Numbered from the whole stretch's first letter, positions 1-63,275 are shown. The stretch is DNA of 63,275 nt, filler included, from Basidiobolus ranarum (GCA_040143965.1; 55 parts of 55 records of this genome joined end to end with filler, not necessarily neighbours in it); one strand, 5' to 3'. Notes: a model not told the origin generated them from the sequence alone. Numbers and translations: made by a program.

Positions 1-201
1 TGTTAAGCATGGGTGAAGATTTGAGGTGATTTGGAGAAGTTTTGAGAAAATAGTGAAAATTGGTAAATGTGATCTAATTGATATTTCGATCAATTAGAGC
101 AATAAACACACGTTTTTGAATGACAGAATTGAGTACTTAATAATCAGAATATGAATAAACTAACTACTAAATAATGAGTTGCTATTTACCTAATTTCAAC
201 A
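1..201 (-). mobile_element. Copia LTR family A, partial
   Basis: Ends ...AATTTCAACA (rc TGTTGAAATTAGG). Same sequence follows the copia RNase H ORF and PPT at 28350. Confidence 0.85.
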
Positions 202-660
202 ACCACCAATAAGAATAATATCAAATCAGCTACTTAGATCAAAACTCAAAACGTATACCAGCTAGATATCTACAAATTGCATTCTGAGCATGCTAACTTT
301 GCCAAAACCAGTGAAATATGCTGTCAACCATGGCATACAACATTAGGCCACATTGGGGAACAAAAACAGATGCATATGATCTAAAAGTAGCTTGTTTCAG
401 GCTTAGGAGTTGAAAATATCACTAAATTGTATCCGTGTGAAGAGTGCAAATATGGTAAACATCACAGAGAGCCATTTTCAAGCTATGGGGAGATTGAATT
501 CACTTAGAATTTTGCCTTGATTCATTCTGACCTATGTGAGCCCATGAAAATGTCATACTAGTTGGGAATAGGTTATTTATAACCTCTATTGATGATGAAA
601 CCAAATATACTTAGGTATTCTTTCTCAACTCAAAATCTGAAGCCTTAGCTACATCTGTAC
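202..660 (+). mobile_element. Decayed copia GAG-pre-integrase/integrase fragment
   Basis: Homologous to 10414-11000 (rc). Remnants of WH..LGH, CKYGKHHR and HSDLC motifs with stops. Confidence 0.8.
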
Positions 661-948
661 ACTTTTAGCAGGTTATGAGCCTATTTTATTGACCTGTGCT
701 GGAATAAGTCCAAAGTTGGGACTCATCAATATGGTAATCAGTGACGTTAATAAACTGATTGGATCTGATGGTTTGGGATAAGGGAACTACACTTCTATCA
801 TTATGCTATGTACATTGGAGGAGCAGAAGTTTGGTTGAAGTATTTACAGAAATGATATTTGATTTATTAATTTGGTTTGAATTTGTATGTATGATTATAT
901 CAAGAGAATATTCATTTTTAGATATTGAAATTGTTTAGGGAGAAATAT

Positions 949-1021
949 TGGTCTGGCCAGGATTTGAACCTGGGACCTCCTTCACTCTAGCAAGGTGCTC
1001 CAACCACTGAGCTACCAGTCC
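949..1021 (-). ncRNA. tRNA-like (Pol III A/B box) unit embedded in a repeat, copy 1
   Basis: rc = GGACTGGTAGCTCAGTGGTTGGAGCACCTTGCTAGAGTGAAGGAGGTCCCAGGTTCAAATCCTGGCCAGACCA. A box TAGCTCAGTGG, B box GGTTCAAATCC, perfect T stem CCAGG/CCTGG, acceptor stem 6 of 7 pairs. Confidence 0.75.
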
Positions 1022-1158
1022 TTGTATGCTATGCCTATATTGCTAGGGAACCTTAACCNNNNNNNNNNNNNNNNNNNNNNNNNNNNNNNNNNNNNNNNNN
1101 NNTTAATTAATTAANNNNNNNNNNNNNNNNNNNNNNNNNNNNNNNNNNNNNNNNNNNN

Positions 1159-2216
1159 GATAGGTATAACATATATGATAAAGACAATAAACTTCAACAG
1201 TTAAAATATTGATCCTCACATTTGCATGCGTTATTCAATACTTTGCAATTTTGCGAAATATAATTTTTGAATGGCAAATTACTGGGTTTACTGCTGTAGG
1301 AATTCAAATTAATAAGATTGCCTTTATTTAGATATCTTAGGCTTTGTATTCCAGCCATAATGATATCAAAAAATACAAGAATCTTGTTGTGTTTAGTCTC
1401 TACATATGCACATACTTGACTGATTAGACATAACTCAACAACATCAATATACTTTACTAGCAAACTAATGGTGGAAAAATAGCTAAACATCTGAAATTTT
1501 GAATAGCACTGACACTTGGCAAATACCTGACTCTTGATACTGTTCACAATGAGAATAAGCTCTTGGATTTTGGCATATTTCTGAAAAGAATTCAGCCAAT
1601 ATATACCCAACTTGCAGTCAACAAATATCCTGCCACAAGTTGATGTGTCATTGCTTGAATAGATTACCCCATGGCTAAAACAATAATACTGCATATCTTG
1701 ATCTATATCACCAAGAAGTCTGTCTTGCAGCTTTCCTAAAACTACCATCAGATTATCACATAGGCAAATTAGTTCAATTATAGAGGTATTTACTCTTGGC
1801 CCTAACAAAAATATAATCAATTTGATTGGGATCAGATCCACCCTCCAAAAGAGCACAACAATCAGAAAACCATCACAACATTGGTGGCTTGCATTCGGCT
1901 AGGGATTTTGATGGTGTGATGGTGGTTTCTTGATGGTATTCTAATGGTATTCATACATGTTGAAATATTGATCCTCAAATTTGGCATGTGTTATTCAATA
2001 TCCAGCAATTTTGCAAACTATAATTTTTGATTGGCAAATTACAAGGTTTACTGCTGTAGGAATTTGAATCAATATGCATGCCTTTATTTAGATATTTTAG
2101 GCTTTGTATTCCATGCATAACAAGAATCAAAAAATACAAGAATCTTCTTGTGTTTAGTCTCTAGATATTGCACATACTTGACTGATTAGACATACCTCAA
2201 GAATATCAATATGCTT
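1159..2216 (-). mobile_element. CMC/CACTA-like element, region downstream of the transposase core; nested second copy starts with TIR CCCTAACAAAAAT at 1800
   Basis: 1195-1450 is repeated at 1965-2216. The same sequence is continuous with the transposase C-terminus in 31320-32241 and ends in TTTTTGTTAGGG at 40704. Confidence 0.75.
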
Positions 2217-2316
2217 NNNNNNNNNNNNNNNNNNNNNNNNNNNNNNNNNNNNNNNNNNNNTTAATTAATTAANNNNNNNNNNNNNNNNNNNNNNNNNNNN
2301 NNNNNNNNNNNNNNNN

Positions 2317-2945
2317 TATATTTGTTTAGTGAGAAACCATCCAGAGCCAATGCAAATGCATGATCATATGTGTGCTCAAAGAAACCTTGACTTTTCAGAT
2401 TCTGGTAGTGATATCCATCAAGTATATTGGTATTACTATCAGCTTTACAGTGAGTACTTTGGTATTGGATCAATGATCTATATTTGGGTGATTTCATTAA
2501 AACTTTAAGATGGAATCAATGGTATGTAAGCCACAAGTGAGTAATATTTCCCTGATTCAGTGATTGCCAATTGTGTGCAAACAGTACATAACTTCAGGTT
2601 TTTCAGGACACTGGTGAAAGCCAAACAACCATTTGGACATGAAGGTAGTCTAATTACTGAAGTATTATAAGTCATACAATTGACAAGTGTTCTCCACTTG
2701 TACCTGGTCTGTGGCAAGCAACAGTTACTAATCAACTGTGGTAAAAGTGTAAGAAAACCAGTAAACACCTGGTTGCTAAGATTGGATTGAACACTCCACT
2801 CCTCAATAATCAAAGCTGCTTCCTTTACAGTAAGTGTTATGAGTTGACTAATGTTTGCAGATAACAGAGAGTCCATAACCAAACCATTATCTTCTTCTTC
2901 AACTTCTGATATACTACTATCAGTACTGGAATAACCAAGGTCAAT
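2317..2945 (-). mobile_element. CACTA/EnSpm-like transposase N-terminal fragment (decayed)
   Basis: SCPNGCLAFT...CTVC Cys motif and HAFALALDGF motif, typical of EnSpm/Transposase_21 proteins; internal stops. Confidence 0.8.
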
Positions 2946-3099
2946 AGCCCATCAATATCATCAGCTAATTCTGAGAAGGTGTCACAGAGGAGTCATTAGG
3001 GGATTTACAAGATATTTCTGGTAATGGATAGCAAGTTTGGTTTATTATAAGCTGTTTCTAAGCAATTTAACTACACCAAGTTTACCATCTTTAATTTCA

Positions 3100-3374
3100 A
3101 TGCCATTTAAAAAGCATTCAAAATCTAAGTCAAAATTGGCTTCCATGCCAAAGCCTGCCTGGCACAAAAGGAAAAACACCAGCAAGAACAGAGGACCTAA
3201 TTGATGAACAGTCTAGTGATCAACTATCCACTTTGGAAGGCGTTACCATGCCGGAAACTAACACAAGTAATGATGAAGCATTAATCAATTTACCAGATGT
3301 GTTCCTTTCCAGCAATATTGCAAGTGAAGAGATTGTAATACCCCAATTACGTAGTAAATCAATAGTTGAGCAAA
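3100..3374 (+). mobile_element. CMC element ORF2 N-terminus (unknown protein)
   Basis: MPFKKHSKSKSKLAS..KP..ARTEDLIDEQ; divergent from the transposase on the same contig; homologous to 48507-48854. Confidence 0.65.
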
Positions 3375-3474
3375 NNNNNNNNNNNNNNNNNNNNNNNNNN
3401 NNNNNNNNNNNNNNNNNNTTAATTAATTAANNNNNNNNNNNNNNNNNNNNNNNNNNNNNNNNNNNNNNNNNNNN

Positions 3475-4531
3475 AAACACTGCAAATCACCCTCAGTAGT
3501 GTCACACAAACACTCCAAAATTGTTTTAAATCAAATTTAACTTCACAATTTTATGATGGTAAGTAAACAGCTAATCCCATATGGATTAAAATTGTTATGG
3601 TTTCCTAAAATAACAATGCTCAAATTTCTGTTAGGGATGTATAGCAAGGGCTTCTAATATCTAAGCTTTGTGAAAGATGCAGCAGGGAATGTATTGAATA
3701 CCGGAATAGATTCTGCCTATCTTCTTTAAACCTGTAATAAAGTTTTTCATATCTAATAACAAAATCTTTGCTCCATGGCTGTATCTGCCTGAGATCTGCT
3801 AATGTGAGTTGATGCATATGAATATATTAACAATATTGACAAACAACTCCCAATGTTGCCAATTCTTATCAGGCAGAAATCTTTTCAAGATTCGCTTGAA
3901 AATATATTAATCCAATACTTCCAGTCTTTGCATTTGAATAAATGCCTAGATGAGTGGATATTTATGGGGGTCCTGGTAAAATATGATGGTATCTTGATAT
4001 TTTCAAGGATTTTTCCAGTCAAATCAAACTTTGATTCTATCCATAGTGGCTCATTCATATTGAACTTTCTACTGCATAGCTTAGTTAGTAGTATTGGAAT
4101 GTTGTTAAATAGTAAGTGCATAGTGCCTAATGGGAAGCTCTGGCTCCAGCTGATCACCTTTAGCAATATAATTTTTGGCTTACTGCTAATAACAAGTTTA
4201 ACATTAGAATGACTATTTGGTGAATATGATATCAGTGATCATGTTGAAATCTGACCGGGCTCTTGACAGTAAAATCATGGAGTTTAGTGCTTTATTTGGA
4301 TAGTAGTAATGCATATGCCTGTTGAAGCAAACTCCATTGATTTGACAAAATCTACAGCAAGATAGTGCATTGTGCCATTGAAAACCTCCAAATTTACTGA
4401 TGGCAGGAGTGTCACCAATGCATACAATGATATTAGCTTTAATAAAATATTCACCCATATGAACCCCATTAGATAACCATTCAAATTCCACAATCAAAGG
4501 CTCCAAGAAGCTATCTATAAGCACTGGTGAT
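3475..4531 (-). mobile_element. CMC TIR end (..TTTCTGTTAGGG at 3636) abutting a transposase catalytic/C-terminal fragment
   Basis: IGDTPAISKFGGF..HNALSCCRFC, GTMHLLFNNI and HSLLHL motifs. Confidence 0.8.
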
Positions 4532-4631
4532 NNNNNNNNNNNNNNNNNNNNNNNNNNNNNNNNNNNNNNNNNNNNTTAATTAATTAANNNNNNNNNNNNN
4601 NNNNNNNNNNNNNNNNNNNNNNNNNNNNNNN

Positions 4632-5688
4632 TGCTCCTGTTCCCATGGCTTCCTTCTTGTCACCTTTGTTTGAGCAGTGTTGCTTGCAGCTTAATACTCC
4701 TGAGGAGTGGTCAATAGCAAATGTTCTGCCTCTTTACAAAGGCAAAGGCAAACATAGTGATCCCAAGTCCTACAGGCCTATTTCTTTGCTACCTACTTGC
4801 AGGAAGGTGTTTGAGCTCCTCTTAGTGAAATCCATTCATGAGAGGCTTCCATGCTTTCACACTAGTCAATTTGGCTTCCTTCCTAAGCTCTCCTTGGATA
4901 TGGCTGTGGTACTCAGTCATGATAATGCTTTGCAATATCCACAAGCTGCCATTCTTTTTGATATCACCAAAGCCTTTGACTCAGTAGACAGAGATCTGCT
5001 GTGGAGAAAGCTTCAGTCTTTAACTTCCAAGTCCTTCACTATGCTAGTGAGAGCCCTGTTTATTGGCAGTAAAGCCAGAATCCTCCATCCTGAATTCACT
5101 TCCAGCCTATATCCAGTGCCCAATGGTGTGGTGCAAGGTTCAGTGCTAGGTCCTCTGCTTTTTGTGATATTTCTCAATGATTTTCCTCAGCTGTCCCCTG
5201 GATCTCTGCTTACTTTATTTGCTGATGATATCAGAGTTTCTACTTCTCAGCCTCAGCTGGATACTGCTACTATTCAGAGATACCTTTCAGAAAATAACTT
5301 GGAGCTCTCTATTGCCAAAACAATCCCAATTGGTTGCACTATTTCCTTGTATGATACTCAGCTTCTTCATATGAACAATGCAACATATCTAGGATTTCCA
5401 TTTACTCAAACTGGCATTGATGTGAAGAAACACTTGTCAGTTAGAATTGCCTTGGCCAAACAGGCTGTTCACAAGTTGCTTGCTGTTACACCCCCCAATA
5501 CATCTTATCATGGCTGTCAAAGGCTTCTCAAGCAGTTTGTGATACCAGTTCTGGAATATGGAGTACATCTACTCCCACTCAACCAAAGAGACTACTCTAA
5601 GCTTGATAGATTCATCAGCTACTGCCTCAGGCTGCTGATGCCTGACTTGCCTGAGACTCCCTATGATCATGCTCTGAATGGAACTTTT
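4632..5688 (+). mobile_element. Non-LTR (LINE) reverse transcriptase, open frame across the contig
   Basis: PLYKGKG..DPKSYRPISLL, QFGF, DITKAFDSV, GVVQGSVLGPLLF, FADD, TYLG; no stops. Confidence 0.93.
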
Positions 5689-5788
5689 NNNNNNNNNNNN
5701 NNNNNNNNNNNNNNNNNNNNNNNNNNNNNNNNTTAATTAATTAANNNNNNNNNNNNNNNNNNNNNNNNNNNNNNNNNNNNNNNNNNNN

Positions 5789-6845
5789 TTTTCTAAAGTT
5801 CCTCCAAACCGCCCATATTTTCCCAATAGGTTATGAGCCCCGTGTCCTAACCTTTACAGCATGACAGAAACCACTACTACCACTTTTATTAACTCAAGTG
5901 TTGAAAACTGGATGGAGAAAATTATAATTTCTGGAAGTTCAAGATACAAATCATGCTGGAAAACAGAGAGCTCTGGGATGTAGTCTCTGGCAATGAAAGG
6001 GAACCTTTTGACCCTTCTTTATTGGAAGTTTATAAGAAAAGAAATAAGAAGGCCTTTAATGTCAATTGTCAAAGTTTGAAAGATTCACTACTTGTGATTA
6101 TTCAATATGCAAAGACTTCCCATCAAGCTTAGACTATATTGGAAGAGTTTTATGAAGCAAAGAGTCTTACTAATAGACTCTTTCTCAGACAAAAATTCTT
6201 CAATATAAAGACAAAAAAGTCCAAAAGCATGGTTACTCATATTGCACCTGTGAGATCTTTGGCAAAACAACTAGAAAATATTGGTGCAACTTTACTGGAA
6301 GAAGATGTCATTATGACTCTTCCACGTAGTCTAACAGAACAGTATTCAAACTTTGTCACAGCTTTGGAAGCAAGATCTGATAAGTAGTCTTTGGAGTTTG
6401 TGGTGGCAAGGCTAATGGATCAACACCTCAGAAGTAAGAACTTGGAAAAAGAATCTGAGGAAGTGGATCTTTTCAGAGCTGGAAAAACATAGCTTTGGCA
6501 AGTACAAAGGTTACAACAGAAGGAAACCAGGTTTATGCTATGGTTGTAACAAACCAGGACACCAGATAAAAGATTACAAATCAAGAAATTACACCAAAAC
6601 TGAGAGGCCAGAACAAGCAAATCAAGTCCCAACCAAAGAGGATGTTTTATTCATTTCTGCCCTATCAGTGACCTCTGAACAAGACTGTAGGTTGTGGTAT
6701 ATTGATTATGGAGCCTCTCAACATTTGTCCAATCAAAAGAACTGGTTTAAGACACTCAAAACCTACATAAACAAGAAGGTTTATATAAGTGATGACCAGC
6801 CACTAGAAGCCCTGGGAGTGGGAGAAATTGAGGTGGATCTTGGGG
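5789..6845 (+). mobile_element. Copia 5' LTR end (family C), PBS and decayed gag-protease
   Basis: LTR end ...TTTTCCCAATA (5828), PBS GGTTATGAGCCC (5829-5840), gag 'KLDGENYNFWKFKIQIMLE', zinc knuckle, protease 'WYIDYGASQHL'. Confidence 0.88.
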
Positions 6846-6945
6846 NNNNNNNNNNNNNNNNNNNNNNNNNNNNNNNNNNNNNNNNNNNNTTAATTAATTA
6901 ANNNNNNNNNNNNNNNNNNNNNNNNNNNNNNNNNNNNNNNNNNNN

Positions 6946-7018
6946 ACACCCAAGTACTCTCCTACCTTCTAGCCTCTTGTTGTTGTTTCCAGTCCTTGTT
7001 CAGTTCCTTATTGTGACA
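6946..7018 (-). mobile_element. LTR family D terminus (TGTCACAATAAGG...)
   Basis: Shared with 41552-41659, 61082-61274 and 22810-23019; homology stops at TGTGACA in three copies. Confidence 0.7.
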
Positions 7019-8101
7019 GCTTTATCAGACTACTTACACTTCCCAATAGACTTCTCTCCATCCCAGTTCTCCCATCTGTAACTAACAGAGCAGCTAAAAA
7101 AGAAGATTGCAAAGGCAATATCTTAGCAAAATGAAAAATGGCTAAATACTAAGCTATATAAGACTATATAAGTGCTTAGGCAATGCTAATTTCAACAACA
7201 TATTCACATAAGACAGCATTTTGTACAAGAAAAAGTTCAAGACCAGAAAGTGGACACTATTCTCTATAGTTCCAAAATGTTGCTTGCAGATATATCACAA
7301 ACCAGTTAAAACTTCAAGTTTTAAGACATTAAGAGCAGGCATTGATATTAGTAAATATGAATGCAATGCGGAATAAGTATCAAAAAGAAGGTGTTGCATA
7401 ATCAACCATTATTCAACATCTTGGCTAACTTTAGTTATGATCCTATATCAGACACAAAAAAGAAAACATCCATGGCCCCTATATTCAAGCTTGGAGTATC
7501 TCTAAAACTATATAAACAGTATATCCTATTATAACCACTTATCTATTCTATATGGTACACAAGCTCCTAAATATCTGAAAAAATAAATGTACATCTCTGC
7601 CATGTAAACTGCCATATTCTCTCAAGTATAAAGTAAATACAAGACTATCCCAATTTAACTTTAATGTAAGAAGTCTACCCCACCATGTCAATATCCTCCA
7701 ATAAATATAATTATCAAACATGAAAAGTCAAAATGTGACTGTTGCTGGATGAAATAAGATTTTGAAAAGTAGTAGAAGGAAAGAAAAATATTGAGAGCAG
7801 CTTGAAAAAGAAACTTTATATTAGATTTGCAATCAACTAGGTGACTAGTGTACAACTCACTTCCATGTTGATAACAAAACTAAGACTGGCTTTAGAGCCA
7901 AAGCTGCCAAGAAAGTCGGCAAAGCCTTGGCTGACTCCAACTGAGCATGCTGCTCTGACAAAATCCTTGACTTACTAAGACAACTCCTCAAAAGACATAT
8001 GNNNNNNNNNNNNNNNNNNNNNNNNNNNNNNNNNNNNNNNNNNNNTTAATTAATTAANNNNNNNNNNNNNNNNNNNNNNNNNNNNNNNNNNNNNNNNNNN
8101 N

Positions 8102-9157
8102 CATGCCTGTTAAGCCTAGGTGAAGATGTGAGGTGATTTGGAGAAGTTTTGAGAAAATAGTGAAAATTGGTAAAAGTGATCTAATTGATATATCTATCAA
8201 TTAGAGCAATAAACACACATTTTTGAATGACAGAATTGAGTGCTAAATAATCAGAATATTAATAAACTAACTACTAAAAATGAGTTGCTATTTACCTAAT
8301 CTCAACAGCAAAAACCTCCAAGTTCACTGATGGCAGGAGTGTCACCAATACATACAATGATATTAGCTTTAGTAAAATATTCACCCATCTGAACATCATT
8401 AGATAACTGTTCAAATTCTGTGATCAAATGCTCAAAGAAGCTATCTATAAGCACCGGTGATTTAGGTGCAGATATGATGGATGGTATCAAAATATTATAA
8501 CTCTAATACCATTAAGAAAGAGGAAGATTTAAGTTAACTAAAATGATTGGCCATCAAGCCTCTCCAATGGTATATTTGCTTAGCAAGAAACCATCCAGAG
8601 ACAATTCCAATGCACGATCATATGTGTTCTCAAAGAAATCTTGATTTTTCAGATACAGTAGTGATATCCAGCAAGTATATTGGTAATAGCATCAGCTTTA
8701 TGGTGAGTACTTTGGTATTGGATCAATGATCTATATTTGGGTATTTCATCAAAACTTTAAGATGGGGAATCAATGGCATGTAGGCCAAATATGAAAAATA
8801 TATACCTGATTCAGTGATTGCAAATTGTGTGCAAACAGTACATGACTTTAGGTTTTTCAAATTACCAGTGAGAGCCAAACAACCATTTGGACATGAATGT
8901 AGTTTAATTACAGAAGGATTAGAAGTCATACAATTGACAAGTGTGTTCCACTGGTACCAGGCCCATGGCAAAAAACAGTTGCCAATTAACTGTGGTAAAA
9001 GTGCAAGAAAACCAATAAACACCTGGTTGCTAAGATTGGATTGAACTCTCCACTCCTCAATAATCAAAGCTGCATCCTTTACTGTAAGTGTCATGAGTGG
9101 ACTAATGTTTGCCAATAACAAAGAGTCCATAACAAAACCTTTGTCTTCTTCTTCAAA
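8102..9157 (-). mobile_element. Copia LTR-A (8102-8307) inserted into a CMC transposase (8308-9157)
   Basis: LTR ends CTCAACA at 8307, followed directly by transposase motifs (IGDTPAIS, SCPNGCLA). Confidence 0.85.
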
Positions 9158-9257
9158 NNNNNNNNNNNNNNNNNNNNNNNNNNNNNNNNNNNNNNNNNNN
9201 NTTAATTAATTAANNNNNNNNNNNNNNNNNNNNNNNNNNNNNNNNNNNNNNNNNNNN

Positions 9258-10085
9258 ATTGGTGCTGAGGTGAAAGCACTCTTTAAAGTTACAAATGCTT
9301 GTTGGCAAGAGGGGTTCCAGTCAAAAGGGAGTTCTTCCTTCATAAGGCTTGTTAATGGAGCCAATATTTTTGAGTAGTTCTTGCCAAACCATTGGTAAAA
9401 GTTTGCAACTCCAAGAAAAGATTGGATATCCTTCATATTCTTGGGAACATCCCAAGACAGACCAGATTTAACCTTCTTAAGGCCAATTGAGATGCCTGAT
9501 GGGCTGATGTTATATCCAAGGAATTCAATTTGAGCTTGATCAAATTCACATTTCTCAAGTTTAGCATAGAGCCCAGAGGTTTTCAACTTTTCTAGGCCTT
9601 GGGAAACATGAATATTGTGTTCTTCTTGAGAGCTTGAGAAGTTCAAGATACTGTCAAGGTAGATTGCAACAAATTGGTCAAGATACTCTCTGCAGATATC
9701 ATTCATCATGCATTGAAAGACTGCAGGGGCATTGGTAAGCCTAAATAGCCTGACATTGTATTCAAAGTGTCCATAGCAAGTCCAAAAGGCAGTTTTCCAT
9801 TGGTCTCCTGGTTTGATTCTTACAAGATTGTAAGCACCTTGAAGATCAATCTTTGTAAACACCTTGGCTGAAGCTAGCTGACCCAAGAGTGAGTTGCTTA
9901 ATGGCTAGGGGTACCAATTTTTGACCATAATGCTATTTAGGCCTTGATAAGCAACACAGAGATGGAGAGATCCATCTTTTTTCTTAACAAATAAGATTGG
10001 AGAGCCTGCTGGGGACTCTGAGTATTGGATAAATCCTTTCTCCAAATTTTCTGCAATGTACTCTTTTAGAATGTTCAGTTCTGTC
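9258..10085 (-). mobile_element. Ty3/gypsy reverse transcriptase (decayed)
   Basis: [42 protein letters not shown] (for YLDD), KLEKCEF, FLG.ANFY. Confidence 0.93.
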
Positions 10086-10313
10086 TATTGGGAAAATATG
10101 GGCTGATTGGCGGAACTCTAGAAAGGTGGAGTTGTGAATAGCTTTGTAAGATGATTGTTTATTGTCCAGAAATAAAGCATTTATATTTTTTGGTGGAAAT
10201 ACAGAAAACTAACACTGGGGTTGTGCTCATAACATCTGTGGGAGTAAAATGAGCTATCTTTGGGGCTATTTGGACGAGTTTGAAATTTCCAATATGTAAT
10301 TGCTAATTATCAC
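10086..10313 (-). mobile_element. LTR family C inserted into gypsy RT
   Basis: rc ends ...CATATTTTCCCAATA as at 5828, 15144 and 47173. Confidence 0.8.
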
Positions 10314-10413
10314 NNNNNNNNNNNNNNNNNNNNNNNNNNNNNNNNNNNNNNNNNNNNTTAATTAATTAANNNNNNNNNNNNNNNNNNNNNNNNNNNNNNN
10401 NNNNNNNNNNNNN

Positions 10414-11469
10414 TTGTTGCTTAATTCCATGTTTAGAGCAAAAACTAGGAAAGTCTGTGGAGCAGTATTCTCCAGCATTATCACTCCTTAGTATCATTAT
10501 TTTTTGTGCTGATTCTTTCTCTACCATTGCTTTGTAGTGCTTGAATGTAGCAAAGGCTTCAGATTTTGATTTGAGAAAGAATACTCTTGTTTTGTCATCA
10601 ATAAAGGTTATGAAGTATCTTTTCCCACCCAGTGCAACATTTTTCATGGGCCCACATAGGTCAGAATGAGTCAGGGAAAAATTCTTAGTGGATTTGATCT
10701 CTCCAGAGCTAGAAAATGGCTGTCTGTGATGTTTTCCATATCTGCAACCTTCATACAGATCCAATTTAGTGATATTTCCAATTCCCAAGCTTGAAATAAG
10801 CTGATTTTGGATCATTGGGGTCAGTATTTGTTCCCCAATATGGCCTAATCTTCTATGCCATGTTTGACAACTTATTTCACCAGTTTTGGCCAAGTTTGCA
10901 TTCACAGAATGCAATTTGTTGATTTCTAGCTTGTATAAGTTTTGAGTTTTGATCCCAGTAGCTAATTTGGTATTATTCTGATCTGTGCTAGTGCATCCAG
11001 CCTTACTGAGCACAAAATTTAATCCTTGAGTTGTGGCTTGGCTTACTGAGAGTGGATTTTTGGCCATATCTCTATCAGTGCATACTTGATTTGCATGTTC
11101 CAATTTTAGCTTTTTGGCAAAAATCCATTTTCTCCAATATTTGTTTGAATGGCCTGGTTTCTTGCAATACTTGCAGATGATTTATTTCCCAATAGGGTTA
11201 CCATTATTGAAGCCTGTTGGACATTTTACAACTCCAAAAAAAGCCGGTTTCAAATTATTTTGCTGAGAATTAGATCTCCTTAGTTCATCATTCAAAAGCC
11301 TAGTGCCAACATACTCCATTGTTAATGGCTCTGCTCTTGATTCCAGGGCAAGTATGAGGTTCCCAAACTTGTCTGGCAGGCTCCCAAGTTGTGTCATGAC
11401 TAAGTCATCTTCATTTAGAGGTGCTCCAATGGATGAGAGCTGATCTGCCATGGTTTTTGTTGAAATTAG
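10414..11469 (-). mobile_element. Copia gag (zinc knuckle) joined to GAG-pre-integrase/integrase; protease region apparently deleted
   Basis: LGSLPDKF..LESR, CKYCKKPGH, WHRRLGH, HSDLCGP, LRSDNAGEY. Confidence 0.9.
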
Positions 11470-11569
11470 NNNNNNNNNNNNNNNNNNNNNNNNNNNNNNN
11501 NNNNNNNNNNNNNTTAATTAATTAANNNNNNNNNNNNNNNNNNNNNNNNNNNNNNNNNNNNNNNNNNNN

Positions 11570-11836
11570 AAGGTGACAAATTAGCATTCAAGTGGTAATT
11601 ATGTAAAATTTGAGTTATGTTTTTTGCACATGTGTTGATCCATAGTTCTCTGAGATTTTAGCTAATCATTTTCAACTATTTTGCAAGATCTTGAAATTTC
11701 ACACCTGAAACTGAAAAAATTGATTAAAATCAAATCTAACTTGTTGATTTTATGATGGTAAGTAAATGGTCAATCCCAAATGGATTAAAATTGTGACAGT
11801 TTTCCTACAATAACAATCCTCAAATTTCTGTTAGGG
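11570..11836 (-). mobile_element. CMC element terminal region with TIR
   Basis: Ends TTTCTGTTAGGG at 11836; matches 54370-54631. Confidence 0.8.
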
Positions 11837-11859
11837 TATTAGGAACCCATTACTTCTTT

Positions 11860-12405
11860 GACCTGCAATAAAGTGCTATGTGTTGTGATGTTTCACATTT
11901 GTAACATTTGACAGTGCCCCTTTCTGGTTAGCTATTTTGAAAATAAAATGCTTGTGTAGTTTTTGTTTCATTGGCATGCTGACTTTTGTCTTGCCTTTTA
12001 AATTCTTCTTGACATAGACAAGTGATCAATAAATGCTGAGTAAGCATATCTGCAATTGCTTCCAAAGTGAGTACAAGGGCAAATATGATTTAGAGAGACC
12101 ATTGATTATGGTATGAATTATATCCATTTCAGGTACTTCATAGTTCACTGATTCCAGTTGTTGGGCTAATTTCTTGCACCATTTATATACGTCAAAATAT
12201 CTGAATCCTCAGTCATGCAAGAGTTTAAGATTTTTCTTAATAGCATCATCAAGTGAGCAAGCCATTTTTGCTCATGATGTTCCACTATGATTTCCCTTGC
12301 ATTATTGGTGGAGTCTGCATCACCAACTAGCATAAGTTGTTGTGATCCCAGTTTTGGACATATCTCCCTAAATGCCAATATGTCTTTTTCTTTGAAAGTT
12401 ATCCT
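11860..12405 (-). mobile_element. Decayed copia gag fragment
   Basis: Gag-like text (QQLMLV..A.....EHHEQK..A..MMLLRK) and a degenerate zinc knuckle. Confidence 0.55.
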
Positions 12406-12431
12406 TGTTGAAATTATTTAGGGAGAAATAT

Positions 12432-12504
12432 TGGTCTGGGCAGGATTTGAACCTGGGACCTCCTTCACTCTAGCAAGGTGCTGTAACCACTGAGCTACCA
12501 GTCC
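12432..12504 (-). ncRNA. tRNA-like unit embedded in a repeat, copy 2
   Basis: Near-identical to 949-1021. The enclosing repeat starts TGTTGAAATT at 12406. Confidence 0.75.
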
Positions 12505-12920
12505 TTGTATGCTATGCCTATATTGCTAGGGAACCTTAACCTAGTCTGTCAATGTATGGTACTATGGCATTTCAGCTTTACAAGCAACTGATTGGCCTTA
12601 GACTTTGTGTTCAGATGCAGTCACCNNNNNNNNNNNNNNNNNNNNNNNNNNNNNNNNNNNNNNNNNNNNTTAATTAATTAANNNNNNNNNNNNNNNNNNN
12701 NNNNNNNNNNNNNNNNNNNNNNNNNGATAAGCTGCTTTTCATCTGATTAAGTGCTTAAAGCTCATTTGTGGCTGTGATCAAGTCATCCACATATAGTGCC
12801 AATATAAGGATTCTATTTCTGGTTATTTTAATGTAAAGATTCTGATCTGCTGAGCATTTTTGGAATTTCAGTGACTTCAAATAGGTATTTAGCTTATTCT
12901 ACCATGCCCTAGGTGGTTGT

Positions 12921-13781
12921 TGATAAAAGTGTTGATGGGACCTGGTAGTGTTTGGACAATATTTGGATTTGTGAATTTGACACTTATGTTTCATTGAATT
13001 GAATATGTGCAATTTATAGTTTACTAGGAAATATGACTAATGACTTGCTTAGATCATAACAAACATACCTTTCAAACATGTGTCAAAATATGAGGTGATT
13101 TTGAGAAGTTTTGATAAAATAGTGAAAATTTGTAAAAGTGATCTAATTGATACTTCTATCAATTGGAGCAATAAACACACATTTTTTAATGGCCAAACTG
13201 AGTGGAAAATAACTTGAATATGAACAAACTCACTACTAAATAATGAGTTGCTATTAACTTATTTTCAACATTCCAACTCAACTAATTATTTTGTCTTTCT
13301 CTTAAACCTTACTTATATCATAATAATTCAAATTGTGCTTCAGCTAAAGGTTTGGTTAAGATGTCAGCAATCACTTTGTCAGTAGGGCAATGGAGAAGTT
13401 CAATTATATCATTCTCTATTACTTCTCTAACAAAATGATGCCTAATATATATACATTTTGTTTAAGCATGAAATATGGGGTTTTTAGCAAATGAAATACA
13501 ACTTTTATTATCTTCTAATTCAGTACTAGCATATTACTGCATGTATCCTAAGACTGTAAGCAACTTCCTTAACCACATAGCTACATGTGTAGCAGCTGCA
13601 ACAGCCATGTACTCTGCTTCAGTAATGGAAAGTGCTATGGTTGGTTACTTCTGACTATTCCAAGTTATGGCTCCATTACCATGGAGAAAAGTGCACTCAG
13701 CTGTTGATCTTCAATCATCAAGGTTTCTTCACCAATCTGCATCACTATAGCCTTCAAAGTTCTGTGCATCAGGAGTGCCAG
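12921..13781 (-). mobile_element. Copia 3' end: RNase H remnant, PPT and full LTR-A (12921-13270)
   Basis: Reverse-complement homolog of 27733-28701; LTR about 350 bp. Confidence 0.85.
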
Positions 13782-13881
13782 NNNNNNNNNNNNNNNNNNN
13801 NNNNNNNNNNNNNNNNNNNNNNNNNTTAATTAATTAANNNNNNNNNNNNNNNNNNNNNNNNNNNNNNNNNNNNNNNNNNNN

Positions 13882-14937
13882 AATCTAATTTGACAATTTT
13901 ATGATTGTAAGTAAATGTTCAATCCCAAATGAATTAAAATTGTGATGGTTTTCCTACAAAAACAGTCCTCAAATTTCTGTTAGGGTTGGTGTTAGTCACA
14001 AGCCCAAGATCATATTGCTAAAGGAGATCAGCTGGAGCCAGTGCTTCCTATTAGGCACTATGCACTTACTATTTAACAACATACTAACACTACTTACTCA
14101 GCTATAAAGGGGAAAATTCAATAAGAATAAGCTCTTCAAGATACAATCAAAGTTTGAATCAATTGGGTAAATGCTTGTTCTTGCTTTTTTTTTCCTTTTG
14201 TGCAGGCAGGCTTTGGCTTGGAAGCCAATTTTGATTTAGATTTAGAATGCTTTATGAATGGAATTGTAGTTTTCAGATGGTAAACATGATTTAATGGAAT
14301 TGCTTAGAAACCTCTTAAAATAAACTAAAATATCCATCCTTTACCGGAAATATCTTGCAAATACCCTGATTCAACTTTAGTGATGCCCATTGATTCCACT
14401 GACTGCACTTTTCCTCAAAGTTTTGGTAACACTGCCAAAAGTCAAGATACTGTGGAGTTACCACAGTTATATGACCAGAATAATGTAGATAGAAATGCAA
14501 CTTTGGTTGAACCAGTAATTCTAGACAACTTTGAGGACATGCTGCTAGATGTTGACCTTGGCAATTCCAATACTAATTGTAGGATATCAGAAGTTAAAGA
14601 TGAAGGTAATGGTTTTGTTACAGCCTCTTTGTTATTGGCAAACATTAGTCCACTCAAAACACTTACAGTAAAGGAAGCAGCTTTGATTATTGAGGTGTGG
14701 AGAGTTCAATCCATTCTTAGCAACCAGGTATTTATTGGTTTTCTTACGCTTTTACTAGAGTAGACTGGCAACTCTTGCTTGCCACAGACCTGGTACAAGT
14801 GTAAAACACTTGTCATTCATATGACATATAATCCTTCATTAATTAAACTACCTTTCTGTCCAAATGGTTGTTTGGCTTTCACCGGTAATCTGAAAAACCT
14901 GAAGTCATGTACTGTTTGCACACAATTGGCAATCACT
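13882..14937 (+). mobile_element. CMC mosaic: TIR end (13985), internal fragments and transposase N-terminus
   Basis: TTTCTGTTAGGG; AKSQDTVELPQLYDQN; CPNGCLAFTG..CTVC. Confidence 0.8.
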
Positions 14938-15144
14938 NNNNNNNNNNNNNNNNNNNNNNNNNNNNNNNNNNNNNNNNNNNNTTAATTAATTAANNNNNNN
15001 NNNNNNNNNNNNNNNNNNNNNNNNNNNNNNNNNNNNNCAAAATGTATAAATGCTTAATTTCTGGTCAATAAATAATTATCTCACAAAGCTATTCACAACT
15101 CCACTTTTCTAAAGTTCCTCCAAACAGCCCATATTTTCCCAATA

Positions 15145-16092
15145 ACAGCACTTTGCTGTTGACCAGCACCAAAACCAAAGATTGGAATCTGATTATGAAG
15201 ATGATTTTACTTGCTTATCTGATGCTTATGCAACCAAGAGAGCTTCTCCACCTGAAGAACTATGACATACTGGTACACAGAAGGCAAGATTTTCTCAGCC
15301 AGAGGTTGTTACTCAGAACATTCCAAAACCAACACCAAAAACAACTGAAGAAGGATCTTGACAGCCTAACTATCAGATGCAATCCAAGATTAGCAAGAAG
15401 GCAGATCCTGAGACACTTACCAAGTGGATCTTAGATTCTTGCCTCTCTGTCACAATTGGGGAACTAGCTAGTGTTTCACCACAGTTAGAAAGAATCTAGA
15501 GGAGAACGTATGTACTAGGAGACAACCTATTGATCAACCGTTGGTGAGAATTATATACACAACCCATGATAAACCACTTCCCAAGATGAACAAGGAAACA
15601 CCTACATTCACATACTACTCAGTGGTCACAGCCATAGTTAGTGGGACAACTCATGGAGACCTTATGCAATGTCATATTGATAGTGGGTCAGAGATTTGTG
15701 TGATGCCAATGGACTTCTACAAGTCATTACTACGCAAACACTTGCTCCCAATGGATACTGACATACACTTGAATATGTGTGATGCCAACACTGGAGTCTC
15801 TTCACTTTTAGGAGTCATTCATGTATTTCCCATCAAGATACAAGGAGTAGAGCATACTGTGCCAGTCTTCATCTGCCAAAAAGCAAACTTCAACCTACTA
15901 CTTGGAAGACCTTGGGATACAAAAGCAAGAGCAATGGTCATGATTTACCCTGAAGGATCTGTTTGGTACACCATTTATGGGAGCAACCCAGGACTACTTG
16001 CCAACTTTTGTGGAGCACCAGCTACTGACCATAGAACTCAAACTGAGTGCAGAAGCACCATCAAAGAAGATACTCACTACCAAATACATTAT
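15145..16092 (+). mobile_element. Gypsy-type gag/aspartyl protease fragment, preceded by an LTR-C end (15038-15144)
   Basis: HIDSGSEICVM catalytic motif and LLLGRPW motif of retropepsins. Confidence 0.8.
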
Positions 16093-16192
16093 NNNNNNNN
16101 NNNNNNNNNNNNNNNNNNNNNNNNNNNNNNNNNNNNTTAATTAATTAANNNNNNNNNNNNNNNNNNNNNNNNNNNNNNNNNNNNNNNNNNNN

Positions 16193-17247
16193 TTCTTTGC
16201 AAACATGTATGATCATCCATTTGCATTGGCTCTCAATGGCTTCTCACTAAACAAATATACCATTGGAAAGGCTTACTGGCCAATAATTTCAATCAACTTA
16301 AATCTTCCTCCTTCTGAATGGTATAAGAGTCATAAATTTTTGATACTATCCATCAAATCTGGACCCAAATCACCAGTGTGCATAGATAGCTTCATGGAGC
16401 CTTTGATTGCAGAATTTGAATGGTTATCTAATGGGATTCAGATGAGTAAATATTTTATTAACACTAATATCATTTTATGTATATATGACACTCCTGCCAT
16501 CAGTAAACTTGGAGGTTTTTGCAGGCACAATGCACTATCTTGCTGTAGATTTTGTCAAATCAATGGAGTTAACTCTAACAGGCATACACATTACTACTAT
16601 CCAAATACGGCACTAAACTTCATGATTTTACCATCAAGAGCCTGTTCAGATTTCAACATGATCACTGATATCAATTCACCAAATAGTCAGTCTAACATCA
16701 AACTTGGTATTAACCATAAGCCTAAGATTATATTGCTAAAGGGGATCAGCTAGAGCCGGAGCTTCCCATTGGGCACTATGAACTTACCGTTCACAACATT
16801 CCAAAACTACTTACTCAGCTATATAGTGAAAAGTCAATATTAATGAGCCATTTGAGATAGGATCAAAGTTTGAATCAATTGGGAAAATGCTTGAAAATGT
16901 CAAGATACCATCATATTATACCAGGACTCCTATCAATATCCACTCTTCTAGGCATTTGCTCAAATGCAAAGACTGAAAGCATTGGATTTATATATATTCA
17001 AGTGGAATTTTGAAAAGATTTCAGCCTGATAAGTATTAGCAACATTGGGAGTTGTTTGTGGATATTGTTAATATATTCTTACAGCATCAACTCACACTGG
17101 CAGATCTCAGGCAGATACAGCAACTGTGCAAAGATTTTGTAATTGGATATGAAAAACTTTATTATAGGTTTAAAGAAGATATACTGAATATAAGCCAGTA
17201 TTCAATACATTCCCTGCTGCATCTTTCACAATGCTTAGAGATTATAG
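16193..17247 (+). mobile_element. CACTA/EnSpm-like transposase core (decayed)
   Basis: WPIISINLNLPP, SGPKSP..IDSFMEPL, DTPAISKLGGF..HNALSCCRFC, HSLLHL. Confidence 0.88.
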
Positions 17248-17347
17248 NNNNNNNNNNNNNNNNNNNNNNNNNNNNNNNNNNNNNNNNNNNNTTAATTAAT
17301 TAANNNNNNNNNNNNNNNNNNNNNNNNNNNNNNNNNNNNNNNNNNNN

Positions 17348-17490
17348 AGTTGACTTATAGTTTGGACATTCTCTTGGCCTTGCCCTTTTATGACCGCTTT
17401 GATGACAGCTTGAGCATACAGTTACGCTCTCTACTTGTTGAACCTCACTACCATTTCGTTTTGCATCAAATTTTTGCCTTTTTGACTCAT
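17348..17490 (-). pseudogene. 5' fragment of a gene with a CxxCxxxGHx7CP zinc-knuckle motif (frameshifted)
   Basis: Translates KRQKFDAKRNGSEVQQVESVTVCSSCHQSGHKRARPRECPNYKST to the contig edge. The ATG at 17490 is one base out of frame. Confidence 0.4.
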
Positions 17491-19283
17491 TCTTTCATAT
17501 TCAGTAGGTCTTTTATGCTTTGTACCGACTATATTATGTACATGGGTATTAGATATTGCTATTATATCTTCTACGTGTCATGTATGTATATAAACGAATA
17601 AACATATATATATTTACCATGTGTCGACGTTGATGCTAATATGTATAAAACGTATTAAACTATATGTACGTACAACATGTATAATATCGTCTTTAAGTTT
17701 TACCTTGTTCCTCTTCTATCTCTTTTTTACGCTTCCAAACCCTTTTTAATCTATCATGGATTTTTCTGTAAACATTTATTTTATAGGCAGCTATATTGCT
17801 AAAAAGTAAGAGAAAGTGAGGGAGAGTTAAGAATTGAGTCAACTTAGATCATGTTCGATGAAATCAATTAAGACTGATTATATGCAAATTGAATCAAGTG
17901 TAAATGTGCTACGTGAGTCAATCAATAATCATATATATATTGTATTCACTTTCATATCTATTTCTCCCTCACTCTTGTTAGAATTTAGCAGAGTGATTTG
18001 TAAAAAGATCGATCAACTTATTAGAAGATATACGGTAGACAGGAAAAAGCCTTTCAAACCATTTTTCAAAAAAAACGTCCCAAATCCAACCTAAAATACT
18101 GTAGTATACACATAATCATGCAATATTACCACAATACCTACTCCAATACCTCTAAATTGGATCCGATACTCCGAGGAAATTGCTTGGACTAATTTTATAT
18201 TTCTCTTACAACGATTATTTGATTCAAATATTAGGTTATCTCATTGTATGTGCAACAATTGATTGCTTTGTACTTTTAAACCGAGTCTCTAATAATCCGC
18301 ATTGAGTGGCTTTTGTGATATGAAGTATATCAATGGCAGCTTCGATTAAAATAACAGAGTTAGTAACCAACTAACATCAGCCCTAACTGCTGCATCAAGA
18401 GANNNNNNNNNNNNNNNNNNNNNNNNNNNNNNNNNNNNNNNNNNNNTTAATTAATTAANNNNNNNNNNNNNNNNNNNNNNNNNNNNNNNNNNNNNNNNNN
18501 NNAAAGATCATTGCAGTTGATTTCCAAGATGCAATAGTTTACACAGTCTTTCCCAGTTCTATTGGTGAAACATAACCTACAAAGTTTACAAGTAGCTTAC
18601 TCTGTGCCCTTATTGTATTTATAGGTACTATGTGGGTAGCTTTAAGTGGAAGCTGTTGCAATATGTCTACCGTAATGAGGATCTTCCAGCACAGCTATGG
18701 ATCTGGGTTTCCTTGAACCATTTGAATTTATTTACACACCAAAATATGGCTTCTTTGAAAAGTTTTGAGATGAAAACTGAGGTGCTAATAATTATAACTC
18801 ATTATATTTACCATTTGCTCAATCAGTATATAAGAACTTTGTAGTTTAAGATAAAGAAGTCATTGTTACCCACACTCAATTTGCTGCACTTTTAAAGAAA
18901 ATTTCATTCCAAAATACAGGTCAGGATAAACTTAGAAATGTGTACCAAGATTGCACTTCTTCATAGACCAACAAATACATAGCTGTGATACTGGGAAATG
19001 TCTCAGTGTAGACAAAGTGAACTCACTGCAGTGATGAAACACAAAAGCCTATAAAAGTTGCTGATAGCAGACAGGTGAGCACATTGGCTATCAGGCCTTT
19101 GATAACATCATTCTAGTAAGTTGCCTGCTGTAAAATCTTATTTCTTTTTCTTAACTATTGCCACTATTGTCATGAGCATTGTTGGCAACCATGATTCTGG
19201 TGGCTCACTCTGTGTGCATAGTATGTTTAATTCAACCACTACAGCAATTCAAGCTGGATGCTACTATAATGCAGCATCCATAA

Positions 19284-19557
19284 CCCCAACAGAAATTTGA
19301 GGATTGTTATTCTAGAAAAACCATCACAATTTTAATCCATTTGTGATTGACCTTTACTCTAACAGAAATTTGAGGATTTTTATCATAGGAAAACCATCAC
19401 AATTTTAATCCATTTGGGATTGACTGTTTACTTACTGTCATAAAAATGTCAAGTTAGATTTGATTTTAATCAATTTTTTCAGTTTCAGGAGTGAAATTTC
19501 AAGATCTTGCAAAATAATTGCACATGATTGGCTACAATCTCAGAGAACTATGGATTA
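19284..19557 (+). mobile_element. Two tandem CMC TIR ends (19284 and 19357)
   Basis: CCCCAACAGAAATTTGAGG and CTCTAACAGAAATTTGAGG starts. Confidence 0.75.
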
Positions 19558-19657
19558 NNNNNNNNNNNNNNNNNNNNNNNNNNNNNNNNNNNNNNNNNNN
19601 NTTAATTAATTAANNNNNNNNNNNNNNNNNNNNNNNNNNNNNNNNNNNNNNNNNNNN

Positions 19658-20711
19658 ATGTGTTGGACCATTAAGCCTACACAACAACCCAAAATTGCTT
19701 GGGCACATGAAAGTAGAAATCTCATAGGAAAACCAGCAAACCAAAAGACTCTGAATGTCAGAGCTGCCATCACTTGCTCTGATGATAAGTGGTTTAACAT
19801 TTTGGAAACTGTGCGGAATCTTGCCCAAAATCACTTAGATTTGAGTCAATTGTGGAAAAACTAAAAACCAGGTGCTACTCTGAAGGTTCTTGACATATTT
19901 CATGTGGCTTATCCTGGGTTTTTGCAAGCAAATGGCAATTGGGCTAGTATAGGCCTATTCATGAAGCATCTCAAAAATGTATGCAATTATCAATTTGGAA
20001 AAGAAAGAAAAGCAGCTAAAGAAGTACTGAAGGAGCAGGAAGTTCATAAACCTAAGGGAAAAGCAAAGGAGCCAGTGAGTTTGGGCTCTACTGTCCCACT
20101 TTCCAAATTCTTCACACCATAACAAAGATCTGCAATTCCAGAGTCGGATATACCGGCCAAAAAGCTTAATTTCACCATGGAACCGGATACACCAGTAGGA
20201 GGAGTGCTAAATTTGGAAGTTTATCCAACACCTGGCACCTCTCAACAAGCCAAAACACCAGCAAATAAAACTCATGGCTCTCCAACCTCAACTGGTACTT
20301 TTCAAAGTGTTGAAATTAGTCCCAAAGGTAAAGGCAAGCAACAAGCCACACAAACACTGCAAAGCACCCTCAGTAGTGTCATACTACAAGGACATATGAA
20401 AATAGTCAAAGCGCTTGAGGAGTATTTTCAAAAGTATGAAGGGAAAAATGCAGTTCAAGTATGCAGAAAGTGGCTTCAGAAGAAGAACATTCAACTTGAC
20501 ATTCTGTCTGGTGTTGACTGTGCAGATATCTGGGAAGAACTTAATACAAAGCCCTAACAGAAATTTGAGGATTGTTATTGAAGGAAAACCGTCACAATTT
20601 TAATCCATTTAGGATTGACCGTTTACTTACCGTCATAATATCGTCAAGTTAGATTTGATTTTAATCAATTTTTTCAGTTTCAGGAGTTAAATTTCAAGAT
20701 CTTGCAAAATA
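19658..20711 (+). mobile_element. CMC ORF2 middle/C-terminal part, interrupted by a CMC TIR end at 20552
   Basis: Homologous to 51898-52946; CCCTAACAGAAAT at 20552. Confidence 0.75.
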
Positions 20712-20894
20712 NNNNNNNNNNNNNNNNNNNNNNNNNNNNNNNNNNNNNNNNNNNNTTAATTAATTAANNNNNNNNNNNNNNNNNNNNNNNNNNNNNNNNN
20801 NNNNNNNNNNNGTAATTGACAGAGCACGCCAGATGGTGTACCAGCAGGCTGGATCAAGTGGCACAATCTGACCTGGTCTGATGGAACAAGTCTA

Positions 20895-21865
20895 ATGTCT
20901 AATTCACAAATCCAAACAGGTACAAAAAACTTTCAAATCCACTAAGCACTTTTGGCATGGAAGCCCTATTTGGATTGAAACCAAGTGTAGATCATCCAAG
21001 GATCTTTGGTTGCACTGCTTATTGGCTAATTCCAGCTCACAAAATTCTAATATAATATCCTAAACCAATATTTGCATATTTTGTGGCAACTGTGATGGAT
21101 CCAAGGTCAAGAAACTGGTTGCTACCAAAAGTCTGAAGTTCATTACATGCAGAGATGTAATTTTTGTTTAAAAAGCAACTTTTCCCCATCAAATCACAGT
21201 TGTTGATCCAAAAATATTACCAGCACTATTGAGGAAGTATCTGACCAAATCCCAGCTCTATCTGAGCTCAATACATCTAACATTCCAATGCCAAATACAT
21301 CTGTTGATCATTTAGGACCAGAATGTCTTCCAGGAGGAGAAATAAGCCAGGGAACTGGTACAACATTTCTAATAATAATGTCTGTGCTTATGTAAAATTC
21401 TGTAATGTCATGGACCTTTCATCAAGCTCTTGTTAGTCCAAATTAAATTTCTGGCAAAAAGTAATGTCTAATGAGTTTTCTTCTCTTAAGGACAATAAAG
21501 CAAGGGTTCTAAGTCCTCTACCATCTTGTGCCATCAGGGAGAAAGCCAATGGGTTGCAAATGGGTCTAAAAGTCAAAGACCAGCTGATGCAACCATAGAA
21601 ATATACAAGCAAGAATAGTTGCAAATATTATTCCCAGATGCCTGGAGTTGATTCAATAAATGCTTTGCTCAAGCAACAATATTTTGCTCTGTTTGACCAA
21701 TCCAGGCACTCTCAGCCTTTGATAACATTGATTTACATCAAATGGATGTAAAAACAGCCTTTGAAAGTAGAAAACTTGAAGAAGAGATCTATATAGTGCC
21801 ACTTGATTGATTTAAGCCCTATATGGATCAAAAATAAGTGTGGATCATCTCAGGATCTTTGGTTG
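20895..21865 (+). mobile_element. Heavily decayed copia integrase-RT
   Basis: IFGCTAY, RDVIF, YSQMPGVDS, HQMDVKTAF remnants. Confidence 0.75.
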
Positions 21866-21965
21866 NNNNNNNNNNNNNNNNNNNNNNNNNNNNNNNNNNN
21901 NNNNNNNNNTTAATTAATTAANNNNNNNNNNNNNNNNNNNNNNNNNNNNNNNNNNNNNNNNNNNN

Positions 21966-23019
21966 ATAGGGGCTATAGATATGTTGCTTTCTGTTTCTGA
22001 TATATGTATCATAACTAAAGTTAACTATGATGTTGAATAAAGATTAATTATCCAACAGTTTCAGAGCCTAGCATTGGTTCTAGAATCTACAACTGAAAAT
22101 TTGCTCTTAAATTATGTATTTAGTAGACTGCTGGATGAAGACTTACACAAATTAGGATCCATCCAAAAGAATGGAGTAAATTCTCCAATTGGCTATTAAA
22201 AGTGTTTGAGAATTGATCTTTATTCAACATTTGGGTTAACTTTAGCTACAATACATATATCAGAAACAGAAAGCAATAGATCTATATCATCTATATACTA
22301 TTTAGGAATATCTCTATATGTATATAACCAGTATGTCATATTACCCCCACATACCTATTATATCCTATTACATAAACTTCTGAAAATCTCAAACAATTGA
22401 CTTCTTTGCTATATAGGTCACTGTATTCTCTTCAGAAGAAAGTAACTCAAATAATATAATAAGTTGCCTCTAATAAACAAAGTCTGTTAAAGTATTTCCC
22501 AGCCTGTTGGAAGTGGTTTGGAGAATTAGAGAAATTGGTGGTTTTCACTTTTAGATTTATTGAGTAGACAATTGATATTCATAGTTTTGTCAGGATGTAA
22601 GCAAACTAATAGGTAGATTGTGTTAAGGAAGGTCCCTGGAACATGTGTGAAAGGTTTGGGGCTTCTAGGACAAATTTGAAAATCTATATATCTGAGAACT
22701 TCTAGGTTTGTGAAAGTATTCTAAGTAATTTCCAATTGACAATAATGGATTATATCTTAGTGAAATATAAGATAACTAAGTACTACACTATATATGACTA
22801 TATATACATCACATCAAGGAACTGGATAAGGACGGGAAGCAACAACAAGAGGCTAGAAAGCAGGAGAGTACTTGGGTGTAGATCACAAGACAAGACAAGA
22901 CAAGACAGGACGGGAAAAATACTTTGGCAAGAATCTTTATTAATAACTGGTGCTGATCAGACTGAGGTCTGATCAAGGAATACATGGGGCTTATATAGAT
23001 ATTGCAGGGTGAAACATAA
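21966..23019. mobile_element. Nested LTRs: family H (21966-22055 and ~22203-22484), family B (22485-22808), family D (22810-23019)
   Basis: Homology to 38100-38184 and 7392-7600 (H), 25647-25994 (B) and 41552-41659 (D). Confidence 0.7.
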
Positions 23020-23119
23020 NNNNNNNNNNNNNNNNNNNNNNNNNNNNNNNNNNNNNNNNNNNNTTAATTAATTAANNNNNNNNNNNNNNNNNNNNNNNNN
23101 NNNNNNNNNNNNNNNNNNN

Positions 23120-23556
23120 ATGAAGATTCCATGGTGGTTGAAGAAGTAATATCTGTTGAGCACAAATCTCAAGGTAGACAACTTGCTCCAACATGTTCCG
23201 CCATGCAACAGAGGTCATGGCAGCCAGTCAAAAGAGATGAAGCTTCTACCATGGTTGAAGAAACAATAACTGTCAAGCTTGAGCCTCAGGTGAGACATTC
23301 TGGGTCAATGCTTAGAGCTGCGCACCAGCAGCAATGGCCAGTTGACCCATTAAGTGAAGGCTTGAAATCTGAAGAAGAGACTGTAGATACTAACAAACTG
23401 CAAACTAGACAGGATGAGCCAACGCATACCACACCACATTGTCCTCAAGCCACAACTCATGCTGGCCAAGGTAGAGGAACTTCAGCAGGATCAAACCAAC
23501 TAACTCAGCGCAGAGGTTCAAGCAAAGTTCCTTCCATGGAGATATCAAGGAGATAA
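23120..23556 (+). CDS. 3' part of an unknown protein with three ~39-aa imperfect repeats
   Basis: MVVEEVISV..KSQGRQ / MVEETITV..EPQVRH / SEEETVDT..LQTRQ; stop at 23556. Confidence 0.35.
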
Positions 23557-25646
23557 CAAAAGTAACAGAAGCAAGCAGCAGGTACTGCTTCAAACCTAGG
23601 CAACTGCTGAATATTCTTGTTAATACTTACATTATCCTATCTTTACTGTTTGGCGCATCATGCAAAATCAATATGTATCACAGTTTAATATAGTATAAAT
23701 TGCTTTAGTTAGATTACAATTGCTTATGTGTTTATGAAACACTGATAGTGTGAAATAGTCATATATCAAAAAGATCAATGATGGCCTATTAATACAAGCA
23801 GTTTCACTACAATCAAATGGAAAATATCTGTCAATAAAAAGCTTGCAAAGCCCTATTGGCTTGATATGGCTCAATCCGTTCACATTTTCACCCACTTAGA
23901 AGCTTACATGAATAAAGGAATAATTTGCTGATCTAAAAATGATGAATCAAACAATCCCAATCACTACTATTGTACTGCAGATTGATCCATCATTGAGTGC
24001 TGTCATTTTCACTGGTGTGCCAAAACTACTGGTGTTTTGTAATACAGGAGCTGTTGTGCCCAATTGAAAATCAGGATACTGTGGTAGTGGGGGCCAAATG
24101 ATAGGCCTAAAAATATGTGAATATCTTGATATACATTTCATTGCGTAAGCTACAGTACAAATTGTTTATTGTTNNNNNNNNNNNNNNNNNNNNNNNNNNN
24201 NNNNNNNNNNNNNNNNNTTAATTAATTAANNNNNNNNNNNNNNNNNNNNNNNNNNNNNNNNNNNNNNNNNNNNCTACCATTGATAGTACACTGAAATCTG
24301 ATTGGACAATAGCTTTTGTAGTAACAAAACAAATTGACTAGCTGCTTTCTGGTGGGTATTGGAGTATAGGAGCCACAGTATTTCTCAAATATAGCTTCTA
24401 AGGTGGTGATAGGAATGCCAGTAGTTGCTTTTGGATTAATGAGGGATGACTATTTAGAGTAGATGGAGAGCATGATATTAATCTTGTATTGAGCTGGCAC
24501 AATACTGATTGATCTGGCACTTGCAAGTTATTTATCTAAGAATTTCAATTAGCATGATAAAATTCTCTACATTCTGCTTGGTAAAATTTCTGTTTGCATT
24601 TATTATCCTAATTATTTCTATTATGTACAAAAGCATGGATATTATTTCATAAACTGCATCAGCAAAGTTAATCATAGTTTGATCCAATACAATGTATTTA
24701 GTGTACATATTAGACTTGTTCCATCAGACCAGGTCAGATCATGCCACTCAATCCAGCCTACTAGTACACAATCTGGTGCAATCTGTCAGTTACCATGGCT
24801 GGGTCCTATAACACTCAATTGGACACTATAAGGAACAATATGGCACTATCCAATCACAAATGGACACCATGATTTTATTGGATATATTGTGCCAGCCAGT
24901 ACCAAGTTACCCAATTTAGTATTGCAAAATTACAATTTTAGGAAACTGACAAAGTAAGTTCATCCCCTAGTTTGTAACTTACAAATTACTGAATGTGTAA
25001 CAATAGACAATGTATACTGTAACTTACCCAACCAAATGTATAAGTGAGACATTCACATGTTTTTAGGCCAATCATAAGTCCCTCACTACCACAGTATTCT
25101 GATTTTCAATTGGGCACAACAGCTCCTGCATTATGAAACACCAGTAGTTTTAGCTCACCAGTGACAAATCACAGCACTCAATGCTGGATCAATCTGCAGT
25201 ATGATAGTAGTGATCAGGATTGCTTGATTCATCATTTTTAGATCAGCAAATTATTGATTCAATAATGTAAGCTTCTAATTGGGTGAAAATGTCATGATTC
25301 TGATCTTGGCATACTGATCCACTGCANNNNNNNNNNNNNNNNNNNNNNNNNNNNNNNNNNNNNNNNNNNNTTAATTAATTAANNNNNNNNNNNNNNNNNN
25401 NNNNNNNNNNNNNNNNNNNNNNNNNNATGTAGAATGTGTCAAGGAAGGTCACAGGAACATGTGTGCCAAGTTTGGGACTTCTAGCACAAGTTCAAATAAT
25501 GCTATATATCTGAGAACTTCTAAGTTGGTAAAAAATATTCCAAGTAAATTGCAATTGAGAAAAATGGGTAATATCATAGTGAAATATAAGATAACTAAGT
25601 ACTATGCTATATATGACCATCTAGGTGTCTACACAATGGTAATTTC

Positions 25647-25994
25647 TGTTAAAGTATTTGGGAGCCTGTTGGAAGTGGTTTGGAGAATTAGAGGAATTGG
25701 TGGTTTTCACTTATTGATTTATTGAGTAGAAAGTTAACTTTTGTAGTTTTGTCAAGATGTAAAAAGACTAACATGCAGAATGTGTTAAGGAAGGTCCCAG
25801 AAACATGTGTGCAAAGTTTGGGGCTTCTAGCACAAGTTTGAAAAATCTATATATTTGAGAACTTTGAAGTTGGTGAAAATATTTCAAGTAAATTCCAATT
25901 GAGAATAATTGATAATATCTTAGTGAACTATAAGATAACTAAGTACTAAGCTATATATGACTATATAGGTGTTTAGGCAATGCTAATTTCAACA
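25647..25994 (-). mobile_element. Full copia LTR family B (348 bp), adjacent to a second partial LTR-B (25427-25646)
   Basis: TGTTAAAG...AATTTCAACA; same length as the PBS-flanked copy at 30650-30997. Confidence 0.88.
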
Positions 25995-26479
25995 GAAAGT
26001 GCTATAGTAGGTAATTTCTTTGAATTCCAAGAAATAGCTCCATTACAGCAAAGAAGTAAGCATCTTGTTGTAGATCTTCTGTGTTCATTATATCTTCTGC
26101 AATTTGCATCTTAACATCCCATCAGATCGAAGTTTAATCCAGAATATTTGTATTTTGAACATAGATCCACAGTACCTTTCAAATATCTGAAAATCAACAC
26201 AACTTCTATGAACTAATCTGATCCATGATTTTGAAGATATTAGCACATAGCTCCCATGGAATATTTAATATCTGGCCATGTACCAACCATGATATACAAC
26301 AATCAACCAACCATAGATTGGTAAGGAAATTTCTGGCTTTCATTTGACTCAAAGAAGGTCTGATCTGAGCCATTTTTGTTCCAGTTAAGATTTGTCTCCA
26401 TTTGAGTAGATACTGGATTATATTCTTCCTTTTTAAACTTCTTGAGTATATCTAGGATATACTTGGACTGGTTTAAAGT
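25995..26479 (-). mobile_element. Decayed copia RT/RNase H junction
   Basis: PYQSMVG, PDI, FRYLKGT and D.D motifs on the minus strand. Confidence 0.8.
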
Positions 26480-26579
26480 NNNNNNNNNNNNNNNNNNNNN
26501 NNNNNNNNNNNNNNNNNNNNNNNTTAATTAATTAANNNNNNNNNNNNNNNNNNNNNNNNNNNNNNNNNNNNNNNNNNNN

Positions 26580-27632
26580 AGGGCCATTCAGGGCCTCTTT
26601 TACAGTCTGGGGTTCATGTATTTGAGCTGTGCAGGCATAGGCCCAATTTTGGGACTCATTGATATAGTAATCAGGGCTATTTCTGATCCAATTTGATCCC
26701 CTGGTTTGGGATAAAGGTACTACAACTTCTGGCATTGTATTGGGCACCTCAGTAGGCAAAATATTGGTTGAACGGTCCATAGGAATGCTATTTTCTTCAT
26801 TGTTTTGGTTTGAATCAATTTGAATGATTGGATCAGGAGAAAGTTGATTTTTGTCATCATCTGAGATCATTTTGAGTGAAAATATTTCATTTTCATTAAA
26901 CAAAACATCCCTGGACTTGATTAACTTGGAAATTTTGGTATCATAGAGTCTGTAGGCCTTAGTTTGAGTACAATAACCCAGAAATATGCATTTCTTACTT
27001 TTTGGATCAAATTTAGACCAATTTTTGGTCATAATTTTGACATAAGCAATGCATCCAAAGATCCTCAAATGTTTTACATCAGGTTTAACTCCAAACCAAG
27101 CTTGATATGGTGTAGAGTTAGGCAGACTACTAGTAAAACTCCTATTCTTCAGATATACAGCTGTAGCAACAGATTCCGCCCAAAAGTTATGAGATAAATT
27201 TTGTGCATTTATCATAGATCTTGCCATTTCTATTATAGTCCTGTTAGCTCTTTCAGCAACTCCATTTTGTTGAGGTGAATAGGGAGCAGTAGTTTCTTGC
27301 TTAATTCCATGAACTTTGCAAAAGTGCTTAAATAGTGTTGAAGTATATTCTCCACCATTATCAGTACGTATTTTCTTGATTTTAGTTCCAGTTTCAGTCT
27401 CCACAAGTGTTTTAAAATCTCTAAAGATAGAGAGAGCTTCTTCTTTTCTTTCCATAAAGTAGACCCAAGTGTATCTTGTATAATCATCAATAAATGTGAT
27501 TAAATATCTTTTTCTGCCTAAAGATAAATTTTGCATAGGTCCACACATATCTGAATGAATTAGATCCAAATTTTTGACAGATTTGATTAAACCAGAGCTC
27601 TTGAACAGTTGCCTGGCTTGTTTTCCCTATAT
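26580..27632 (-). mobile_element. Copia integrase, open frame
   Basis: IHSDMCGP, FIDDYTR, RTDNGGEY, PQQNGVAERANRT, LRIFGC, KKCIFLGY. Confidence 0.95.
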
Positions 27633-27732
27633 NNNNNNNNNNNNNNNNNNNNNNNNNNNNNNNNNNNNNNNNNNNNTTAATTAATTAANNNNNNNNNNNN
27701 NNNNNNNNNNNNNNNNNNNNNNNNNNNNNNNN

Positions 27733-28701
27733 GGAAGTGTCAGCCAGCATCTCAAAAATCCAGGATCTGAGCACAAAACTGTAGTAAAACAAATATTTAA
27801 GTATTTGAGAGGAACTGTAGATCAAGTTCTGGAATACTCTGCCACTCCTGATGCACAAAATTTTGAAGGCTACGGTGATGCAGACTGGGGAAGAAACCTT
27901 GATGATAGAAGATCAACAACTGGGTACACTTTTCTCTTTGGTAATGGAGCCATAACTTGGAATAGTAAGAAGCAACCAACCATAGCACTTTCCACTACAG
28001 AAGCAGAGTGTATGGCTGCCTTTGCTACTACACAAGAAGCTATGTGATTAAGGAAGTTATTTACAGACTTAGGTTACATGCAAAAACGTGCTATTAATGT
28101 ATTTGAAGATAATCAAAGTTGTATTTCATTAGCTAAAAACCCTACATTTCATGCTCGAACAAAACATAGAGATATTAGGCATCATTTTGTTAGAGAAGCA
28201 ATAGAGAATGATTTAATTGAACTCGTCTATTGCCCTAGTGAAGAAATGATAACTGATATCTTAACCAAACCTTTAGCTAAAGCACAATTTGAATCATTAA
28301 GATGTAAGTTAGGTTTAAGAGAAATACAAAATAATTAGTTGAGTGGGAATGTAGAAATTAGGTAAATAGCAACTCATTATTTAGTAGTTGATTTATTCAT
28401 ATTCTGATTATTTAGCACTCAATTCTTTCATTCAAAAATTTGTGTTTATTGCTCTAATTGATAGAAATATCAATTAGATCACTTTTACCAATTTTCACTA
28501 TTTTCTCAAAACTTTTCCAAATCACCTCAAATTTTCACCCATGCCTAACAGGCATGTTTGTTATGATCTAAGCATGTCCAATAGTCCTATTTCATAATAA
28601 ACTATAAATAAGACATATTCAATTCAATAAAACTTAAGTGTCTAATGCACAAATCCAAATCTTGTCCAAAACACCTCCAAATCCCCTAAACGCTGTTATC
28701 A
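27733..28701 (+). mobile_element. Copia RNase H, PPT (GAGTGGGAA) and 3' LTR-A (28350-28701), inserted in CMC transposase sequence
   Basis: DADWG..DDRRSTTGY, ALSTTEAE, EDNQSCI, HARTKH, DILTKPL; stop at 28338; TG...CA LTR. Confidence 0.92.
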
Positions 28702-28984
28702 GAGACAGGATCAAAGCTTGAATCAATTGGGAAAATGCTTGAAAATGTCAAGATACCATCATATTTTACCAGGACTCCCATCAATNNNNNNNNNNNNNNN
28801 NNNNNNNNNNNNNNNNNNNNNNNNNNNNNTTAATTAATTAANNNNNNNNNNNNNNNNNNNNNNNNNNNNNNNNNNNNNNNNNNNNTCTCAGGCTTGGTTG
28901 AGGAGACTGCAGGTGAGGATTTTTCAATGTTTTTCTCACTGATCAGGTTCTGGTGAGAAAAAGAAGAATTTTCATCAATTTTGT

Positions 28985-29937
28985 TCTCAGATATATAGGT
29001 TTGCAACCCTGTGCTAGAAGCCCCAAACATTGCACACATGTTCCTGGGACCTTCTTTAACACATTATAAGTGTTAGTTTGCTTATATTTTGACAAAACTA
29101 TATATGTCAGCTTTCTACTTGATAAATCAATAAGTGAAAACCACCAATTCCTCTAACCCTCCAAACTACTTCCAACATGCTCCCAAATACTTTAACAGGT
29201 TATGAGCCCCAAGCTTGCACTCTCAATAATGTCTACTTCTCAAATTATGGAACTCTTCCCTCTTCTGAAAAATTGGATGGAACCAATTATCAAGTTTGGA
29301 AAATAAAAATGAAAATGCTGCTGCAAGAAAAAGAACTTTGTGACACTGTTGTAGGAGAAGAAAACAATGCAAAACTATCTGAAGCCAAAGTTTTACTTGA
29401 GGTTAAAAAAGAACTCAGTGCCTTTGACACAATATGTCTTAATCTTAAAGACAAATTGCTAATTAAATGTTCCAGAGCTAAAACTGCCAAGAAGGTATGG
29501 ACAGCCTTGGAAGAAACCTATCAAGCAGGTTCTGCTGCTAACAAGATGTTTCTCAGAAGACAATTCTTTAAGTTAAACACAAAGCCAGCAGAAGAAATTA
29601 AATCACTATTTAATAGAGTCGTATTTTTTTGCCATATTGGTTTTAATTATTTGAGCAAAACAATTAAAAATTACCTAATTTCTGGAATTCAAATCAACCC
29701 CCCCAACCAAAATGGAAATTTATGAGGGTTGTATATATGGAAAACAAGCCAGGCAGCTGTTCAAGAGCTCTGGATTGATCAAATCTGTCACAAAATTGGA
29801 TCTAATTTATTCAGATTTGTGTGGACCTATGCAATACTTTTCTTTAGGTAGAAATAGATATTTAATCACATTTATTGATGATTATGAAGGATACACTTGG
29901 GTCTACTTTATGGAAAGAATAGAAGAAGCTCTCTCTA
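28985..29937 (+). mobile_element. Copia LTR-B end (29197), PBS (29198-29209), gag, then jump to integrase (internal deletion)
   Basis: TTTAACA-GGTTATGAGCCC; EKLDGTNYQVWKIKMKMLL; CIYGKQAR..SDLCGP. Confidence 0.88.
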
Positions 29938-30037
29938 NNNNNNNNNNNNNNNNNNNNNNNNNNNNNNNNNNNNNNNNNNNNTTAATTAATTAANNNNNNN
30001 NNNNNNNNNNNNNNNNNNNNNNNNNNNNNNNNNNNNN

Positions 30038-30997
30038 CATTTTCTTCATTCTTTTGGTTGAGTCCTGATTTGCATAAATCTTCATCCAGAAGTCTGCCAA
30101 ATACATAATCTAAGGTCAAATTTTCAGTTCTTGATTCTAGAGCCATTACTAGGCTTTGAAACCTGTGTGGCAGGCCATTCAGGACTGTAACTATAATATC
30201 TTGATCAGTGGTAGGTACTCCAATGCATACCATTTCATCCACTAAAATACTGACTCTATTAATTGGTGATTTAATGTCTTCACCTGGCTTGATCTTTGAG
30301 TTAAAGAATTGTCTTCTTAGAAACATTGTGTTGGCAGCAGAACATGTTTGGAAGGTGTCTTCCAAGGCTTTCCATACTTTCTAATTAGCAATTTGTCTTT
30401 AACATTAAGACATATTGTGTTAAAGGCACTTTGTTCTTTTTTAACCTGGAGTAAATCATTGGCTTCAGATAGTTTTGCATTCTTTTCTTCTCCTACAATA
30501 GTGTCTCAAAGTCCTTTTTCTTGCGGCAGCATTTTCATTTTAATTTTCCAAACTTGATAATTGGTCCATCCAATTTTTCAAAAGAGGGAAAAGTTCCATA
30601 AATTTGAGATGTTGACATTACAGAGAGTGCAAGCTTGGGGCTCATAACCTGTTAAAGTATTTGGGAGCCTGTTGGAAGTGGTTTGGAGTACTAGAGGAAT
30701 TGGTGGTATCCACTTATTGATTTATTGAGTAGAAAGTTGACATTTGTAGTTTTGTCAAAATGTAAACAAACTAACATGTAGAATATGTTGAGGAAGGTCC
30801 CAGGAGCATGTGTGCAAAGTTTAGGACTTCTAGTACAAGTTTCAAAAGTCTATATATCTGAGAACTTCTAAGTTGGTAAAAATATTCAAAGTAAATTCCT
30901 CATGAGAATAATGGATAATATCTTAGTGAATTATAAGATAACTAAGTCCTAAGCTATATATGACTATATAGGTGTTTAGGCAATGCTAACTTTAACA
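30038..30997 (-). mobile_element. Copia 5' LTR-B (30650-30997), PBS (30638-30649) and gag
   Basis: rc GGTTATGAGCCC directly after the LTR; gag MFLRRQFF, LNGLP..LESR. Confidence 0.9.
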
Positions 30998-31319
30998 ATA
31001 ACAAGTATGTCTTAATACCACCACTTATCTATCATAGCTTATTACCCAAACTCCTGAATATCTCAAACAATTGATTTACTTCTCTACTANNNNNNNNNNN
31101 NNNNNNNNNNNNNNNNNNNNNNNNNNNNNNNNNTTAATTAATTAANNNNNNNNNNNNNNNNNNNNNNNNNNNNNNNNNNNNNNNNNNNNTGCTTTATGCC
31201 ATGTGTTGAGCAGAAGTTAGAGAAGAGTTTTGAGGTATATTCCCCTCCATTATCAGTATAGATATTCTTATTCTTAGGACCTGTTTGAGTCTCTACCATA
31301 GCTTGAAATTTCTTGAAGG

Positions 31320-32241
31320 TATCAAATTACTGGGTTTACTGCTGTAAGAATTTAAATGAATATGCAAGCCTTTATTTAGATATTTTTGGCTTTATATTCC
31401 AGCCATAATGAGATTCAAAAAATACAAGAATCTTGTTGTGTTTAGTCTCTGCATATGCACATACTGGACGGATTAGACATAACTAAACAACATTAATATG
31501 CTTTACCAGCAAACCAATGGTGGAAAAATTGCTGAACATCTGAAATTTTGAATAGCACTGACACTTTGGAAATAGTTGACTCCTATTACCATTTGCAATG
31601 AGAATAAGCTCTTGAATTTTGGCATATTGTTGTAAAGAATTCAGTCAGTATATCCCCAACTTGCAGTCAACAAATGCCCTGTCACAAGTAGATGTGTCAT
31701 TGCTTGAATAGATTACCCCATAGCTAAAACAATAACACTGCATATATTGATCTATCTCACCAATAAGTCTGTGTTGCAGCTTTCCTAAAAATACCATCAG
31801 ATTATCACACAAGTAAATTAGTCTGATTATAGAGGTACTCACTATGTGTCCATGGATTGGGTTTTGTTGCTGATATTGCATACAAACAATGCAAAAACCC
31901 ATGAGCACATTAAAAAGAGCCCTTTGTTGGTAGATTAATATACTCTGGAGTCTCCTTAAACCTTTGCATTACATCCATCACTGATTTTATTGATACATTG
32001 TAATTGGATTAGCATATGGTAATACTGACAATTTCACATGCAGTATCATTTCACCACAGGTGTGGTCCCTTGGGAACTCCCGGAATGTATAGCAAGGGCC
32101 TATAATCTCTAAGCTTTGTGAAAGATGCAGCAGGGAAGGTATTGAATACCAGCATAGATTCAGTCTATCTTCTTTAAACCTGTAATAAAGTTTTTCATAT
32201 CCAATTACAAAATCTTTGCACAGTTGCTGTATCAGCCTGAG
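31320..32241 (-). mobile_element. CMC transposase C-terminus continuing into the subterminal region
   Basis: SLLHLSQSLEIIGPCYTF..P...CGE...K.S..PYAN, continuous with sequence homologous to 1159-1790. Confidence 0.8.
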
Positions 32242-32341
32242 NNNNNNNNNNNNNNNNNNNNNNNNNNNNNNNNNNNNNNNNNNNNTTAATTAATTAANNN
32301 NNNNNNNNNNNNNNNNNNNNNNNNNNNNNNNNNNNNNNNNN

Positions 32342-33034
32342 ATGCATTGGAGTACCTACCACTGATCAAGATATCATAGTTACAGTCCTGAATAGCCAGC
32401 CACACAAGTTTCAGAGCCTAGTAATGGCTCTAGAATCAAGAACTGAAAATTTAATCTTAAAATGTGTGTTTGGCAGACTTCTGGATGAAGACTTATGCAA
32501 ATCAGGACCCAACCAAAAGAATGAAGAAAATGCTTTAATAGGCTATGGGGAACCTTCCTATAAAGATCAAAAGCACTCTAAGAAGAAAAGTAACACATCC
32601 TGTGATTTCTGTAAAAGAACTGGCCATTTAAGCAAAGATTGCTTTAAAAGAATTATTAAAGAAGAAAAATGTACTGAATCTGCAAATGTGGTTCCAACAA
32701 AAGATCACTTGTTCATATCTGCTCTATCTATGACTACCAACAAGGATTCTCCAATATGATATATTGATTCTAGAGCTCCCCTACATTTCACAAATGAAAA
32801 AAATTGGTTTGTGGATTATGAAGAATTCCCAATTAGAGAGGTTTTGATAGGAGATGGCTGCACACTGGATGCTATTGGAATGGGAGCAATTCAAGTCAAT
32901 TTAACTGGAGCTTCTGAAGAGAAAGTATATACTTTTAGGGATGTTCTACATGTTCCAGATATTGCCAAGAATTTAATATCTGTATGCAAGGCCACCTCAG
33001 AGGGGCTAAAATTCATTTTGATAAGTCAGAATAC
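32342..33034 (+). mobile_element. Copia gag zinc knuckle and protease, interrupted by a CMC end (33035-33393)
   Basis: CDFCKRTGHLSKDC; YIDSRA..H; DVLHVPDIAKNLISV. Confidence 0.88.
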
Positions 33035-33493
33035 CCATAACAGAAATTCAAGGATTGTTTTCATAGGAAAGCCATCACAATTTTAATCCATTTGGGATTG
33101 ACCATTTACTTACTGTCATAAAATTGTCAAGTTAGATTTAATTTTGATCAATTTGTGCAGTTTCAGGAGTGAAATATCAAGATCCTGCTAAATAGTTGTG
33201 CATAATTGGCTACAATCTCAGAGAACTATGGATATAGGGAACACATGTGCAAAACAAGTAACTCAAATTTTACACAATTACTACTTGAATGCTAATTTGG
33301 CACCTTTGAAATCCCTAGTCTCTTTGATATATTCTCCTGAATATTTTTATAGAGTTCTTCATACCCAAGGTTTAGCTCATACCCAACACAAGTNNNNNNN
33401 NNNNNNNNNNNNNNNNNNNNNNNNNNNNNNNNNNNNNTTAATTAATTAANNNNNNNNNNNNNNNNNNNNNNNNNNNNNNNNNNNNNNNNNNNN

Positions 33494-34545
33494 AGTCCTG
33501 GTAAAATATGATGGTATCTTGATGTTTTCAAGCATTTTCCTAATCATTTCAAACTTTGATCCTGTCTCAAATGGCTCAGTCCTATTGAATTTTCCACTAT
33601 ATAGCTGAGTAAGTAGTATTAGAATGCTATTGAATAGTAAGTGCATAGTGCCTGATGGGAAGCTCTGGCTCCAGCTGATCCCCTTTAGCAATATAATCTT
33701 AGGCTTATGGCTAATACCAACTTTGATGTTAAACCAACCATTTTATGAATTGATATCAGTGATCATGTTGAAATCTGACCAGGCTCTTGACAGTAAAATC
33801 ATGGAGTTTAGTGTTGTATTTGGATAGTAGTAATGTGTATGCCTAATAAAGTAAACTTCATTGATTTGACAAAATCTACAGCAAGATAGTGCATTCTGCC
33901 CACAAAAACCTCCAATTTTACTGATGGCAGGAGTGTCACCAATACATACAATGACATTTGCTTTAAGAAAATATTCACCCATCTGAACCCCATTAGATAA
34001 CCATTCAAATTCCGCAATCAAAGGCTCCAAGTAGCTTGCTATAAGCACTGGTGATTTAGGTCCAGATATGATGGATAGTATCAAACATTATGACTCTTAT
34101 ACTGTTGAAAAGGAGGAAGATATAAGTTGATTAAAATTCTTGGCCAGCAAGCCTTTCCAATAGTATGTTTGTTTAGTGAGAAACCATCCAGAGCCAATGC
34201 AAATGCATGATCATATGTGTTCTCAAAGAAACCTTGACTTTTCAGATTCTGGTAGTGAAATCCATCAAGTATATTGGTAATACCATCAGCTTTATGGTGA
34301 GTACTTTGGTATTGGATTGATGATCTATATTTGGGTGATTTCATCAAAACTTCAAGATGGGGAATCAATGGTGTGTGAGCCAAATATGAACAATGTTTAC
34401 CTGATTCAGTGATTGCTAATTGTGTGCAAACAGTACATGACTTCAGGTTTTTCAGATCACCAGTGAAAGCCAAACAACCATTTGGATATGAAGGTAGTTT
34501 AATTACTGAAGGATTATAAGTCATACAATTGACAAGTGTTTTCCA
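33494..34545 (-). mobile_element. CACTA/EnSpm-like transposase (decayed)
   Basis: Same motif set as 16193-17247. Confidence 0.88.
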
Positions 34546-34645
34546 NNNNNNNNNNNNNNNNNNNNNNNNNNNNNNNNNNNNNNNNNNNNTTAATTAATTA
34601 ANNNNNNNNNNNNNNNNNNNNNNNNNNNNNNNNNNNNNNNNNNNN

Positions 34646-34981
34646 AAGCTTACTCCTGTAGCAAAATCAGCCCTAATACCAATTGTTGCATATATGAGAC
34701 TTCCAACTGCACTAAAAAAAGCAATATGTTTCATGATTTCAATATCTTCAGAGGTCTTTGGTTCCATATTCTTAGTGAGTTTCAGCATACGTAGTGGATT
34801 TGAAGCTGTTTTACATTCTAACATATTGAATCTATTTAAAACATCTCCAAAATATTTTTCTTGTGTAATACAGAGTGTTCAATAGTGGAATTTTGATATG
34901 TCTGCATTCCATGACAATATGCTAGTAATCCAAGATCTTGAATTTCAAACTCAGTAGATAGCCAGGTCTTAGTTTGTATCA
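34646..34981 (-). mobile_element. Decayed copia RT C-terminal fragment
   Basis: SAVGSLIYATIGIRADFATGVS motif. Confidence 0.75.
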
Positions 34982-35697
34982 TCAGATTTGAGCAGGATAT
35001 TTCTTAGGTATGTGATTGGTCAGAAAATTATTGCCTTGTTTCTGAGCCCAATATCCTGATTCCTGATTGGCTGGAAAAATATCCTTTCTCTGACTACCGT
35101 ATTTTTCATTGGCAGAGATAACATGATGATTTCCAGAAGATGGTTCCAAATTGTTAGTATCCTCAGAGAAATTATCATGTTTTCTGGTATAAATTGGTGC
35201 ATTTCCAGTGCTGCCTAATGTTTCACTACTTGTATAGCTACTTGATGCCAGAATATCACATAATAGTTTGTTCTCCTTAGTTTCAGTACTTGTAGTGAAG
35301 TTTGAGACAGGATTATTGCTTGTTGGTTTTCTGCTAGGAATATTCACCACAGGGATTGGTAATGATTTGAGCTTTGTCATATATTCATTGGTGGATGATG
35401 TTTTAGACCTTGTCCCAGATGTGACATTTTCTATATCCTTTTTCTGATAACCATATTTTTCATTGGCAGAGATAATATGCTGATTTCCAGAAGTTGGTTC
35501 CAAATTATCAGTATTCTCAGAGTAATTATCAGGTTTTCTGGTATAAATTGATGCATTTCCAGTGCTGCCTAATGTTTCACTACTCATGTAGCTGCTTGAT
35601 TCCAGAATATCATATACTAGTTTGTTCTCCTTGGTTTCAGTACTTGTAGTGAAGTTTGAGACAGGATTATTGCTTGTTGGTTTTCTGCTAGGAATAT
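34982..35697 (-). CDS. Ser/Thr/Asn-rich ORF with a 354-bp (118-aa) in-frame tandem repeat
   Basis: SSETLGSTGNA.IYTRK.DN.SE occurs twice, 118 aa apart. Confidence 0.45.
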
Positions 35698-35799
35698 NNN
35701 NNNNNNNNNNNNNNNNNNNNNNNNNNNNNNNNNNNNNNNNNTTAATTAATTAANNNNNNNNNNNNNNNNNNNNNNNNNNNNNNNNNNNNNNNNNNNNAA

Positions 35800-36117
35800 A
35801 TGACCTCTAATGCAGATCTTTGTGTTAATAGCAAATATTCAAAAGGAGAAGTGGAGAAAGGTTCCGTGTGAACAGCAATTGAACACGGGTTAGTTGATCC
35901 TAAGAGATAGGGAAGCTCTGTTCGAAAGCGTACAATTCACCGCACCACCTATCAATAGGGAATCAGGTTAATATACCTGAACCAGGATATGGATTATGCA
36001 TTACGGCAACGTAAATGAACTTGGAGATACCAGGGAAGAGTTTTCTTTTCTTTTTAACAGCTTATCACCCTGAAAACAGATTAACTGGAGCTAGAGTTCA
36101 ATAGCTGGTGGAGCACT
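35800..36117 (+). pseudogene. Degenerate 28S (LSU) rRNA fragment
   Basis: Recognisable LSU blocks GCAGATCTT..TAGCAAATATTCAAA, GAAAGGTTCC, GGGTTAGT.GATCCTAAGAGAT and TTTTCTT.TTAACAGCTTATCACCC, with deletions and substitutions. Confidence 0.85.
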
Positions 36118-36848
36118 ACTGAAAACTGATTCAAATCCTTTTCAAAGATGATGAGATATGCAATATTCAAATACTTGAATAGCAGTGACCCAAGAGTCTC
36201 GCTTGGCCACCGTCCTTTTTATTTGCAATTCTCGTTTCTCCACAAAGACCCATTATAAGAGGATCATTTTGTACACAGTTGAGCAATAAGCGTAAAGAGT
36301 CTGGATAAACTTTAGTGTCAGCATCTATCATGAGCGCAATTTTGAAATAATCTGGTATGACTCCCATTAAGTGATGCATCTTCTTGAAGAGATCGTAATG
36401 CAATGGGGTCATGTGATCGTTATAGGTAACTCGGCTAAAGAAGTTCAAGATGATTTGCGAATCACGTTTACCTCTATTGCCAGGTCTAGGAGCACTTTGT
36501 TCTTCTGGAGTACCACATTTGACTACCACATTTGACTACCACAATTGTTAGTACTCTACGACCTTTGTGATTGAAGTGTCCAGCATATTCTTTTGCCATG
36601 TTGTGTTGTTTCGCACCTGCAGCAACTGCGATATAACTCATAGGTTCAGCATTTTCAAAAGCTGGATCAATTTCTAAGAGGTCAGTGCAAATGTTAGGTG
36701 TACTATGATCATTTCCACTACCAGTGATCATGCCATAAGCGACTATGTATAGTAGTTTATGGTCGTCACCATATTCTGTGGATGCCAGTCTTTCATTTGT
36801 TGAGCATATAGAACTTCCCCTTTGGAGTAGCTTGTGACTTATAGAATA
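36118..36848 (-). pseudogene. Chitin synthase catalytic-domain fragment (division II type), frameshifted
   Basis: [53 protein letters not shown]; a 13-bp tandem duplication at ~36513-36543 shifts the frame. Confidence 0.9.
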
Positions 36849-36948
36849 NNNNNNNNNNNNNNNNNNNNNNNNNNNNNNNNNNNNNNNNNNNNTTAATTAA
36901 TTAANNNNNNNNNNNNNNNNNNNNNNNNNNNNNNNNNNNNNNNNNNNN

Positions 36949-37712
36949 TTTTAGCTCTCCGTATACTCTCCTTTAAGTATTTCCCATACCGCTCATTCCT
37001 TGGCACCATACCCTTACCATAACGTTGATCGTTTCCAAGCAGTCTATACCACTTCATAGCTTCTCCTTTCAGTGTTTCGCATACCAGCTGTTTGTTATCA
37101 CCATACCCTTTGTCTTTTGTCAGCAGGATTTAGCTCTTAGTAGACTTCGCTATTAGTATATCCCGTACCCGACATTTGCTAACACCATACCCTTCATCAT
37201 TTGTCAATAGTATTTAGCGCTTTGTAGACTTTTCTTAAAGTGTTGGTCATACCCGTCGTTTGCAGCAGTCCTTAAAACTCATAAACTCTCTTTCAAGTGT
37301 TTCCATACCTGCCGTTGGTTATCACCATACCCTTCGTCACTTGTCAGCAGTCTTTACCACTTCGTAGACACTTCTTTAAGTGTTTTCTATACCCTTCGTT
37401 TGTTGTCACCATACTCTTTGTCACTAATCGGTGGTTTTTAGAACTACATAAACTCTTTTTTAAGTGTTTTTTATACTCATTGTTTATTGTATTACCATAC
37501 CCTTCGTCGTTTTCAGTAGTCTCTACAAATTTATAGGCTATCTTTTAAGTGTTCCTCATACCCGTCGTTCTAGGCACCATTTTTCAGTGGTCATTGGCAC
37601 TTCATAAACTCTCCTTTCAGTGTTTCCCATACCTGTCGTTGGTTATCACCATACCTTTTGTCACTTGTCAGCAGGCTTTGGTCTTAGTAGACTTTCCTTT
37701 GTGTATTTCCCA
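36949..37712. repeat. Degenerate ~84-bp tandem repeat (about 9 units)
   Basis: CACCATAC-like anchor at 37004, 37099, 37183, 37323, 37407, 37493, 37575, 37647. Confidence 0.8.
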
Positions 37713-38906
37713 CAATATATGATCTAACAGGCTATTCTTCGATCTGTTATTAACATGAATACTGAAATATCCGATTGAAAAAAAAATATCCACCTGAGAA
37801 ATGATGAACAGAATATTTCAAGGTGTTAACAAGGTATCATGCCTGGTTTTACTGTTTTGCATAACATCGAGACAGTGTTGGACGATAGCATTCCTGTTAC
37901 TACTCACAAATGATTAAGCTAAGCCACAACCGCCTCGTGGCGTGAGTATTGATAGTACAGCGGTTGGACATATCGCATTGGATTGAACTTGAAGTTTATN
38001 NNNNNNNNNNNNNNNNNNNNNNNNNNNNNNNNNNNNNNNNNNNTTAATTAATTAANNNNNNNNNNNNNNNNNNNNNNNNNNNNNNNNNNNNNNNNNNNNC
38101 TATGGATACATTGCTTTCTGTTTCTGATATATGTATCATAACTAAAGTTAACTATGATGTTGAGTAAAGATTAGTTATCCAACAGTGAGTCCAATATATT
38201 TTGGCTGAATATTTGATAAAAATTTGACAAAATTGAGGTGCTTGTTCAAATCATCAGTGATGGTGATAATATGAATCAGCTACTTGCCAAATAACAGTAT
38301 TATTCTAATATCAGATTTTCAACAACTTGTTAAGTATTAGTTTGTGGCAAAGAGTATTGTTATTATAGAGATGTCTATAACAAATCAATAATGTGCATAC
38401 ATTGAGACCTAACACCAGAAGATGCTACTGTTTCTTAATTCTCTTAATGGCAGGAATATATGGCCAAAAGGCAATAATGTGGTTTATTTAAATTTATAAT
38501 GCAGCTGACCAAGAACAATTCCTGCTGAAAAAGGAATTTTTGATCAATTTGCATGATATTGAAAGATGCTCAATACTTTGACATGACTAAATACCATTAA
38601 TTTGCCACATTTAGACTGTCACTAACTCTGACAAAATACAAGCAGGCCAATTGGTAAAGGTTCTCAGATGTGATCCCTCCAAGTAATGGTTCATCCAAAC
38701 CAGATTGACTTGATTTTATTTTGTCAGGATGTCGAGTGGAGTTAGCACAAGTATTACTAAGCATTGTTATTTATTTTATTGGCAAAGAGAAAAGATACAT
38801 ATATAGGTATATATCTTTCTAAGAATGTGCCATCTTAGACTGCTTCTTTGTTGATAAGTAATTTTGTATTTTCTATGTAAACTTCATTACATAACTACAC
38901 AGAATT

Positions 38907-38979
38907 GCCCCTGCAACTCAGTGGAAAGAGTGTTTCTTTCCAGATGAGAGAATTGTGGGTTCAACCTCCACCTTGGTTG
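38907..38979 (+). pseudogene. Degenerate tRNA-like sequence (possible CCA anticodon)
   Basis: CAACTCAGTGGAAAGAGTG A-box region, TTCCAGA loop, GGGTTCAACCTCC B-box region; stems imperfect. Confidence 0.4.
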
Positions 38980-39250
38980 TTTTGCATGGGAAAAGTTGCA
39001 AATTTGGAAGCTTAACACCTTTATTGCTACTTGACATTGGGATGTGATAGTAAATTGCTCAAAACATTCAAACCCTACTCAAGCTATCCATATGTCTAGA
39101 AGATCAAAACTGGGCGCCAGATCTCAGCTAAGCAAATTTGATGACATCTTNNNNNNNNNNNNNNNNNNNNNNNNNNNNNNNNNNNNNNNNNNNNTTAATT
39201 AATTAANNNNNNNNNNNNNNNNNNNNNNNNNNNNNNNNNNNNNNNNNNNN

Positions 39251-39467
39251 AGTTCTCCAATATATAGATTTTTCAAACTTGTGCTAGAAGCCCCAAACTT
39301 TGCACACATGTTCCTGGGCCCTTCCTTAGCATATTTAACATGTCAGTTTGTTTACACCTTGACAAAACTATCAATGACAACTTTCTACTCAATAATTTGA
39401 CAAGTGAAAACCACCAATTCCTCTAATTCTCCAAACCACTTCCAACAGGCTCCCAAATACTTTAACA
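39251..39467 (+). mobile_element. LTR-B 3' part
   Basis: Ends CCCAAATACTTTAACA with no PBS after it (3' or solo LTR). Confidence 0.8.
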
Positions 39468-40401
39468 TGATCAACTCAAAAGTGGCAGTCTTAAAAAGGT
39501 TTTCATAGGGTAACAAAGCAAATTTTTGCCTAAGGTAGTATTTCTCCACATATGTGTTCCATAGGAAATTTCCAGAGAGTGAGTCATGGTCTCATATCTT
39601 GTAAGCACTATGATAAATGGAACAAAGCAACAACTGAGTAATTGCAGAGTTTGATTTGTAAATGGCTGTTTCTATGAAGCAACCTCCCAAATTCTCTCAC
39701 AAACCACTTGCAATACCTTAAAATTCTATACAAATCAGTGGAGGTTGATGAATGTCTTAAAATATTTTAGCAATATCTACAGAGAGTTCCCAATGCTTTG
39801 AGTGTATATTAGGTTAGTTTCTCTTAAGTATACAGCTGGAATAGTTCCATATCTATTAGTTCCAGTACTTGCACTTTTGTAACCTTGGGCTGGTCTGAAT
39901 ATTGATTATGGATTAGGTGGAATATGGTGGGGCTTGGATTTGCTCAATTGGTGCTCCTCCTGTAGGGTATTTCTGTGAAATCTCAATGGGTTCCTGCAGA
40001 TCAAATTTACCCCTATATAATCATGTCATCAAGATAAAAATGTCACAGAACAGAATATGCCTAGTCTCTTATGGATAAACTGGCCCTGGGTGACAGCTTA
40101 GTCCTGACTCTGTTGTAGATTCACTACTTGTTGTGCATGCCAAAAGCATGTTGCATTCATTTTAGCTGGGTAATACTACAAGCTAACATTCAATTTTGAT
40201 TAGTAAGGATGCACCATCACTGATCAAAATGGGAATTATTTAGCTTTGGGAGAAAAGGATCAAAACTTATACAAACTTTCATATAATTCAAGAGATTTAT
40301 ANNNNNNNNNNNNNNNNNNNNNNNNNNNNNNNNNNNNNNNNNNNNTTAATTAATTAANNNNNNNNNNNNNNNNNNNNNNNNNNNNNNNNNNNNNNNNNNN
40401 N

Positions 40402-40704
40402 CTAAAATATCTCAATAAAGGCATGCATATTAATTTGAATTCCTGCAGCAGTAAACCCAGTAATTTGCCATTCGAAAATTATATTCTTGCAAAAATTGCT
40501 GGATATTGAATAACGCATGCCAAATTTGAGGATCAATATTTTAACATGTATGAATACCGTCAAGATACCGTCAAGAAACCGCTGTTACACCATCAAAATC
40601 CCTGGCAGAATGCAAGCCAATGATATTGTGATGGTTCTCTGACGGTTTTGCTATTTTGGAGGGTGGATCCGATCCAGATCAAATCGATTTTATTTTTGTT
40701 AGGG
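40402..40704 (+). mobile_element. CMC element end on the transposase side (TIR ATTTTTGTTAGGG)
   Basis: rc of 1800-2090. Flank from 40705 matches the uninterrupted sequence at 24379 onward. Confidence 0.8.
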
Positions 40705-41551
40705 TATTTCTCAAATATAGCTTCTAGGGTGGTGATAGGAAAGCCAGTAGTTGCTTTTGGATTAATGAGGAATGACCATTTACAGTAGATGGAGAGCATG
40801 AGATTAATCTTGTGTTGAGCTGGCATGATACTGATTAATCTGGTGTGTGTGAGTTATTTTTCTAAGAATTTCAATTATCATGGTAAAATTCCCTACATTC
40901 TGTATATAAAAGTTCTGTTTGCAATTATTATCCTAATTAATTCAATTATGTGTAATTGCATGGAAATTATATATTAAACTGCATCAGCAAAGTTAATCAT
41001 AGTTTGATCCAAATCAATTTATTTAGTGTACATAATGAAATGGCTCAAAGTAGAATGCATTATGCTTGAGCACACTATAGGAAATTAACTTTGACATTTT
41101 AGCCAATAATATAAAAAAGATCCCTAATTCTGATTGAAACCAATCAAGTCTAACATCAGAGATATATATGGTAGTTATGCATCATGTCGAAACAGATTCT
41201 TCCTGATTCACAACCTACTTTGGTACCAGAAACCACCACTTCCAAAATTTTGCGCATGCAGTCAAATGAAGGTTTGGAGGGTGCAAAGCAGCATGTGCCT
41301 AATGGTTTTACAGATGCCCGGTATCCACTATGAATTCTTGCTTTGATATATGGGAGTTTTTGATAAACTCGACAGAAGCTGGGGAAGGGGGCATTAGACA
41401 AAAGTGGGAGCAAATTTTGACCCTGCTTTGGAGAGAATACAATATCTTCATNNNNNNNNNNNNNNNNNNNNNNNNNNNNNNNNNNNNNNNNNNNNTTAAT
41501 TAATTAANNNNNNNNNNNNNNNNNNNNNNNNNNNNNNNNNNNNNNNNNNNN

Positions 41552-42601
41552 CTTGTCCAGTCTTGTCTTGTCTTGTCTTGTGGTCTACACCCAAGTACTC
41601 TCCTGCCTTCTAGCCTCTTGTCGTTGTTCCCAGTCCTTGTCCAGTTCCTTATTGTGACAGTTCCTTTCCAACAATAGTAAAAGTGAAGAGATTGTAATCC
41701 TGAAATTATGTAGTAAATCAACAGTTGAGTAAAGTTTAACAGAAACACCGTCAAGACCATCAACTTCCAAAATGGCTACTTAGCCAACCATTGAACAACT
41801 CTCCTTAGAAATTTTTGATAGTGTTATTAGGACAAGGGAATTGCAGGCAAACTACCTTAATGATTTGTATGTGATCTTAATTAGGAACTACAAAATTGCT
41901 ATACCAGCCATGATAATCAATAACAACACAATATCACAATTAATGCAGCATTTGGAATCAACTAGTCAACAGTAACCCTAACAGATATTTGAGGATTGTT
42001 ATTGTAGGAAAACCATCACAATTTTAATCTATTTGGGTTTGACCATTGTAGTGTTGGAAATATTCCAATCATATCTTGCACATAATAAGTAGGAAGAATA
42101 TTATCTATTGCTATCTTATAATATTTTACAGATCAAGAAAAAGAACAAGAATATTCAATTGCTCATAGTCACATCAATACTTAACTTATTACAACAATTC
42201 AAGCTACAATCACAGACTCTGGAATCACAGCTTTGCAACCATGCAAGAATCATAAGATTTGATCAAATATTGGTGGAGCTACAACCATTTCAAAATTGCC
42301 AACATAAAAATCAACACTAGCATATATTCAGAACACAGGAATTCAGGATCTCAAGATGCTCACGAAATTAGTGCTAACTTTTGAGCCAGCTAATGGATTC
42401 TCTTCAAATTTTGCACAGAGCTGTGACAGTACTTGGTGCTGATGTATTCCAGGTTTCAAAGCCGCAGCTACTTTTCTAGTGATCTTATTTGCACTTTGAT
42501 GCTAAGCCACCCACTCATAGCATTTATTCTCTGCCACCAATTCATAGCATTTATTCTAAGCTGTTTCTTTATATAAGCAACCCTTCCCCCTATTGAAAAA
42601 G
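41552..42601. mobile_element. Nest: LTR-D end (41659), CMC ORF2 fragment, CMC TIR (41976), unclassified LTR-like repeat from ~42047
   Basis: Homology breakpoints relative to other contigs; TG start and a TATA-like motif in the last segment. Confidence 0.65.
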
Positions 42602-42701
42602 NNNNNNNNNNNNNNNNNNNNNNNNNNNNNNNNNNNNNNNNNNNNTTAATTAATTAANNNNNNNNNNNNNNNNNNNNNNNNNNNNNNNNNNNNNNNNNNN
42701 N

Positions 42702-43751
42702 TAGGAATAGATGTCCTTCTAGGTCTCTATTGGCTATGACACCTTATCAAGCTTGGTTTGGAAGTAAACCTGATGTGGCTAATCTCAGAGTTTTTGGAAG
42801 TACCGCATATGCAATGATTCCAGACCAGAAGAGATCAAAATTAGACCGAAAAAGCCAGAAATGTCTTTTTTTGGGATATTGTGATGGGACAAAAGGGTAC
42901 AGACTGTATGACACTGAAAATAAGAAGCTAATCAAGACAAGGGATGTGGCATTTGCTGAACAAGAAGAATTTTCAGTCAAAACAATCCAGGATCAAGAAA
43001 AACAACTAAAAATTGATGACAATTCTTCTACTTCTCACCAGATCCTCATCAGTGAGAAAAACATTGAAAATCTCTCACCAGCAGTGTCCTCAACCAAGCC
43101 TGAGGTGGTTTCATTGCCTAAATTGGTACCAGAAGTTGTAGTGCCAATTTCCCATCTTAGGAGATCCAATCAGATGAGATCTCCACCTGATTACTACTCT
43201 ACCACTAGCCAAAAGGAGTCTAGTGCTAATTTGACCTTTTCTGATGAACCCAAATCAGTAAAGGAGGCTATGGAGAGTCCCAACACAATGTTTTGGAGTG
43301 CTGCAATGGCAGAGGAGTATCAGTCACTCATAAATAACCAAACTTGGACTTGAGTTAAGTTACCTGACGACCAAAAATCAATCGGATGCAAATGTGTGTT
43401 TAAAGTTAAACAGCAAGCTGATGGATTTGTAGAGAGATATAAAGCCAGACTTGTGGCTAAAGGATACTCTCAGATGGAAGGAGTGGACTACAATGAAACT
43501 TTTGCTCCTGTAGCAAAGTTTAACTCCATCAGAACTTTACTAGCAGTAGCAGCAAAACACAGCTTAAAAATCCATCAAATGGATGTTGAAACAGCTTTTT
43601 TGAATGGGAACTTTAAAGAGGATACATTAATGGATCAACCAGATGGTTTTGTGGATCCTGAGCACCCTGAGGACGTGTGTAAGTTGCAAAAATCACTGTA
43701 TGGACTTAAACAATCACCCAGGGCCTGGTACACTAAGATAGACTCATACTT
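42702..43751 (+). mobile_element. Copia integrase C-terminus to RT
   Basis: LRVFGS, KCLFLGY, YKARLVAKGYSQ..GVDYNETFAPV, HQMDVETAFLNG, SLYGLKQSPRAW; one stop at 43353. Confidence 0.95.
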
Positions 43752-43853
43752 NNNNNNNNNNNNNNNNNNNNNNNNNNNNNNNNNNNNNNNNNNNNTTAAT
43801 TAATTAANNNNNNNNNNNNNNNNNNNNNNNNNNNNNNNNNNNNNNNNNNNNCA

Positions 43854-44012
43854 CCATCCCAATGCCCTCCACCAAGTGAAGTGACGGATTCACCTACTGC
43901 AGTACCATCTGGTAATGCCGGTGGCGCCTGGACTACTTCATGGAGTAGTAGCAGCTCCTGGTCGACATCATGGACTTCATCGCGTAATCCCAAAGCAACT
44001 GGGGTACAATAA
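43854..44012 (+). CDS. 3' end of a probable host gene (Pro/Ser/Thr/Trp-rich tail)
   Basis: PSQCPPPSEVTDSPTAVPSGNAGGAWTTSWSSSSSWSTSWTSSRNPKATGVQ*; GC-richer with CpGs retained, then AT-rich 3' flank. Confidence 0.45.
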   Translation, partial: PSQCPPPSEVTDSPTAVPSGNAGGAWTTSWSSSSSWSTSWTSSRNPKATGVQ

Positions 44013-45001
44013 TTGTAAGGCATATTGAGATCTGTATTGTTTCAGTAATAAGATCCTACCTTCATATTCAAAGGTTACTTTGAGGCTTTGCTCTACATAT
44101 TCTGTAGTCGTATTAGTGTTCATATTCTGCTTCGCACTGCCCTTATGACTACCTATGCAATACGGATTAAGAGCCATGCTATAAATTACTAAATAGCGAT
44201 GAATACGACATGTAGTAGTTTTTCACTCTACTGCCGTTTCTGAATAAAATAGAATACTTATTTGTATTGGTGGTGAGCAGGATTAAAATATATACAATGA
44301 CAACTAGTACAATGCGAGTCTCATGAAGCCGAATCATCCGGACCTGGCTCATTAAATGATTGTGGATATTGAAAATCCTGTACATGTATAAAGCTTGGAA
44401 TACTGGCGTATTGACACATTTTTGGAGGCATAATGAAGACCTAAATTGATGCAGTGTTATCAGAACATCCACCAATATTCCGACAAAGCAGGCGATTAAT
44501 TGTGGTAAATGGGAATTGAAACCAAGGTTATTGAGAGGCCGATATTTTGGTTAAATATTATGTTCATCTCATATCGTACATATAACTTTTACCATTTCAC
44601 TTGTGTGTCCCCGTATCAACTTTGCGCTTTAAATACATCTTATATTGGTTACACCCAATCAGAATATTAGCTTTTAATCAAATTTCAACTTTTGTATTCA
44701 GGACTTCTTTAGAACCATATGTTTCGTCGGTTATTTTTTCAATGTAACTGATTCGAAGTTTTATGTTGCCATCATCTTCCTAATTTCACGTACTCTTTTA
44801 ACTTAATATAGATGAGTAGTAATGTCCGATCTGCTAAGAGAAGCGTGAAATGGATCAGTCTAGCTATTCGAGACGTTTCAGCTGAAGATATTCCTATCTG
44901 GNNNNNNNNNNNNNNNNNNNNNNNNNNNNNNNNNNNNNNNNNNNNTTAATTAATTAANNNNNNNNNNNNNNNNNNNNNNNNNNNNNNNNNNNNNNNNNNN
45001 N

Positions 45002-46051
45002 GTGCACTAAATCGACTTTAGTTTTGCCCATTGAGTCCACTGACTGTAGTTTGCCTCAAAGCTTTGGTAACACTGCCAAAAGTCAAGATACCATGGAGTT
45101 ACCACAGTTATAAGACCAGAATGATGTAGGTCAAAATGCAACTTTGGTTGAACCAGTAAGTCCAGACAACTTTGAGGACTTGCTGCTAGATGTTAACCTT
45201 AGTTATTCCAGTACCAATGGAAGTATCTCAGAAGTTGAAGAAGAAGATGATGGTTTTGTTACAAACTCTTTGTTATTGGCTAGCATTAGCCCACTAAGAA
45301 CACTTACTGTAAAGGAAGCAGCTTTGATTATTGAGGAGTGGAGAGTTCGATCCAATCTTAGCAACCAAGTGTTTATTGATTTTCTTACACTTTTGCCACA
45401 GTTGATTGGCAACTGTTGCTTACCACAGACCTGGTACAAGTAGAAAACACTTGGCAATTGTATGACTTACAATCCTTCAGTAATTAAGCTACCTTCATGT
45501 CCAAATGGTTGTTTGGCTTTCACCAGTGATCTGAAAAACAGAAGTCATATACTGTTTGCACACAATTGGCAATCCCTGAATCAGGTAAATATTGTTCATA
45601 TTTGGCTTACATACCACTGATTCCCCATCTTAAAGTTTTGATGAAATCACCCATATATAGATCATTGATCCAATACCAAAGTACTTACCATAAAGCTGAT
45701 TGTATTACCAATATACTTGATGGATATCATTCCCAGAATCTGGAAAGTGACGGTTTCTTTGGGAACACATATGATCATGCATTTATATTGGCTCTGGATG
45801 GTTTCTCCCTTAACAAATATACCATTGGAAAGGCTTGCTGGCCAATAATTTTAATCAACTTAAATCTTCCTCCTTCTGAATGGTAGAACAGTCATAATAT
45901 TCTGATACTATCCATCATATCTGGACCTAAATCACCAGTGCTTATAGATAGCTTCTTGGAGCCTTTGATTGCAGAATTTGAATGGTTATCTAATGGGGTT
46001 CAGATGGGTGAATATTTTATTAAAGCTAATATCATTGTATGTATTAGTGAC
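45002..46051 (+). mobile_element. CACTA/EnSpm-like transposase N-terminal half (decayed)
   Basis: LALDGF, WPIILINLNLPP, SGPKSP motifs. Confidence 0.88.
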
Positions 46052-46151
46052 NNNNNNNNNNNNNNNNNNNNNNNNNNNNNNNNNNNNNNNNNNNNTTAAT
46101 TAATTAANNNNNNNNNNNNNNNNNNNNNNNNNNNNNNNNNNNNNNNNNNNN

Positions 46152-47173
46152 CTGAATGGTTACAACTGCAGTATACATTAGCAATGGTTGTCCTTCTGGC
46201 TATCTATTGTCCATCCAACCTTATCAAGCATGGTTTGTAAGTAAACCTGATGTAGCTAATCTCACAGTTTTTGCAAGTACCACATATGCACTGATTCCAG
46301 ACAAGGAGGGATCAAAAATAGACCAAAAAAGCCAAAAAAGTCTTTTTGTGAAATATTATGATGGAACAACAGGGTACAGACTATAAGACACAAAAATAAG
46401 ATACTAATCAACTCAGGGGATGTGGAATTTGCTGAAGAAGAAAAATCTTAAATCAAAACAATTTAAGTTCAAGAAAAACAAGCCAAAGCCTGCAGGCACA
46501 AAAGGAAAAAAACCAGCAAGAACAGAGAAAAATGCAATGCAAGTATGCGGAAAGTGGCTTCAGAAGAAAAACATTCAACTTAACATTCAGTCTGGTGTTA
46601 ACCATGCTGATATCTAGGAAGAACTTAATACAGAGTGGCACAATGTTGCAGGGTATCTGCCAGATAGCTGGAAGAATGTTGATTCAGCAATGTTGATACA
46701 ATGGTGGGCTTTGATGGAGATATTGATACAAACTTGTGTTGGGCATGAGCTAAACTTTGGGTATGCAGAACTCTATAAAAATATTCAGGAGAATATATCA
46801 AAGAGACTAGGGATTTTGAAGGTGACAAATTAGCATTCAAGTGGTAATTGGGTAAAATTTGAGTTATGTTAACATTACTTTTATATTTTTTTGCAAGTAT
46901 CACTCAACTGCAAATTGGAATGTATATTATATATATGTAAATAATGTGAGAATTAGCAATTCCATATCGGAAATTTTAAACTTGTCCAAATTGCCCCAAA
47001 AATAGCATATTTTACTCCTACAGATGTTCTGAACACAACCCCAGTGTTAGTTTTCAGTATTTCCACCAAAGGTTATAAATGCTTTATAACTGGACAATAA
47101 ATGATTATCTCACAAAGCTATTCACAACTCCACTTTTCTAAAGTTCCTCCAAAAAGCCCATATTTTCCCAATA
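46152..47173 (+). mobile_element. Nest: copia integrase remnant, internally deleted CMC ORF2 (46480-46866), full LTR-C (~46867-47173)
   Basis: KPKPAGTKGKKPARTE fused to KNAMQVCGKWLQKKNIQ; LTR TGTTAACATT...TTCCCAATA. Confidence 0.75.
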
Positions 47174-47302
47174 GAACACCCTGAATTTGAAGTTAGCAGA
47201 GNNNNNNNNNNNNNNNNNNNNNNNNNNNNNNNNNNNNNNNNNNNNTTAATTAATTAANNNNNNNNNNNNNNNNNNNNNNNNNNNNNNNNNNNNNNNNNNN
47301 NC

Positions 47303-47695
47303 TGGGTCTTCGATACAGGCAACTCTCAATAGAACAGAGTCCGTATGGAGCAGAATGGCTCATTTATTGAGCGCAAGACATTCCCTCAACTTCCCTGGGG
47401 TCATATCAAAAACCCCAGCTACATCAAGACTGCTCACGGTAACTTGTTATTGACTAGTGGCTGGTGGGGTATTGTCCGTAAGCCTCATTACACTGCCGAT
47501 TTAGTCATGGCCTTATCATGGGGCTTAATTACCGGTTTTGGTTCATTTGTGCCCTACTTTTATTTCTGCTTTTTCATTGTTGTCTTGATTCATCGTGTTT
47601 CTCGCGATATGGAGAGATGTGCTAAGAAGTACGGCAAAGACTGGGAACGTTATTGTGAACGTGTTCCATACATTTTTGTTCCCTATATCTTCTAA
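47303..47695 (+). CDS. ERG4: ERG4/ERG24-family sterol reductase C-terminus (ERG4-like); in-frame TAG at 47330
   Basis: RKTFPQLPW, LLTSGWWG..RKPHYTAD, LIHRVSRD..RC.KKYGKDW.RYC..VPY.F.PY. Confidence 0.88.
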
Positions 47696-48173
47696 GGGAA
47701 AATATTGGTATTTAGATTTCATATATTACTATAGAATATTATCTATAATCCACGTTTGATGGTTTATAGTCATAGAATGTCCATTCTCACTTAACTATTA
47801 TATTCTTACCTAAAACTTGTGAACAAGATGAAGTTCACTTTCCAAAATTTGTCATATAACAAAAATAAAATCTGCACATATATCAGAATTCAAATTAAAT
47901 TATTCTACTTGGATCTGAAACCATATTCTATTGACGCCTGTATATAGAGATTGTTCACAATGCATCAATTCTTGTAGTAAATTTGAAATTGTGATTTGCT
48001 ATAAAAGATAAGAGTTTTACTTGTATCTTATTCTCTACGAATTCCATATTATTTGTCATTATCAAGTGATGTAAGTACTCTCATCCTGCATCTAATTGAA
48101 ATAATTTGAAATAGCCCAGAATGATTTGAATTTGACTCATGGTCACATAGTAAATGGAATTATTACTACTACC

Positions 48174-48350
48174 TGTTGAAATTAGCATTACCTAAGCACC
48201 CATATAGTCATATATAGCTTAGTACTTTGTTATCTTATATTTCACTATGATATTACCCCTTATTCTCATGCGGAATTTACCTAGAAGTTCTCAGATATAT
48301 AGATTTTTCAAACTTGTGCTAGAAGCCCCAAACTTGGCACACATGTTCCT
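48174..48350 (+). mobile_element. LTR-B 5' part
   Basis: Starts TGTTGAAATTAGCATT. Confidence 0.8.
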
Positions 48351-48450
48351 NNNNNNNNNNNNNNNNNNNNNNNNNNNNNNNNNNNNNNNNNNNNTTAATT
48401 AATTAANNNNNNNNNNNNNNNNNNNNNNNNNNNNNNNNNNNNNNNNNNNN

Positions 48451-49404
48451 TTCATTACAATGATCTGCCTGCAATTCCCTTGTTATGATAGTTCTATCCA
48501 ATTCTTCTACAGAGAGTTGTTCAATAGTTGGCAAAGTAGCCATTTTGGAACTTGATGGTCTTGATGGTGCTTCTGTTGAACTTTGCTCAACTGTTGATTC
48601 ACCATATAATTGGGGATTAAAATCTCTTCACTTGCACTATTGCTGGAAAGGAACACATCTGGTGAATTGATCAAAGCTTCATCATTACTTGAGTTAGATT
48701 CTGGCATGTTAATGCCTCCCAAAGTGAATAGTAGATTGCTAGACTGCTCATCAAATAAGTCCTCTGTTCTTGCTGGTTTTTTTCCTTTTGTGCCAGCAGG
48801 TTTTGGCTTGGAAGCCAATTTTGATTTTGATTTTGAACACTTTTTGATTGGCATTGATATTTTCAGATGGTAAACTTGGTGTAATGGAATTGTTTAGAAA
48901 CAGCCTATAATAAACCAAAATTGCCATCCATTATTTGAAGTATCTTGTAAATCCCCTGATGACTCATATGTGACACCATCTTGGAATCAGCTGATGACAT
49001 TGATGGGCTATATCTAAAATACCACCATTACATAGGAGGTGTTCTTATTTCTACAATATCTTTCTCAAGCCACAACATAAATGTTTAAAGAAGCCCTGCG
49101 ATTATTGTCACAAATTCTTGTGCCATGAAAGCTGGAGGCTTCATAGAAGAAAAAACACAAGCATGGTCACCGTACAAAGCCACTGATGCACAAAGCCTGG
49201 TGAATACCAACAGTAATAAGTGCACAAAATCAACTTCAGTTTAGCCCACTAAGTTCACTGGCTGTTTGTTGCCTCAAAGTTTTGGTAACACTGCCAGAAG
49301 TCAAGATACTGTAGAGTTACCACAGTTATATGACCAAAATGCTGTAGGTAGAAATGCAACATTGGTCAGACCAGTAAGTCCAGATAACTTTGAGGAAATG
49401 CTTC
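48451..49404. mobile_element. CMC divergent region: ORF2 start on minus (48854), transposase 5' region on plus; interrupted at 49405 by LTR-like family G (TGTCATGATTCTG, also at 25290)
   Basis: MPIKKCSKSKSKLASKPKPAG (-); SQDTVELPQLYDQN (+). Confidence 0.75.
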
Positions 49405-50748
49405 TGTCATGATTCTGATCTTGGCATACTGATCCACTGCATATGGAACTCTTCTATTATTAGATTATGAAATCATATCTACTGCGCCATCCTTTCTTGN
49501 NNNNNNNNNNNNNNNNNNNNNNNNNNNNNNNNNNNNNNNNNNNTTAATTAATTAANNNNNNNNNNNNNNNNNNNNNNNNNNNNNNNNNNNNNNNNNNNNG
49601 TAAGGATGAAAAGAGGGGGTCTGGGGGATGCAGTCCTCCCAGTATAAAAAGAAAGCAGGGGGTTTGGGGGATGCCCTCCCCCATGTACACCCTTCTCACA
49701 ATGTACTTAAGTTACTAGTATATGGGAAGGATTAGGCTTGCCCAAATTTTCCAAAGGTCAGATCTCTGACCTTTGACATCCCTGAGGAAGAGACACTGTT
49801 TCCAACATTATAAGACAGCCTATTTTAGCTTTCATAATTTTATGAATTTAGAAAAATTTCTCAGATATTGAATATTTTTTAATTTTTGTAAATTTGAAGT
49901 CTCTGGGAAATCAAAGTGCAGATGTTTTCTTTCAGACTCTGAGAGTTTTAAGTATTGTAATTTTACCATAAGTAAACTGGCTACTTTTTAGCCTAATAAT
50001 TCATAAATTACTTATTGAGAATATCCTTTATATCCTATTGAGAGTAATGAGGAAACTTGATTAACATCATGAATTAGTAATATTTGTAAGAACTTTGCGA
50101 GGTTTACAAAATTAAATAAAGAAGAAAGTGAATATTGGAGATATCATAATTATGTTACAACTGTAGAAATATTTAGAGTGTTGATAAAAGCTTTCTGCTC
50201 ATGTTTTACATATATTGACATATCACTAGCACTAAGCTCCATACATGTTTATTTATATACAAAACAACAAAATAGTCATTAAAATAAACTTTTGGGCTAT
50301 GCAACCTATGCAGCACAAAGGTGCTACAAATTTAAAAAGTTGTATAAAATGCAATGTATTTCTAACTAAGGTATTCCAAATAATATAAATAAAAGCAATG
50401 TGCACTACAGAAACCTCTATAATTTCAAAAACACACTAACTTTCAAGCTGTATAGTACTGGAAACATGCCTTTATGCATTGCCCCTGATTTTATAAGGGC
50501 TATGTTGGTGGTAGACTGTCAACATGCACTACAAATGTGAGCCTCTTTCTAAAAACTTGTTTACTTCCATAGTGTGTATAACTGTTACCATGTCATTATA
50601 TTGTATCTCTGACTTTACAGGAGTCACAAAGACTGCTCATCCCTCAACNNNNNNNNNNNNNNNNNNNNNNNNNNNNNNNNNNNNNNNNNNNNTTAATTAA
50701 TTAANNNNNNNNNNNNNNNNNNNNNNNNNNNNNNNNNNNNNNNNNNNN

Positions 50749-51797
50749 GTCATCCAAGCTCACATCTCCAAAGATGACCGATGCGGTATAATCAAGGGAA
50801 AGAAGATCATTTGCCCAAGTGGTGAATGCTGCTCTACCTATGGATGGTATGTAGATATTCAGCTTTCACACCATGAAACCCTTTATCCGAATAGCAACGT
50901 GCTTACAATGCTTTATTTATTTTCAGGTGCGGAACTAGCAAAGACCACTGCGTGGCCAATTGCCAATTCCAATGCAAGACTCCAAAGCCAACCATCACTT
51001 CTAAGCCAAGTGCTACCACCACTGTTGCTCCCAAGCCTACCCAAACTGTCACTTCTATTGATGGCTCATGTGGTTTGAAGAACAATGTGTTGGTTCAGTG
51101 CTTACCAGGCAACTGCTGCTCACAATATGGCTACTGTGGTAGCACTGAGGAATACTGCAAAGGCACTACTCCTCAACCCCAGCCTAGTGTAACTCCCGGC
51201 AAGCCCGGTAATGTTCTTCCTGGCCAAGTTATCGAGACCTGTAGCAAGGCCGGTACCTTTGCTGTCACCTTTGATGACGGACCAAGCAAATACACTGGCA
51301 AGTTACTTGATGATTTGAAGGCCAGAAATGTCAAGGTGACATTCTTCGTTGTTGGTGAAAGTAAGTGTTCTAAAGGCCATTATTATTTATTGCAGATAAT
51401 TGCTGTCCACACAACATCTTTTGCTAATTATTCATTCTCTTCTAGCCCTTCTCGAAGAACAGAACCGCAAGTTCCTCAAACGTGCCTATGATGAAGGTCA
51501 CCACATTGCTTCCCACACCTACACTCATATCAGTCTTGCCAAGTCTTCTGAAAGCGTCATCCGCTCTGAAATGACCAAGACCTCTGATGCCATCTTCAAG
51601 ATTATCGGCAAACGTCCTCAATACATGCGTCCTCCTTACGGTGAGTACAATGCCAAGTCACTTGCTATCATGAAGGATATGGGTTTCAAGGTCATCTACT
51701 GGAATGTTGATACTCTTGACTGGGAACACAAGAACCCAGCCAAGTCCCTCAAGGTGTACAAGGATGTCCTTGCCAAGGCTAGCCTCAAGAATGACCG
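50749..51797 (+). CDS. Chitin/polysaccharide deacetylase (CE4/NodB) with two CBM18 chitin-binding modules, partial; introns 50847-50926 and 51361-51445
   Basis: CCSTYGWCG and CCSQYGYCG modules; TFDDGP, HTYTH, RPPYG, DTLDW. GT-AG introns restore the frame; branch site GCTAAT. Confidence 0.93.
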
Positions 51798-51897
51798 NNN
51801 NNNNNNNNNNNNNNNNNNNNNNNNNNNNNNNNNNNNNNNNNTTAATTAATTAANNNNNNNNNNNNNNNNNNNNNNNNNNNNNNNNNNNNNNNNNNNN

Positions 51898-52946
51898 GCA
51901 CATGAAAGTAGGAATCTCATAGGAAAACCAGCAAACCCAAAGACCTTGAATGTCAGAGCTGCCATCACTTGCTCTGCTGATGAGTGGTTTAACATTTTGG
52001 AGACTGTGTGGATTCTTGCCCAAATTCACCTGGATTTGAGTCAATTGTGGAAAGACCAAAAACCAGGCGTTACTCTGAAGGTTCTTCACTTATTTCATGT
52101 GGCTTATCCTGGGTTTTGCCAGCAAATGACAATTGGGCCAGTATAGGCCTATCCATGAAATGTCTCAAAAATGTACGCAAATATTGACTTGGAAAAGAAA
52201 GAAAAGCAGCTAAAGAAGTACTGCAGGAGCAGGAAGTTAGTAAACCCAAGGGAAAAGCAAAGGAACCAGTGAGTTTAGGCTCTACTGTCCCACTTACCAA
52301 ATTCTTCACACCATTACAAAGATCTACAACTCCAGAGTCAGATATACTGGCAAAAGTACTTAATTTCACCATGGAACTGGGTACACCAGTTGGAAGAGTG
52401 CTAAATTTGGAAGTTTATCCAACATCTGGCACCTCTCAACAAGCCAAAACACCAGCAAGTAAAACTCACCACTCTCCAACCTCAACTTGTGCTTTTCAAA
52501 GTGTTGCAATTAGTCCCAAAGGGAAAGGCAAGCAAAAAGCCCCATAAACACCACAAAGTACCCTCAGTAGTGTCACACTACAAGGATGTACAAAAATAGT
52601 CAAAGTGCTTGAGGAGTATTTTCAAAAGTATGAAGGGAAAAACACAGTGCAAGTATGCAGAAAGTAGCTTCAGAAGAAGAACATTCAACTTGACATTCAG
52701 TCTGGTGTTGACTGTGCAGATATCTGGGACAAAGTTAATACATAGTGACAGACTATTGCAGGGTATCCGCCAGATAGCTGGAAAAATGTTGATTCAGCAA
52801 CGTTGATTCAATCGTGGGCTTTGATGCAGATATTGACAAAAACTTGTGTTGGGGATGAGCTAAACCTTGTGTATGAAGAACTCTACAAAAATATTCAGGA
52901 GAATATATCAAAGTGACTAGGGATTTTGAAGGTGACAAATTAGTGT
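51898..52946 (+). mobile_element. CMC ORF2 C-terminal two-thirds (decayed)
   Basis: Homologous to 19658-20551; continues into 54196-54631, which ends at the TIR. Confidence 0.75.
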
Positions 52947-53253
52947 NNNNNNNNNNNNNNNNNNNNNNNNNNNNNNNNNNNNNNNNNNNNTTAATTAATT
53001 AANNNNNNNNNNNNNNNNNNNNNNNNNNNNNNNNNNNNNNNNNNNNGATCTTCAGTCCTCAATAACATGTCCCCAATCTGCATCACTAAACCCAATTAGA
53101 TCCTTATTCTTATAAGAATATGTATATCTTAATCCCAGACCAATTGTCCCCTTCAAATATCTGAAAATCCACTCAAGTACTGCATAATGTTCAGATCCTG
53201 GGTTTTGCACATGTTGGCTAACTACTCTCACTGCAAAAGAGATATCTGGCCAG

Positions 53254-54095
53254 TGTAGTGGGGTAGCATTGCCACCCACTGGCAGGTTGACTTATTTCCA
53301 CTCGGAGCTCATATCATTGCTATTACACAATTGCTATTTTATTATCCTTATTTGACTTACCCATATTTTCCAGCCAATCATATTGCACCATTAGTATTAT
53401 CCCCAGTTATTTCAGATTTAACAGTATTAACCCATGTTAGTGCTACTATTTTCTGGAAAATTCAACACTCTTCCGGAACATTCCATGAGATTCTTGGAAT
53501 ATTTGATGATAGTTTGAGTTTTGACTAATCAAAATTGATTTTGCTGGAACATTCCATGACTTTCTGGCTTATTCTACAACCTTCTCAAACATTCCATGGA
53601 TTACTAATCTTATGATTTATGATGATATCATAACTCCAGATCCCCACCAATAGAATTCTCCGGAACTTTCCAAAAATTCTCATTAGTAATCATTTCTACC
53701 ATCAGAAAAGTATAAATAGGAGCAATATCTTTTCAAATAAAAATCATCCTGGTTTTCAACTAACAATTACTACTTGTGATCATCCCTTATGTTCATCACT
53801 GCTTACAAGGCCTTTGAAGAGGAAGCTCAAGAGAGACTACTAGAGGCAGTTGCAGGCTACTGTTTACTAGAAAGGACTTGACCACCTCAAAGGAAATACT
53901 CACAGGTTGGTGTTATATTTCTGATACTTTATATTTTTTCCCTAGCTTTGTCTGCATAGGCAAGGAACTTTTCATATCATTGTATAAATCACTACTAGTA
54001 CCTCCTCATTCAAGACCCTGCTGGCTGAGTTTACAGTTGTTTTTGATTGGATATACCCTTTTTATCTGATCATTCTCAAAGGACACTGAAGTCAG
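53254..54095 (+). mobile_element. Long LTR-like repeat family E (>840 bp) inserted in a copia RT/RNase H remnant (53047-53253)
   Basis: Starts TGTAGTGGGG; TATAAATAG at 53711; rc copy at 59935-60788 has the same terminus. Confidence 0.75.
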
Positions 54096-54195
54096 NNNNN
54101 NNNNNNNNNNNNNNNNNNNNNNNNNNNNNNNNNNNNNNNTTAATTAATTAANNNNNNNNNNNNNNNNNNNNNNNNNNNNNNNNNNNNNNNNNNNN

Positions 54196-54631
54196 GCAGG
54201 GTATCCACCAGATAGCTGGAAGAATGTTGATTCAGCAATGTTAATACAATGGTGGGCTTTGATGGAGATATTGACACAAACTTGTGTTGGGTATGAGCTA
54301 AACCTTTGGTATGAAGAACTCTATAAAAATATTCACAAGAATATACAAAGAGACTAGGGATTTCGAAGGTGACAAATTAGCATTCAAGTGGTAATTGTGT
54401 AAAATTTGAGTTACGTTTGTTGCACATTTGTTGATCCATAGTTCTCTGAGATTTTAGCCAATCATTTGCAACTATTTTGTGAGATCTTGTAATTTCACTC
54501 CTGAAACTGAAAAAATTGATTAAAAGCAAATCTAACTTGACAATTTTATGATGGTAAGTAAACGGTCAATCTAAAAGGATTAAAATTGTGACGGTTTTCC
54601 TACGATAACAATCCTCAAATTTCTGTTAGGG
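54196..54631 (-). mobile_element. CMC ORF2 end, subterminal region and TIR
   Basis: Ends TTTCTGTTAGGG at 54631. Confidence 0.8.
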
Positions 54632-55243
54632 GCCAGCAAGGAAAACCCAATGCCTTATCATGTAGAGCAGAATATCAGCCTAAAGAAGGGGATCAGGCCT
54701 TTGGCCAACAAAATACTTCCTTAGTGAAGCCCCACCAACTTCCGATTAGTGCAACTGCCATTTCTCTGCCTAGTTCAAGCACATTCCATGAAGACATCAG
54801 CAAACTTCAATCTGAAGACCCATTTGTAATATCAATCAAGAAAACCCAGGAAACACCCAAAGACCTTTCAAGCTTGAACTTGTACTGCCATTTCTCTATC
54901 ATCACTGATCTCTTGTTTTATAAGAGCACCTTTACATACCAGACCACACTTCCAGTCTCAAAATCATGCAGGAAAGACATGACTCACCACTAGCAGGACA
55001 CTTTAATTTTGCCAAATCATTTATGTTGGCATCCAGGGATTATTGGTGGCCCAAAATGTTTGCATTTGTTAAGACTTATGTTTCCACCTGCGATACTTGT
55101 GCTTGAGTGAAGACTCCAAGACATGAGCCCTATGGCCTCCTACAGCCACTTCTAATTCCTGATCAGCAGTGGAAATTCATATCCCTGGATATCTTAACTG
55201 ATTTACCCATGTCTGCCAAATATGCTTCAATTCTGGTAATTAA
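54632..55243 (+). mobile_element. Gypsy RNase H end and integrase zinc-binding domain (decayed)
   Basis: HDSPLAGHF, YWWPKM, CDTCA*, PYGLLQPL, WKFISLD. Confidence 0.88.
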
Positions 55244-55343
55244 NNNNNNNNNNNNNNNNNNNNNNNNNNNNNNNNNNNNNNNNNNNNTTAATTAATTAAN
55301 NNNNNNNNNNNNNNNNNNNNNNNNNNNNNNNNNNNNNNNNNNN

Positions 55344-56391
55344 TGTTCTAAATTGGATCCAAAAATTAAGAAATGCATATTGCTGGGTTATTGTACTCAA
55401 ACTAAGGCCTACAGACTCTATGATACCAAGATCTTCAAGTTAATCAAGTCCAGGGATTTATGCTTAATGAAAATGAATTAATGTCTCTTGCAATGCCCTC
55501 AGATGATGGCCAAAATCAATTTTCTCCTGATCTAACCATTGAAAACAATTTAAACAAAAGCAATAACAAAAATAGCATTCCTGTGGATCCTCCAACCAAA
55601 TTTTGCCTATTGAAGTGCCCAGTACAATGCCAGATGTTGTGGTACCTTTATCCCAAACTATGAGACCAAATTGGATCAGAAATAACCCTAATTACTATAT
55701 TAATGCATCCTAATATTGGTCCTATGCCTGCACAGCTCAAATAAATGAGCCCTAGACTGTCAACAAGGCCCTGAATGGCCCTCACACATAATGTTGGAGA
55801 TCTGCAGTGGCTGATAAGTACCAGGTTTTGATTGATAATCAAACAGTATTTTAACCAACTTACCTGATGATGGAAGATGAATTGGCAGCCAATGAGTTTT
55901 TAAAGTTAAATATAACTCTGATTGCAATATAGAAAGGTACAAGGCTAGACTAGTAGCCAAAGTCCATACTCAAACACCAGGAATATATCCTATGAAACTT
56001 TTGCTCCTGTAGCAAAGTTTAACTTAATTAGATTGATTTTAGCAATTTCAGCAAAATAGCTGTTTGTTATATATCAAATGGATGTTAAACTACTTTTTTG
56101 AATGTTGAGCTTGCTGAGAAGATCTATATGGACCAGCCAGATGGATATCTGGGCCCAGAAAGCCATAAAAAGTTTCAGACTCTGGAAAACACTATTAGGC
56201 TTAAAACAATCTCCAACATCTTGCATTAGTAAGATATACACCTTCTTCGATACACTCAAATTCCAAAATAGTAATGCTGACTATAGTGTCAACTTCAGGC
56301 CAGATAAGACAAACTAAGTTTTATTAGCCTGATATGTAGAAGACCTTATTATAGCAACTAAGGACTTGGTGACTGTGGAGAAAACTAAATC
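55344..56391 (+). mobile_element. Decayed copia integrase-RT
   Basis: KCILLGY, YKARLVAK, ETFAPVAK, GLKQSP. Confidence 0.88.
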
Positions 56392-56491
56392 NNNNNNNNN
56401 NNNNNNNNNNNNNNNNNNNNNNNNNNNNNNNNNNNTTAATTAATTAANNNNNNNNNNNNNNNNNNNNNNNNNNNNNNNNNNNNNNNNNNNN

Positions 56492-57539
56492 TTATGACTC
56501 TTATACCATTCAGAAGGAGGAAGATTAAAGTTGATTAAAATTTTTGGCCAGCAAGCCTTTCCAATGGTATATTTGTTTGGCAAGAAACCATCCAGAGCCA
56601 ATGCAAATGCATGATCATACATGTTGTCAAAGAAACCTTGACTTTTCAGATTCTGGTAGTGATACCCATCAATTATATTGGTAATACCATCAGCTTTGTG
56701 GTGAGTACTTTTGTATTGGACCAATAATCTATTTTTGGGTGATTACATCAAAACTTTATGATGGGGAATCAATGGTATGTAAGTCAAGTATGAACCATAT
56801 TTTCCTAATTCAGTGATTGCCAATTGTGTGCAAACTGTACATGACTTCAGCTTTTTCAGATCACTAATGAAAGCCAAACAACCATTTCGCCATGAAGGTA
56901 GTTAAATTACTGAAGGATTCTAGGTCATACAATTGACAAGTGTTTTCCACTTGTACCAGGTCTGTGACAAACAACAGTTGCCAATTAAATGTGGTAAAAG
57001 TGTAAGAAAACCAATAAACACCTGGTTGCTAAGATTGGATTGAACTCTCCACTCCTCAATGATCAAATCTGCTTCCTCTACTGTAAGTGTTACAAGTGGA
57101 CTAATGCTTGCCAATAACAAGGAGTCTGTAACAAAACTATCATTTTCTTCTTCAACTTCTAATATACTACCATCAGTACTGGAATAACTAAGGTCAACAT
57201 CTAGTGGCATATCCTTAAAGTTGTCTGGAATTACTGGTTCAACCAAAGTTGCATTTCTATCTACATCATTCTGGTCGTATAACAGTGATAACTCCATCGT
57301 ATCTTGACTTTTGGCAGTGTTACTAAGACTTTGAGGCAAAGTACAGTCAGGGGATTCAGTGGGCAAAATTAAAGTCAATTTTTTGCACTTATTACTGTTG
57401 ATATTCACCAGGCTTTGTGCAGCTGGTGGCATTGCACAGTGACCATGCTTGTGATTATTTTTTCTATGAAGCCTCTGGTTATCATAGCATAAGAATTTGT
57501 GACAATAATAGCAGGGCCTCTTTAAACATTTGTGTTGCA
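56492..57539 (-). mobile_element. CACTA/EnSpm-like transposase 5' half (decayed)
   Basis: Same motifs as 45002-46051. Confidence 0.85.
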
Positions 57540-57639
57540 NNNNNNNNNNNNNNNNNNNNNNNNNNNNNNNNNNNNNNNNNNNNTTAATTAATTAANNNNN
57601 NNNNNNNNNNNNNNNNNNNNNNNNNNNNNNNNNNNNNNN

Positions 57640-58686
57640 GCATTCCCGGTTCTTTGGCTTGATGATCTTTGGTGACCGTGGCTCTTGATATCCTGTCAAG
57701 CAGTAAATCAAGCCATAAGGATCACTCCATCCATCTGTATTATACACAATCTCCTGTCGTTTGGCGGTGACGAAGTATTTCCGCTCCCCAGATACTTTGG
57801 ACTTGAATTTATGAACAGATGCTGGGTAACCCTTAGCCGTTCTAGTCGAGGTTGGTGTATGGGCAAATCTATATCTGGCGACATCTCTCAAAAATGTAGA
57901 GTGATAGAAGGAAGAAGTTCTACTTTGAGAGCCTGGGATTCTGGGTAAATGCTTTTGAGTAGTATCGTAAACTCGTGTAATACCCCAACCACCCAACCAT
58001 AAATCATCAACGCCACCAAGTTTGTACAGATGATCACCAGCACTGTAATCAGCCTGAACTCGGAAAGTGAAGCCTTCAGAAATACCAATAGTCTGCTGAC
58101 TAGTGACATTAACATTCGCAAGATCTCGGAATTTTTGCCAACGCATCCCGTGCATTTCAAAGCTGTGTGGCTTATCATGGGCACCTTGGACCAGACGTAC
58201 GATAATATTGTCTCCACGATAGGCTTCGAATAAGGGTGTTGATGGATCTCCATACTTATTCCTGCTACTAAACCATTGTGAAGGATCTAACCCTTTCCTT
58301 TCAATCAATGGCTCATTTCTATAATTCATTACGACAATACCTTGATCCAAGCGTTGGTTTTGAGCAGCTGGAGGGTTAATTGCGGTACCGTTAGCATAGA
58401 ATGCTGGAGTAAAATCACCGATGAAAATGACTTGTTCTCTGAACGATTCCTCGGGGCCAATAACCACCGCGCTAGAATTATGGCGTTGTTCTTGGTTTAA
58501 ATTCAGCGGGTTCAAAAACTTGGCACCAGCAGGCGCCACAGGTGCTATCCCATACAAACCTTTCTTTTGGCGATAATTAGCAAATAGATGGTCATGGAAG
58601 AAGACATGGCCCAGAGCATCATCAATCCACCAACGATTAATCAGATACTTTCCAAATCTTGCACCACTGATGTAATTCCAACCAAC
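57640..58686 (-). CDS. Multicopper oxidase, MnxG-like bacterial-type, internal fragment open across the contig
   Basis: VGWNY, FFHDHLFAN, GDPSTPLFEAY.GD..VRLVQGAH..PHSFEMHG.RW, QQTIGISEGFTF, GDHLY, LWLGGWG, IVYN..G..DPYG; no stops or introns. Confidence 0.75.
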
Positions 58687-59934
58687 GNNNNNNNNNNNNN
58701 NNNNNNNNNNNNNNNNNNNNNNNNNNNNNNNTTAATTAATTAANNNNNNNNNNNNNNNNNNNNNNNNNNNNNNNNNNNNNNNNNNNNAGTTCTCAAAATT
58801 CCTACAAAATCCTCAAACCATAGGATTTCAACTAGACGGGCAGTAGAGTAATGATATTAGGGTGGGCTCCACCATAGTTATCTGCTTGTAATTTGTGATT
58901 CAATATTTGGCAGCGACTACTCAGAATTTTGTGGTACAATGCATTAGTTGTAAAATTCCAAGATCAAATTATTGGAGAAACTCAATGTACTGCAATTTCC
59001 ACTTAGAAAATGCCTTGCTTGCAGTGTTTGTTCTCAAAAGTTGGTAACTGTTCACAGATGATTACCAAATCTAAATATATCATTTAAATTCCAAATAGAG
59101 TTGTCATTGAATCGAAAAGGGAGATAACGCATGCACTTTTTTACTAGATAGTATATCTTGCATGCCGTAACTCTTGAATGCAAAAATATAGGATTAAACA
59201 TTCAGCCTGATCTAGTACATGCAAGTCATATAATCAAAAAATGTTATTGATTGATTGATTGAGTATTGTAAAATTTAGATGCCCTCTGGAATATAGATTG
59301 TCATGCCTTCTTTAATCACAAATTCAACCTAGACTATATATATGCAAGTAACATGCGATGCACTTATGTACCAGAACAGGACATCATTACAAATACTGAT
59401 GTTTACCATCATAATACTCATTTTTATTCATGAAGCCTACGCAAACAACTGATAGTCCAAATACAATGCGTTTAATTAACTTAGTATGGAATATTTTTGG
59501 GAAAGCATTACTTTTTTTCCTACCACTTATACCAGGCTGCTCTTTCGGCGAGTATGCATAATCGTAGCGATTTGATTGGTCAATATCGATTTAGGGTTAT
59601 GGTCTCTCCAGTAAGGTGCAACTTTTCTACTGCTTATAGTAAGACACTTTTCCGTTAAGAGTTCAAAATTGGAGCATTTGATTGGTGAAAGTGGGCTACA
59701 GCTAAAGCCATTTAGGGGGATGATAAACACCAGAAGGTGTAATATTTATTTATCAATTTAAACAAAGTCAATAAATAAATAAGCCAAGTTAGAATATAAT
59801 ATTCAAAGATAAAGTCAAGAAGTTGACAAAGCTGNNNNNNNNNNNNNNNNNNNNNNNNNNNNNNNNNNNNNNNNNNNNTTAATTAATTAANNNNNNNNNN
59901 NNNNNNNNNNNNNNNNNNNNNNNNNNNNNNNNNN

Positions 59935-60788
59935 AAAAGAATATAGTGGCTTCAGCGTCCTTTGAGAATGATCAGATACAAAGGGTATATCCAATCAAAA
60001 ACAACTGTAAACTCAGCCAGCAGGGTCTTGAACAAGGATGCACTATTAGTGATTTTTCCAAGGATCTGAAAAAGTTCCTTGCCTATGCAGACAAAGCTAG
60101 GGAAAAAATATAAAGTATCAGAAATATAACACCTACCTGTCAGTAATTCCTTTGAGCTGGTCAAGTCCTTTCAAGTCACACAGTAGGCTGTAACTGCCTC
60201 TAGTAGTTTCTCTTGAGCTTCCTCTTCAAAGGTCTTGTAAGCGGTGGTGAAAATAAGGGGTGATACAAGTAGTAATTGTTAGTTGAAAACCAGGATGATT
60301 TTTGTTTGAAAAGATATGGCTCCTATTTATATTTTCTGAAGGTAGATATGATTACTAATGATAATTTCCGGAAAGTTCCAGAGAATTCTATTAGTGGGGA
60401 TCAGTGGTTATGGTATCATCATAAATCACAAGATTAGTAATCCATGGAATGTTCCGGAAGGTTGTAGAATAATCCAGAAAGTCATGGAATGTTTTGGCAA
60501 AATCAAGTTTTGATTGGTCAAAACTTAATCAATCATCAAATATTCCAATAATCGTGTGGAATGTTCTGGAAGATTGTAGAGTTTTCTAGAAAATAATAGG
60601 GCTAATGTAGGTTAATACTGATAAATCTGAAGTAATAGGGGATAATACTGATAGTGTGATATGATTGGCTAGAAAATATGGGTAAGTCAATGAAGGATAA
60701 TGAAATAAAAATTGTGCAATAGTAATGATATGAGCTCGGAGTGGAAATAAGTCAACCTGCCAGTGGGTAGCAATGCTACCCCACTACA
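59935..60788 (-). mobile_element. LTR-like family E, copy 2, inserted in CMC ORF2 (60789-60981)
   Basis: rc of 53254-54095. Confidence 0.75.
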
Positions 60789-61339
60789 CCATCAAGACCA
60801 TCAACTTCCTAAATGCCTACTTTGTCCACTATTGAACAACCCTCTGTAGAAAATTTGGATAGAATTAATACAATAAGGGAATTGCAGGCAGAATACCATA
60901 ATGATTTGTATGCAATCATAAGTAAAAACTATGAAGTTGCTATACAGGCCAAGACAAGCAATAATGCCACAATATCACAAANNNNNNNNNNNNNNNNNNN
61001 NNNNNNNNNNNNNNNNNNNNNNNNNTTAATTAATTAANNNNNNNNNNNNNNNNNNNNNNNNNNNNNNNNNNNNNNNNNNNNACTAGCAATATCTATATAA
61101 GCTCCATGTATTCCTTAATCAGACCTCAGTCTGATCAATACCAGTTATCAACAAAGATTCTTGCCAAAGTATCTTCCCTGTCCAATCTTATCTTGTGGTC
61201 TACACCCAAGTACTCTCCTGCCTTCTAGCCTCTTGTCATTGTTTCCAGTCCTTGTTCAATTCCTTATTGTGACAGAAACTTTTGCTCCTGTAGTAAAGTT
61301 TGATTCAATTAGCTTGATTTTAGAAATTTCAGCTAAATA

Positions 61340-61677
61340 TATTAAAGTATTTGATAGCCTGTTGGAAGTAGTTTGGAGAATTAGAGAAACTGGTGGTTTC
61401 ACTTATTGATTTATTAAGTATTCAGTTAATATTTATAGTTTTGTCAAGATGTGAACAAACTAACATGTAGAATGTGTTAAGGAAGGTCCCAGAAACATGT
61501 GTGCAAAGTTTGGGTCTTCATTGAAAAATCTATATATCTGAGAACTTCTAAGTTGGTGTCACTATTCTAAGTAAATTTCAATTGAGAATAATGGATAATA
61601 TCCTAGTGAAATATAAGATGCCTAATTACTAAGCTATATATGACTATATAGGTGCTTATACATTGCTAATTTCAACA
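61340..61677 (-). mobile_element. Solo LTR-B with 5-bp TSD (AAATA) inside a copia RT remnant (61275-62128)
   Basis: AAATA at 61335-61339 and 61678-61682; removing the insert restores ISAKYQFTIHQMDV. Confidence 0.9.
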
Positions 61678-62228
61678 AAATATCAGTTTACTATACATCA
61701 AATGGATGTTAATACTGCTTTTTGATTGGTGAGCTTGCTGTGGAGATCTATATGGACCAGCCAGATGGATTTGTGGATTGAGATAACCCATAAAAGGTTT
61801 TCAGACTTTGGAAAGCACTCTATTGCTTAATACAATCTTCAAGAGCTTGGAATAGCAAGATGGATGCTTTTTTGGAAACACTCAAACTCCAAAAAAGTAA
61901 AACCAATTATAGTATCTACCTCAGGCCAGACAATACAAACCCAGTCTTATTAGCCTTATATGAAGATGACCTTACTATAACAAGTAGTGACTTGAAGACT
62001 TTGGAGAAAACCAGATCCAGCTTAGCCACCAAATGCAAAATGACTGATGTTGGTAGACTGATGTACTATCTGGGAATCCAAATTAAGATGGATAGAACTA
62101 CCAAAACAATAACTTCAAACCAGTCCATNNNNNNNNNNNNNNNNNNNNNNNNNNNNNNNNNNNNNNNNNNNNTTAATTAATTAANNNNNNNNNNNNNNNN
62201 NNNNNNNNNNNNNNNNNNNNNNNNNNNN

Positions 62229-62362
62229 CACTCGCCACTAGGGCAGGTGACTTTCTCGCCATTGATCATCCCGCATCTATCATCCTTGGAAACACGAGCT
62301 TGGATAGCTGTGACCTGAAGAAGGACGGCAATGGAAATAAGCACAGCTTTAGAGAAATACAT
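62229..62362 (-). CDS. Signal peptide and start of a CBM18 module; paralog of the gene at 50749
   Basis: MYFSKAVLISIAVLLQVTAIQARVSKDDRCG..NGEKVTCPSGE versus VIQAHISKDDRCG..KGKKIICPSGE. Confidence 0.8.
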
Positions 62363-63275
62363 TGTTAGAGAAAAGGATCAGTGATTACCACAGCACATAC
62401 TTTTCCAGTTTATATACACAAGGAATCTAATGAAAATCACCAATAGCTCGCATTTTGATATCTTAATCTCCCATCGATGTTACACAACATCTGTGTTCCT
62501 ACTGGACTACAAAGTTATTCGTGGTTAAAGGAAATAGTGTCTATTGTTCTACGCCTTGTAAGACGATCCTACTTGTACTAGAAAAATACCGAAATGTTGC
62601 CAGGAGATCGAGAAATTAGGAAAGATTTTATTGCTTGGCAACTTAACCGGTAACTAAAGAGAACTTGTCCACTCAAGGTTAATTCCTTACCAAAAATCTA
62701 CATATTAGTCATAGAAGTGGCCACAATTATTCCTTTATGTGGTAATCTGCACATCCTAAATATAGAATTGTTACTATTATATCAACAGAACGGTAGATCG
62801 TGGTAGCTAATCGGAATCATCGTGCATTTAACTTACATTAGGCTAAAACCAGTAAATTTCCAGTATCAGCAATCACTTACATGTGCGTGTATCCAGCCTT
62901 AGTGTATTTGATGCGATACGTAATCAACATCTTCATGCTGGGCTGGAATTTCCTATAATACAATTCCAACTAACAGTACATTATGGGGAGGATAAACATT
63001 CAAGCCTTGGTTACAAGATGTACTGATTGTTCGAATGGAAAAATTTACTTCAACCTAGCCAGTGGTTTAACATCTCAATTAACGAACGATTACATCGCTA
63101 TTTCTCACAATTAAACATCAATTATTATTCAAAAATGAAATTTATTATATTAAATATTATGCTAATAGCAAAAATTAAAGATCAAAACCAACACACTAAG
63201 CGAAAATCCTATTAATGGTATAATTCAGAATCACCTAAGCAGTCAGCAACGGTGGTGATCTTGAAGCCAGACTTG

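Follow-up and report, generated by a model that had tools for sequence, protein, structure and literature searches.

A tRNA-bearing repeat in fungal contigs is a probable Helenus-type LTR end

Two contigs of a fungal sequence window carry near-identical copies of a repeat that is probably the 3'-terminal part of a Helenus-type (TRIMp3) LTR with a tRNA-derived Pol III unit, placed on the minus strand in both. This assignment is drawn from sequence comparison. Helenus elements are TRIMs with LTRs that contain a sequence of tRNA origin, in which boxes A and B are conserved (Kojima 2024, Biology 13:119, PMC10886601). The kind of element has thus already been described, and what is new here is a probable member in another fungal lineage. 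Fungal Helenus comprises 113 families from Pucciniales and a few from Agaricomycetes, for which the text of that paper names Agaricus, Coprinopsis and Amylostereum and its Table 1 has the first two.

The window, by which we mean the whole stretch of DNA analysed (63,275 bases), consists of 55 separate contigs of 1,047-1,058 bp, joined through N runs around TTAATTAATTAA. Its repeat content is very high: an all-against-all BLASTN returned 348 between-contig match rows, with pairs counted both ways. Many of the contigs carry copia domains (gag, integrase, RVT_2). Against this background, ARAGORN predicts exactly two tRNA-like genes among the 55 contigs. They lie on the minus strand at 949-1021 and 12432-12504, and each is called 'Ser, anticodon aga'. 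Each unit is 73 nt long and lies above the gathering score of 29 for the Rfam tRNA model (RF00005), with 54.9 bits for the unit in copy 1 and 45.2 bits for that in copy 2. The A box (TAGCTCAGTGG) and the B box (GGTTCAAATCC) are intact in both.

In the Rfam alignment, the copy 1 unit is a class-I cloverleaf with the anticodon AGA and a variable region of 5 nt, without the long arm of the Ser type. Two of its pairs are non-standard; one belongs to the acceptor stem, the other to the anticodon stem. The copy 2 unit departs from it by two changes in the D arm and one mismatch in the T stem, so the perfect T arm reported in the initial annotation is found in copy 1 and not in copy 2. The rest of that description, namely two near-identical 73-nt units with A and B boxes and an AGA triplet that lacks a Ser-type long variable arm, agrees with our results. 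The first T4 on the tRNA strand is met 314 nt downstream of the unit in copy 1 and 235 nt downstream in copy 2, in the present flanks. We infer that the unit is not a working tRNA, because a Ser anticodon (AGA) sits on a class-I body, two stem pairs are mispaired and no T4 follows within 230 nt. Helenus tRNA-like units are mostly non-functional, and in rusts hundreds of spurious tRNA predictions, 'tRNA-Ser-AGA' included, are due to them (Table 2 of PMC10886601). The window repeat resembles them in that 'Ser-AGA' is predicted for a unit without a Ser arm.

The repeat as a whole spans 923-1058 (copy 1) and 12406-12541 (copy 2), both read on the minus strand, and 131 of 136 positions are identical between the two. 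Three of the five differences fall in the tRNA-like unit and two in the 26-nt tail that leads from the tRNA 3' end to the terminus (923-948 in copy 1). Ahead of the tRNA 5' end lie 37 nt (1022-1058), a probable part of U3, without any difference. On the minus strand the tail reads AATATTTCTCCCTAAATAATTTCAACA, with the ending ...CAATTTCAATA in copy 1; its longest T run is T3, so there is no run of four or more. At the other side of the tail the homology stops sharply, 26 nt past the tRNA 3' end, and the left flanks beyond 923 and 12406 are unrelated. Both contigs end inside the repeat, so that one flank and one repeat end are present per copy. The shared sequence could be followed only to 1058 and 12541, contig 1 ending at 1058. 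Copy 2 had been given as 12406-12625, and the first 136 nt of that interval are confirmed by homology; the remaining 84 nt up to the contig end (12542-12625) match nothing else in the window and are best described as possible U3. We considered and rejected position 12582 as an LTR 5' end (on the minus strand TGTAAAGC...), since no purine tract lies ahead of it and its flanking 5-mers differ.

No third copy of the repeat was found in the 55 contigs of the window, either by BLASTN or by a sensitive BLASTN of 12406-12625. Exact-pattern scans of metagenome contigs returned 0 loci for a 23-mer spanning the junction of the tRNA 3' end with the tail and 0 loci for a 24-mer of the anticodon/T-arm region.

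Could the repeat be a SINE derived from a tRNA, or else a functional tRNA gene whose flanks are conserved? Its tRNA-level score and its A and B boxes are what such a reading would lead one to expect, and in these boxes the repeat is indeed like SINE2. Unlike SINE2, it has conserved sequence upstream of the tRNA start, an LTR-type terminus and no LINE-type or A-rich tail. The conserved upstream part is at least 37 nt long and identical at 37 of 37 positions, which upholds the early claim that this is no simple SINE head, and the conserved downstream part measures just 26 nt. A SINE-type poly(A) or simple-repeat tail, which had been named beforehand as one sign that would speak against an LTR, is absent downstream of the tRNA in both copies. 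A working gene is opposed by AGA (Ser) without a long variable arm, by the two non-standard stem pairs and by the lack of T4 within 230-310 nt downstream. We regard both versions as highly improbable.

The terminus of the repeat is an LTR-type end. On the plus strand it reads TATTGAAATT at 923 and TGTTGAAATT at 12406; on the minus strand, the visible repeat end is ...CAATA in copy 1 and ...CAACA in copy 2, where the last bases ...AATTTCAACA correspond to TGTTGAAATT on the plus strand. The exact 10-mer TGTTGAAATT occurs 8 times in the window, compared with a mean of 0.64 in 100 shuffles (largest count 3), a 12-fold excess. It opens two families of copia LTRs, and the claim that the repeat shares its terminus with both of them is therefore sustained.

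Family A is ~352 nt long, ends ...TTATCA and is opened by the 10-mer at 201 (-), 8307 (-), 13270 (-) and 28350 (+), in two cases with one mismatch. At two sites it lies behind the C-terminus of copia pol and a purine-rich tract, where a 3' LTR belongs; the copy at 28350-28701 (+), a 3' LTR with these two features ahead of it, starts TGTAGAAATTAG (TGTTGAAATTAG in other copies) and ends ...GTTATCA. Family B is ~349 nt long, ends ...ACTTTAACA and is opened by the 10-mer at 7197 (-), 25994 (-), 48174 (+) and 61677 (-); the copy at 25646-25994 (-) starts TGTTGAAATTAGCATTGCC and has the same ending. In two other contigs the end of family B runs directly into GGTTATGAGCCC. One of them (28886-29937) has the family B end, then GGTTATGAGCCC as a PBS at 29198-29209 (+) directly after the LTR, and then a copia gag ORF. 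According to PMC10886601, this PBS type is also that of most fungal Helenus elements and their copia partners. The 12-mer TGTTGAAATTAG is present at 20308 and 11458 as well.

A one-mismatch copy of the copia PBS, GGTTATGAGCCT, lies at 671-682 (+) in contig 1, after ...CTTTTAGCA and between two copia fragments of opposite orientation. It may be the remnant of an LTR/PBS junction or a chance match.

Both copies of the repeat sit in decayed copia sequence, as had been noted. The flank of copy 1 (689-919, minus strand) shows 70% nucleotide identity to copia pol in the contigs at 26580-27632 (there 26622-26852) and 55344-56391, and corresponds to ~aa 715-792 of the polyprotein, the frame being set by tblastn of P0140 on 26580-27632. 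This pol homology stops at ~919. The flank of copy 2 (12083-12405, minus strand) is decayed copia gag, ~aa 72-182, with tblastn matches to P0156 of 32% over 81 aa and 42% over 31 aa (E 1e-10). Here the gag sequence begins at ~aa 72 directly at the repeat end, with no PBS between. Since the two flanks come from separate parts of the polyprotein, the repeat has moved, or was moved, to unrelated places; with pol homology that ends at ~919 on one side and gag on the other, both copies are insertions into other elements. No PBS-like sequence follows the visible repeat end in either copy, which suggests that both are 3' or solo LTRs.

On the minus strand, copia coding sequence in the same orientation directly follows both copies (from pol ~aa 715 and gag ~aa 72), without a PBS or leader between. 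Such an arrangement in both copies has a chance of 1 in 4.

These edges and flanks bear on a reading in which the repeat is no LTR at all. A tRNA pseudogene locus and its flanks could have been spread by segmental duplication or within another kind of repeat (a DNA transposon or an unclassified one), with an edge that looks LTR-like by chance. There are just two copies, each cut by a contig end, and two fragments that end inside the repeat contain no PBS, PPT, TSD or second LTR, which leaves room for this account. However, the edge is the exact 10-mer that is enriched 12-fold and found at verified LTR ends, the copies interrupt copia coding sequence at unrelated positions, and the layout mirrors published Helenus LTR ends, as far as these are represented in the consensus sequences of PMC10886601 that we compared. 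A non-LTR origin is in our judgement quite improbable. We infer that the repeat is of LTR nature, and the boxes A and B by which Helenus is recognised are found in both of its copies. The initial annotation had proposed an LTR with a captured tRNA promoter. That proposal is supported in kind by the sharp LTR-type end and the nested position of the copies; as a novelty it does not stand, being preceded by Helenus (PMC10886601).

Its chosen model, Cassandra, is not the only precedent. Cassandra TRIMs are a plant lineage with a 5S rRNA-derived Pol III unit in their LTRs, as summarised in PMC10886601. The window repeat is comparable to them, on the basis of that summary, in having a Pol III unit of the small-RNA type in the LTR of an element, but differs in that this unit is tRNA-like: the Rfam search identifies a tRNA, and no 5S rRNA match of the repeat is found in it even at E up to 5. 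Helenus is the exact fungal precedent (PMC10886601).

Published Helenus elements are 311-1263 bp long as a whole and consist of two LTRs around a short non-coding interior. Their LTR termini are 5'-TG...CA-3'; a PBS is located after the 5' LTR and a PPT ahead of the 3' LTR. The fungal ones have 5-bp target site duplications and are apparently mobilised by copia elements (all PMC10886601). We compared the layout of the window repeat with ~55 Helenus LTR consensus sequences from DataS1 of that paper, by eye and by exact-word look-up and not by alignment. In these consensuses the tRNA-like unit has sense orientation and occupies the 3' part of the LTR; behind it comes a tail of mostly ~14-65 nt (almost absent in one family) that usually has a T run. 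The LTRs start tgt..., many of them with tgttgaa and two with tgttgaaat, and nearly all end ...ACA; that of Helenus-2_PTrit ends ...aatttcaaca. Read on its minus strand, the window repeat likewise has upstream sequence, a sense tRNA-like unit and a 26-nt tail. Its ending resembles that of Helenus-2_PTrit, and its one visible terminus (...CAACA in copy 2) would fit the TGTTGA... / ...CAACA type of the consensuses compared.

Two differences from the published elements concern the unit and its tail. In many rust Helenus families additional sequence lies behind the anticodon loop, whereas the window unit is compact at 73 nt, and most have T4 in the tail where the window repeat has T3.

On the minus strand, the repeat would accordingly be laid out as U3-like sequence of 37 nt or more (perhaps 121 nt or more), the sense 73-nt tRNA-like unit, and the 26-nt tail ...TTTCAACA as the LTR 3' end. 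We orient the repeat in this way, with the visible end as the LTR 3' end and the unit in sense, because the published Helenus LTRs among the consensuses of DataS1 place a sense unit in their 3' part. The initial annotation had described the unit as antisense and 26 nt from the terminus. The distance is correct, and the orientation is probably the reverse, judged by the same published layout.

The mirror orientation would have an LTR that starts on the plus strand with TGTTGAAATT, with the tRNA-like unit antisense and 26 nt inside the 5' end of U3. It draws on the local elements: the repeat terminus TGTTGAAATTAT agrees in 11 of 12 bases with TGTTGAAATTAG, the LTR 5' end of families A and B, and the local LTR 3' ends (...TTTAACA, ...TTATCA and ...CCCAATA, with the reverse complements TGTTAAAGTA, TGATAACAGC and TATTGGGAAA) fit that terminus less well. 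But LTR ends are imperfect inverted repeats. The mirror orientation also implies Pol III transcription that points outward, and an outward-facing promoter would yield no replicative RNA. Such a variant is not seen in the ~55 LTR consensuses of PMC10886601 compared by eye, all of which have the unit in sense and in the 3' part, and the ending ...aatttcaaca of Helenus-2_PTrit in the same data shows that the 10-mer suits a 3' end too. We consider the mirror orientation fairly unlikely.

A further alternative keeps the LTR and changes the element: the repeat could be a tRNA-bearing LTR of a long element, either an autonomous copia or a large non-autonomous derivative, and so not a strict Helenus. 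Both copies run on the minus strand into copia coding sequence of the same orientation (gag ~aa 72, pol ~aa 715), and the LTR may exceed 220 nt. Yet there is no PBS or leader from the LTR end to the coding sequence, the polyprotein regions represented by the two coding fragments differ, as nested insertions predict, and two like orientations would arise by chance in 1 of 4 cases. A long element seems unlikely, and the preferred reading remains a Helenus-type LTR end nested in copia sequence.

One other origin of the tRNA-like unit was rejected. In primer read-through, a whole tRNA would be copied beside the LTR during plus-strand synthesis; the orientation fits, but ATAT adjoins the tRNA 3' end, not TGG as expected from a CCA end.

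If the repeat is a Helenus-type LTR end, its life cycle can be sketched by analogy with Helenus and Cassandra. The tRNA-like unit would serve as an internal Pol III promoter. Transcripts would start near the +1 position of the tRNA in the upstream LTR, pass through the weak T3 tail, and could be reverse-transcribed and integrated by copia proteins given in trans. The copia elements of the window may be those that mobilise the repeat family in trans.

Ty1, Ty3 and DGLT-A are LTR elements that insert beside host tRNA genes, and the window repeat can be compared with them in that LTR ends are closely tied to tRNA genes. Unlike in these elements, the tRNA-like unit of the window lies inside the repeated unit and moves with the repeat.

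The tRNA part of the repeat shows similarity to published families. Exact-word look-up in the DataS1 sequences of PMC10886601 finds a 23-nt run of the repeat (GAGGTCCCAGGTTCAAATCCTGG) in Helenus-4_CroRib and Helenus-16_CroRib, two Cronartium families, and inspection by eye shows a likeness to the Cronartium Helenus group and the Agaricus family in those data, both in the acceptor-stem halves and around the A box. This similarity could reflect capture of the same host tRNA instead of common descent. Kojima proposed that Helenus originated by the insertion of a SINE2 into an LTR (PMC10886601). That the tRNA module of this non-Dikarya fungus is homologous to that of the rust and agaric Helenus, and was not captured independently, is doubtful. 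If it were so, TRIMp3 would predate the split of the major fungal phyla, or would have been transferred horizontally together with copia partners.

A third, weak tRNA-like match lies at 38907-38979 (+), with 25.3 bits and E 0.63 for the Rfam tRNA model, under the gathering score of 29. TGTTGATAAG is found 58 nt upstream of it, TTTT directly after it and ...GCTTAACA 38 nt downstream. The stretch 38849-39017 is single in the window, and its flanking 5-mers, TTCTT and CCTTT, differ. A second Helenus-like family may be represented here by a decayed solo LTR.

Two coding regions speak to the host. A multicopper oxidase frame at 57640-58686 (-), 349 aa, is 87% identical to a protein from Basidiobolus ranarum and 79-80% identical to two from B. 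meristosporus. For the C-terminus of an ERG4/ERG24 sterol reductase at 47333-47692 (+), identity is 93% to Zychaea mexicana and 74-89% to other Mucorales and Umbelopsis; no Basidiobolus protein is found among the best 120 matches. The coding GC of the two is alike (0.43-0.46), and non-coding and TE sequence has ~0.29-0.36. The ERG4 contig also holds the family B LTR at 48174, and a series of common repeats with 85-93% identity connects family B to the contigs with the tRNA-bearing repeat. Either two fungi may be mixed in the window, or it may stem from a lineage without a close reference. Matches of a copia integrase fragment have ~36-55% identity and are mostly unnamed or from plants, and the named ones include no rust fungus; these low identities seem to fit a poorly sampled lineage. 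By its protein matches, the host appears to be a 'zygomycete'-grade fungus outside Dikarya, unlike the Pucciniales and few Agaricomycetes that make up the published fungal range of Helenus (PMC10886601).

The Helenus screen took its seeds from Repbase and reached no further than relatives of the seed genomes, which leaves the early-diverging fungi without a systematic survey (PMC10886601). In the literature, judged by titles and the starts of abstracts, we found no report of Helenus or TRIMp3 in early-diverging fungi; apart from Kojima's paper, Helenus is mentioned in a sugar beet study and in a review of rDNA and TEs. If full copies confirm the assignment, the fungal range of LTR elements that bear a Pol III promoter would extend beyond Basidiomycota, and a second fungal lineage would be available for testing transcription of the tRNA unit and mobilisation by copia. 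The repeat opens no new class of element. Both tRNA predictions in the window come from it, and in TE-rich fungal genomes Helenus-type repeats add false 'Ser-AGA' genes to the tRNA counts, an effect documented in rusts (PMC10886601).

Other contigs of the window carry features of separate interest. The multicopper oxidase at 57640-58686 is of a large bacterial type whose relatives measure 1,200-1,450 aa, some of the bacterial ones being named manganese oxidase or CotA-like. The only close eukaryotic relatives in the search are from Basidiobolus, plus one chytrid protein at 38%. Judged from these matches, it looks like a gene family acquired from bacteria. A eukaryotic LSU rRNA fragment at 35854-36233 (+) scores 145.9 bits over model positions 1499-1867 and shares 64 nt with a chitin synthase frame at 36170-36848 (-; Chitin_synth_2, E 5e-45). 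This contig may be chimeric, or an rDNA fragment may have been inserted beside the gene. Fragments of a tnp2/CACTA-type transposase (Transposase_21) are found at 16193-16750, 33746-34087 and 4216-4530 and belong to a repeat family common to many contigs at 83-91% identity.
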